DNA of 64,000 bases, from positions 1 to 64,000 of the IMG/VR virus record IMGVR_UViG_3300045988_108212. One strand, 5' to 3'. Source of the stretch: a virus. The translations under genes and the position numbers were made by a program. Below the pieces are notes generated by a model that worked only from the letters and a program-made list of their open reading frames with translations, searched no databases and was not told the origin of the DNA. Positions 1-64,000 of this stretch are shown piece by piece; positions within the stretch are counted from its first letter, which is position 1; each line of letters opens with the position of its first letter.

Positions 1-30
1 CTGACAAATGAAGATTTAACAGATTTAGTA

Positions 31-525
31 ATGCCTGTCTTAGACAATGACGATTATTCATATGAAGATAATTGGTTTGGATGTCGAATCAAAAAAAACT
101 TGAATGGACAGTTAAAAGACGTATCGCTCGTTGGTCATTGCAAGGATACACCTTATATGGAAGAAACAATTACAGATGCAAGATCAATGATTTTAATGGA
201 AACATATGTAAATACCAGTTCATCTATTCTTGACTACACATTGGTAATCAATGTTGTTGCCAGAAAAGATGTAATTGATTTAGATGATGATGAAAAGTCA
301 GAATGGCGTGAAAAAGGATACGCTGGCAATCGTTTAGATATGATTTGTCAAGCAATCAATCTTGCCTTAACTGACGAATCAATAAAAGACTCATTTGGTA
401 TCGGGGCTATGAGATTAGACACTCGTACAAGCCAGTTACAGTCTTTTAAGCCGAACACTAACTTTTATGGCAGGACAATGGTGTATCGGATTGATGATAT
501 AAATATGGAGTTGCTTTGTAAGTGA
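31..525 (+). CDS. hypothetical virion-module protein; the frame is open back to nt 1, so it may be 5'-truncated by the window edge
   Basis: 164-aa ORF. Its stop overlaps the GTG start of the next gene (GTGA). It lies upstream of the candidate major tail gene. Confidence 0.5.
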   Translation: MPVLDNDDYSYEDNWFGCRIKKNLNGQLKDVSLVGHCKDTPYMEETITDARSMILMETYVNTSSSILDYTLVINVVARKDVIDLDDDEKSEWREKGYAGNRLDMICQAINLALTDESIKDSFGIGAMRLDTRTSQLQSFKPNTNFYGRTMVYRIDDINMELLCK

Positions 526-1337
526 GTGACGTAAAACTTACTTATTCACAGCTACTGTCAAGCGAACCAATACCTGTTGGAATTGGGCATATTCAGCCAC
601 CTAAAATCAGTGATCGTAGGAGAATTGGCGAGGGATTATGGATGCAATATGCCAGCTATATGACATTGACAGTAGACAGCTACTACTCTGCTCTCCTGCC
701 AGATAAATATGATGCTTTTTTAGCATTACCTTATGAAGAACGAACAGATGTTAAATTATTTGATTTAGTATCAGAAAACACAGATGTTATACGAATTTAT
801 GTGAGAGCATTTTGCTTTTATTTTGTTGAAGATGTTGTGTATAGATTAAGAGCGAAAAGATTTGAGATCTTAAGAACGCACGAGAACGAAGAAACTGGTG
901 AAGTTGAATCACAAGTTGTTGGAGTTATTGATCGAGACATCTTTGATGATGTATTACATATTCTGATGCAAATTTCAAATATCAATAATGAACGCACAGT
1001 ATCCGAAGAATTATCAAAGCAAAAAGATCCTGTTGTTATCCAAATGCAGCGTAGACGTGATAAGGCAAAAGCTAAACGTACTCGTGGGAAAAACTTAGAT
1101 AAGCAAGATCCTAAATATGATATCGGTAATATTATCTCTGTTGTATGTGCGTACCACCCAAGTATTAATTTTACTAACGTAGGGCAGTTAACAATTCCTC
1201 AATTATATGATAATTTTCAAAGAATCTTAATTGATAGAAATTATCAAATCATGGCTCTTAATGCCAGCGTCTGGGGAACTGAAGGTAGTGACTTTAAAGA
1301 AGATTCATATTTGAAAAATCTCAAAGAGGAAAAATAA
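522..1337 (+). CDS. hypothetical structural-module protein
   Basis: 271-aa ORF translationally coupled to the upstream ORF. No family motif recognised. Confidence 0.55.
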   Translation: MSDVKLTYSQLLSSEPIPVGIGHIQPPKISDRRRIGEGLWMQYASYMTLTVDSYYSALLPDKYDAFLALPYEERTDVKLFDLVSENTDVIRIYVRAFCFYFVEDVVYRLRAKRFEILRTHENEETGEVESQVVGVIDRDIFDDVLHILMQISNINNERTVSEELSKQKDPVVIQMQRRRDKAKAKRTRGKNLDKQDPKYDIGNIISVVCAYHPSINFTNVGQLTIPQLYDNFQRILIDRNYQIMALNASVWGTEGSDFKEDSYLKNLKEEK

Positions 1338-1403
1338 GACCTATTTTTATGGGTCTTTTTTTAATACTAAAATTTAAAAATTCTAATGAAAGGATGTGAC
1401 AAA

Positions 1404-2138
1404 ATGGCAGCTAGTAAGAAATATGCAAGCCGTGACTGCGGTGTATTTGAGTTAACTAACTTAGCTACAAGCAAAAAGGCTTTAAGAGTTGATTATGCTA
1501 ATACAGTAACATTAAATATTACAGCAGATTCTGTAAAAGCTAAAAAGAGAGGTAGAGATGCTGTAACATTTGCTAACCCAATGGAAGGAACACTTGGATC
1601 AGAAATTCAGGTATATCCATTTGAGTTATTCTCTATCTTTGGTAACGGTACAATCACAGAAGGTGGAGATCGTGCAGAAATGAAGACGATCACTGCTACA
1701 GAAGCAGGAAAACTTACATTACCAGATCAGCCAAAAGACGGAACATTATTCGTTTACGGAAAAGGTGACGTTGGTGGAACACAGATTGAAGGAAGCGTAG
1801 CAGAAAAAGTATTTACAGCTACAACAGATAGCGAAATTGCTGTTGGTAAGAAATACGATGTATCTTATATTGTAAATGACTCTACACTTCAGTTAGTTAA
1901 GATTAACGATAATCAGGAATTAGCTGATTTCAGAGTTGACGCAGAAATCAACCAGAAATCTGAGCAGGGAGTTGTAACACCATTACATATCACTTGCTAC
2001 AAAGCTACTCCTCAGAGAAATATCGAATTAGCTTTCGCAGCTGAGGGAGATCCTATTACACTGAAGATCACATTTGACCTGATGACAGATGCAGATGATG
2101 AATTTGTAGATATTTATCAGATCAAGTCTTTAGCTTAA
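1404..2138 (+). CDS. candidate major tail (tube) protein
   Basis: ATG at 1404 follows AAAGGATG by 7 nt. The 244-aa protein sits upstream of the tape-measure gene and is followed by two strong stem-loops. The assignment rests on position and composition only. Confidence 0.5.
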   Translation: MAASKKYASRDCGVFELTNLATSKKALRVDYANTVTLNITADSVKAKKRGRDAVTFANPMEGTLGSEIQVYPFELFSIFGNGTITEGGDRAEMKTITATEAGKLTLPDQPKDGTLFVYGKGDVGGTQIEGSVAEKVFTATTDSEIAVGKKYDVSYIVNDSTLQLVKINDNQELADFRVDAEINQKSEQGVVTPLHITCYKATPQRNIELAFAAEGDPITLKITFDLMTDADDEFVDIYQIKSLA

Positions 2139-2156
2139 TTTAAGGACATTATTTAT

Positions 2157-2188
2157 CACTACTGGTTAGTTTATACTAATCAGTAGTG
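2157..2188 (+). terminator. 13-bp stem-loop after the major tail gene (possible terminator or mRNA stabiliser; no T-run)
   Basis: CACTACTGGTTAG (2157..2169) pairs with CTAATCAGTAGTG (2176..2188), with one G.U. Confidence 0.4.
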
Positions 2189-2260
2189 TATTAACTTGGA
2201 ATATTGAACATGAAAAAATATTGCAGTAATCATATTATAGTTTTACATTTTAGTTAGAAG

Positions 2261-2335
2261 ATAGGGAAGAGAACAAAACTTTAATATGGTTCACAAATTG
2301 GATTATATGATTTTTTGTTTTCTTCCCTATTTTTT
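2261..2335 (+). terminator. long hairpin with T-run
   Basis: ATAGGGAAGAGAACAAAA (2261..2278) pairs with TTTTGTTTTCTTCCCTAT (2313..2330), then TTTTT. Confidence 0.6.
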
Positions 2336-2362
2336 ACGATTTTAAAAGAAAGGGTGTATTTA

Positions 2363-2602
2363 TTGAATTCAGAAATTACAACGCCTGAGCAGTTGCAGGA
2401 AGCCTATAAAGATACAAAACTCATTCCTGTTACAAGTTTAGCACAGGTTAAGTTCTATGTGGAACATGGCGTACAACCACTTCTGGTCTATCCGTCTGAA
2501 CGTGCAGATATTATGGCGTTCTGGTATCCAAAAAAAGATACATACAGACTATATGTTGATTATAGAAAATATATTAACGATAAATATCAGGTAGGTGAAT
2601 AG
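2363..2602 (+). CDS. hypothetical protein
   Basis: The in-frame TTG at 2363 follows AAAGGGTG. The track start at 2315 lies inside the upstream terminator hairpin. Confidence 0.4.
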   Translation: MNSEITTPEQLQEAYKDTKLIPVTSLAQVKFYVEHGVQPLLVYPSERADIMAFWYPKKDTYRLYVDYRKYINDKYQVGE

Positions 2603-3131
2603 GTTGGCAAAGAATGTTGGTAAGAGATTTGAAGAAAATTGGAAAGCCAGTATTCCTTCAGACGTATTCTACTATCGTTTAAAAGATCAGGCGCAATCTT
2701 TTGGTGGTTGTAGTAATTTAAGATTTTCAAGTAAGAATCCTTGCGATTGTTTCTTATTCTCTTCTCCTTATATGTACGCATTGGAATTGAAAAGTGTTGG
2801 TACTTCTTCTATTTCTTTTGAACGTACCAAAGAAGAAAAAGGCGTGATTCATTATCATCAGATTAAAGGTTTAAGAGAATTTGTTAGTTACAGAAATATG
2901 ATCGCAGGGTTTTTATTTAATTTTAGAAAGAAAGATAACATGGAAACTACATATTTTCAACACATCAATGATTTTGACAGAATGATTGCTTCTATAGATA
3001 AAAAATCATTCAACGAAAAGGATTTAAAAAAATTCAATCCAATCATTGTTAATAGTCGAAAATTAAAAGTCAATTACAGATATCACGTATCTGAATTGCT
3101 TGAGAAGTTAAATAGAGAAATGGAGAGATAA
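2595..3131 (+). CDS. RecU-like PD-(D/E)xK Holliday-junction resolvase or nuclease
   Basis: GKRFEE near the N-terminus, DCFLFSSPYMYALELKS (D...ExK) and a downstream HQIKGL resemble the B. subtilis RecU motifs (DY..IDFEAKE, HQIEH). Comparison is from memory. Confidence 0.5.
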   Translation: MNRLAKNVGKRFEENWKASIPSDVFYYRLKDQAQSFGGCSNLRFSSKNPCDCFLFSSPYMYALELKSVGTSSISFERTKEEKGVIHYHQIKGLREFVSYRNMIAGFLFNFRKKDNMETTYFQHINDFDRMIASIDKKSFNEKDLKKFNPIIVNSRKLKVNYRYHVSELLEKLNREMER

Positions 3132-3135
3132 TTTT

Positions 3136-3816
3136 ATGGGTAAAATCGCTTTTGAAACAAGACATTATGAAGATGGGTCTTTAAATAGATTTGAGGCAAA
3201 TGATTTCGTTGAGGCGGTTGTCGCTTCTGCTTTCCCAGTAACTCAGGATGAAAACGGAATATCTAGTATGGACTATGATCCACTGAGTAAACTTATGGGA
3301 ATCAAGATGAATATTATCAAATTTTATGGAAACGTGGATTTAGAAAACATTGGCATTGAGGAATTATACGCACTTGCCTCAGATATCGATGTTGATGAAT
3401 TTGTCGATGAGAATGATATTAACAAAGTACAGTTTAAAGATATGTTAGCTGCAATTGATGAAAAATGTGGCTATATCAAACAGCAGTTAATTGCAAGTGC
3501 AATTGATATTAAACTTGACAGCAAAGATGTGAATTTCAAGGTCGAAGGTGTTGACGATTTAGTAGAATCTGTCGTGGCTTTAGCACCTGCTCTTGAATAT
3601 ATTAATGAAGTATTTGCCAAAGCTGATCCAGAAGTAACTCAGAAGATGATGCAGTATTTTGCAGATCATGGCTTTGACTTTACTGCCGAAGACATTACAA
3701 AAGCTGTTGTTGAATCTGATGATTTTCAGAAAAATAGAATTGATGCACTTGAAGCAATTAAACAGGGTGCCGCTGATGCAGTCAATAATAATGTAGTTTC
3801 TATTGACAGAAAGTAA
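3136..3816 (+). CDS. acidic hypothetical protein (possible tail assembly chaperone by position)
   Basis: 226-aa D/E-rich ORF between the tail tube gene and the tape-measure gene. No slippery or -1 frameshift partner was seen. Confidence 0.55.
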   Translation: MGKIAFETRHYEDGSLNRFEANDFVEAVVASAFPVTQDENGISSMDYDPLSKLMGIKMNIIKFYGNVDLENIGIEELYALASDIDVDEFVDENDINKVQFKDMLAAIDEKCGYIKQQLIASAIDIKLDSKDVNFKVEGVDDLVESVVALAPALEYINEVFAKADPEVTQKMMQYFADHGFDFTAEDITKAVVESDDFQKNRIDALEAIKQGAADAVNNNVVSIDRK

Positions 3817-3825
3817 GGTGATCTC

Positions 3826-4224
3826 ATGGGGAACATGGGCGCAATGGCTGGGTTATGGAGACAAATCCAGAATGAAATGCGTGATGCTGTAAGTGAAGCT
3901 GAGAGTAAAACATTCTTAACAGCCAACCAAGAGCTTACTGCTTCTTATGCTGGTGGAAAACCAAAGGAATATGAGCGAACATATCAGATGAAAAACTCCG
4001 CAAGAACAACTGGCGTTGTTGGTGGCGGAGATTCTGTTAGTGCCACTGTGTATCTTGATCAGGGATACAATTATGATACTGGAACTTACTCTACTCCTCA
4101 CGTCTTTTCAGAAGCAGAATCTGGGGGATCTGGTATCGTATTAACTTCTGGATTCTGGCAACGTACAGAGCAAAAAGCTCAACAATATGCTGAACAGGCA
4201 TTTGCAAAAAGATTTAAACAATAA
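3826..4224 (+). CDS. hypothetical structural-module protein
   Basis: 132-aa ORF. AAGGTG lies upstream of the ATG. Confidence 0.55.
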   Translation: MGNMGAMAGLWRQIQNEMRDAVSEAESKTFLTANQELTASYAGGKPKEYERTYQMKNSARTTGVVGGGDSVSATVYLDQGYNYDTGTYSTPHVFSEAESGGSGIVLTSGFWQRTEQKAQQYAEQAFAKRFKQ

Positions 4225-4289
4225 TTTCTTTTCACATCAAATCTGATGTAAATTTCACAAAAATAAAACCAAGATTTTATATGCTTATC

Positions 4290-4340
4290 AACCACAATAT
4301 ATATGATTCATTTTTACGAATACTACTATATATTGTGGTT
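4290..4340. repeat. perfect 14-bp inverted repeat upstream of the recombinase gene
   Basis: AACCACAATATATA (4290..4303) and TATATATTGTGGTT (4327..4340) are separated by 23 nt. Confidence 0.8.
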
Positions 4341-4371
4341 GTATTTATTTTACACATAGGAGGTTTTACCG

Positions 4372-5397
4372 TTGGCTAGATTTACGGTATATAACAAGAT
4401 TACATCTCCAGAAAAACTAGCATTGGTCAATAAAGATAACAAAGATTTAGGCAATGAGTGGTTAGATTACCTTGCTTCTGTTGATCGTGCGCAGAGTACG
4501 ATCAAAGGTTATCGCAATGACTTAGATATTTTCTGGTGTTGGAATCTGGAACATAATAAAAATAAGGACTTTGCTAAATTAACCAAACGTGACATTGCTA
4601 AATTTCAAAATCATGCAATTAACGTATGGGGGTGGAGTCCTAAACGAACAAGACGTGTTAAATCATGTCTTTCTTCTTTATCTGATTATATCGAAAATAT
4701 GTTAGATGAGGAAGAGGAATTTGAAGGATTCAGAAAAATTGTAAACAAGATTGAGAATCCTGCAAATGAGGCAGTGCGTGAGAAAACGATTCTGCCAGAT
4801 GAAAAAGTTGATGACTTATTAAAAACTCTTGTCGAACAAGAGAAATATGAAAAAGCGTGTGCTATCGCTATTGCTGCTTATTCTGGAATGAGAAAATCTG
4901 AAATCATTCAGATGAAGATGTCTTATTTTACTGAAGATGCTCTTGAATTTGATGGTGCTTTATATAAAACGCCAAAGATTCGTACCAAGGGTCGTGGTAA
5001 ATTAGGCAAGCAGTTAAACAAATTTATCCTTGTTGATGTTAAAAAGTACATTGATTTATGGGATAAACAACGCAAAGAACTTGGAGTTGACATTGATGAT
5101 ATCTTTGTAACAAAAGATAAAAATGGTTGGCATCGTAGATCCAATCTTGATAAATGGACAGCTGAATTCTCAGAGATGTTAGACGTAGACTTCTACTACC
5201 ATTGTATGAGACATTATACTTGTACTGCTTTCGCAAAGAAGAATATTCCGATTGATGTTATCAAAGAATTCTTTGGATGGTCTTCTACGGAATTGGTTGG
5301 TATTTACAACGATTCATCCGCAGAAGATGACTTCGGAAAATACTTTACAAAAGACGGTATCAAAGAAGGAAAACAAGGTTCTTTGTCTGATTTATAG
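4372..5397 (+). CDS. tyrosine recombinase (phage integrase / Xer-like), second copy in the window
   Basis: TTG start 8 nt after GGAGG. Catalytic pattern: SGMRKSE (R), HCMRHY (HxxR), GWSS, and Y in GIYND. An N-terminal SAM-like core-binding region is present. Confidence 0.8.
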   Translation: MARFTVYNKITSPEKLALVNKDNKDLGNEWLDYLASVDRAQSTIKGYRNDLDIFWCWNLEHNKNKDFAKLTKRDIAKFQNHAINVWGWSPKRTRRVKSCLSSLSDYIENMLDEEEEFEGFRKIVNKIENPANEAVREKTILPDEKVDDLLKTLVEQEKYEKACAIAIAAYSGMRKSEIIQMKMSYFTEDALEFDGALYKTPKIRTKGRGKLGKQLNKFILVDVKKYIDLWDKQRKELGVDIDDIFVTKDKNGWHRRSNLDKWTAEFSEMLDVDFYYHCMRHYTCTAFAKKNIPIDVIKEFFGWSSTELVGIYNDSSAEDDFGKYFTKDGIKEGKQGSLSDL

Positions 5398-5500
5398 CAC
5401 TGGCGAGAACACTCGCCACTTTAGTGGTGAGATGAATCGCCATCCAAAATAAAAAATATACATGAGCCGAAACCTAAAAAATAAAGTGAGGTGAGGAACA

Positions 5501-6604
5501 GTGGAAAAGGCTTATAAATACAGAATTTATCCAAACAAGAAGCAAAAAGAAATAATCGCAAAGACTTTTGGTTGTTGTAGATTTGTATACAATACATATC
5601 TTGCAAAGAGGATTGAAACATACGAAAAAGATAAAACTACATTTACATATGTACAGTGTGCAAATGACATGAAGAATCTTAAAACCAAATTAGAATGGCT
5701 TAAAGAAGTTGACTCTACTGCCCTTCAATCCTCGCTTAAAGATTTGGATTCTGCTTATCGAAAGTTCTTCAAAGAACATACTGGATATCCAAAATTTAAG
5801 TCAAAGAAAACGCACAGATATTCATACAAATCAAAATGTACTAATGGAAATATTCGTTATTGTGGCAAACATATTAAGCTGCCTAAGCTTGGAATGGTAA
5901 AGACAAAAAATAAGTTAATACCACAAGGTAGAATACTTAATGCCACTATATCACAAGCACCTAGTGGCAAATATTATGTATCACTTTGTTGCACTGATGT
6001 AGATATTAAACCATTAAAAAAAACTGGAAATTCCGTTGGTATTGATTTAGGAATTAAAGAGTTTTGTATTACGTCGGATGGAGAAATGATTGAAAATCCT
6101 AAATATCTTAATAAATCTTTGAACAAACTTGCCAAATTACAAAGAGAGCTGTCTCGAAAATCAAAAGGTAGCTCTAATCGTAATAAAGCAAGAATTAAAG
6201 TCGCAAAACTCCAAGAACATATTGCAAATCAGAGAAAGGATTTTCTTCAAAAATTATCTACGGAAATCATCAGAAACAATGATGTAATTTGTTTAGAGGA
6301 TTTGCAAGTATCAAACATGATTAAAAATCATAAACTTGCTAGATCTATTGCAGACGTATCATGGTCTGAATTTATTAGAGAATTAGAGTATAAAGCTAAT
6401 TGGTATAATAAAAAAGTGGTTAAGATAGATAAATTCTTTGCAAGTTCTCAGACTTGTAATGTGTGCGGATATGTCAATAAAGAAACTAAAAATCTCAGTG
6501 TTAGAGAATGGGATTGTCCTTGCTGTAATACTCATCATGACAGAGATATAAATGCAGCAATTAACATTATGAATGAAGGATTAAGGTTACTAAAAGTAGC
6601 CTAG
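5501..6604 (+). CDS. tnpB: TnpB RNA-guided nuclease (RuvC-like plus zinc finger)
   Basis: GIDLGIKEF (RuvC I), CLEDLQV (RuvC II), [24 protein letters not shown] (zinc finger plus RuvC III) and an OrfB-type N-terminus YRIYPN. Confidence 0.9.
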
Positions 6605-6709
6605 AAACTATAAACAAAACCGCAGGAATTGTGGGGTTAGCTTGGTAAATATTTTGACGTTAGTCGGAAGTTCCCAAGAATCATGTGGCTTTAGCCATGT
6701 GAGGTTCAA
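6560..6709 (+). ncRNA. probable omega/right-end RNA scaffold of the TnpB element
   Basis: Hairpin-rich sequence overlaps the tnpB 3' end and runs to GGTTCAA. The guide would be the flank starting at 6710. Boundaries are approximate. Confidence 0.45.
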
Positions 6710-6767
6710 AGCACTGGAAAAATATACCTGTATACATACAACATATTACTATGATATACTCAAACTC

Positions 6768-7055
6768 GCAATGATCAATTACACAACAAAATCTATGATG
6801 TAACACCACTTATATAGTAGGAGATGATGTTATGATGATAGAGAATAGAAAAAATTACTATACACTTATTTGTGCTGAATGGAGTATGTATGGCGGAGGA
6901 ATAGTTATACATACAGAGGTAAATGTTGGTTCAGTCATCGAAGCACATGAATATGTTTTATCACATCTTTATGACTTCCCTACTGGTACATGGGTACTGA
7001 AGCCATGTTTGACAGCAATTAGTTAAACAATAAGTAACAAGTAATTGATCATTGC
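6768..7055. repeat. perfect 15-bp inverted repeats bracketing a small ORF
   Basis: GCAATGATCAATTAC (6768..6782) and GTAATTGATCATTGC (7041..7055). Confidence 0.8.
6832..7026 (+). CDS. hypothetical small protein
   Basis: 64-aa ORF preceded by GTAGGAGATG. It is enclosed by the 15-bp inverted repeats. Confidence 0.45.
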   Translation: MMIENRKNYYTLICAEWSMYGGGIVIHTEVNVGSVIEAHEYVLSHLYDFPTGTWVLKPCLTAIS

Positions 7056-7062
7056 CTTAATC

Positions 7063-7133
7063 GGACGGTTGGTATAATGGAATTATACTGGTCTCCAAAA
7101 CCAGAGATCGGGGTTCGATTCCCTGACCGTCTG
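7063..7133 (+). tRNA. tRNA-Trp (anticodon CCA), no encoded CCA tail
   Basis: Acceptor GGACGGT/ACCGTCT, anticodon stem CTGGT/ACCAG with loop CTCCAAA, and T-arm CGGGG-TTCGATT-CCCTG. The D-stem is short. Confidence 0.85.
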
Positions 7134-7154
7134 CTAATTATATACTGAAACGTA

Positions 7155-7181
7155 AAGAGTCTATTTTTTAGGCTCTTTTTT
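7155..7181 (+). terminator. rho-independent terminator after the tRNA
   Basis: AAGAGTCTA pairs with TAGGCTCTT, followed by a T-run. Confidence 0.7.
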
Positions 7182-7213
7182 GTTATGCACAAAATTATGA
7201 AAGAGGTGAGTAA

Positions 7214-9754
7214 ATGGATTTTCAAGCTGTCATTAAAGCAATATTAGAAAACAAAGGCACTGTTGAAAAACAGCTTAACGATCTTATAAAAGACAGGGAT
7301 GTTCATATTAATCCTACTGTCGGGACAAGCGGATCAACAAATACAACACTCAATAACCAAATTAAAAGACAGGCAAATGCTCAGGCAAAATCATATGTAC
7401 AATATAAGAAATCTGCAATTCAAAAGCAGATGAAACATGCTTCTGGGACATTCTATACTAGCGGAGAAACATCTATTGATAAAGGGCTTGTTAAACGTCA
7501 AAAAGAACAAGCCGAGGAAATGGCATCTGTAATTACTGACATTGCAAAAAATGAAGGTATTTCAGATAAGGAAGCTAAAAAATATGCGAAAAATGTTTCC
7601 AAAATACAAGAAAAAGCGCAGGATCAAGCTCTCAAAGAGCAAGAGAAAAACAACGCTAAATTTCAAGCAAAGCAAAAAGCTTTAAACGAAAAAGCTGCCA
7701 AAATTGAATCCGACATTCAAGCCAAGAAATTTGCATCAAAATCAAGCAAATATCAAAAACAATTTTCTGAGTATGTTGATAACAACAGTAAAGAATACAA
7801 TGAGTTTGGAATGAACGTCATTGATTACGATAAACAGCGAAAAGAACTAAACAGAATGTATGGCAACTTTCAGAAGAATCGAAGCGCTGAGAATCGTGAT
7901 CTGTTAATTGAGGCACACGCCAAACTTGAACAATATGATAAAAACACCGCAAGTAGTTTATCTTTATTAAATGCTTCTCCTAATAAAGTTCTTCAGAGCG
8001 ATGTTCAAAAACAAGTTGATAAACAACACAAAGAACAAGAAAAACAATATAGTAACTGGTTTAATCAAGCACTCAAAGAGCAAGAGAAAAAAGACTCTTA
8101 TGTAGAAAATGTTTCTAGGAATCTTGGAAATAAATCGTATGATGCTAATTTAGCGGCGCAGCAGAATAAATTAAATAGTTATTACACAGGTACTCAAGAA
8201 TATAAAAATGCAAGTAAATCTTTTAAGGAATATGAAAAGAATGTACAAGATTTACAAAAATTACATGCTCAGTATCAAGCAAAGCCTACTACCGCTAATC
8301 AGGGTGCAATCATTCAACAGAATGAGAAAGTAATTCAATCATATGAAAAACTAAATAATGAGATGAAAATTCTCAACTCAACTCAAACAAAAGCGCTGAA
8401 TCCTGGAGAGGGTACGATTCAAGCAAATAAGATCAGAACTTATTTAGAGAATAATACAAAAGCTGCAAAGGATTATGGCGCTGCCTTAGAAGAGATTGCA
8501 AAGAAGTCTGAATCTGCAACAACCAAAGGTGAATTGCAAGGAGCAAATCAAGACTTTAAGAAAATACAGTCTGAAATTTCTGCAAAAGGACTTACTGGAA
8601 ATTCAATGTTTTCAGAAGTTAAGCGTGGATTTAGTCAGATTTCTCAGTTTGTAGGAACATATGGTATCTTGCAATCTGGTATGAACAAAGCACAGGAAAT
8701 GGTGCAAAACACATACGATGTAGATAGTGCCATGACTCAGCTTCAGATGGCTACTGGTGTATCAAATGACAAAGCCAAAGATTTGATGAAAACATATTCA
8801 AATATGGGGCATCAATTAAAGGCTACTGGTACAGATGTTGCTGCTTCTTCTACTGAGTGGATGAAACAGGGACAAAGTGTTGAAAAGTCTAATAAACTTG
8901 CTGAAAATTCTATTAAACTGAGCAAGGTTGGCGGACTATCATCTAAAGATGCTACAAAGTATTTAACTTCTGCGAGAAAAGGTTATGGTGTTACAAGTGC
9001 CGAAGATACCTTAAAAATCGTAGATAAATTAAGTTCTGTAGATATGGCTTCTGCTACTGATGTTGGTGGTTTGGCAGAAGGTATGTCAGAAGTTGCAAAT
9101 ACAGCAAAAATTGCTGGAATCTCAATGGATAAATTGCTTGGGTATTTAGCCACAATCGGTGAAGTAACTCAGGAAGGTATGGGTTCCGTTGGTACTGGAT
9201 TAAATGCTGTTTTTGCACGTATGGGTAATATTAAATTATCAAGATTAAAAGATTACCAGAATAACGGAGAGGATCTTAGTAACGTGGAAACTGTTTTGCG
9301 TGGAGAAGGTATTAATCTGCGAGACAAAACAGATCAGTTCCGTAATTTTGGTGATGTTCTTGATGAAGTTGCTGGCAATTGGAATAATTATAGTGACGTG
9401 TCTCAACGTGCAATCGCACAGTCTTTCGCTGGCACACATCATATGAATGAGTTCATTACCCTTATGAGCAATTACGGTAAAGCTCAAGAATACGAGAAAG
9501 TATCCGAAAATTCTGCTGGATCTACGGACAAAAAGTACAAAGTTTATGAGAATAGTTTGGAAGGACGAACAGAAGATCTTAAAAACTCATTCCAATCTAT
9601 CTCAACAACATTTGCTGATAAAAACCTTCTTGGTGGAGGAATTACTTTACTATCAAATGTTCTTAATGTAGTTAATAAATTAGTAAGTAGTTTTGGATTA
9701 TTGCAAACTGCTGCCGCTGGCTTTGCTGGCATTAAACTTTTTAAAAACCTAGGT
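7214..9754 (+). CDS. tail tape-measure protein, exon 1 (847 codons; the unspliced ORF stops at 9755..9757)
   Basis: AAAGAGGTGAG RBS. A K/Q/E-rich coiled-coil N-terminus is followed by a TP901-type TMP core (MTQLQMATG...GHQLKATGTDVAASSTEWMKQG...ATDVGGLAEGMS). Confidence 0.85.
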
Positions 9755-17600: not shown

Positions 17601-20600
17601 GAAGAAAGCAAAAGAAACTAAATCTGAAGTAGATAAAGTTCCAAAAGAAAAGAAGACTACATATACTGCCGATGCTTCTGGTGCTAAGAAAGGTGCAGAG
17701 GAAGCACAAAAAGCAGTGAACAGTGTTGAAGATGAGCATGTAACGCAAATTAAGACACAATATGGTATTGGTAAAAACGGTAAAGTTTCTCAGAAATCTA
17801 CAAGCAATATGGTCAAGAACAATTACCTTGGTAATGCGATTGACCAAACAGGACAAGGTGCATATACAGCGCCTAAGCGATCAAGTACTTCAAGTGGTAA
17901 AAGTAACAAGCAAAGTAAGTCTGATACTACTTCAAGTAAATCAGATACTACTACTGTTACAGTAAATGCTAAGGGAAATGCTAAAAAGACAATTGACTCT
18001 ATCAAGAAATCTTTATCTAGCATGAAATCCAAAAGTATTTCTATTAAAGTTAAGGGAAATGCAAAGAAAACCATCTCTTCCATTTCTAAATCTCTTAAGA
18101 AGTTAAAATCTAAGAGCATTTCTATTAAAGCAAAAGGCAATGCGTCTTCTGTTATTAAAAAGATCGTAAGTGCTTTAAAGAAACTGAAGAACAAAACGAT
18201 TACCGTTAAGGTAAAAGACAATGCTTCACATAAAATCAGTAGCATTAAAGGAAAGTTGAATGCATTAGGTAAGATGCATCCGACTCCAAAAGTTACCATC
18301 AATACAAGTGGATTACATGATGTTGAAGCTGCAAAATCAGCGATCAATGGCTTACATGATAAATCTGTTAATGTATCTGTAAATTATAGCCAAAGTGGCA
18401 AACCTGCTAAAGGTGGTGGCGTTGCCCACGGTACTGCTGCTTTTGCTCATGGTACTATACCAAGAATTACAAATAGTAGACGTGCATTAGCGAGTGGAAC
18501 ATTAGGTGCTAAATTCTCTGGATTATCTTTAACAGGGGAAATTTCGCCAGAATTAGTTGTCAGGGGTAATAAATGGTTTACCACGGGAGATAACGGTGCG
18601 GAGTTCACTGATATACGCAGGGGTGACATAGTCTTTGATCATGTCCAGACAGCCCAACTTCTCTCAAAAGGATCTACAAATAGTCGTGCCACTATTAAAG
18701 GTGGTATGTCTGCATTTGCGCATGGTACTGCTTTTGCTTCTGGACATCGTGTTACTGGTAGTGGTGCGTTCCAAGGTGGCGCTGCAAGTGGATACGAAAA
18801 ACATTCATCTGGTTCTTCTTCTACCAAAAAGCATACGGAATCTACTAAAAAGAATACGGAAGCAACGAAAAAGAATACGGATTCTAAGAAGAAAGACAGC
18901 AAAGCTACAGATAAGAGTACAAAGAAAAAGTCAAAATTTGCCATATTGCTTGACAATATGGGTAAACAATTTGACTTCATTGCAATCGCTATTGATCGAG
19001 CTGCTACTGCTACCGAAAATTTTGCTAATATGATCAATGATTACGTGAAACCAGAAGTTAAGCAAAGTGCGCTTTGGAATCAATATAAATCAACTGGAAA
19101 AGAAATTTCTGTAAATCAGCAAGCAGCAAGCAAATATAAATCTGAGGCAAGTTCTTTTGCAAGTAAGGCAATTAAGACAGTTCCTAAGACAAAGAACAGT
19201 TCTAAGAAAAAGAATCAGAAACGATTACGGACATACTTTGAACGTGTGCGTAACGGTAGTATGAATATCAATACTATCAAGAATGATAACATGCGTTCTG
19301 CTGTGGAGTCCTATCAGAATTTATGGGAGAATTACATTAAATGCAATTCTGCTGCCCAACAGTTAAAGAATACTCAGCGTGATTTATTCAATCAATGGTT
19401 GAATATGCCTACTGAAAAGGCGCAGAAAGCAATTGAAAACTTACAAAACTCCTATGATACATTATCTAATCGTTCTTCTGCTGCATCTACGGGAGAGTCT
19501 GGTGTTGCACGATTAGTTCAAACTTCAAACGATCAGTTATCCGAAGCACAATCTAATGTTTCTTCTGCAAAATCTACTCAGAGTCGTGCTTCTTCTGCTA
19601 ATAAAACAGCACAAAAGAATGTTTCAAAAGCGACAAAGCGTCAGAAATCTAAGACGAAATCTGTTACAAAAGCAGTTAGTAAGTCTGGATTATCTAAGAA
19701 AAAGAAAGCATCTCTTAACAAGAGTATTAAAGCAGGTAAGACAATCTCTACTAAGGGACTCAAAGGGTCTGCGAAGAAAAAAGCTACTGCTTATAATAAA
19801 GCGGTTAAGAGTACAAAGTCTGCAAAATCTTCTGCTGCTAAGACAAGTGCAAATCTATCAAATGCTAACAGTGCATTATATGATGCACAGGTGTATCTGA
19901 AAAATGTGCAAGATTCTCAAGCAATTACGAGTAATTATGCAGGTCAACCTGCCTACACATATCAGAATGACGTGTTGGACAGTCAAGTCAAAAATAAGAA
20001 GAAACAGTACGAAAATAGTCAGACTGCTGTAAGAGAAGCTAGTAAGAATCAAGCTAAATATCAGAAAGAACGTGAAAATGCACAAGCTAATAAGAATAAG
20101 GCGGATAGTGCAGTTAAGACCAAGGGTAATAGTATTCTTAGTGGTAAGAAAGCTAAGAAGTTATCTAATTCCCAGAAAAACGCAATTAAGTCTGGAAAAG
20201 AGGTTTCTTTAAAAGGAATCAAAGATAAGACTTTATTAAAACAGCTTAAAGCATATAATGAACAAGTCAAAAAAGCAAAAGACGCTTCTAATAAATTGGC
20301 GCAAGCTAAACAAAAAGAGGCAGATGCTACAAATGCTTTGGCGACAGCAAACAAAAATGCAAATGATGCTGCTGCGGATTGGGCTGCTGAACAGACAAAT
20401 GCTGCTGTGCAATCTCAGGCTAATATTAAAGCATATTATGATGCGAAAGCTAATATGGAAGCCACAAATAGTAGCAATGCTTCTTCTGCCGCAAAGTTGA
20501 AACAATCAAAAGGTCAAGACCTTGATGCTTCAGATTATCAGAATCAGATGGATGCTAATGAGAGACAAGCACAGATTATTGATGAAGAAGCTGCAAAAAT

Positions 20601-21939
20601 GCAAGAGAACCTGAATAACAAATTGAACGATGGTTCTATTAAATATGGTTCTCAAGAATGGATGCAAATGCAAAACGAAATCAACGCTTGTAAAGGTAGC
20701 GCAGATGACTTAAGAACTTCTAACGAAGAACTTAAAAATAGTATGCGTGACGATATTTATTATCGTGGTTTTGAACGTGCTATTAAAGCGGCTCAGAATT
20801 TACAAAATTCACTTACAACAATATCTTCTCTGATCGATGAAGATGCGATGTTTGATGATGACGGAAATCTGACAGATTATGGTACTGCTGCCATTGCAAC
20901 AAATATTGCTAATGTCAAATCTGAAAAAGAAGAATTGAATCAATTAATGCAAGAACGTGCCAAAATGGCTGAGCATCGTGATGAATATTCTGACACAGAA
21001 TGGGCTGACGCAATTCAAAAGAGCGATCAAGATATTGCGGATGCAGTTAAGAGTATTAAGTCTGCCGAAGATAGTGTAACAACTATTCTGAAAAATAACG
21101 CAAAGCAGAAATTAGATGCGATTAACAAAACTATAGATGCTTATAAAGAAGCTATAAAAACTTCTCATGACTACTATACATATGACAAGCAATTAAAATC
21201 CTCTAACAAGGATATTCAGATACTAAAATCACAGATCAATGCACTTAATGGGGTGGCTGATGCAGCATCGAAGAGTAAGAAAGCACGTCTTGAAGCAGAA
21301 CTCCAAGAGAAACAAGATGCACTTGATGATACAGTAAAAGATCATATTTATAATCTTCAGATTGACGGACTTGACAAGTTAAGCACACAGCTGAATGATG
21401 ATTATGAGAAATACTGTAAAGAGTTATCTTCTTCTGTTGATAAGATTGAAGAGACGTTTACATCTTTATCTGGAACAATCAGTTCAGAGGGTGCAAAAAT
21501 TGATAGTACGATTACTACCATCTTGGGACATTATGGTGTCAAACCAAGCGATCTTGGACTGACAGATAGCAAGGTCACAGGCTATGCACAAGGTGGATTA
21601 GTTAAATCTGTGCATAAGAACGGAGATGATGGTCTCGCTTCTCTCGCAGTAGGTGAGGAAGTTGCTACTGTCGATGTTGTTAATCTGGCAAACAAAGTAA
21701 GACAAGATAAGGTATTAAATGCCTTAGCAAATGGACATACACTGAACGGAATGACTATGGATGGAATTGGAACAACGGAAATTGCAATTAACTTTGGTGA
21801 AGCTATTGGAAATCTTAATATTCCTAACGGAGTATCTGATGAAGAATTACAAAGAATCATTAAAGAATCATATAAGTATACTTCTCGGCAAGTTGCTCGT
21901 GATGTTGCAAAAACACTTGGTCGCAAACGTCCAGTTTAA
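14683..21939 (+). CDS. tail tape-measure protein, exon 2 (2,418 codons plus stop)
   Basis: The long ORF has no SD or credible start. Its frame joins exon 1 after splicing at 9754/14683. The sequence is coiled-coil and K/S/A-rich with internal tandem repeats. Confidence 0.8.
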   Translation, partial: SFKNLGDELKNIKELKDLFANGETLKSVKKNSPEQYKKLLSYANGKNLDDYLETLNEFGLSNKDKKKLVQQARKSGNLDVSKKDIKKAFKQGDLAKVSSEAQTTKEVLSDLGQVNLDNVNSSASKLGETFRTGVTNGVEKAKSGIKSLGSSIKSVLSGLGATLKSYLPLLAVLAAFEGIKAIHSNIQSQRKDELNAGQKNLDKYNKKIDKNNNKVKQAKKLQEEFNTLSSGVDSNTNENIGLSTSQYERYLAIKKELVNLNGDLVTGYNSEGEALINNNTAIQDTIDKYQKLADQSKKDIASKKNVSIQNDSMALKAQKSLYGSTFTDESLGANLKRSLPYTFRSAKNLAKDGLSMNEASVRQSLYSNADFQKQAAKILGKDKIDVSKLTSKQIQELANNSDTFNSEGFIGKNDTKNLKKLLAASKTNYDQLQKYSDSFRKNTLSNISQAVDGYDKLDKTTKTFASNFISNMDIDPSKMLDTDYLDKQEKTVENLTKKLTQNKDVQDQIKDFQKTQANGKMNANKWQQNVNDQFTALQKSTGIDKDTLALTLGIKLDDKDNVLSSTGKDIAKMQETLNDTFKNQDISKFTDSLNLNDLSNAFDIVTDKTNIFTGSVDQLKERLKMLNSSAASASYTVEGYKAALDTDDDDSAYNTLVSGMKQTKEEYDQGKVGTDQFKTFAGMMSPTGKTDAKNFKENYDNLKKYFTEDNSGVYTFFDDLKAKTNDSGKALADFDKKTQKWKINIDSTASAAKKFGMGVEPFEALLNNLKTYGFDVNFSSLTKQYEEAQSKLDGWAETWQKNGGTAGDKEGQRIEAWRQQIDQAKEAGKEIPDTWTKVIDFEVNISSLQSQIKEAKDEYKAAQLNGDTEAQQKSIDKQLTASANIQAKLTGGEDVGKSGLTKGIKIPVEVETKANGIQNEIQNLVQQYQSSSGQDKIKLGLKVEAKREELLKELQKYLDPETLKILGDNSDAKKKAKETKSEVDKVPKEKKTTYTADASGAKKGAEEAQKAVNSVEDEHVTQIKTQYGIGKNGKVSQKSTSNMVKNNYLGNAIDQTGQGAYTAPKRSSTSSGKSNKQSKSDTTSSKSDTTTVTVNAKGNAKKTIDSIKKSLSSMKSKSISIKVKGNAKKTISSISKSLKKLKSKSISIKAKGNASSVIKKIVSALKKLKNKTITVKVKDNASHKISSIKGKLNALGKMHPTPKVTINTSGLHDVEAAKSAINGLHDKSVNVSVNYSQSGKPAKGGGVAHGTAAFAHGTIPRITNSRRALASGTLGAKFSGLSLTGEISPELVVRGNKWFTTGDNGAEFTDIRRGDIVFDHVQTAQLLSKGSTNSRATIKGGMSAFAHGTAFASGHRVTGSGAFQGGAASGYEKHSSGSSSTKKHTESTKKNTEATKKNTDSKKKDSKATDKSTKKKSKFAILLDNMGKQFDFIAIAIDRAATATENFANMINDYVKPEVKQSALWNQYKSTGKEISVNQQAASKYKSEASSFASKAIKTVPKTKNSSKKKNQKRLRTYFERVRNGSMNINTIKNDNMRSAVESYQNLWENYIKCNSAAQQLKNTQRDLFNQWLNMPTEKAQKAIENLQNSYDTLSNRSSAASTGESGVARLVQTSNDQLSEAQSNVSSAKSTQSRASSANKTAQKNVSKATKRQKSKTKSVTKAVSKSGLSKKKKASLNKSIKAGKTISTKGLKGSAKKKATAYNKAVKSTKSAKSSAAKTSANLSNANSALYDAQVYLKNVQDSQAITSNYAGQPAYTYQNDVLDSQVKNKKKQYENSQTAVREASKNQAKYQKERENAQANKNKADSAVKTKGNSILSGKKAKKLSNSQKNAIKSGKEVSLKGIKDKTLLKQLKAYNEQVKKAKDASNKLAQAKQKEADATNALATANKNANDAAADWAAEQTNAAVQSQANIKAYYDAKANMEATNSSNASSAAKLKQSKGQDLDASDYQNQMDANERQAQIIDEEAAKMQENLNNKLNDGSIKYGSQEWMQMQNEINACKGSADDLRTSNEELKNSMRDDIYYRGFERAIKAAQNLQNSLTTISSLIDEDAMFDDDGNLTDYGTAAIATNIANVKSEKEELNQLMQERAKMAEHRDEYSDTEWADAIQKSDQDIADAVKSIKSAEDSVTTILKNNAKQKLDAINKTIDAYKEAIKTSHDYYTYDKQLKSSNKDIQILKSQINALNGVADAASKSKKARLEAELQEKQDALDDTVKDHIYNLQIDGLDKLSTQLNDDYEKYCKELSSSVDKIEETFTSLSGTISSEGAKIDSTITTILGHYGVKPSDLGLTDSKVTGYAQGGLVKSVHKNGDDGLASLAVGEEVATVDVVNLANKVRQDKVLNALANGHTLNGMTMDGIGTTEIAINFGEAIGNLNIPNGVSDEELQRIIKESYKYTSRQVARDVAKTLGRKRPV
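17956..18285 (+). repeat. in-frame tandem repeats (about 22-23 aa, about 4 copies) inside the tape-measure gene
   Basis: The protein repeat is KGNAKKTI(D/S)SI(K/S)KSLxxxKSKSISIK(V/A). Borders are approximate. Confidence 0.7.
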
Positions 21940-21959
21940 ACCTTATATAATAAGGAAGA

Positions 21960-22008
21960 AACAGGTTGAGCAGTGCGTAGAAATACGCACTCCTGCCTGT
22001 TATTTTTT
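21960..22008 (+). terminator. strong terminator after the tape-measure gene
   Basis: ACAGG..AGTGCGTA-GAAA-TACGCACT..CCTGT followed by TATTTTTT. Confidence 0.7.
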
Positions 22009-22041
22009 GTGCAAAAATTTATACAGAAAGGAGATACATAT

Positions 22042-22857
22042 ATGTTGTCATTTGAATATAATGGACAATCTACAAAAACAATCTTAGATACGCCACTGAT
22101 GGTCGTGCAGTTTGATGTGACAAATGACATCACAGGATTTTCACGAGAGATTGTTAAAGGTGAAAAAACAATGTTACGTCAGGAGACAAATCATTATGGT
22201 GCAATGTATTCTGATGAGAGCACATATGAATTTTACCTCGTAAAAGAAAATGGACATGGATTTACAAATTCAGAGCAGAGAAAGATCAATAAGTGGCTGA
22301 CTTCTCCTACTCTTGTAAAGCCATTAACAGGAATTGCAGATGATAAAGAAACTGTTATTTACAGGGGAATCTTTCAGAATATCGGATGGAAGATGATCAC
22401 ATGCAAACTTGGACAACTTGATGCGGTTCAATGCAGTTTCGTTTGTGACACCCCATTTATATGGAAACACTATGAGATTTCTGGCGAAGTTGCAACAAGT
22501 AATAAATTCTCAACAAACATCTTTGTAGATAGTGACGATACGGAGTATGAGATTTATCCAAAAGTAACAATTACTTCTCAAACAAGTCAAACGGTAACAA
22601 TCGAAGTGCGTGATGAAAACTCTATGTCAGTGTTGTGTAGACCTACTTTACCAGTGTGTATTGATTGCAAGCATTGCATGGTGACAGACGGCACAGTAAC
22701 GGGACTAACTAATTTTGAAGATATTGGATGGGCTGATGTTGGAAATATTTCATGGCTTAAACTTCATGATGGATACAATGTTGTAAGTATTACAGGTGCG
22801 TGTACTTATAAAATTGAGTTTGATGTGCCACAGAAACGGATCGGTGATCTGTTATGA
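22042..22857 (+). CDS. distal tail protein (Dit, siphovirus tail component)
   Basis: ATG follows GGAGATACATAT. The N-terminus MLSFEYNGQST is typical of phage tail family proteins. It lies directly after the TMP gene. Confidence 0.7.
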   Translation: MLSFEYNGQSTKTILDTPLMVVQFDVTNDITGFSREIVKGEKTMLRQETNHYGAMYSDESTYEFYLVKENGHGFTNSEQRKINKWLTSPTLVKPLTGIADDKETVIYRGIFQNIGWKMITCKLGQLDAVQCSFVCDTPFIWKHYEISGEVATSNKFSTNIFVDSDDTEYEIYPKVTITSQTSQTVTIEVRDENSMSVLCRPTLPVCIDCKHCMVTDGTVTGLTNFEDIGWADVGNISWLKLHDGYNVVSITGACTYKIEFDVPQKRIGDLL

Positions 22858-25800
22858 TTAAACACAATGCAAAAATTTATTTATGTCGTCCTGACAGAAC
22901 TGTTATTTGTTCTTTAAATGGAGTACAGATTAAAAGCGTTGAATATGAACAGCAATTAAAAGATTTCAACCATCTTACATTTAATGTAGACAGATATATA
23001 GATGTTGATGGCGAATACATTGAATCTGCTGGCTATGAGAAATTAAAAGACCACATGACAATTTATCTTGAAGGACTTGACTATTTTCAGCTTCAAGAAC
23101 CTTCTTTGCAAAATGATAATGGTAGATACGAATACAAGGCATGTGAAGCATATTCTGATGAGAAAACTTTTGAAGATAAGGATATGAAAGGTTTATCTTT
23201 TAACAAAGGTACAAAAGACTCTATGGAAATGCAGGCTACAAATAACGTAGACGATATGGGTTATGCGAAAGAATATATCACGTTTTGCAACGATAGAAAC
23301 CATGAATTATCATTGATGCATCTGGTGTTAGAAAAAACTCCAGGAGTGCCAGGATGGAGTGTCGGTTATATCGATCCTGCAATAAAGAACGAAAAATATT
23401 CGTTTGAGGCAGATAATACTAACGCTTATGCGTTCCTTAACACAACAGTAGCCAATGTTGTAAAATGCGTATTTTATTTCGATACAATCAATAGAACAGT
23501 AAGTGCATATGCTAAAGAAAACATAGGAAAAGACACGAATATCTTCATTGGATGGCGTAACGCACTTAATATGCTCAAAATGACTCCGCAAACAGATACA
23601 ATGTATAATGCTCTGACAATTCAAGGAGATGAAGAGTTAGATATTACGAGAGTCAATTATGGTCGAAGTCAGATTTATAATCTTGACTACTATTTAACCA
23701 CAAACTACTTCCCTCAAAAAACTATTGACAAGGTTAAAGTATGGCAAAAGTGGCAAATTGATAACCATGCTAAATACATTCAGAATGGAAAGAAGTCTGC
23801 GGAATATCAAGCAAAGATAGATGAAATTTACTATCGTGTACCAAATGATGGTATTCAGATTGCTCAATATAAAACAATGAATCAAGAAACTCTTGAGAAA
23901 ACTCTAAAAATGTATAAACAGATGCTGACAACTATTCAGGTTAGTGTTGATACAAGAGATGATCATGAGAAAGATTCAAACGGAAATTATACAAAATGGG
24001 ATAAACCAGATGATATTCAGAATCGTGTATACAAACCTTGGACTACTTCTTCTGGCGAGGTTGATCATGAAAAATATCTCGCTTTGCTAAAAGAAAGCAA
24101 TAAAGGATATTATACGTATCAAGAATTAAGAGATTATATTATTCCGAATATCAAGGTAGCAATTCAAAACTTACATTTAGCCGATGATAAGAAGATTGAT
24201 TATAATGATGAATTTGAATCAAATTGGGATTTATATGGAATCAAAGAACTTGAAGGTAAGCGTGATGAATATAAGAAACAGATTATGGATATTCTCGCTG
24301 CATATCAAAAAGATTGGAAAGACCTTACTGATGAAGAGATTAGTAAAGCTGGTGTAAAAGATGAAAAAACTTACAATGTATTCCATAAGAATTTTATTAA
24401 GTACAAAAATTGGCTTGGAGATGAAAATACAGAAGGTTCACTTCTATATAAATTAAAAGAGTTAAATGCACAGGTTGACGAACTTGAAACTCAGAAGAAA
24501 ACATATGACGATGTAATGACAGATATGAATACTCATTCTGAACTTAATGATCCGCAATTTGGATTGACAGATAAGGAATATACTGCCGTCATGAACATTG
24601 TTCGTATGGGAGATTATACAAACAATAATATCTTTACTACTTCTCTTGATGACGCAATCACATCTTACGAGCATTGTGAAGAATTATATCAAAATGGATT
24701 AAAACGTATCTCTGAAACTTCTCAACCACAATATCAGATTGAGACTTCTCTCGATAACATTCTTTCATTAAATGAATATGCAGACATAGATTCAGATAAT
24801 AAACAAGGCTGGCACAATCAGTTTATGGTCGGTAACTTTATTCGAGTTGGCTTGCGAGATGATTATGCAGTTAAGTTAAGATTATTGACAGTTGCATATA
24901 ATCCTTGCACAAAAAGTTCGGAAATTAGTGTGACGTATACTAATATGATCACGAGTCTAACAGGTAGGGACGATTTCTCTTATCTGTTTGACGATACTGC
25001 TGCTTCGCAGAAAAATAGTATTTCTGTCGGAACAGGCGACTCTAAAGATTCTGTTGAGTATATGACTAATATGCTTCAGAGAATGACGAACAGTTCTTTG
25101 TTTGGAAATGCAGTGAACAATAGTGTACAAAATGTATTAAGCGATCAAGGAACAATTAACAAATTGTTTGGAGATTATCTGAATTATAAAGTAATTAATG
25201 TCGGGAATATCACAGGTGACAAGGCGGAGTTTAATGAGTTGTTTAGCAAATATATTAACTCAGAATATATTGCTGCTAATTCGGCTGATATTAAAAAGTT
25301 AAATACAAACGTTGCCAATATCAACTCTGCAATCATTGGCACTTCTTCAACAGAAACAGGTATCGTATTCAACCTATCCTCAGCCAATGCAAAGTTTGAC
25401 AGTGCATGGATCATTAATGGTATCGCAGGCAAAATGACAATTGGAGACTTAGCCGCAGGCGATATTACAATCTCTGACACAATGCGAATCTTATCTGAGA
25501 ACGGCAACTTTATAATGAACGGGTCTGCCATGCAATTCTTAGATACTGAAGGCAATGTCGGAATCCAGATCGGTTATGACACAAATAAAAATCCTAGCAT
25601 TATTATCAAGGACGATAAAGGTGCAACGATCATGACAAGTCAAGGCATTACCAAAGATGCGATTGCTGATGGATTGATTGTAAATAATATGCTTGGAGAT
25701 AAATCTATATCTAAGGATAAGCTGAACTTTCCTATGGTTGAAGCGAACGCACAAGGCGGAGTTGATATTACACAGATTTATGATGGTAAAGGCGGTTTGT

Positions 25801-26417
25801 GGGGAGTTGAGTATACGAAAACTATGAGATCTATCAACAGTAGTTTAGACCAACTAACAGAAGACATTGCAAATCTTAACACTGCAATTGACTCTGTATC
25901 TCTTACAGGGCAACAAGTCTTTACCGAAACCGACACAGGTATTTCTCCTACTTCTATTACTCTAACTGCAACGGTAAATAATGGTGCAGAAATCAGCAAA
26001 TGGTACGTTGATGGAACCGAAAGCACTTCTTATGTTTCTTCAGATAAATCACAAATTACAATCCCAAGTTCTTATATGACGAACAAAAAAACAGTGGTTA
26101 TTAAAGTGGAATGTACTGATACGTCTAAGTATGATGTTATGACCTTATATAAAGTTACAGATGGAGCTTCTGCTTACACTGTTGTCGCAAATAGTAGCAA
26201 CGGAACTACTTTTGAGTACAACAATACTGTTTATACACAGACTTTATGTACTTGTAAGGTGTTAAAAGGCAGCAAGGAAGTTACGGCAAAGAGCTATGTT
26301 TGGTATAGACAAACTAACGGAGAAACAACATGGAAACAAATAGGAACTGGTGCTAATTTAACAGTTTCTTTAAAAGACAAACAAAATCAAAAATTGAAAT
26401 GCTCAGTGGAAATCTGA
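22854..26417 (+). CDS. tail-associated (Tal-like) minor structural or baseplate protein
   Basis: The start overlaps the Dit stop (ATGA). The N-terminus KIYLCRPDRTVICSLNG resembles the phage minor structural protein N-terminal region. Gene order is TMP-Dit-Tal. Confidence 0.7.
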   Translation: MIKHNAKIYLCRPDRTVICSLNGVQIKSVEYEQQLKDFNHLTFNVDRYIDVDGEYIESAGYEKLKDHMTIYLEGLDYFQLQEPSLQNDNGRYEYKACEAYSDEKTFEDKDMKGLSFNKGTKDSMEMQATNNVDDMGYAKEYITFCNDRNHELSLMHLVLEKTPGVPGWSVGYIDPAIKNEKYSFEADNTNAYAFLNTTVANVVKCVFYFDTINRTVSAYAKENIGKDTNIFIGWRNALNMLKMTPQTDTMYNALTIQGDEELDITRVNYGRSQIYNLDYYLTTNYFPQKTIDKVKVWQKWQIDNHAKYIQNGKKSAEYQAKIDEIYYRVPNDGIQIAQYKTMNQETLEKTLKMYKQMLTTIQVSVDTRDDHEKDSNGNYTKWDKPDDIQNRVYKPWTTSSGEVDHEKYLALLKESNKGYYTYQELRDYIIPNIKVAIQNLHLADDKKIDYNDEFESNWDLYGIKELEGKRDEYKKQIMDILAAYQKDWKDLTDEEISKAGVKDEKTYNVFHKNFIKYKNWLGDENTEGSLLYKLKELNAQVDELETQKKTYDDVMTDMNTHSELNDPQFGLTDKEYTAVMNIVRMGDYTNNNIFTTSLDDAITSYEHCEELYQNGLKRISETSQPQYQIETSLDNILSLNEYADIDSDNKQGWHNQFMVGNFIRVGLRDDYAVKLRLLTVAYNPCTKSSEISVTYTNMITSLTGRDDFSYLFDDTAASQKNSISVGTGDSKDSVEYMTNMLQRMTNSSLFGNAVNNSVQNVLSDQGTINKLFGDYLNYKVINVGNITGDKAEFNELFSKYINSEYIAANSADIKKLNTNVANINSAIIGTSSTETGIVFNLSSANAKFDSAWIINGIAGKMTIGDLAAGDITISDTMRILSENGNFIMNGSAMQFLDTEGNVGIQIGYDTNKNPSIIIKDDKGATIMTSQGITKDAIADGLIVNNMLGDKSISKDKLNFPMVEANAQGGVDITQIYDGKGGLWGVEYTKTMRSINSSLDQLTEDIANLNTAIDSVSLTGQQVFTETDTGISPTSITLTATVNNGAEISKWYVDGTESTSYVSSDKSQITIPSSYMTNKKTVVIKVECTDTSKYDVMTLYKVTDGASAYTVVANSSNGTTFEYNNTVYTQTLCTCKVLKGSKEVTAKSYVWYRQTNGETTWKQIGTGANLTVSLKDKQNQKLKCSVEI

Positions 26418-26451
26418 GTGTAACTTGAAACAATAACAACTAATTCTGGAG

Positions 26452-29400
26452 GTGAATAACGAATTGGTATTAGAAAGTAATACATTAGATCTTTTATTTG
26501 TAAAAGATGGAGAACAAGGTACAGATGGTAAAATGCTGTATACTTGGATTAAATACGCAAAAGATGATAAAGGTACCGATATGACCGATGATCCGCAGAG
26601 TGCAGTTTATATTGGTATTTCTTATAATAACGAAAGCAACGTAGAATCTGATGATCCTACACAGTATGCATGGACTAAGATTCAGGGTGCTGATGGTAAA
26701 AAGGGTGAAGACGCTTATACGATCGTATTAGAGAATGAGAATATTTCTTTTGCCACGGATGAAAATAGAAATCCATTATCAGAACAGGCTTATACTTCCA
26801 GAATTACTGTTATGAAGGGAGCTACACCTGTCACTGATTTTGGTATTGGAGATATTGCTAAAACACAAGGAATTGCTATCGCTAAAGGTGACGATGGAAT
26901 TTCTATTAGTGTCGTAAATGGAAATGCTTTACCTGCCGATTCTGGAGAAATCACTGTGCCTATTTCTGTAGGTGGTACGGTGTTTAAGAAAGTGCTGACT
27001 TGGACTTGTGCCAAGAAAGGCGAACAAGGTGTTAAAGGTGATAAAGGTGACACTGGGCAAAAGGGTCAAGATGGTACTTCCGTAAAAATCACATCTAAAT
27101 CAGTTACATATCAAACGTCAACTTCTGGCACAACAGCACCTACAGGAACGTGGTCAACTACTGTTCCTACGGTTAATAATGGGCAATATCTCTGGACTAA
27201 AACTACAGTACAATACTCAGATGGTAATAAGACTGAAGCGTATTCTGTATCTTACAAAGGTACAAACGGTACGAACGGAACTTCTGTAACTGTAAGTAAA
27301 ACGGAAATCACTTATCAAGTTAGTACAAGCGGAACTACTGCTCCTACAGGTACGTGGAGTACAACAATGCCAAGTTGTGACCAAGGACAGTATTTATGGA
27401 CTAAGACTTATGTTAAGTATTCTGATGGGAAAGATACTACTTCTTATAGTGTAAGTTACAAAGGGGTTGATGGGGAGAAGTTTGCATTTAATATGCTGAG
27501 AGAAACCAATCAAGGTAGTAAGCACTGGGTTAATATGGGAGCATCTGGCAAATATTCTGTAGAATCTATTACTACGGAGGACAGTATAAATGCTGTAAAA
27601 TTAATATGTACAAAACCAATTGCGTCTAATGAATGGCAATTTTGCGAGTTTTCAGATTATGAGATGCTTAAGAGTTTAAAAGCATCAACTACTTATACTT
27701 TATCTTACGATATTAAAACAAATAGATCAGGGAAAATTTTACACAATATCAAAACTGGTGGTGGACAAAAACCGTTCTTTGCGAATGATATTAGTTGTAA
27801 AGTTTTAGGGAATGAAACATGGGAGCACGTTTCATTAAAAATGACAAGCGGTACAACATTGCCAAACTTAGATAGACAGGTAATATATATGTTTGATAAC
27901 GCCCTTTCAAAAGTTGGTTATTCAATCATCAAAAATCTCAAACTTACAGAAGGTATAGTAGACACACCTTGGGCACCTCATCCAGAAGATCTTGAAGGTC
28001 GTGGAGTCTCTGAAACAGTTCAATACTACCTAGCAACATCTCAAGCCTCTGGAGTAACTTCTTCTACTTCTGGATGGAGTACAGATATTACAACTCAAAA
28101 ACTAACTGCGGACAAAAAATATTTATGGAATTGTTATCAGACTAAATATTCAGACGGTACGAGTGAACCTATTAGCACACCCAAAGTTATTGGTGTATAC
28201 GGGGATAAGGGAAATGGTATCGTGGCAAGTGTCCAAAGACCTAATAAGACCGAATTTTGGTGGAACCAAGTTGGTGCAGTAGGTCATAAAGATACATTTG
28301 ATGATTCATCTAATACTCGTAACAATTGTAGAGTTGGAGATATTTTTACAGTTATGGGAACGTCCACAGAGGGTAATTCGCATACGGTCTATTATAAGAG
28401 CGCAACTGATAGCGGAGATTTAGCAGGAGAATGTATTAATCATGTTATTGCTGAAAGTGGGGCTGATGCCAAAAACCTCTCTATCACACCTTCATCTCAA
28501 TATTTCAAAAGCACAGATGGTGGCAAAACATTTGCACCAAATACAATCACAATCAAACCTACTATTCAAGGAGAAATCAATTTCGGTAAATGGCAGTATT
28601 CTATTGATGGTGGTGTTAGCTTCGCTGATGCTGTGAGTGGACAGAAAGGCTTGACGATCAGTAATAATGTGCTGACTGTTAACAAAGATAGCAGTTTATA
28701 TAGTGACGCTGTTACTATGGTTACTTTCAGAGCTGTTGCAAGTGATAGTAGTTTTTATGACACTTGTAGTATTGCTAAGTTGTATGATGTTACGGATATT
28801 GGTGATGGTAGGAATTTATTGTGGAATAGTAATTTTGCTAAGACCGATGAAGCTATTAGGGCAAGTGCTTATACTACATGGGGATTTTGCTTAAGAGGAA
28901 ATACATATACTGCAACAATTGATACATCTGTTAAACATAATGATTTTAATACATTAAAAGTTGTTGGTACTAAAGCTGGTGAAAACGGTGGACAAGATTT
29001 AATATACAGGATTAAAGGGCTGAATTTAAATGAAATAAAATTCACAGAAACAGGTGCAAAATACACTTTATCTTTTTATGCAAAAGCTTCTGTCGATTGT
29101 AATTTTAGTGTACGATACGCCTATGATTCATACGCAAAAGATACTAATGCTGCGTTAGGTACAGATTGGAAAAGATATGAAATTCAAATGCATCTGACCA
29201 CAACTTCATATCAAACTGCTTTAATATTTAAAATGGATGCTGCTTCTACAGTCTATTTTTCTGAATTTAAGCTTGAAAAAGGTTCTTCCGCAACTGGTTA
29301 TTCTACTGCACCAGAAGATGTTCAAACAGCGATTTTATCTACAAAAAACAGTATAGATTCTGTTAGCAGTAAGGTAGATACCAACACAAAATCAATTCAG

Positions 29401-32400
29401 GACAAAGTTTCCAAGACTACTTATGAAAGAGAGTTAACACTTGTTAAAGGCGATTTATCTAAAGCAAATGAGGGGTTAAATAAGTGGAGATATGAGATTT
29501 ATCCTAAGAGTTTGTTTGATAGTGCGGATCAGGGGAAAAGTACGATTGATATTTTTGCAAAGAATTTGAACTTAGTGCCTAGCCAGACCGTGTTGTTAGA
29601 TGATGCTAGTTTGAGCACAGGTATGGGTTATGGAGATAATCACATTGCTTATGCATTAACTTTTGTGAAAATGAGTGCTAAGAAAGATGTTACAACAAAG
29701 ATGTTTAATGATGATGGAGCTTCTTTGTATGTTAATGGGGGATTGATTATTACTCGTCCAAGTGAGTACACTAATGGAGAAGAAATTACATTCACTCTTG
29801 CACAAGGTTGGAATTGTATTGAGGTTGTTGTTAATGAGGGCGGTGGTGATGAAGGATTCCGCTTCTCTACTACTCTTTCTAAGTTGTCCGAATGTCAGAT
29901 GATGAACTGTTATTATGGTACACCTGTTGCAAGACAAAGTAGAATTACAAATCAGTTGGTTGATGTTACTAAGAATTTGAATGGAGTTACATCAACTGTA
30001 CAAGATGTTATGACCGCGGTTGGAAATTCTGGAAATATTACTGAATTTAAAAACAATTATAGTAAGTGGAAACAAAGTGTAGATAAGATTGAGACTCGTG
30101 TTGGAGAAAAGTATGTTACTAATGAGAAGTTCAATGGATTGGAAATTGGTGGTAGGAATCTATTAACAAAAGACGATTGTAATATGTCTAAATGGCAAAA
30201 TTTATATCCAGCCCATTGTAAAATTACAAGCAATGATTACTTAAATCATGTAGATTATGTTCCTACTGGCAACGAATGGGAAATTGTTTATACGAAAATC
30301 TCAGTTACGAAAGGACAAAAATATATTTTGTCTTTTGATTATAAGATTAATAAAGCCTACAACTACCTAAGTGGACAAAAATATGGTGTATATTTATCAA
30401 CGTCTGTGCCAACAAACGCAGCACCTGCAAACATTATTACAAATGGACAATATGTTATAGAAAATACGGTTACGAACATCAAACGTGGTATGATCACTTT
30501 TACTGCCGCTGTCGATACGCTTTATATTGTAATTAATGGCGGTTGCATAGATGATAACCAGACTGGATTAAGTTTTGAGTTTAATAAATGGAAGCTTGAA
30601 AAAGGCAACAAAGCAACAGACTGGACTCCAGCACCTGAAGACAATGAGATCAACGGGCAGAATTTAGTGAGTAACTTACCTGATAATTGGGAACAGGGCG
30701 GCTTCGATGACGGAAAGACAAATATTGGATGTGATTATGCAACAAATAAGACAAGCATGACAACTCGTATTCGATGTGCAGAATTGATTCCAGTGTCTGG
30801 TCAAGTTACAATATCAAACGCTTATGCAAATTCACAAAAACCTATTCAATATTGGATCACAGCTTTTGACGTTAACAAAAAATGGTTAGGGAAAGACTAT
30901 GTAAGTACAGCATGGACAAACTTCCCTGCCACTGTTGACATGAAAGACGCCAAATATTTAGCCATTATATTAAGATATAATGATGAATCAGCAATCACAC
31001 CTTCCGACATCTCAAAAATCTGCTTAAAAATCGAACGTGGTACTTCTGCTACACCATTCACATTAGCACCTGAAGATGTGAACGGAAAAATTGTAAATGT
31101 AGAAACTATTGCTAATCAGACCGCTAAGAAGTTTGAGTGGATTGTTAAGGGCGGAGATAAATCATCTAGCATGGTGCTTACAGATGATTTTTTGAATATC
31201 GTTGCTAATAATATTAATCTGACTGGGAAAGTTACTTTTAATAGTTTTGATAGTGCTGCGCAAAAGAAAATTAATGACATTGATACGAAAGCGGGAAACG
31301 CATCTACTGCTGCAAGCACCGCACAAGCATCTGCGAACAATGCAAAAGCTGCCGCTGATAAGGCTCAGAGCAGTGTTGATAGATTAGAAATTGGTGGTAG
31401 GAACTTGGTAAGGTTAGGCGGGCTATCAGGTAATGGTGCAACTTCTTTTTCTTACGATAAAACAACAGACACATACACCATAGTATCACCCGTTGTCTCA
31501 ACAGTATGGGGAATTGGGGCTGCCGTAAAATATGACGATAACCATAAAGTATTAATACCATATGGGAAAACATACATATTATCTTTTGAAGTTAAAGTGC
31601 CACAGGCATTATCTATCAATATTGATATAAACAACTATGCTGTTTCCGGAAGTTCCTGGGCAGGAAATGATAATGATGCTGGTTCTGCGAGAGGTCAGTC
31701 TTCTTATAGTATTCCTGCAAACACATGGACAAAAGTATGGGTCAGATGGGCAAACACTAATACTAAGAATACAAATAAGGTTGATTTATATGATAATTCT
31801 AGTATTGGATTAGTAACTAAAGATTGTACTTCTGCTGTTACATGGCAAATCAGACATGTAAAAGGTGAATTGGGCAACAAACCTACAGATTGGACTCCAG
31901 CTCCTGAAGATGTATCTCAGGATGCAACTAATAAAGCAAGTCAAGCTTTAACAGATGCCAAAAACTACTCTTCTAATGCAGTTAACTGGGTAACTAGCAA
32001 TGGTTCATCAACAACGAGTCTTAATTCAATGGTCAAAAAATGGACAGATGGGGCAGTAAGCGATACAACGCAGATCAATGGTGGATGGATTAAAGCAAAT
32101 ACTATTACTGCTAGTAAGATAGCATTAGCTGACTTTACAAACTATTCTCAGCTAACCAGAGATACAGCAGCTACATATGGATTTGCAGTGACTGATGATA
32201 CAGATGGTACATGGTTTAGTACGCAAGGCATTAGGCGAGATCAGTTTATTTCTGAAATATTCCCTTGCAATGGCGGTGAAAGTTATCTTATCGAATATGA
32301 TATTTCCACCAATGCAAAGGGAGCAAACAATTCAACCGACACTAAAAATTATATTGGTGTAGCCATTGGTGTTTATGGATATACAGGAACTGTTGGCTCT

Positions 32401-34005
32401 AATGGACTTCCAAACAAAGCAACAAATATTTGGTATGCGACTAGAGTAACTGGATCTGAAGCTGCTGCAGTAACACACGTAAAAACTACAATTACTACTT
32501 CTACAGCTACAAAACAATTCCGAATATTTTTACAATCAAACGGATACTATTTTGAAGGCACAACAAAGATTAGAAACCTATCTGTTCGTAGAATGTATGG
32601 CGGAACACTTATTGTAGATGGCTCTATCACAGCAGACAAAATTGCAACAGATGCCATTAAATCTCGTAACTACATCTCTTCTGGTGGTACACAAGGGTCA
32701 TTTTTGAATCTGAGCGATGGTAGTTTTCAGAGTCCTAATTTAAGTTGGGATGCAAATGGTAATTTGATTGCCAAGAATGCGAACCTGAGTGGTGAGATTA
32801 CAGCTACGAATGGTAGTATTGCGGGATGGACTATAATTAGCAATAAGATGTATACGACAGGATCTGGTAAATATACAGGTATTGGTAAGTACGGAAGTGC
32901 TTATGCTTTCTGGGCGGGTGCAACAAGCAATGATAACGGAAATAGTGCCGTATTTAAGGTTGGTCACACTGGTAAATTAACTGCCACAGATGCAGATATT
33001 ACGGGAACAATTACTGCTACGAATGGTAAGATTGGTCGCTATGATATTACGTCAACATATCTGATGACAAACAGCGGAAGTAATGCATCTGGTATTGGTG
33101 GAAATCAGGCTTTCTGGGCTGGTGCTGAAGATAGCAATTCTGCTCCTTTTAGAGTTGGGTATGATGGAGTTTTGTGGGCAGAAAATGCCGCCATAAGAGG
33201 AAGTATCGAAACTGGAAATTTAGGAGATGAAGGAGATACTGTCTCTATAATAAACGGACATATAGGAATACAAGGTACGTCAAATAATGTTGAAATTTAT
33301 TCAACTGGATTTAAATTTGGTATTGATGGGGACTATTATTTAATGTCAGTTTCAGAAGGAGTCAAATGCTATCGAAATTTGTATGCAACAGATTTTGTAG
33401 CGGACGGTTGGCTTTATTGCTCAGAAGTGCATAGTTCTGGTGCAGTTGTCATTGGTGCTGATAGCGAATCTTTTTATTGGGCGCATGGGTACCAAATTGC
33501 ACGTGGAACATCGTGGGGAGGTGTATGTGTCGGTGATGATAGTCAACAATTGCGACTTTATGGTTCGTCTATCTGGGCATCACACAGCATTTCTACTTCA
33601 GACGAAAATCTTAAAGAAAACTTTACTACTCTTGATCAATATGAAAATTTCTATATGAATCTAAATCCTATAGGGTTCAATTACATTGGAGATTATGATG
33701 GTAAGAAAACTCATTTTGGATTTGGTGCTCATAAAACAGAAGACGTCTTAGAATCCGAGGGTTATGATGCTGATAAATTTGCTGTAGTAACACATAGACC
33801 TCTTGTACAGGAAGATATTGAAAAGCGTTTTGGCAAAGATGTTGAGGTCGATATTGAAACGGAATATGGTGTTTCTTATACAGAATTTATTGCATTAAAT
33901 ACCCATATGATTCAAAAGACACGAAGAGAACTTACCAAAGTCAAACAAGAAAAAGCCGACCTAGAAGTTCGATTACAAGCAATCGAAGCAAAGCTTGGAC
34001 TTTAA
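26452..34005 (+). CDS. giant modular tail fibre / receptor-binding protein with a C-terminal S74-type intramolecular chaperone domain
   Basis: There is a short collagen-like run (GEQGVKGDKGDTGQKGQDG), duplicated 68-aa modules, and five modules ending ..KLEKG..AT.W.PAPED. The C-terminus is SDENLKE...GFGAHK...coiled coil. The start could be GTG 26452 or the in-frame TTG 26464. Confidence 0.8.
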   Translation: MNNELVLESNTLDLLFVKDGEQGTDGKMLYTWIKYAKDDKGTDMTDDPQSAVYIGISYNNESNVESDDPTQYAWTKIQGADGKKGEDAYTIVLENENISFATDENRNPLSEQAYTSRITVMKGATPVTDFGIGDIAKTQGIAIAKGDDGISISVVNGNALPADSGEITVPISVGGTVFKKVLTWTCAKKGEQGVKGDKGDTGQKGQDGTSVKITSKSVTYQTSTSGTTAPTGTWSTTVPTVNNGQYLWTKTTVQYSDGNKTEAYSVSYKGTNGTNGTSVTVSKTEITYQVSTSGTTAPTGTWSTTMPSCDQGQYLWTKTYVKYSDGKDTTSYSVSYKGVDGEKFAFNMLRETNQGSKHWVNMGASGKYSVESITTEDSINAVKLICTKPIASNEWQFCEFSDYEMLKSLKASTTYTLSYDIKTNRSGKILHNIKTGGGQKPFFANDISCKVLGNETWEHVSLKMTSGTTLPNLDRQVIYMFDNALSKVGYSIIKNLKLTEGIVDTPWAPHPEDLEGRGVSETVQYYLATSQASGVTSSTSGWSTDITTQKLTADKKYLWNCYQTKYSDGTSEPISTPKVIGVYGDKGNGIVASVQRPNKTEFWWNQVGAVGHKDTFDDSSNTRNNCRVGDIFTVMGTSTEGNSHTVYYKSATDSGDLAGECINHVIAESGADAKNLSITPSSQYFKSTDGGKTFAPNTITIKPTIQGEINFGKWQYSIDGGVSFADAVSGQKGLTISNNVLTVNKDSSLYSDAVTMVTFRAVASDSSFYDTCSIAKLYDVTDIGDGRNLLWNSNFAKTDEAIRASAYTTWGFCLRGNTYTATIDTSVKHNDFNTLKVVGTKAGENGGQDLIYRIKGLNLNEIKFTETGAKYTLSFYAKASVDCNFSVRYAYDSYAKDTNAALGTDWKRYEIQMHLTTTSYQTALIFKMDAASTVYFSEFKLEKGSSATGYSTAPEDVQTAILSTKNSIDSVSSKVDTNTKSIQDKVSKTTYERELTLVKGDLSKANEGLNKWRYEIYPKSLFDSADQGKSTIDIFAKNLNLVPSQTVLLDDASLSTGMGYGDNHIAYALTFVKMSAKKDVTTKMFNDDGASLYVNGGLIITRPSEYTNGEEITFTLAQGWNCIEVVVNEGGGDEGFRFSTTLSKLSECQMMNCYYGTPVARQSRITNQLVDVTKNLNGVTSTVQDVMTAVGNSGNITEFKNNYSKWKQSVDKIETRVGEKYVTNEKFNGLEIGGRNLLTKDDCNMSKWQNLYPAHCKITSNDYLNHVDYVPTGNEWEIVYTKISVTKGQKYILSFDYKINKAYNYLSGQKYGVYLSTSVPTNAAPANIITNGQYVIENTVTNIKRGMITFTAAVDTLYIVINGGCIDDNQTGLSFEFNKWKLEKGNKATDWTPAPEDNEINGQNLVSNLPDNWEQGGFDDGKTNIGCDYATNKTSMTTRIRCAELIPVSGQVTISNAYANSQKPIQYWITAFDVNKKWLGKDYVSTAWTNFPATVDMKDAKYLAIILRYNDESAITPSDISKICLKIERGTSATPFTLAPEDVNGKIVNVETIANQTAKKFEWIVKGGDKSSSMVLTDDFLNIVANNINLTGKVTFNSFDSAAQKKINDIDTKAGNASTAASTAQASANNAKAAADKAQSSVDRLEIGGRNLVRLGGLSGNGATSFSYDKTTDTYTIVSPVVSTVWGIGAAVKYDDNHKVLIPYGKTYILSFEVKVPQALSINIDINNYAVSGSSWAGNDNDAGSARGQSSYSIPANTWTKVWVRWANTNTKNTNKVDLYDNSSIGLVTKDCTSAVTWQIRHVKGELGNKPTDWTPAPEDVSQDATNKASQALTDAKNYSSNAVNWVTSNGSSTTSLNSMVKKWTDGAVSDTTQINGGWIKANTITASKIALADFTNYSQLTRDTAATYGFAVTDDTDGTWFSTQGIRRDQFISEIFPCNGGESYLIEYDISTNAKGANNSTDTKNYIGVAIGVYGYTGTVGSNGLPNKATNIWYATRVTGSEAAAVTHVKTTITTSTATKQFRIFLQSNGYYFEGTTKIRNLSVRRMYGGTLIVDGSITADKIATDAIKSRNYISSGGTQGSFLNLSDGSFQSPNLSWDANGNLIAKNANLSGEITATNGSIAGWTIISNKMYTTGSGKYTGIGKYGSAYAFWAGATSNDNGNSAVFKVGHTGKLTATDADITGTITATNGKIGRYDITSTYLMTNSGSNASGIGGNQAFWAGAEDSNSAPFRVGYDGVLWAENAAIRGSIETGNLGDEGDTVSIINGHIGIQGTSNNVEIYSTGFKFGIDGDYYLMSVSEGVKCYRNLYATDFVADGWLYCSEVHSSGAVVIGADSESFYWAHGYQIARGTSWGGVCVGDDSQQLRLYGSSIWASHSISTSDENLKENFTTLDQYENFYMNLNPIGFNYIGDYDGKKTHFGFGAHKTEDVLESEGYDADKFAVVTHRPLVQEDIEKRFGKDVEVDIETEYGVSYTEFIALNTHMIQKTRRELTKVKQEKADLEVRLQAIEAKLGL

Positions 34006-34111
34006 GAACGGATAAAAACAACTAAATAAAACATAAATTTGATCGTACATAGAGCAGTTTTCGGACTGCTCTTTTTGTATGCTCAAAAACAGAAAGAAAG
34101 GTGAAATACAT

Positions 34112-34942
34112 ATGGTATACACAGTTAAATTAGATAGCTCTGACGACAAAGTATTTAATCTTATGCAGTTTAATTCTATGACTTTTGACATGGAATGTAA
34201 ACTTGTCGTTTGCACAGATGATCTAAAAACGGTTAAATCAGCATTTACAAACTTTAAAACATTAGACATTTACAGAGATGATGTGCAGATTGCAACTTAC
34301 ACATGCTTTAACAATTATAAAGAAATCTCTTTACAACAGGGATTATATAACAACACAAATGGAGAATGGGAAGATGCACTGATTGTATCTCTTACAAGAG
34401 CGAATATTGTAGAACAAGTGCAACGACTTGATGAAAAAGTTAATCAAATCGTAGATATTAATACATTAACTCTTGATGAATACAAGAACTATTTACAGGA
34501 GAAAAACAAAGCTGCTCTTGCTGAGTTCTTAGCAGATCAGAGCGTAGAATTCAATGGTAAGCCTTATGGAGTATCTGAAGAAGATCAGAATGAAATGGCT
34601 CTGAACTTTATGCAATATCAAGCTCTTACTACTGCTGGTCAGCAAGTAACTCTTGAATGGCATAGTAAGAAGAGTGCGTGTGAAACATTCACTGCTGAGG
34701 AATTTGTGCAATTAACAGCAATGATCAAAGCATTTATCTATCCTTATTTCCAACAGATGAATGTAACAAAAGCGCAAATTTTCAGTTCTACTAGCAAAGA
34801 AGAATTGGACAAGATTGAAATTAAATATGAAGTAATTCCTGTGCAGTCAACAGAACCTACTACTCCTTCAGAGGGAAAAGATTTAGTTACGACTGATAAG
34901 ACGGATGAGACAGGAAAAGATTCAGTTACGACTGAAGAATAA
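34112..34942 (+). CDS. hypothetical protein downstream of the fibre gene (possible fibre accessory protein)
   Basis: ATG follows GAAAGGTGAAATACAT. A C-terminal repeat GKD(L/S)VTT(D/E) is present. Confidence 0.55.
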   Translation: MVYTVKLDSSDDKVFNLMQFNSMTFDMECKLVVCTDDLKTVKSAFTNFKTLDIYRDDVQIATYTCFNNYKEISLQQGLYNNTNGEWEDALIVSLTRANIVEQVQRLDEKVNQIVDINTLTLDEYKNYLQEKNKAALAEFLADQSVEFNGKPYGVSEEDQNEMALNFMQYQALTTAGQQVTLEWHSKKSACETFTAEEFVQLTAMIKAFIYPYFQQMNVTKAQIFSSTSKEELDKIEIKYEVIPVQSTEPTTPSEGKDLVTTDKTDETGKDSVTTEE

Positions 34943-34973
34943 TTAGTTTAACAGAGAAAAGGAGAAAATTAAT

Positions 34974-35396
34974 ATGGAAATGACAAATATGCAGGCAGAT
35001 ATGATCTTAGGACAGTTAAATACAATTTATGCATTCCTTATGAAAAACAGTGAATTAGTACCATGTACTTTAAGTGCTGGGCTTGCCAAGAATATTAGAA
35101 AGATTCAAGAAGAGCTGAAGGAATATTTTGAAGAAAAACGCAAACTCTTACAGAAATATGATATCACTACTGATGCCCAGATCAATAGCACAGAGAACGG
35201 ACAGAAATTCTTAGCAGAGTTTAATCCTTTAAGCATGGAAAACTCAGGGGTTGAGTTCCATAAGATGAGAATGACTTTTAGCGAAGTTTGTGATATTATT
35301 GAGAATTGTCAAGGAATTCTTGAGGGAGACATCATGATTTTACAGCTTATTTGTAAAGATGAAAGTGAGAACGAAGATCAAAAAGAAGGTGAATAA
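34974..35396 (+). CDS. hypothetical protein
   Basis: 140-aa ORF. GGAG lies 9 nt upstream of the ATG. Confidence 0.55.
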   Translation: MEMTNMQADMILGQLNTIYAFLMKNSELVPCTLSAGLAKNIRKIQEELKEYFEEKRKLLQKYDITTDAQINSTENGQKFLAEFNPLSMENSGVEFHKMRMTFSEVCDIIENCQGILEGDIMILQLICKDESENEDQKEGE

Positions 35397-35825
35397 ATGT
35401 TGCATGTAAAGAAATCATGTAAATATCTTATCTTATTCCTTATTGGAGCATTTGCTTATTGTGGAATTGAAATCATCTGGCGAGGATACACACATTGGAC
35501 AATGGGAATGTTAGGCGGTACTTGCTTCATTCTTATTGGGCTGATAAATAACAGTCGCTTCTTCTACCATCTTATGCCATTTCGTGAGCAGATGGTTCTC
35601 GGAGGATTGATTGTTACTGTAATGGAATTCATAGCAGGTTGTATTTTAAATTTATGGTTAGGTTTAGGCATTTGGGATTACTCTCAGATGCCTTTTAATC
35701 TGTGTGGGCAGATTTGCTTACCTTATACAATTTTATGGATTTTACTGAGTGCAGTATGCATTGTTGTAGATGATTCGCTGAGATATTTATTATTTGGAGA
35801 AGAAAAACCAGAATATGTTTGGTAA
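35397..35825 (+). CDS. multi-pass membrane protein (about 4 TM) in the lysis region
   Basis: The start abuts the upstream stop (TAAATG). Four hydrophobic segments are visible. It may resemble PF06541/CmpB-type membrane proteins (from memory). Confidence 0.55.
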   Translation: MLHVKKSCKYLILFLIGAFAYCGIEIIWRGYTHWTMGMLGGTCFILIGLINNSRFFYHLMPFREQMVLGGLIVTVMEFIAGCILNLWLGLGIWDYSQMPFNLCGQICLPYTILWILLSAVCIVVDDSLRYLLFGEEKPEYVW

Positions 35826-35868
35826 AGACTTAAAGGAGTGATTTTTATAAAATAATCGAGGTAATTAC

Positions 35869-36480
35869 ATGATAGAAAATTGGAATATTATAATTAATTT
35901 TTTATCTCAACATGGGGCTGCATTGACAGTGTTTGTCTTTGCGGTTCTTTTGTTTGCAGATAAAATTTTTGATGTCACTTCCAAATTAAACGAAAAGTTT
36001 GGTTTTGAGACACGTGCTTCGTTAGAAAAGAAACATCAAAAAGAAGTGATTGAACAACAACGCTTAATGATCGATAAGCATACAGAAACTTTGGATAAAC
36101 TAACACAGATTTTGAGCAATCAGAATAAAGATATTCAAGTTATCAAAGACATGATGAGAGAGCAAGCCGCATTATTAACAGACCAAAAGGTAGGCATGGA
36201 ACGACTATTTGCACATACAGCTGAACTGGCTAAAAAATTAGATGATGCGTGCGCAATGGACGTTGCTTTATCTGAAGGTGTTGCTGCAATGCTAAGAGAT
36301 AGAATCAAACAAGCCCACAGATATTACAAGCAAAAAGGTTGTATTTCCCCTACGGGGCTTGAAAACATCAATGCTATTTATAAGGTATACCATGACCAAT
36401 TACATCAAAATGGCGTTGGAGAAAAAATGTATAACGAAATTAAAGCATTGCCTATTAAGGATGAAGAGTCATTCTTGTAG
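35869..36480 (+). CDS. N-terminally membrane-anchored coiled-coil protein
   Basis: One N-terminal hydrophobic helix (AALTVFVFAVLLFA). The remainder is charged and helical. Confidence 0.55.
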   Translation: MIENWNIIINFLSQHGAALTVFVFAVLLFADKIFDVTSKLNEKFGFETRASLEKKHQKEVIEQQRLMIDKHTETLDKLTQILSNQNKDIQVIKDMMREQAALLTDQKVGMERLFAHTAELAKKLDDACAMDVALSEGVAAMLRDRIKQAHRYYKQKGCISPTGLENINAIYKVYHDQLHQNGVGEKMYNEIKALPIKDEESFL

Positions 36481-36510
36481 GTCTTTTTTATTGCAAAGGA
36501 GGATTGCATT

Positions 36511-36924
36511 ATGAACAAATTTAAAGAATTTTTGGCAAGTATTAATTGGAGTGAAGTTAAACCACATACTGTTGTAAGTCTGATTTTACAGGTGTTGGCG
36601 TGGATCAATATGGGATTAACTGCGGCAGGCAAACCAGTGATTGACGTACATGAAGATGTAATTAACCAAGTAGTTGGTATTGCTTTTGTAGTTGGAACAT
36701 CTCTGTATGGAGATTGGAAAAATCATAGTTTTACATGGACAGCTCAGTTTGCAGATGAAATTGCTTACGCTCTGAGAGACGGTAGATTAACTCTTGAAGA
36801 GGCTGAGGAAATCAAGAATAAGATTGGTCAAAAAGATGTGATCGTAAAAGTTGATAAGGATTTATTTGAAAAAGAATTAGATGATGTTACTGAAGGCAAA
36901 GAATCTGATGACATTGTTGGATAA
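36511..36924 (+). CDS. holin (SPP1-holin-like)
   Basis: Two TM segments and a GDWKNHSFTWTAQ motif resemble the SPP1-family holin signature. It lies directly upstream of the endolysin. Confidence 0.65.
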   Translation: MNKFKEFLASINWSEVKPHTVVSLILQVLAWINMGLTAAGKPVIDVHEDVINQVVGIAFVVGTSLYGDWKNHSFTWTAQFADEIAYALRDGRLTLEEAEEIKNKIGQKDVIVKVDKDLFEKELDDVTEGKESDDIVG

Positions 36925-37022
36925 TTTGCTAAGTGAGTAATTAGTTATTGAATAATTAGTTATTGAGCAGTTGCTGTTATGGTGACTGCTCTTTTTAGAT
37001 AAAAGAAAGGAGCCTGATATTT

Positions 37023-37754
37023 ATGGCATTAAAATTTAAAACAAGAACGGCAAAGAGCGTGAGCTACGGAAGTAAACGTAGCACGAGTTCTATTAAGTTT
37101 ATTGTAATCCATTTCACAGGGAATGACGGAGATTCCGCTAAGAACAATGCAGATTATTTTGCCACTGGTAATACGAGAGCTGCTGGGGCACACTATTTCA
37201 TTGATGAGGGAGATATTGTATGGAAATCTGTTCCTGTTAATCGAGTAGCATGGGCAGTTGGAGGATTTGTTACAAATGCTAATGGAGGTGCAAAATTTTA
37301 TAAGATTTGTACTAATGCAAACAGTCTAAGCATTGAAATGGCTAATTCTGTAGGAAGTGTTCCTAAGGCTACATATAAAAATGCTGTTAGTCTAACTAAA
37401 AAACTTATGAAAAAATACAATATTCCTGCCAGTCATGTTCTAAGGCACAATGATGTATCGGGAAAACAGTGCCCAGAACCTTGGTGTGGAAAAAATAATA
37501 AACAGTGGGCTAAATTCAAAGCAGACATTTCTGGTTCTACAGTAGTAAAACCAAAAGCATCTTCTAAGTTTAAATCATACAAAGTAAAAGTAACTGCTTC
37601 TGCTCTTAAGGTGCGTAAATCTCCATCTACGACGGCTGCTATTGCCAAAGATGCCTATAAGAAAGGCACAACAGTTACAATCAAAGCTGTTAAGAATGGT
37701 TGGGGTAAAACTAAAGATGGTTGGATTAAACTGTCTTATACAAAGAAATGTTAA
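37023..37754 (+). CDS. endolysin: N-acetylmuramoyl-L-alanine amidase (Amidase_2/PGRP) with a C-terminal SH3-like binding domain
   Basis: IVIHFTGN, AGAHYFID, LSIEMAN and HVLRHNDVSGKQCPEPW motifs. C-terminus YKVKVTASALKVRKSPS...GWIKLSY. Confidence 0.85.
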   Translation: MALKFKTRTAKSVSYGSKRSTSSIKFIVIHFTGNDGDSAKNNADYFATGNTRAAGAHYFIDEGDIVWKSVPVNRVAWAVGGFVTNANGGAKFYKICTNANSLSIEMANSVGSVPKATYKNAVSLTKKLMKKYNIPASHVLRHNDVSGKQCPEPWCGKNNKQWAKFKADISGSTVVKPKASSKFKSYKVKVTASALKVRKSPSTTAAIAKDAYKKGTTVTIKAVKNGWGKTKDGWIKLSYTKKC

Positions 37755-37933
37755 GGGATATGAAAAGATATAAGAAACAGTTATGATTGATTTGACGATC
37801 AGTCGGTATTTTCTTTATTAGTTTTCTTTGTCAGTGATAAAGAATTGTTACTCTCTGCTGCGGAGAGGGTAAATATGAGCAGAATAAACTAGGCTCTGCC
37901 TCTATTTTTTTTATCAAAAAGTGTTGTATTTGT

Positions 37934-37961
37934 TTTGAATTTGTGTATAATGAAAGTAGGA
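37934..37961 (+). promoter_or_regulatory. candidate promoter for the repeat RNA
   Basis: TTGTAT (37934..37939), a 16-nt spacer, then TATAAT (37956..37961). Confidence 0.5.
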
Positions 37962-38029
37962 ATAGTAATATTCTCGATGAAAGAGCATCGTTAAAAGTTG
38001 TGCTGCAAGTGGAGCAGGGTAATTTTCCA

Positions 38030-38144
38030 CAACGAAAAGATATTTTAACTGGATATCACGTCTTGCGACTAGGAGTAAAGTCGTAGTCCATGCAGGGGAC
38101 TTAAGGATTTCTGCAACGAAAAGATATTTTAACTGGATATCACG
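38030..38144 (+). repeat. two perfect 31-nt direct repeats (84-nt period), each preceded by a small hairpin
   Basis: CAACGAAAAGATATTTTAACTGGATATCACG occurs at 38030..38060 and 38114..38144. Confidence 0.9.
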
Positions 38145-38183
38145 GCTGACAACCAGCAGAAAACTCTAATAAAGAATTATCGA

Positions 38184-38212
38184 AGAGTGTGGCTTCTGTC
38201 CCACTCTTTTTT
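38184..38212 (+). terminator. rho-independent terminator between the repeat RNA and the downstream ORF
   Basis: AGAGTGTGG pairs with CCCACTCT (one bulge), followed by TTTTTT. It ends 16 nt before the ATG at 38228. Confidence 0.65.
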
Positions 38213-38227
38213 ACGTATGAGGTAAAT

Positions 38228-38854
38228 ATGGCATCAAAAACACAAAAGAAAAATAAAATACGACAAGATATTATAGAGGCAGCGTCCATGTATGAACAAT
38301 ACCTAGCTGGCCAAGCATTTTTATATGTATATGGAAATGAATATTTTGAAGTGATGTTCCCAGTCAATAGATTTTTGCATCTTGCTGGCGTAGAAACTAG
38401 ATTGTTTGCAAAAAAATTTTATAAAAATGCCAGAGAAAAAACATTAACTACACAACAGTTTTATTTCTCTCCAAGACATCCTTTTGAAGTCTCTAAAAAG
38501 AAACTATCATGTCTCAAAAGATTATATGAATTAACAAACACGAAGGTTCGTATTCTTAGGAATATGGAAACAGCCAGTGTTGTTTATAAAGTTGGCATAT
38601 CGAACTTAGAGTTTACTTTGTGCTTAACAGAGAACAGAGATTCTAATGGAGAAAAAATTAATGAATACTTCTTGCCAATGTCGTTACGAGCAGGAAGAAA
38701 TTCAACGAAAAATGGTGATGATTATGGAGAAGTTGACTTCATTTTTCAAAAAGACGCAAGTCTTGGAAAGTATACAACTCTTCTGGTAAAGAATGAAAAC
38801 AAAGAGATTCCAGAATGTGTTCATCATTTGTTGCAAGGGAATTTATTACAATAA
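38228..38854 (+). CDS. hypothetical 208-aa protein; candidate toxin partner of the upstream repeat RNA
   Basis: ATG follows GAGGTAAAT. The track start at 38189 lies inside the terminator. There is no confident family assignment. The FLHLAGV motif is faintly reminiscent of barnase/EndoU/RelE-like phage nuclease domains. Confidence 0.6.
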   Translation: MASKTQKKNKIRQDIIEAASMYEQYLAGQAFLYVYGNEYFEVMFPVNRFLHLAGVETRLFAKKFYKNAREKTLTTQQFYFSPRHPFEVSKKKLSCLKRLYELTNTKVRILRNMETASVVYKVGISNLEFTLCLTENRDSNGEKINEYFLPMSLRAGRNSTKNGDDYGEVDFIFQKDASLGKYTTLLVKNENKEIPECVHHLLQGNLLQ

Positions 38855-38867
38855 GAATAAAAAATTA

Positions 38868-38906
38868 AGGGTACATCAGATTAATTTCTGGTGTACCCTA
38901 TTTTTT
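38868..38906. terminator. bidirectional terminator
   Basis: AGGGTACATCAGA pairs with TCTGGTGTACCCT. It is flanked by an A-run and a T-run, between convergent genes. Confidence 0.7.
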
Positions 38907-39147
38907 ACGATTTTTCTACTCTACACATATCATCTATTTCATGCTCAGACAAGTATAAAGGCATCCCACATTTATCATCGAAGAATGAAATGGTGTATTC
39001 TGTAGAATCAATTCTAGCTCCATATAAGACTGTTTTCACAGGCGTCTGAGAGTCAATTTCTGTGAGCTGTACTGTGTCACCTATATGGAATAATCCGCAC
39101 TCTGTATTGAGTGTCTGAGTGCTTTCGTTGTATTCGTATATTCTCAT
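38905..39147 (-). CDS. hypothetical protein
   Basis: 80-aa ORF. AAGGAGGTG lies upstream of the ATG. Confidence 0.55.
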   Translation of the reverse strand: MRIYEYNESTQTLNTECGLFHIGDTVQLTEIDSQTPVKTVLYGARIDSTEYTISFFDDKCGMPLYLSEHEIDDMCRVEKS

Positions 39148-39158
39148 TATGCACCTCC

Positions 39159-39491
39159 TTACCTATTTAAGTAACTCTGTGATCGTAATAAGTCTGCATA
39201 TTCTCCGCAGAGATACCATGTTCCAGATGATGGAATGTATTTTAGTATCTTTGTCTTTGTAGAGATGTTAAATCGTTCTAACACTTCTATTCTGCTTTTG
39301 TAATATTCTACTTCACGTTCTTGCCTTGCTGAGTTGGTTTCTTTTCTAGTACCCTGTAGTAGTAATTCTCTGACGTGGAATTTTTGAAGCTTACCATAAG
39401 AATCTAACATAGACATCCAAATGTCTGGTGGTGTGTCTCCTGAAATGTTGATCTGTTTGGTAGCTTTTGGAATGTTTGTTGTATTGTACAT
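39159..39491 (-). CDS. hypothetical protein (first gene of a leftward lysogeny-region transcript)
   Basis: 110-aa ORF. AAGAGGTGAAATAAA precedes the ATG, with a promoter and palindrome just upstream. Confidence 0.55.
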   Translation of the reverse strand: MYNTTNIPKATKQINISGDTPPDIWMSMLDSYGKLQKFHVRELLLQGTRKETNSARQEREVEYYKSRIEVLERFNISTKTKILKYIPSSGTWYLCGEYADLLRSQSYLNR

Positions 39492-39510
39492 TTTATTTCA
39501 CCTCTTGGAT

Positions 39511-39540
39511 ATTATAACACGAACGTGTGTTTGGTGTAAA
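39511..39540 (-). promoter_or_regulatory. promoter with a palindromic operator in the spacer
   Basis: Minus-strand TTTACA (39540..39535), an 18-nt spacer, then TATAAT (39516..39511). The palindrome ACACG-AA-CGTGT lies at 39517..39528. Confidence 0.5.
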
Positions 39541-39654
39541 GAGAGTTTTGATTTATGAGTATGCGAAAATATTCCTTGGATGTTGTGTTGCAAGAATACT
39601 TTAGTATAACCATAATTTTGTACTATAATTCAGATCCTTTTCCAAGTTATAAAG

Positions 39655-39980
39655 TTGACTCCAAAGTTGATCCCTTTGAAAATTTTTGACTCCTTTTTGA
39701 CTCCTTTTACGCATTAAAATACATCAAAATACATTAAAATATATGAAATCAAATGTTAAACAAAACTGCTCGGAGGGAAGCTGTACTTCCCGTATTTCCT
39801 AGCAATTTCAAGCTTTTTACTGTATTTTTGACTCCTCTAAGGTTATCTTCTAGTTATAGGATATCCCTATAACCACGGAGATTATATATCATTTTTCAAT
39901 GTCTTAAATTGCTTGATTTTACTAGGTTTCCGATACATCTTTTGACTCCTTTGAAATGCACTTGACTCCTTTTTGACTCC
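39655..39980 (+). repeat. seven same-orientation TTGACTCC repeats; candidate integrase arm-type sites / attP region
   Basis: Copies lie at 39655, 39686, 39697, 39828, 39942, 39962 and 39973, mostly as TTTTGACTCCTTT. The region is ORF-free and abuts the int 3' end. Confidence 0.55.
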
Positions 39981-39987
39981 TTTTTTA

Positions 39988-41208
39988 TCAATTCATGTCT
40001 AACAATATTTGCTCTTTAGTTATGTGTTGTTTTGGATATGCTGCGTTTAATTTATCGTTTTGTGATTCAATATGATCTTGTAATAAATGAACATAAATCT
40101 TTTCGGTAATCGTTACATTTGCATGTCCAAGATATTTTGAAATGACTACCATTGGAATTCCTGCCTCAAAACATCTTGTCGCAAAAGTATGTCTTAACCG
40201 ATGAACGGATACTGGCAAAAGATAATCTTTTTCATCCAATTGAAAATTAATTTGTTCCCTTGCACTTGCTAATACAGAATTTAGTGTTTGATTCGGCATT
40301 GGAGTATTGTATGGTGTGGTAAATAACAAATTTTTAAACTCAGATGATACATGACGATCTGCATATATAGATTTCTCTACACGTTGTTTTAATACGATTT
40401 GCTGTTGGAAAGCCTCGTATGCGACATCATTTAGTGGAATTTCTCTCACACTTGAAGGAGTTTTTGTATCGCCAATATAATATTGATATTTGCCATCAAT
40501 TTTATTTTTCTTTAAGGACTTTGTAATATGCACCGTCCTAGATTTCATATCAAAATCATTTATTGTAAGTGCGCCAACCTCTCCGTATCTTAACCCAGTT
40601 GTTAAAAGAAAAACATATAAATTATAATAGAAATGTCCATTCAAATAGTTAAATAACATTTGCTGTTGTTTAATAGTTAATGCCAGTACTTCATCTGAGA
40701 AAAGCTCTTTCTTTTTCTTTTTAACTTTGATCATTGTTACTGGGTTATAAGGAATACAATGTGCTTCTCTACTTTTTTCTAAGGTTTGAGAAATTATATT
40801 TTTTGCATTATCAATAGTTTTATCACTATATTTTTTCTTCAAAGTTTGAAAAAATGAATCTAATGTAAATTCGGTTATATCTACAACTCTAATATTTTTC
40901 AGACTTGGTGCGATGCAATTGTCATAAATCCATTCATATTGTTCCTGAGTATTTGGTGCCAAGTCAACAAATGCTATGCTTTTCCAACGAAAATACCAAA
41001 CTTCAAAAGTGTCAGTGCAATGTTTTGCATTTACTTTTAGATCGTCTTTTGCTCTTTCTTCTTTCAACCATTCCTTTACTTCTTTTAAACTTTTACTTTT
41101 TGTTTCGATGCGTTCTCCAAAACGATTCGTAAACCTTGCTTGATAACGTCCGTCCTTCCGCTGAGACAGGTACGTTCCAAGTTCTCTTCCTTTTAAATCT
41201 TTTCCCAT
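39988..41208 (-). CDS. int: tyrosine integrase
   Basis: ATG at 41208 follows AAGGAAGG. The N-terminal arm-binding motif is GTYLSQRKDGRYQARF. Catalytic residues: TGLRYGE (R), HRLRHTFAT (HxxR), LGHANV, and Y in IYVHL. Confidence 0.9.
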   Translation of the reverse strand: MGKDLKGRELGTYLSQRKDGRYQARFTNRFGERIETKSKSLKEVKEWLKEERAKDDLKVNAKHCTDTFEVWYFRWKSIAFVDLAPNTQEQYEWIYDNCIAPSLKNIRVVDITEFTLDSFFQTLKKKYSDKTIDNAKNIISQTLEKSREAHCIPYNPVTMIKVKKKKKELFSDEVLALTIKQQQMLFNYLNGHFYYNLYVFLLTTGLRYGEVGALTINDFDMKSRTVHITKSLKKNKIDGKYQYYIGDTKTPSSVREIPLNDVAYEAFQQQIVLKQRVEKSIYADRHVSSEFKNLLFTTPYNTPMPNQTLNSVLASAREQINFQLDEKDYLLPVSVHRLRHTFATRCFEAGIPMVVISKYLGHANVTITEKIYVHLLQDHIESQNDKLNAAYPKQHITKEQILLDMN

Positions 41209-41293
41209 GATTATACGTCCTTCCTTTTGTGTATTCATTGGAAAAGAATCTAAATTAAATTATAGTACAATTACAATATATCACATTTAGATT

Positions 41294-41509
41294 CTAATTC
41301 CTATCAATTACATAAGTATCTTCTAAATATTTTTCAAAAGCTTTTCGTTTAATAAGTCTTTTCTTGGTTCCTACATATAATTTAAATTCACAGTCTGGAT
41401 CATCTAGCATCTGATAAATTGTATTAATACCGATACTGCTATATGCCGATGCTTCTTCTGGAGTTATTGTAACTTTCTCCCATATTGGTACTATATATTT
41501 GTTTATAAT
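41294..41509 (-). CDS. xis: excisionase (Tn916-Xis-like HTH); not in the ORF track because it lacks an ATG/GTG/TTG start
   Basis: Translation reads IINKYIVPIWEKVTITPEEASAYSSIGINTIYQML..GTKKRLIKRKAFEKYL. This parallels Tn916 Xis ([21 protein letters not shown]...IKRKQFEK). AAGGAGG precedes an ATT (41509) or ATA (41506) start. Confidence 0.7.
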   Translation of the reverse strand: MINKYIVPIWEKVTITPEEASAYSSIGINTIYQMLDDPDCEFKLYVGTKKRLIKRKAFEKYLEDTYVIDRN

Positions 41510-41591
41510 ATATTCCTCCTTGCAATAAGAGAGAGAATCTAATAATAGAAACTCTCTCCGTATATTATTTATCCATCATCAAATAAGGATT

Positions 41592-42353
41592 TTAAGATAT
41601 TTTCTTGAATCCTTGAATATGTTCTACAAGGTCTTTAAAATATGGTACATTGTCTAACATCCACTGGCAGAAGATTCTCCAATCCTTTACTGGATGTGTC
41701 TTTCGTGAAAAATACATATTTAAAAGCACTTCGTAAGTAAGAGAAAGATTTGCTGTGATATTATATCCCATAGGTAGCATTTCAAGAATTGCATTCCAAA
41801 TATTTTTATCCTTCGTTGCATTGTACTCATCTTTAAGTTCATTTAGTAACTGAATAGTATTTTCTGTATGTTGTTTAACTTTGTAGCCAAGCATATTTTC
41901 AACGTCTGAAATATTACTTTCATCATGGCTTGATAATGAGAATTTCTCAATTACAACATCAATACCTTCATGAGAAAAACTATCTAAGTCAAATTCTTTT
42001 TTATGAATTGTATGCATTTTAGAACAACTACATCTTGTTGTCCCAACTTTATATGTATCTGCTTGTGCCCACCATGTATGATGAGATGTAATTCGTAATC
42101 CAACTGGCAGTGACCGTAAGGCTTTTCTGTGATCCTTTCCTGCTCTTGCAAGTCTTTTAAATAAACCTAAATCCTTCTCTCCAATACAAAAACATGGATG
42201 CCAGATTTCTACGTTTCTTTCTTTATCATATTCTGTTGTGTGTCCAATGTGGCTATCGCTTAAGTGCCAACTATCATATGCGTTTCTAGCTCCTTCAATA
42301 GCAAACATCCACTGCTCTGGACTTGGGAATACTGGGTGTTCAATCTTAATCAT
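41592..42353 (-). CDS. hypothetical protein, possibly a divergent ThyX-fold enzyme lacking the RHR motif
   Basis: GKDHRKALRSLPVGLRITSHHTWWAQADTYKVGTTRCSCSKMH loosely parallels ThyX GHE..FEH..F.F.....F..RQW.RHR..S...S.RY. The resemblance is weak and from memory only. Confidence 0.3.
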   Translation of the reverse strand: MIKIEHPVFPSPEQWMFAIEGARNAYDSWHLSDSHIGHTTEYDKERNVEIWHPCFCIGEKDLGLFKRLARAGKDHRKALRSLPVGLRITSHHTWWAQADTYKVGTTRCSCSKMHTIHKKEFDLDSFSHEGIDVVIEKFSLSSHDESNISDVENMLGYKVKQHTENTIQLLNELKDEYNATKDKNIWNAILEMLPMGYNITANLSLTYEVLLNMYFSRKTHPVKDWRIFCQWMLDNVPYFKDLVEHIQGFKKIS

Positions 42354-42365
42354 ATATAAATCCTC

Positions 42366-42773
42366 CTATTTTAAATATGAAGAGAATACTAATTTCTCTT
42401 TATCTTTATCATCAACTGTTACATATCCGTGTACATTAGGCGGATGCCCTGACCAACTGATGTAGATTTTATAGTAATATCTCGTACAATCAACATATTT
42501 ACGTGTCACAATACAGACATATCCTTTATTCATGAAGTCTTCTAATACTGCAATACAAGAATCAAGTGACTTGTCAGTATCGCAAGACATTGATTGTGTC
42601 TTACGGTATGTTTCTGTTCTACCATTCATCTGTGCAGTTTCCCATATATCATTTACTAAGTCGTCATATAAGTCATCAAATATTTTACTTAATTGTGCAT
42701 TAGACTGCTGCTGTGAATACTCTTTCATATCCACAGCATTGATTAATCCTTTTGTTTGTGCAAAATAATTCAT
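42366..42773 (-). CDS. hypothetical protein
   Basis: 135-aa ORF abutting the dut stop. Confidence 0.55.
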   Translation of the reverse strand: MNYFAQTKGLINAVDMKEYSQQQSNAQLSKIFDDLYDDLVNDIWETAQMNGRTETYRKTQSMSCDTDKSLDSCIAVLEDFMNKGYVCIVTRKYVDCTRYYYKIYISWSGHPPNVHGYVTVDDKDKEKLVFSSYLK

Positions 42774-43295
42774 TTATTTACCTGTACTTCCAATTCCGCC
42801 AGTTCTTTCCTCAGTAACTTCTTCTCTATCAGCAACCCCATAGAGAGTAAATACACCTTGACAAAACGCTTCTCCTTTTTTAATTTTTAATGTATTTGGA
42901 CTACAATTCTTAATTTTTACAAAGATATGACCTTCGTTATCTGCAAAATAATAATCTTCATCAATAACGCCCGTTCCATTGCCAATCCATGCATCAGCTT
43001 TAATGCCAAGGCTACTTCTAATAAAAATAAACAATGTCCATCCTCTGAGGATCTTACATCTCATTCCTGTTGGAATAATGATTGCATCTCCTGATCTTAC
43101 AACAAAATCCGCTGGTGCAATAAAGTCATGTCCTGCTGATCCCTTTGTTGCTCTGGCAGGATATTTTAAACTACCATAAATTGATTCTTCTGGATATTTG
43201 TGAAATTTCTCTTCCCAGTCCTGTATGAACTGGTCAAACGATACTTTCTCAAACTCTGCAACTTTCATTAATCCGCTTTCTGTTAATAATCCCAT
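42774..43295 (-). CDS. dut: trimeric dUTP diphosphatase
   Basis: ARATKGSAGHDF, GVIDEDYY and ERTGGIGSTGK motifs. ATG at 43295 follows AAAGGAAATACATAT; the track start at 43343 is less likely. Confidence 0.85.
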   Translation of the reverse strand: MGLLTESGLMKVAEFEKVSFDQFIQDWEEKFHKYPEESIYGSLKYPARATKGSAGHDFIAPADFVVRSGDAIIIPTGMRCKILRGWTLFIFIRSSLGIKADAWIGNGTGVIDEDYYFADNEGHIFVKIKNCSPNTLKIKKGEAFCQGVFTLYGVADREEVTEERTGGIGSTGK

Positions 43296-43367
43296 ATATG
43301 TATTTCCTTTCCATTTTCTTTGTGCAATTTTCACAAAATTCAATATTTCGTTATCATGTTATGTAAA

Positions 43368-43775
43368 CTATCGTTTACAAAGCATCAGAGGTAATCCGAC
43401 TTCGTTATAATAAGAATCCTCAAAAGTCATTTCTGGTTCGTCTTTGTACTGTTCTTTTAATTTTTCAACCAACAGATCTTTCTGTTTTTTCACTTCATCT
43501 TCAGTGCCATGCACAATTAAAGTTACATTGCCGTCATATACACCGTCATTAAATGTTTCAACTTCAATCATGTATAACTGACGATCTGTGTTAAGACTTG
43601 ACTTTTTAGCTGCCAGATATAGATAATCTTTTGGCAATTTATATTTCTTGAGTAGCTTGTCCACATCTTTAATGAAATCAAGTTTGTGTTTTTCTTCTTT
43701 AATCTGCTTCTGTAAACTTGCGTTTCCTACGTTTCTTTTATCGTTTTCAGTCATCATTACATTATTTGTACTCAT
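43368..43775 (-). CDS. hypothetical protein
   Basis: 135-aa ORF. Its start overlaps the upstream stop. Confidence 0.55.
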   Translation of the reverse strand: MSTNNVMMTENDKRNVGNASLQKQIKEEKHKLDFIKDVDKLLKKYKLPKDYLYLAAKKSSLNTDRQLYMIEVETFNDGVYDGNVTLIVHGTEDEVKKQKDLLVEKLKEQYKDEPEMTFEDSYYNEVGLPLMLCKR

Positions 43776-44404
43776 AGTAAATTCTCCTTGCGTAGTTCAT
43801 TTTCTGTGTATCGGCAATATTCATCCCATAATCCTTTAGCATAAATATAATTTTTGCCTTTCAATCCCATCTTCTTCTGTTCTGCTTTCAAGTCTTGGAA
43901 TGTAAACTTGCGTGAGCATATCTTTTCTTTTAAGAATCTAGTTGCAATCTGCCCTACCTTATACATGTCCTCACGCTTCAAATTTGCAGTTAATTTCTTG
44001 TAGGTACTCAATTCATCATCTGGAATTTTGTAAGGTGTTTTTGGCAAGTTTTTCGGTGAAAAAGGTGAGATATATTTGTAAGTTCCATCATCACGGATTC
44101 TACTCTTCTGTGCCTTCAGTAACTCGGCAACAGTATCCAGATGTTTCACATCAAATCTAAACAACACTTCTTTATCAGTTTCTTCTATATAATAAGGAAT
44201 ATCTTTGTTTATCTCTCGAATCGCCTTTATAATGTTATGTCCTCTAATTAGTGAAGGGATATAAGCTACAAGGGTATATTCACCTCTATGCTTGCCTTTT
44301 CCGTAGTAATATATCTGATTACCAAATGAGCATTTTATGTACAAATCATCAAAGCTAGGATCTATTAATCCTGCATCAGTTCTAGGAAAATCATTAGTAT
44401 CCAT
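43772..44404 (-). CDS. hypothetical protein (the 5' end may extend to about 44473)
   Basis: 210-aa ORF. There is no SD before ATG 44404. The frame is open upstream to a TGA preceded by AAGGAG. Confidence 0.5.
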   Translation of the reverse strand: MDTNDFPRTDAGLIDPSFDDLYIKCSFGNQIYYYGKGKHRGEYTLVAYIPSLIRGHNIIKAIREINKDIPYYIEETDKEVLFRFDVKHLDTVAELLKAQKSRIRDDGTYKYISPFSPKNLPKTPYKIPDDELSTYKKLTANLKREDMYKVGQIATRFLKEKICSRKFTFQDLKAEQKKMGLKGKNYIYAKGLWDEYCRYTENELRKENLL

Positions 44405-44480
44405 GTTATGTGCTGCTACAACACGATACTTTCCAAAATATTCTTTACGCTGTAAGAAATTAGCCGTAGTAATTCACTCC

Positions 44481-44639
44481 TTATTTAGTTGATTTTGATT
44501 TAGTTGTCTTAGGTGTAATACCTGTTGGCGGTGCATCATTTGTATTTTTGTATACATCACGCACCATCTTCTGAATTGTTCGCAGACTCAAGCCATATGA
44601 GAGCTGTAACTCAATAACCGCTTTGGAAAGTTCTTCCAT
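44481..44639 (-). CDS. small 52-aa protein (below the track threshold)
   Basis: [32 protein letters not shown]... Its ATG overlaps the upstream TAA (TAATG). Confidence 0.4.
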   Translation of the reverse strand: MEELSKAVIELQLSYGLSLRTIQKMVRDVYKNTNDAPPTGITPKTTKSKSTK

Positions 44640-44905
44640 TACTCTTCGTCCTCCTCGCCTGTAATAACGTCATCATTATCTTCATCAGACTTATCGTCTA
44701 ATTCATCGATCTCATCATCAATTTCTTCTCGTTCATGTTCGAGAAATTCAATCTTTTCTTCATTGTCATCAATCAATTCCTGGAGTCTAGCAATATCAAG
44801 TTTGCGAATAAGGAATCCGCCTGCTACCATAGCACCAAGAAATGTGCCAATGGCAACAGTTCCAAAATTGCAAAGCATAAACTGCCATAAGTGTAATTTA
44901 ATCAT
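44639..44905 (-). CDS. small membrane protein with an acidic C-terminal tail
   Basis: ATG at 44905 follows GAGGAGGATACAG. One TM segment is followed by a D/E-rich tail. Confidence 0.55.
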
Positions 44906-45035
44906 CTGTATCCTCCTCGTCATCTGGATAATTTTGTAGTTCAAACTCTTCCTCTAACTCAAACTGCTCAGAATCGTAATAGCAAGGGTCGTTTAACTGA
45001 GCGTCTGGGTTAGGTGGGTTATACTTAGGATTCAT
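44898..45035 (-). CDS. small acidic 45-aa protein (below the track threshold)
   Basis: [31 protein letters not shown]... Both its start and its stop overlap neighbouring genes. Confidence 0.35.
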
Positions 45036-46026
45036 CGTTACGTCCTCGATTTTCAAGGATCTCTGTGCAAATATCTCTGTCTTTTCTTTTTGATGCTACT
45101 AAATCAGCGATATGCATATCCCATAAGTTATGATATTTTTTTGATCCAAAGCGTTTTGCCCATTTTGTTTCTGTTTTAGTATTGTTAGGCTTCCACTGGA
45201 ACGGTAACATATGGTAGTTAATATAGAAAGCAATGTCTCCTATATTATGATTCACAAATAAAGAATGCTGATTTGCAACCTCATAGACCAACATCATATA
45301 TGCACCAATATTTTCGTGTCCGTAATAGTGTGCCACACCATCTTCATCGAATGTCTGAGTGTATAATTTACCCATATCATGATATTTTGTAGCCACTGAC
45401 ACTGCATAATCGTTATGAATCTTTTTTGAAAAATCGTAAGCATCCGTCATATGTTTGCCAAGAGATTCCATATGATACGGATTCTTCTGGTCAAAGTCGT
45501 TATATATTTCTGAAACCCACGTACTTTCAAGTCTATAGTTATATTCGTCTTTATTGTGAATATGATCAACAAATTCAATCTTATCCCATCCTTCTTCAAG
45601 GAATGGAATCTGGAATTTTCTTGCCTGCTTCTCAATTACATAATCTGGTACTGGATGTTCTCTTCCAATGTTATCTTTTCTGCATTCATCAATTGGTTTT
45701 ACGATCACCACACAAACTTTCTCACAATCAATACCTTTAATGGCATTGAGAATAGATCGTCTTGACTTCATAGTAATATTCGTTGCTTCAGCCACAACGT
45801 CAATACCATTTTTAAGATATTTAACGATTAGACTATGAAATGTCTGAAATACTTCTTTATTTTTGGACTGATCTTCTACTCTTCCACATATATTTTCTCT
45901 AATACCATCTGTTGATATGGTGATAACTTCATTGCCACTGTCTTGTGAAACAGTGTTTATGTATTGTGATTTGCCTGATGCGGATAAACCACATAATAGT
46001 GTAAGTCTTGGTTTTCTTTCGCTCAT
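45025..46026 (-). CDS. P-loop polynucleotide-kinase-like domain fused to an HD phosphohydrolase domain (RNA end-healing candidate)
   Basis: Walker A GLSASGKS at the N-terminus. The C-terminal HD signature is KYHDMGK...YYGHENIG. Confidence 0.65.
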
Positions 46027-46035
46027 GATTCTCCT

Positions 46036-46797
46036 TTATTCTTCCTGATCTTGGTGTTTTAACAGATATTCTCTGCTAACATTTTTAAAACTCTGCCGTC
46101 CTGACATATCTCTGTATACAAATCCTTCTCTTTTAACTTTTGGATTGATAATACTGAATCCGTCAGCCTGAAGCTTAATCTCTTCCATTGTATCTGGCGT
46201 TTTGTAGTGTTCATTGATAATTGGCACATGTTCTAAGTTATTATCATCACAGAATTTTGCCATTTCCTGTGTACCTTTACGAATTCCTTCAACTACCAAA
46301 TTGAATACGAATAAACGATTCTCTTTAAATTTGTAAGGATTTCCTTGTACATTACCTGTACCTTCGCCCTGTAAAACAACACGATCATATTTATTTGCAA
46401 TGGCATAATCAGTTAAAACTTTTTCAATATTATATTTATCGGCAAGTTCCCAGTAAATATTAGAATCATGGTGACATTTCTGATCTCTGTCAGCTTGTCT
46501 AACATTTCTACTGCATACAATAAAGTCAAATTTGTTCTTGCCTTTCTTACGATCAACAGCATATGTACATGACGTTCCGTCAATCTTTTCTGTTTGAATC
46601 CATTCATTTGTTGATTCAAGCCATAGTGGGCAATTTTCAATTCTATCTTCATCGGTTTTTACAATCCATGATGGAAAATCTTTAGGATTGTCTCGTTTTT
46701 TACCGAAAATCATGAATAAGATTTTTCTACCGATGCTATATCTCATCATTTTTCTAATAATTGGTTTTGAGAAAACTTTTTTATGTCTGGCTACCAT
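46036..46797 (-). CDS. ATP-dependent RNA ligase, nucleotidyltransferase part (DRB0094-like)
   Basis: FPSWIVKTDEDRIEN is followed by ligase motif I TEKIDGTS. Confidence 0.7.
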   Translation of the reverse strand: MVARHKKVFSKPIIRKMMRYSIGRKILFMIFGKKRDNPKDFPSWIVKTDEDRIENCPLWLESTNEWIQTEKIDGTSCTYAVDRKKGKNKFDFIVCSRNVRQADRDQKCHHDSNIYWELADKYNIEKVLTDYAIANKYDRVVLQGEGTGNVQGNPYKFKENRLFVFNLVVEGIRKGTQEMAKFCDDNNLEHVPIINEHYKTPDTMEEIKLQADGFSIINPKVKREGFVYRDMSGRQSFKNVSREYLLKHQDQEE

Positions 46798-46803
46798 AGA
46801 CTG

Positions 46804-47208
46804 CTATTTAGCATTTGTATCTACTTTATTGGCTTTTCTTTTTGCAACCTTTTCAGAAGCATATGTAATTCTCAATTCTTTTGTGACGTCATCACCGATT
46901 TGTTTATCGGATAGTTCGGGGAATAATGCAATTGGCATCGCCAATCCCTGACTGAAGCATTTAAATTTTCCTAGTTTCATCGTTTTAATCTTGTAATGCT
47001 TTGTTTCCAAGAAAGCAAATCTCTCATCATCTTCTGGGCATTTACTGTCAATTTCAATAAATACCGCTTTATCTCCTACTTTAAATTCCCCAATTTGGGC
47101 AATCAGCACCCAACCAAGAACTCCAATCAATTCAATTTTATCTGCGCCCTCGATTGGCTTAATCCATGCAATTTCTTCAATATGTGCTAATGCTCTTTCT
47201 TTTGTCAA
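46804..47208 (-). CDS. RNA ligase N-terminal OB-like part, separated from the catalytic part by a single in-frame TAG
   Basis: IEEIAWIKPIEGADKIELIGVLGWVLIAQIGEFKVGDKAVFIEIDS is the typical N-terminus of DRB0094-family ligases. The TAG at 46806..46804 is in frame with ATG 46797. Confidence 0.65.
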   Translation of the reverse strand: MTKERALAHIEEIAWIKPIEGADKIELIGVLGWVLIAQIGEFKVGDKAVFIEIDSKCPEDDERFAFLETKHYKIKTMKLGKFKCFSQGLAMPIALFPELSDKQIGDDVTKELRITYASEKVAKRKANKVDTNAK

Positions 47209-47283
47209 GTTCCTTCTTACCTTAGTAAGTAGTGCGCACTTTATCCTATAGGAACTTTGCTAATTTTTCCTTTCCTTTAAAAT

Positions 47284-47949
47284 TTAATCTTCTATCATGT
47301 TTCCTTTTGCCTTATTGCAAATTTCACACATTAGTTGATAGTTGCTAATATCATCAATACCACCTTTAGATCGTGGTATAATATGATCTTTTGTTATTAA
47401 AATTTCATCACCATCATCATCGACTGCATATAAATTCAAGTGATAGCTCTTGTCTTTCAAACCTTTTTCTTTAGCAAAATATTTACCTTCGATTCCGCAC
47501 TTAACACATTTGCAGCCTTTAGTGAAGAATGTCTGATATCTCTGGCTATTGCCTTTAATCAAATCGCCATCGAATTTAACTTTTACTTTATTGTTTTGGC
47601 TCGCAAACATAACATTTTCCACTTTATCCCTAACTTCATCAATAGAATAAATACCCTTTCTGATATATTTATGAGTTGGTTTGTGAGGTTTCTGTTTTGC
47701 TTTAGTTAAATCAAAGCCTTTTAGGAGTCTTTTTACTTCGCCCAAACTATACGTCTCATCAAATAATGCACACCCCTTCCAAGCAACACAGGTAATCTTT
47801 GTGTCATTGGTTGGTGCCATAGGATTATTATGTTTATGAGAGTCGGTATCTAAATCTAATAACTCCTGTACTGTTCGAAATGATTGTTTTAGTCTCTTCT
47901 CACCGACCTGATAATATATTGTTAGCTTTCTTATCTGATGTTTGGACAT
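47284..47949 (-). CDS. free-standing HNH endonuclease
   Basis: C-terminus: DHIIPRSKGGIDDISNYQLMCEICNKAKGN. Confidence 0.8.
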   Translation of the reverse strand: MSKHQIRKLTIYYQVGEKRLKQSFRTVQELLDLDTDSHKHNNPMAPTNDTKITCVAWKGCALFDETYSLGEVKRLLKGFDLTKAKQKPHKPTHKYIRKGIYSIDEVRDKVENVMFASQNNKVKVKFDGDLIKGNSQRYQTFFTKGCKCVKCGIEGKYFAKEKGLKDKSYHLNLYAVDDDGDEILITKDHIIPRSKGGIDDISNYQLMCEICNKAKGNMIED

Positions 47950-47983
47950 GTTTATACTCCTTTCTTTATTTCAAAGCCAAATT

Positions 47984-48313
47984 TTATTTCTCTTGTTTCT
48001 TTTTGCTATAGTCACAGTCAATCGTAATTTTGATCCGTTTGATTATAGATGAATTCTCGTATTCGGTAACGTCTCTTGTTATTGAACCATTACACTTTTC
48101 ACACTGCTGCGAGTGTCTTGCTATCATATTTAACGTAACAGCCGCCATCTCTGCACATCTATGGCAAACATCTACCTCAGAAGAACCAAGAACTGACTGA
48201 TCAGGGCTATTGATTCCAAGGTATTCAACTGTTGGTATTGTTAATTTATGATGTTTGTCGGTACACTCTTTGTTGCAGAAATCACAGTAATATTTTGTTT
48301 CTGTTTTCTTCAT
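47984..48313 (-). CDS. small Cys-rich zinc-finger protein (paralogue 1)
   Basis: The N-terminus KYYCDFCNKECTDKHHKLTIP is shared with the next gene. Confidence 0.55.
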   Translation of the reverse strand: MKKTETKYYCDFCNKECTDKHHKLTIPTVEYLGINSPDQSVLGSSEVDVCHRCAEMAAVTLNMIARHSQQCEKCNGSITRDVTEYENSSIIKRIKITIDCDYSKKKQEK

Positions 48314-48346
48314 TAATTACATCCTCTGTTATATGCATTTTGTTAA

Positions 48347-48712
48347 TCATTCATCATATTCAATCGTCATTGTGTGTTCTGTTTTTGGATAACGATTACG
48401 GCTTGCAAATGAACCAATAGTGTCAATGTATGGGATCGCAAACTTATCTTGTTTGGCAGTTTGTTTAATTCCAACCTCATTCTTGCAAGCGTTTGAAAGA
48501 AATGTATTTATCCGAGCATTTATCCTCATGCATTTACCGCACAAATCTAATCGTTGGATTATAATAGAATTGTCATCTGGCTCGCCTGCACAGAATCTGC
48601 TTGAATATCCATTGGATGTAATGAAAGGGAGCGTAATGTCATAGTGATTGTGTGTACATTCAGCCCCACAAAAATCACAATAATATTCTTCAATTGTTTT
48701 TTCTTTCTTCAT
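48347..48712 (-). CDS. small Cys-rich zinc-finger protein (paralogue 2)
   Basis: EYYCDFCGAECTHNHYDITLP and a later CGKC motif. Confidence 0.55.
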   Translation of the reverse strand: MKKEKTIEEYYCDFCGAECTHNHYDITLPFITSNGYSSRFCAGEPDDNSIIIQRLDLCGKCMRINARINTFLSNACKNEVGIKQTAKQDKFAIPYIDTIGSFASRNRYPKTEHTMTIEYDE

Positions 48713-48715
48713 TCT

Positions 48716-49162
48716 TTAAACCCTCCAATCATATACACCTATTTGATCAATAATTTCATTTAAAAATTCAACAAGGTCGCTTGCATCGCCAACAAACATA
48801 TTGCCCTGTGTCTTGATTTCGTATTTATAAGATGACTCATTTTCAGCAAGCTCAACTAAATATCCATTTCGTGGATATCCACCTGTTGAATATTCAAAAA
48901 CTGAACCTTTGTTAACTGTTTCATATTTAGGGTTCAATGCAAATCCATCATTGACTCTTACGTCTTCATTGGCAATTCTTAAAGTACAATATCTATGATC
49001 GCCTTTTCTTGCATAACATTTTAATTTTGGTTTATCTTCAAAATAAATTTGCTTAGAACATCCGTTTTCGTCATAAACTCTACGGTATTTCTTAACGTGA
49101 AACATTACGCCATCTTTAACTTTATAAACATCCTCATAGTCTGATGCAAAAACCTGTTCCAT
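48716..49162 (-). CDS. hypothetical protein
   Basis: ATG at 49162 follows AAAGGAGAAAT. The track start at 49204 lacks an SD. Confidence 0.55.
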   Translation of the reverse strand: MEQVFASDYEDVYKVKDGVMFHVKKYRRVYDENGCSKQIYFEDKPKLKCYARKGDHRYCTLRIANEDVRVNDGFALNPKYETVNKGSVFEYSTGGYPRNGYLVELAENESSYKYEIKTQGNMFVGDASDLVEFLNEIIDQIGVYDWRV

Positions 49163-49290
49163 ATTTCTCCTTTCTGTGCTATAATAAATTTGCACATGAA
49201 TCAAAAGTTATTTGAGAACGGTGTAATTTTGTATACGAGATACCACTTCTTAATTGAGGTGGTATCTTTTTTGTACACAAAACATTTATT

Positions 49291-49707
49291 TTATGAATCC
49301 TGTTTTACTGGAACCCATTCAGTTACAGGAACCATTTTATCTACTCTCTTCACTTCGTATGGCTGATCATAGAATTCATCTCCCTGCATTTCTGTCAGCC
49401 CCTTAAACCAATCAATCGCAAAATACTTGTCTCGAATTTTAATAATGCTTGTCATTGGCTTAACCCATCTCAGGTCATCTCCTGAAATCTCATCTACATG
49501 TATGTGCCGATAATCATAAATTAATTCTTTAAGCTCGCCTTCCGTTAAATCAATTCCTTCTGTAATTTTGTCGTACATGATTTCTTTGAAATTTTTGCTA
49601 TAATAGTTTTCGTCATCCCATTTTGTTTTATCTGTAATCATTCTTCTATCTCCTTTTGTCAAATAATTATGATTGATCCATTTCTTTAACTTATCATTTG
49701 CATTCAT
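49291..49707 (-). CDS. hypothetical protein
   Basis: ATGA overlap with the upstream gene. Confidence 0.55.
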   Translation of the reverse strand: MNANDKLKKWINHNYLTKGDRRMITDKTKWDDENYYSKNFKEIMYDKITEGIDLTEGELKELIYDYRHIHVDEISGDDLRWVKPMTSIIKIRDKYFAIDWFKGLTEMQGDEFYDQPYEVKRVDKMVPVTEWVPVKQDS

Positions 49708-50348
49708 GAGTGCACTCTCTCTACTAGTACATCTGATCTAAATGTACATACTGGACGAATGTTAAAAGACTCCGCACAATAACATTGTTTGACAACACCA
49801 CATGTATCAACAGCACAAATAGCTGAACAATTTTCTTCTGATACGGCAGTTAATAATACCCATTCAATATGACCTGGAAATTTTGTTGGGTACTCTAAAT
49901 ACTCCCTGTATAGCCTATATTCGTCTAAAGTTAGTAAAGAAACTTTATCAATACTTATTTCATTCGCCATTGTTCCATCAAGTGCCATTAAATCACGTTC
50001 CATATACTGCAACACATCATGATGACAATTATCTTCAATTTCACATCCGATATATTTTAAATCGTGACGAAGACGACTAGGTTCCCATCTGTTACAATAT
50101 GTGTCGAATGGCTTTGTATCACTCAAAAAATCTTTCATGATGCAAAAACAAGTTTGAGCATATTTAAACTGATTTAATACGATCCATTCATACCCTGCTA
50201 CCTTAAAGGTATCACCAGCATTTAATGTTTGAAGCTCTACTTTTTCTGAGGTACAATCATTTTCTTCCGACTTCATCATGTCTTTATCTTCAATTACTTT
50301 TACGACCGCCTTGGCAATGTCATAAATATCTTCTTTATCTAACGTCAA
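49704..50348 (-). CDS. hypothetical Cys-rich protein
   Basis: 214-aa ORF overlapping the upstream stop. Confidence 0.55.
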   Translation of the reverse strand: MTLDKEDIYDIAKAVVKVIEDKDMMKSEENDCTSEKVELQTLNAGDTFKVAGYEWIVLNQFKYAQTCFCIMKDFLSDTKPFDTYCNRWEPSRLRHDLKYIGCEIEDNCHHDVLQYMERDLMALDGTMANEISIDKVSLLTLDEYRLYREYLEYPTKFPGHIEWVLLTAVSEENCSAICAVDTCGVVKQCYCAESFNIRPVCTFRSDVLVERVHS

Positions 50349-51348
50349 GTTTTCTCTCCTTTACAAATTTTCTATATTGTTTTGTATACTCATAAGAATC
50401 TTTAAATATATTACAGATACCGTTATACATTCTTGGCTCAAATTGTTTGACGATATCAAGTTCGTTTTGATAATCTTTACCGAACGGACACCCACAACAG
50501 CCTGTCCTTTTTAACCCATATCTGCTATAACAATCCGAGTGACTAATCTTAAAATATGCACAATATTCTGATTTGTCGCTATCCAAATACCAAAAAATTG
50601 GTCTATATTGATCACACTGCCCGACTTTTTTATCAAAACAGCTTTTATATCTTGATGCCCTTACTCCGCCTTCGGCTTTCCGAACACCTACAATACTTAG
50701 ATCGTACCCATTGTCTTTTATTGCTTTATGAGATACATCTTTCTTAGCATAGTTACAACACTTCCCAGAAATCTTAAATTGCGGTGGATTCTGGACTATA
50801 AATTCTTTTAAAAATCTGTTGTAGTTAATGTTGAAACTACTCAATCTTTTGCCATTATTTAATGTACCGTGTGAATCACACCACCACATAAGAGCAGATT
50901 TGCACTTCGGATACTTCTTGTATAAATCATCAAATGGTTTGTCTTCCCATTGGAATCCGTGACCTTGCAATCTATACATCATTTCGCTGACATACTTGGA
51001 CATAAATGGTTGCCCATATATCTTGCACGATAACGGAATTGCTTTAATTGCTTTCTGTCGGATGATCTCAATACCATATTTGGTTTCAAGATATTTCAGA
51101 TGATCTTTAGTTGCTTGATACTCTAAACCAGTATCAAACCACATGTAATCAACCTTGTTATGTATGTCGCATTTCCATATAATGTCTAGCATCACATCAC
51201 TGTCAGCTCCGCCAGAAATTGAGCATAAAATCTTTTTATAATCAGTTCTGTTTATAATTGACCATGCCCGAATCATGTTGTCACAAATTGTCTTGTTTAC
51301 AGGGCATGTGCCCAATAATTCATCAATATTCTTAGGTTTCTTAACCAA
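50335..51348 (-). CDS. PP-loop ATPase / PAPS-reductase-family protein (type 1)
   Basis: SISGGADSDVMLD PP-loop, a KCCNYAKK motif and the C-terminal cluster RTGCCGCPF. The start is TTG. Confidence 0.7.
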   Translation of the reverse strand: MVKKPKNIDELLGTCPVNKTICDNMIRAWSIINRTDYKKILCSISGGADSDVMLDIIWKCDIHNKVDYMWFDTGLEYQATKDHLKYLETKYGIEIIRQKAIKAIPLSCKIYGQPFMSKYVSEMMYRLQGHGFQWEDKPFDDLYKKYPKCKSALMWWCDSHGTLNNGKRLSSFNINYNRFLKEFIVQNPPQFKISGKCCNYAKKDVSHKAIKDNGYDLSIVGVRKAEGGVRASRYKSCFDKKVGQCDQYRPIFWYLDSDKSEYCAYFKISHSDCYSRYGLKRTGCCGCPFGKDYQNELDIVKQFEPRMYNGICNIFKDSYEYTKQYRKFVKERKLDVR

Positions 51349-51353
51349 ATGTA

Positions 51354-51388
51354 CTTCCTCACGAAAATTTATTTCGTTTTCCGTGAGG
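51354..51388 (-). promoter_or_regulatory. hairpin sequestering the SD of the PP-loop gene
   Basis: In the minus-strand RNA, CCUCACG (51388..51382) pairs with CGUGAGG (51363..51357). The SD GAGGAAG (51360..51354) overlaps the 3' arm. Confidence 0.45.
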
Positions 51389-51525
51389 TAAAGCCATACT
51401 TGGTGAGTGTCTTTTTACATCACTATCACATTACTTTTTCGATACAATCTAACCAACGATCCGTTGAATCATATCTTCGTGAAAACCTTTATATTCTAAA
51501 GGTAATTAGCACAGATGGTTGAAGC

Positions 51526-51882
51526 CTAACCAATCGGCAGCACAGCGTCTCCGATATATTTCATATCTAAGATTTCGCAATCTTTCATTGGATGATCTGG
51601 ATTCTCATTATTGTAATCTCTTACAAACATATCGAGCCAAAAATCAGAATACTCGTTATCATCTTTTGAGTTGAATACTGCATATCTGTATGCATTTTTA
51701 TAGTTTCCCTTTGCTGTAAAATATGCTAGTTTGATTTGATATACTGGCAATTCTATTCTTGTTTTGATAAAGTTCTTTGGGTGTGTATCACGTAGCTTAG
51801 ATCGTAATTCTTCATCAAAAATTTCAACTGTATCAATTCCTGTTCTGATAGCGCATTCATCAAAAAATCGGTTAGGATGCAC
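51526..51882 (-). CDS. hypothetical protein, paralogue of 54548..54871
   Basis: The C-terminal halves align (PVYQIKLAYFTAKGNYKNAYRY...ILDMKYIGDAVLPIG versus PIWKVLYRYKTARGNDKTATKY...ILDSTFLGKVYIPLE). Confidence 0.6.
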   Translation of the reverse strand: MHPNRFFDECAIRTGIDTVEIFDEELRSKLRDTHPKNFIKTRIELPVYQIKLAYFTAKGNYKNAYRYAVFNSKDDNEYSDFWLDMFVRDYNNENPDHPMKDCEILDMKYIGDAVLPIG

Positions 51883-51916
51883 TGCTTTTCACCACCTTTC
51901 TATCTTATTTTATATA

Positions 51917-52138
51917 TCAAACGTCGATTCTATAATTGCACTGCGGACATGTAATGTGACCGAATGCTTCAACATCTGGACAATCTATAATATATCCATG
52001 TCCAGTATCCCATGGAGAATTTTGACACCTACATACATCTTCCATTTCATAACTTAAAACTGCGCCACAATTTTTACAGGTTGTCTTTTTCTTTGTTCCT
52101 TCTTTTAAAATTTCAATCATTTGCCAATCTCTCCCCAT
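51917..52138 (-). CDS. small zinc-ribbon protein
   Basis: CKNCG...CPQCN pairs. Confidence 0.5.
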   Translation of the reverse strand: MGRDWQMIEILKEGTKKKTTCKNCGAVLSYEMEDVCRCQNSPWDTGHGYIIDCPDVEAFGHITCPQCNYRIDV

Positions 52139-52581
52139 CGTGGTGTAACAGAAAATACGCTAAAACTTGGGCAATTGTCATCATATGTAATAGAAGAAAT
52201 CGTCCATCCTTTGATCAACTCTTCAGCGTAATCAAGATCATCTTCTTCATAATATAATCTGTCATACTCGTATACTGCGTTGTCACTATTCAACCAATTA
52301 ATGATAATCTCTATCAACATATTGAAAGATGGTTTCATAATATCTCCAGACAATACAATATCCCACTGTTTCATATATTCTTCATCTAAAGCATCGTCAT
52401 CTCTGTTTTTTGTCGGTATCCATCCAAAGTATAACTTTCCGTCTACTTCTTTAATTCCACGTAATTCATCTGCTGTTTCTCCATAAATATCAACAATGAA
52501 TCTCAATGTCTTTTCCAACGTCCCGTTAAATGTATCTTTTAGACTTCCCGATACTATGAAAGGTTTATCGTTCGTGAACAT
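52117..52581 (-). CDS. hypothetical protein
   Basis: 154-aa ORF. Confidence 0.55.
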   Translation of the reverse strand: MFTNDKPFIVSGSLKDTFNGTLEKTLRFIVDIYGETADELRGIKEVDGKLYFGWIPTKNRDDDALDEEYMKQWDIVLSGDIMKPSFNMLIEIIINWLNSDNAVYEYDRLYYEEDDLDYAEELIKGWTISSITYDDNCPSFSVFSVTPRWGEIGK

Positions 52582-52637
52582 ACGCTTACCACTCCTTTCG
52601 CAAATTAAATATTTCTTTTATGTAAATTGATTATTTC

Positions 52638-52862
52638 CTATGAAATAAGTACCACTGATCCAGAAATAAGCGTTCCGTTATCCAAGACAATGTCCTGAAC
52701 GTCAATTTCTTTTAAAGTGGTAATTGTTTCGTTATACGTATTAATTCCACTTATTATAATCAAGTCTTTATCAAATTTTTCTAGCTTAGAGATAAGATCT
52801 CTTACTGTAACAGGGTTGCGTCCAAAGACCCCATAGTCTTCTCTTGTTAATTTTTTAGACAT
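52638..52862 (-). CDS. hypothetical small protein
   Basis: 74-aa ORF. AAGGAGGATTT precedes the ATG. Confidence 0.5.
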   Translation of the reverse strand: MSKKLTREDYGVFGRNPVTVRDLISKLEKFDKDLIIISGINTYNETITTLKEIDVQDIVLDNGTLISGSVVLIS

Positions 52863-52871
52863 AAATCCTCC

Positions 52872-53057
52872 TTAACAAATTCTCACAATCCTACAATTGC
52901 GATAACCTATTCCATAATCGATTGTGATAGTGTCGTCTTCAATTGTTTCAGCAAATTCGTCTTCCATATCGCAACCGAACAATACTGGCGTATCATCTGA
53001 ATATTTTTCTAACTCTTTTTTAAGCTGTCCAACTGTTATATAATTTGGTTCTTCCAA
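52872..53057 (-). CDS. hypothetical small protein
   Basis: 61-aa ORF. It shares the pattern LKKELEKYSDDTPV with LISKLEKFDKDLII of the next gene, so the two may be paralogues. Confidence 0.45.
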   Translation of the reverse strand: MEEPNYITVGQLKKELEKYSDDTPVLFGCDMEDEFAETIEDDTITIDYGIGYRNCRIVRIC

Positions 53058-53069
53058 TTTAATCTCCTT

Positions 53070-54350
53070 TCAAAATAACTCACATCCTGCTTGTCTAAAC
53101 ATATCAATCTGATAATTCCATGCTTCAAAATCCCAACCATATTCTTTCATAAAACATTTCTTACAATAAAATTTCTCAATGTTTCTGCCATGTAATTTAA
53201 GATTCATACTCAAAACTTCTTTGTGTTTAATTCGTTTACCGCAGCAATCACATACTTTGTTAAAATATTTAATTGCCACTTTCTGATCAATTCCAGAATA
53301 TTCAGCAAACTCATTTATAACTTCTTTTGTTGGCTCATTCCTAAATGTTCCACCGTTCCAAGCTTGCGTTAAATATTCGTCCAATGTGCAATTCATAATA
53401 ATCCATTTCTTATTGCTTATAAAATCTTCTTTGAGAATATCTCTCCATCTTTGGTACGATTTCAGATACCAATATTTGTCAAGAATCCATGTAGATTTCG
53501 TATAAAATGGGCAAGCACAATGGCATCCAACTCTGGAATATCCTTTCTTATACTTAGGATTAACAGGAATATTTCTCCATATTGTATACAGCCAGATATC
53601 AAGCTCTGTCCATTTTCTAATAGGTAGAATTCCTTGCCAACAAGTCTTGCCCCATTCGGCTTTGTTAACCCATTCATCCTCATAAGAACTTCTTGTATTT
53701 GATTCTTCATTTCTCATTCCCATCCACAATAAATACGGATGATCATGGTCAAGTTGTGATGTCATCACGCCTGTTTTGAAAATTCTACAACAAAATCTTG
53801 AAAACCTAGTTGGAATCATATGATCAGATGCTACATATTGATAGAATCCTTTGTCTGGATTCATGATTTCACAATTCGTAAACTCTTTTACCATTTGATA
53901 TGTGTCTGCACAATCTAAGGATGTATTGTTAAATATTGCTTTTGTATCAGGATATAAACTTCTCACAAGATGACATGTAACTATAGAATCTTTTCCCATT
54001 GACACAGGAATAATCGAAGTATAGTTCTCGTATTTCTGCATCCTTTCTTTGATTAGATTCAATGACTCAGATTCAATTTGAATTAAATGTTCTTTATTTA
54101 AGTCGATTAGTTCTTTCCAACTGATTAAATCTATATCCTGTACGTTTTCATATGTTTTTAGTTTTTTAATTTCAACAGCTTCTAAATCATTAGAAACAAC
54201 AACTTTGTAAAATTTATGTATATTTCCTTGCTTGTCAAATCCTTTAATGATCTGTCTGTTAAGCCAAAAATATCCTTCTTTTAAATCTGGTAATTTTTCA
54301 CCAGACATTTCTCTTAAAAAATTAATATATCCATCATAGATTGGATTCAA
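53070..54350 (-). CDS. PAPS-reductase-family PP-loop protein with a C-terminal extension (type 2, IbrA-like)
   Basis: PVSMGKDSIV PP-loop, RFCCRIFK and RVGCHCACPF motifs, plus a C-terminal Cys-rich tail. The start is TTG. Confidence 0.7.
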   Translation of the reverse strand: MNPIYDGYINFLREMSGEKLPDLKEGYFWLNRQIIKGFDKQGNIHKFYKVVVSNDLEAVEIKKLKTYENVQDIDLISWKELIDLNKEHLIQIESESLNLIKERMQKYENYTSIIPVSMGKDSIVTCHLVRSLYPDTKAIFNNTSLDCADTYQMVKEFTNCEIMNPDKGFYQYVASDHMIPTRFSRFCCRIFKTGVMTSQLDHDHPYLLWMGMRNEESNTRSSYEDEWVNKAEWGKTCWQGILPIRKWTELDIWLYTIWRNIPVNPKYKKGYSRVGCHCACPFYTKSTWILDKYWYLKSYQRWRDILKEDFISNKKWIIMNCTLDEYLTQAWNGGTFRNEPTKEVINEFAEYSGIDQKVAIKYFNKVCDCCGKRIKHKEVLSMNLKLHGRNIEKFYCKKCFMKEYGWDFEAWNYQIDMFRQAGCELF

Positions 54351-54356
54351 TTGTAA

Positions 54357-54395
54357 TCTTCCTTTAACTTTTGGATTTTACCCATCCGTTAAAGG
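54357..54395 (-). promoter_or_regulatory. hairpin sequestering the SD of the second PP-loop gene
   Basis: In the minus-strand RNA, CCUUUAAC (54395..54388) pairs with GUUAAAGG (54368..54361). The SD AAAGGAAG overlaps the 3' arm. Confidence 0.45.
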
Positions 54396-54547
54396 TGTTT
54401 ATCTTATACTTAGATACCAATTGTCTTAGGTCATGGCGTAAGATTTTACGTTTTAGCCATCATTGTCGCTATGTTTCATGGGTAATGCATGACATCTCAC
54501 TATACAACCCTGATTACAGGGAATTGATCACAATTGAGTTTTTATAT

Positions 54548-54871
54548 TTATTCAAGTGGAATATATACTTTTCCAAGAAATGTACTATCAAGAATTTCTA
54601 CATTTGATAGTTTTCTTTCTGGGTGTTTTTCATTGAACTCAGTAATATAATTTTTAAATTCATTGTCAATCATATCCCACGAAAATTCTTCTAAAATCAT
54701 ATACTTTGTTGCCGTCTTATCGTTGCCACGAGCAGTTTTATAGCGATACAGGACTTTCCAAATTGGAATTGGAATCTGATTACTTATAATCTGCTTTGGG
54801 TGGCAGTTTGTAAATTCTTCCAAATCACTATTGTTATATGTGCAATTTAATTGCAGTTCCGAAATTTTCAC
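54548..54871 (-). CDS. hypothetical protein, paralogue of 51526..51882
   Basis: See the paralogue alignment. It holds the same position upstream of a PP-loop gene. Confidence 0.6.
   Translation of the reverse strand: MKISELQLNCTYNNSDLEEFTNCHPKQIISNQIPIPIWKVLYRYKTARGNDKTATKYMILEEFSWDMIDNEFKNYITEFNEKHPERKLSNVEILDSTFLGKVYIPLE

Positions 54872-64000: not shown

Follow-up and report, generated by a model that had tools for sequence, protein, structure and literature searches.

The 64,000-nt stretch of viral DNA analysed here (the window) contains a two-part module of a gut-bacterial prophage, in which a folded RNA of ~215 nt is followed by a gene for a PBECR4-domain protein. The module is most likely an RNA-antitoxin/toxin pair of an undescribed kind. 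It is flanked by a lysis cassette (holin and lysin genes) and by the integrase gene, in agreement with the initial annotation, which had located it near int/attP. Hundreds of related loci carry the module, and comparative sequence analysis supports its promoter, RNA structure, terminator, gene order, RNA-gene linkage and protein family. The order promoter, structured RNA, terminator, Shine-Dalgarno (SD) sequence and predicted nuclease gene is kept in homologues; the type III-like layout noticed earlier in the window is thus a property of homologous loci as well. Positions of all elements are given in Table 1.

Table 1. Elements of the RNA/PBECR4 module and their positions in the window
Feature	Position	Strand	Evidence or remark
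Sigma-70-type promoter	-35 TTGTAT 37924-37929, 16-nt spacer, -10 TATAAT 37946-37951	+	read directly
Structured RNA core, 'type A', ~215 nt	37954..38167	+	nhmmer profile and covariation
Hairpin H0	37959-37964/37969-37974	+	both-side changes at 6/6 pairs
Hairpin H1	37975-37979/37986-37990	+	both-side changes at 3/5 pairs
Long-range closing helix (predicted)	37996-37999 (AGUU) with 38162-38165	+	RNAalifold
Module 1	38002..38060	+	P1 hairpin, pseudoknot, P2 hairpin
Module 1 P1	38003-38006/38014-38017	+	loop 38007-38013 pairs with 38026-38032 (pseudoknot)
Exact 31-nt repeat, copy 1	38030-38060	+	3' part of pseudoknot 1, linker, P2
Module 1 P2	38039-38044/38052-38057	+	7-nt loop UUAACUG
Inter-module hairpin H4	38065-38069/38080-38084	+	both-side changes at 4/5 pairs
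Module 2	38085..38144	+	P1 hairpin, pseudoknot, P2 hairpin
Module 2 P1	38085-38089/38097-38101	+	loop 38090-38096 pairs with 38110-38116 (pseudoknot)
Exact 31-nt repeat, copy 2	38114-38144	+	period 84 nt
Module 2 P2	38123-38128/38136-38141	+	both-side changes at 6/6 pairs
Tail GGCUGACAACCAGCAGAAAACUC	38144..38166	+	almost all columns invariant in 63 sequences
Hairpin H5, within the tail	38145-38148/38154-38157	+	inside near-invariant region
Intrinsic terminator	stem 38182-38192/38200-38209, one bulged base; T run to 38212	+	folding, covariation
Shine-Dalgarno GAGG	38219-38222	+	5 nt 5' of ATG; conserved in homologous loci
PBECR4-domain protein, 208 aa, candidate toxin	38228..38854	+	Pfam PF18813
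Module-ending terminator	38868..38906	+	13-bp stem and T run

The proposed TTGTAT-16 nt-TATAAT promoter was recovered by direct reading, and its -10 position is fixed in homologues: in 68 aligned upstream regions the TATAAT box is near-invariant and stands at a constant distance 5' of the conserved RNA. The promoter is missing from the list of the consensus scan because its -35 box fits just three of six positions. The rho-independent terminator was likewise predicted well, as its hairpin folds in both the MFE and the centroid structures and covaries in homologues, with both-side changes at 8 of the 10 pairs of the stem (helix 12); a simple scan had overlooked it because of the bulge. The linker between the RNA core and the terminator is variable in length and sequence among homologues, so that the terminator does not depend on the RNA fold, a trait shared with type III systems. 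Only three U residues follow the terminator in most type A loci, which counts against a toxin-antitoxin (TA) reading. The SD sequence, the ATG (38228) and the 208-aa ORF are all as first described. In four relatives with a deleted PBECR4 gene (L118, L146, L149 and L153), the module-ending terminator stands directly 3' of the RNA.

The RNA fills the interval between the -10 box and the terminator and is kept upstream of nearly every homologue. A nhmmer profile of 63 leaders matched the core at E 1e-54, its single site in the window. The fold has 12 helices, two pseudoknots among them. Across the 63 leaders pairing is realised in 97.1% of cells, versus 34-47% after the partner columns are shifted by 1-3 positions, and compensatory changes were observed at 44 of the 69 pairs; on every measure the observed pairing values were reached by 0 of 500 shuffles. 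The two pseudoknot helices are paired in 93-95% of cells. The RNA core is also better conserved (69-87% nucleotide identity) than the gene (61-71%). None of the Rfam 15 covariance models reached its gathering score in the RNA region, and a search of positions 37700-39000 at E up to 10 gave nothing relevant, with RF03085 absent from the matches. No conserved ORF was found inside the RNA (the median longest stop-free stretch is 33 codons). A 47-aa GTG ORF (37943-38086) was considered as a coding region and rejected, given its frame-breaking indels and changes that are compensatory in stems.

Two small hairpins of the initial annotation, CTGC..GCAG (38003-38017) and AGTCC..GGACT (38085-38101), turned out to be conserved helices whose loops pair downstream as pseudoknots. 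Both-side changes were found at 4/7 pseudoknot pairs and 5/6 P2 pairs in module 1 and at 5/7 pseudoknot pairs in module 2. A covariance model trained on module 2 sequences from other loci matched module 2 of the window with 65.5 bits and detected module 1 as well (21.9 bits, E 7.5e-5). The four pairs of the long-range helix never vary, and covariation therefore speaks neither for it nor against it.

The two perfect 31-nt repeats with a period of 84 nt are present as reported; at 83% identity the similarity covers 59 nt. The idea of a repeat-array RNA held with respect to two tandem modules and failed with respect to an array: there is one ~215-nt RNA with diverged pseudoknot-hairpin modules. 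The upstream repeats that homologues were expected to share gave a similarly divided result, with the two-module RNA kept and a long exact repeat between the modules absent from most homologues. Long exact repeats at 84-nt spacing are limited to the lineage of the window (L081-L096) and to L097-L099, where the exact repeat differs in sequence from that of the window lineage. The RNA consists of a 60-nt pseudoknot-plus-hairpin module duplicated in tandem, and the perfect repeat identity in the window is the outcome of lineage-specific homogenisation.

The 208-aa protein matched Pfam family PF18813 (PBECR4) at E 8e-26, with 92 bits (the cut-off being 27) and residues 14-186 aligned to model positions 1-183 of 188. 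This was its sole Pfam match, and the earlier impression that the protein is not ToxN-like was correct, the family being PBECR4 and not ToxN/AbiQ. The corresponding PHROG family is phrog_18856; scans with PADLOC and NCBIfam gave no match. The protein is a predicted metal-independent BECR-fold endoribonuclease, with both fold and activity taken solely from the Pfam assignment. Its AlphaFold model has a pLDDT of 91. Invariant polar residues include E41, H51, K92, S152, R154, Y120 and Y182, and H84 is nearly invariant. Foldseek against the PDB returned nothing significant (best E 0.17; RelE at rank 24 with probability 0.13), and a profile search of PDB sequences with PBECR4 found no match; Foldseek matches in BFVD were unnamed phage proteins only. 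The PBECR4 family comprises 1216 clusters at 50% identity (E up to 0.001). With three PBECR4 queries tblastn found no match among INPHARED phages; among plasmids the only match was a Butyrivibrio megaplasmid, and a more distant PBECR4 of an Enterococcus plasmid (PMC11134301) is beyond the reach of this search.

Linkage of RNA and gene was assessed in de-duplicated loci sampled protein-first, a set which, like the RNA-first sample below, is phylogenetically redundant: the two-module RNA accompanies 63 of 63 full-length subfamily-A genes having enough upstream DNA. One further full-length gene of this sample (L071) falls into subfamily B and is accompanied by a type B RNA. One-module RNAs accompany truncated genes (5 of 5) and probably stem from one or two events. 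Neighbouring ORFs of at least 35 aa were compared across loci and no conserved protein partner (immunity protein or antitoxin) was found beside the module; in these comparisons the sole constant partner of the predicted nuclease is the RNA. The module moves alone among unrelated contexts, a behaviour like that of selfish or defence modules.

The RNA-first sample consisted of exact matches to the tail 23-mer. Of its 50 de-replicated lineages, a redundant set phylogenetically, 18 have the gene intact, 7 have it disrupted (some of these disruptions may be assembly errors in low-coverage contigs) and 25 lack it. At least 15 different deletion configurations were observed, several of which retain just the opening codons of the gene (MATKT..). 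In orphan (gene-less) RNAs, TTGACA/TATAAT-like boxes are still present and 50-59 of the 59 core pairs are preserved; new terminators have been gained by some. Many orphans retain the first PBECR4 codons and are therefore derived from the full module. The frequent loss of the gene with the RNA kept suggests that the protein is costly and that the RNA does not need PBECR4; the pattern is a prediction of a toxin/antitoxin pair and supports it. Against the TA reading, the commonness and good preservation of orphan RNAs may indicate that the RNA is functional by itself. In one lineage (L256, L117) the same RNA cassette is located 5' of a DUF6994 gene; a search for DUF6994 relatives in viral contigs recovered the same contig alone. 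One orphan copy adjoins skipping-rope, another phage-associated RNA.

We identified a second PBECR4 subfamily (B) with 30-40% identity to the first, a diverged type B RNA and the same layout. Two pseudoknots were present in 9 of 9 type B loci inspected, and the type B closing helix CACTGG/CCAGTG is changed to CACCGG/CCGGTG in L288. Butyrivibrio proteoclasticus B316, a cultured strain, has a sister module on its megaplasmid (gene BPR_RS18325), again with a diverged RNA, this layout and two pseudoknots. Subfamily B genes, chromosomal and plasmid-borne, have a matched RNA; RNA and protein diversify together. The module-2 covariance model did not detect the type B RNA, so homology between the two RNA types is supported only by their common layout and by short motifs. 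A Rfam scan of three type B loci gave no family at gathering score.

We lean towards the view that the RNA and PBECR4 make up a self-contained type III-like TA (abortive-infection/addiction) module. A type III system had been suggested initially; layout, a predicted nuclease outside ToxN, location, the lack of a conserved protein partner and the loss pattern speak for that suggestion, and its simple repeat array has to be given up. The constrained RNA fold, its strict linkage to the protein and co-diversification with it, and the fold-independent terminator point the same way. The differences between the two modules and their place in one closed fold, unlike arrays of identical 34-45-nt repeats, count against the TA reading. 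One constitutive promoter would drive synthesis of the ~215-nt RNA, which would fold into two tandem pseudoknot-plus-hairpin modules. Most transcripts would end at the terminator and read-through would produce the PBECR4 mRNA; the RNA is therefore proposed to be in excess over the protein. The nuclease would be bound and neutralised by the RNA, possibly with one module per protomer, and might also process it. Should transcription of the module stop or the RNA decay, for instance when a phage infects or the element is lost, the nuclease, being more stable, would be freed and would cleave cellular or phage RNA. What we infer in this scheme is that the protein is a toxic RNase and binds the RNA directly, that the RNA is processed and that the module serves in defence.

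A related possibility, put forward tentatively as we doubt it more than we credit it, is that the RNA neutralises PBECR4 in trans and is also carried alone by mobile elements, as an anti-toxin decoy or immunity gene. Orphan RNAs would then shield a phage or host from the PBECR4-based abortive infection of rival elements, and a new toxin family would be at the centre of an arms race fought with RNAs. Phage phiTE reportedly evades ToxIN by means of pseudo-ToxI repeats (work attributed to Blower et al. 2012), a parallel to decoys of this kind.

The RNA is unlikely to be a cis-acting 5' leader, i.e. a riboswitch or attenuator that responds to a ligand or condition and sets terminator read-through into the PBECR4 gene with no neutralisation of the protein. 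It does lie in the same-strand 5' untranslated region, right before the terminator hairpin and SD sequence, and a pseudoknotted fold of high conservation or a tandem aptamer would be typical of a riboswitch; still, the 63-sequence alignment has no conserved anti-terminator pairing, the core-terminator linker is variable and no Rfam riboswitch matched. The DUF6994 gene preceded by the same cassette would also fit a portable regulatory leader, but with the exception of this one lineage the RNA is tied to, and diversifies with, one protein family. Moreover, half of the lineages hold promoter, RNA and terminator without the gene, some with new terminators. A candidate anti-terminator pairing, of the 5' arm of the terminator with the pseudoknot strands, was checked by eye and fails in the window.

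The strict linkage and co-diversification of RNA and protein would also fit a non-TA ribonucleoprotein, with the RNA as cofactor, guide or preferred substrate of PBECR4, or as the autoregulatory site of a non-toxic RNA-processing enzyme. The concerted evolution of two equivalent modules in the window lineage suggests two equivalent protein-binding sites. We consider it improbable, as the gene is often lost with the RNA kept, the module travels alone among unrelated contexts in the manner of selfish or defence modules, and BECR-fold proteins of conflict systems are toxins according to Iyer et al. (2017, PMC5512222).

Quite improbable, in our opinion, is an independent small-RNA gene of mobile elements for which PBECR4 is one of several cargo genes. 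The 25 of 50 RNA-bearing lineages that have promoters and fold intact and no PBECR4, the DUF6994 gene among the downstream genes, and the skipping-rope RNA next to an orphan copy would agree with it. However, the first PBECR4 codons carried by many orphans mark them as derivatives of the full module, the protein-first sample has 0 intact subfamily-A genes without the RNA, and subfamily B genes on chromosome and plasmid have their own matched RNA. Finally, the confinement of long exact repeats to the window lineage and L097-L099 could hint at a chance or recent local duplication without function, a reading already refuted by the two-module fold, which covaries and is kept in all type A loci.

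If the toxin-antitoxin reading is confirmed, the module would add a family to the small set of type III-like RNA-antitoxin systems, with a toxin of a different (BECR) fold and an RNA that is much larger and built differently. It would also give the uncharacterised PBECR4 family its first function and first regulator, and Rfam a strongly covarying RNA family new to it, one that abounds in Lachnospiraceae prophages of the human gut. Given how widespread the orphan RNAs are, anti-defence by means of RNA becomes a question as well. Since B. proteoclasticus B316 is cultured and has a sister module, the hypothesis is directly testable.

We found no prior description of PBECR4 or BECR proteins with an RNA antitoxin. 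PBECR domains are treated as injected effectors of polyvalent virion proteins, some being solo versions, in Iyer et al. (2017, PMC5512222); by that account the window protein is a prophage-encoded solo version. A search of papers and text passages, PMC5512222 included, found no RNA partner or immunity mechanism for PBECR domains.

The ToxIN, CptIN and TenpIN systems occur in phages, plasmids and chromosomes of Firmicutes (e.g. PMC8860590 and PMC12283969). They share with the module a single promoter, repeated pseudoknot units, a toxin-limiting terminator and an endoribonuclease gene (here predicted), and a protein antitoxin is absent from both. The toxins of type III systems come from the ToxN/AbiQ, CptN or TenpN families; that of the module would be PBECR4. 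In type III systems the antitoxin is transcribed as an array of near-identical repeats, each of ~34-47 nt, and cut into units; the antitoxin-like RNA described here has exactly two diverged 60-nt modules with an 84-nt period in one closed fold.

Another similar system is RCd22/AbiF of prophage phi027 in Clostridioides difficile, whose RNA carries the abiF motif (Rfam RF03085; bioRxiv 10.1101/2025.04.15.648962). There, a SigA-type promoter is followed by a ncRNA in which a structured motif occurs twice, then by a Rho-independent terminator, an RBS and the gene of a toxic protein; transcription yields mainly the short RNA, the toxin mRNA arises by read-through, and the RNA binds AbiF directly and neutralises the toxin (10.1101/2025.04.15.648962). 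Layout and prophage site after the lysis genes match those of the PBECR4 module, and this likeness to an experimentally characterised system speaks for the TA reading. The two systems differ in the toxin, AbiF being of the Abi_2/HEPN type and the window protein being PBECR4 with no Abi_2 by Pfam. They differ also in the RNA: that of RCd22 is ~100-130 nt long with simple motifs, whereas the RNA of the PBECR4 module is ~215 nt long and has two pseudoknots and a predicted closing helix.

The 208-aa protein matches Pfam family PBECR4 (PF18813) with an E-value of 8e-26 (92 bits against a cut-off of 27). The full name of this family is 'phage-Barnase-EndoU-ColicinE5/D-RelE like nuclease 4'. The initial annotation had described the protein as unlike ToxN and possibly a new family; it is indeed not ToxN, but the family already exists in Pfam. 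The protein also matches phrog_18856 (no known function); its PADLOC scan returned nothing and its NCBIfam scan nothing of value. In a published sequence analysis (PMC5512222), PBECR domains were defined as domains of phages and conjugative elements that are predicted to be metal-independent RNases; none of the papers searched linked PBECR4 with an RNA. The AlphaFold model is confident (pLDDT 91). The comparison with known folds that had been proposed gave no significant match among solved structures, and matches in BFVD were unnamed phage proteins only. Polar residues invariant over two PBECR4 subfamilies (including E41, H51, K92, S152, R154, Y120 and Y182) are compatible with an active enzyme, though not proof of one. 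The family comprises 1216 clusters at 50% identity (E up to 0.001).

The surroundings of the module are a prophage end (see table). Every element listed initially (promoter, repeats, terminator, SD and 208-aa ORF) is present in the sequence, and the location beside an integrase was confirmed, the integrase gene lying beyond the module and two small genes. A simple consensus scan of the window listed neither the promoter, because its −35 box matches at 3/6 positions, nor the 38182-38212 terminator, because of its bulge; comparative data support both predictions. Past the amidase gene, 28 nt at 37850-37877 (a hairpin plus GAGGGTAAATATG) have 71% identity to the terminator-SD-ATG junction at 38203-38230; the ORF opened there has 5 codons only, and the stretch may be a lysin terminator or a relic junction. 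Elsewhere in the window, a 2517-aa ORF (26452-34005, +) upstream of the lysis cassette probably encodes a tail fibre or host-recognition protein, and a skipping-rope RNA (Rfam RF02924, 68 bits) is located at 11350-11433 (+), distant from the module.

Features of the PBECR4 module and its surroundings in the window
Feature	Position	Strand	Remark
SPP1-type holin gene	36511-36924		upstream of module
Amidase endolysin gene	37023-37754		module comes next
Promoter	−35 TTGTAT 37924-37929; −10 TATAAT 37946-37951	+	16 nt between boxes; seen in sequence
Hairpin H0	37959-37974	+	
Hairpin H1	37975-37990	+	
Long-range helix (predicted)	37996-37999 with 38162-38165		pairs invariant, covariation neither for nor against
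Module 1	38002-38060	+	
Exact 31-nt repeats	38030-38060 and 38114-38144	+	period 84
Hairpin H4	38065-38084	+	
Module 2	38085-38144	+	
Near-invariant tail GGCUGACAACCAGCAGAAAACUC	38144-38166	+	
Terminator	38182-38192/38200-38209, T run to 38212	+	bulged GC-rich hairpin; sequence and folding
SD GAGG	38219-38222	+	ahead of ATG 38228
PBECR4 ORF	ATG 38228, end 38854	+	208 aa
Two small genes	between module and integrase	−	no family matches
Tyrosine integrase gene	39988-41238	−	

Homologous loci (80 genomic and 20 viral) were fetched and their upstream regions aligned. The upstream RNA sought at these loci was found, with conservation beginning at the −10 box and continuing through to the terminator. 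A 12-helix structure is strongly supported on 63 distinct leaders: paired cells amount to 97.1% versus 34-47% with partners slid by 1-3 columns, both sides have changed at 44 of the 69 pairs, and none of 500 shuffles reached the observed value on any measure. The two modules share one plan: in each, the 7-nt loop of a short hairpin pairs with a strand ~10 nt downstream to form an H-type pseudoknot (covarying pairs include AGAUGG/CCAUCU, ACGUGG/CCACGU and UGCAG/CUGCA), and a 6-bp hairpin (P2) with the conserved loop UUAACUG comes second. Nucleotide identity is 69-87% in the RNA core versus 61-71% in the gene; no conserved reading frame was found in the core, and no Rfam family matched.

When a covariance model was built solely on module 2 of other lineages, all tested loci with the window's RNA type (type A) gave a module 1 hit ~82-84 nt upstream; therefore, the tandem duplication is ancestral. 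Of the repeats expected upstream of homologues, the two-module tandem layout proved general, whereas the long exact repeat is missing from most loci. The repeat pair of the window RNA stretches to 59 nt at 83% identity. The 31-nt identity is seen only in the window's phage lineage and in three other loci (L097-L099), where the repeated sequence differs; this confinement points to gene conversion between modules. Five loci (L063, L064, L065, L069 and L074), all ahead of truncated PBECR4 genes, have a single hybrid module, which recombination between the two P2 hairpins, the same process as homogenisation, would explain; because their flanks are shared, one or two events only are suggested.

Clustering of all ORFs of at least 35 aa around 80 PBECR4 loci revealed no conserved neighbour gene; the flanks are unrelated, with integrases in few loci only. 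A predicted nuclease of toxin fold with one conserved RNA and no other companion is the signature of an RNA-antitoxin system. In a protein-first sample of de-duplicated loci, the two-module RNA accompanies 63/63 full-length subfamily A genes with enough upstream DNA; the sole other full-length gene (L071) belongs to subfamily B and has a type B RNA. Truncated genes have the two-module RNA at 17 loci, one module at five and no RNA at one. In an RNA-first sample, an exact 23-mer of the tail was sought in viral and metagenome contigs. Among 141 usable hits the gene is intact in 67, disrupted in 28 and missing in 46, and among 50 de-replicated lineages in 18, 7 and 25, respectively; the loss samples are redundant, and assembly errors may account for some of the frameshifts. 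The deletions take at least 15 distinct forms, in several of which no more than the SD and a few initial codons of the gene survive; in four relatives of the window phage the RNA is joined after ~70 nt to the downstream terminator. Gene-less (orphan) RNAs still have promoter boxes, with 50-59 of the 59 core pairs preserved, and some have gained different terminators. The protein has thus been lost repeatedly and the RNA never first, an asymmetry expected for, though not proof of, a protein harmful without the RNA. Persistence of orphans could also mean a role of the RNA itself.

Beside one orphan type A RNA (locus L150, ~3300-3900, −), a promoter, a 47-nt tandem repeat in 2.1 copies (3752-3853), a terminator and a 170-187-aa ORF resemble a type III toxin-antitoxin module of the classical, CptIN-like kind, the ORF being the candidate toxin; Pfam and PADLOC scans of the ORF gave no match. 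A second skipping-rope RNA (3957-4035, −) lies 27 nt downstream of this orphan on the same strand.

Members of subfamily B (30-40% identity to the window protein) are mostly chromosomal, an example lying between tyrS and a gene for a transporter; the subfamily is also present on a Tn916-like element. Its genes have their own conserved leader of similar length (9/9 loci inspected), which starts with a TTGACA/TATAAT promoter and finishes with a good terminator and an SD; therefore, RNA type tracks protein subfamily. Type B has two covarying hairpin-loop pseudoknots (CACAAA/UUUGUG, CACAGA/UCUGUG, CACGGA/UCCGUG) and a covarying closing helix (CACUGG/CCAGUG to CACCGG/CCGGUG). Type B RNA and terminator precede PBECR4 gene BPR_RS18325 (WP_013283001.1) on plasmid pCY360 of Butyrivibrio proteoclasticus B316, a strain in culture whose genome is complete (L289 2234-3115, NC_014389.1); the NC_014389.1 gene table has no annotation over the RNA region.

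At two loci (L158 and L182), a diverged type A RNA lacks its gene; downstream of it come a second promoter, a dissimilar leader (~180 nt) that has a terminator of its own, and a divergent PBECR4 gene (Pfam E 1.3e-16). This arrangement may be a third RNA/PBECR4 pairing. Genes of a distant PBECR4 group (P0380/P0385) lie directly downstream of CRISPR-like arrays on the same strand (L290 9-806, L292 1-165). The L290 array has nine 28-nt repeats (GTGTTCCGCCGCATAGGCGGTTTAGAAG) with a 60-nt period, counting a separate two-repeat mini-array immediately before the PBECR4 gene; the L292 array has a different 27-nt repeat (period 65-66 nt).

A type III-like mechanism is most likely for the window module, judging from sequence: the terminator would keep the RNA in excess over the nuclease, excess RNA would neutralise it, and loss of RNA supply would release it. 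A ribonucleoprotein with a role other than toxin-antitoxin is possible, as is an independent small RNA. A portable leader is favoured by one lineage (L256, motif 2792-2815 of the reverse-complemented locus, and L117/L165), where the promoter-RNA-terminator-SD cassette joins a DUF6994 gene precisely at its ATG, within a defence island; L256 has this gene intact (266 aa), L117 has it frameshifted, and a GmrSD_N restriction-like gene comes next. Against a riboswitch-type leader, the core-terminator linker varies in length and sequence, the leader alignment has no conserved alternative pairing, the RNA keeps essentially to a single protein family, and it is often found as a stand-alone gene.

The type III-like interpretation made initially is partly supported: architecture, RNA-protein linkage and loss asymmetry agree with it. 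Neither its protein nor its RNA places the system in the ToxIN, CptIN, TenpIN or AbiF families. The RNA is an undescribed family, missing both from Rfam 15 and from the literature searched, and the system would give PBECR4 its first functional context. The system appears to work like ToxIN, CptIN, TenpIN and AbiF. Among characterised systems the nearest analogue is RCd22/AbiF from a prophage of C. difficile, located after the lysis genes and built in the order promoter, RNA with two motifs, terminator, RBS, toxin gene (bioRxiv 10.1101/2025.04.15.648962); this position and order of elements are common to both.
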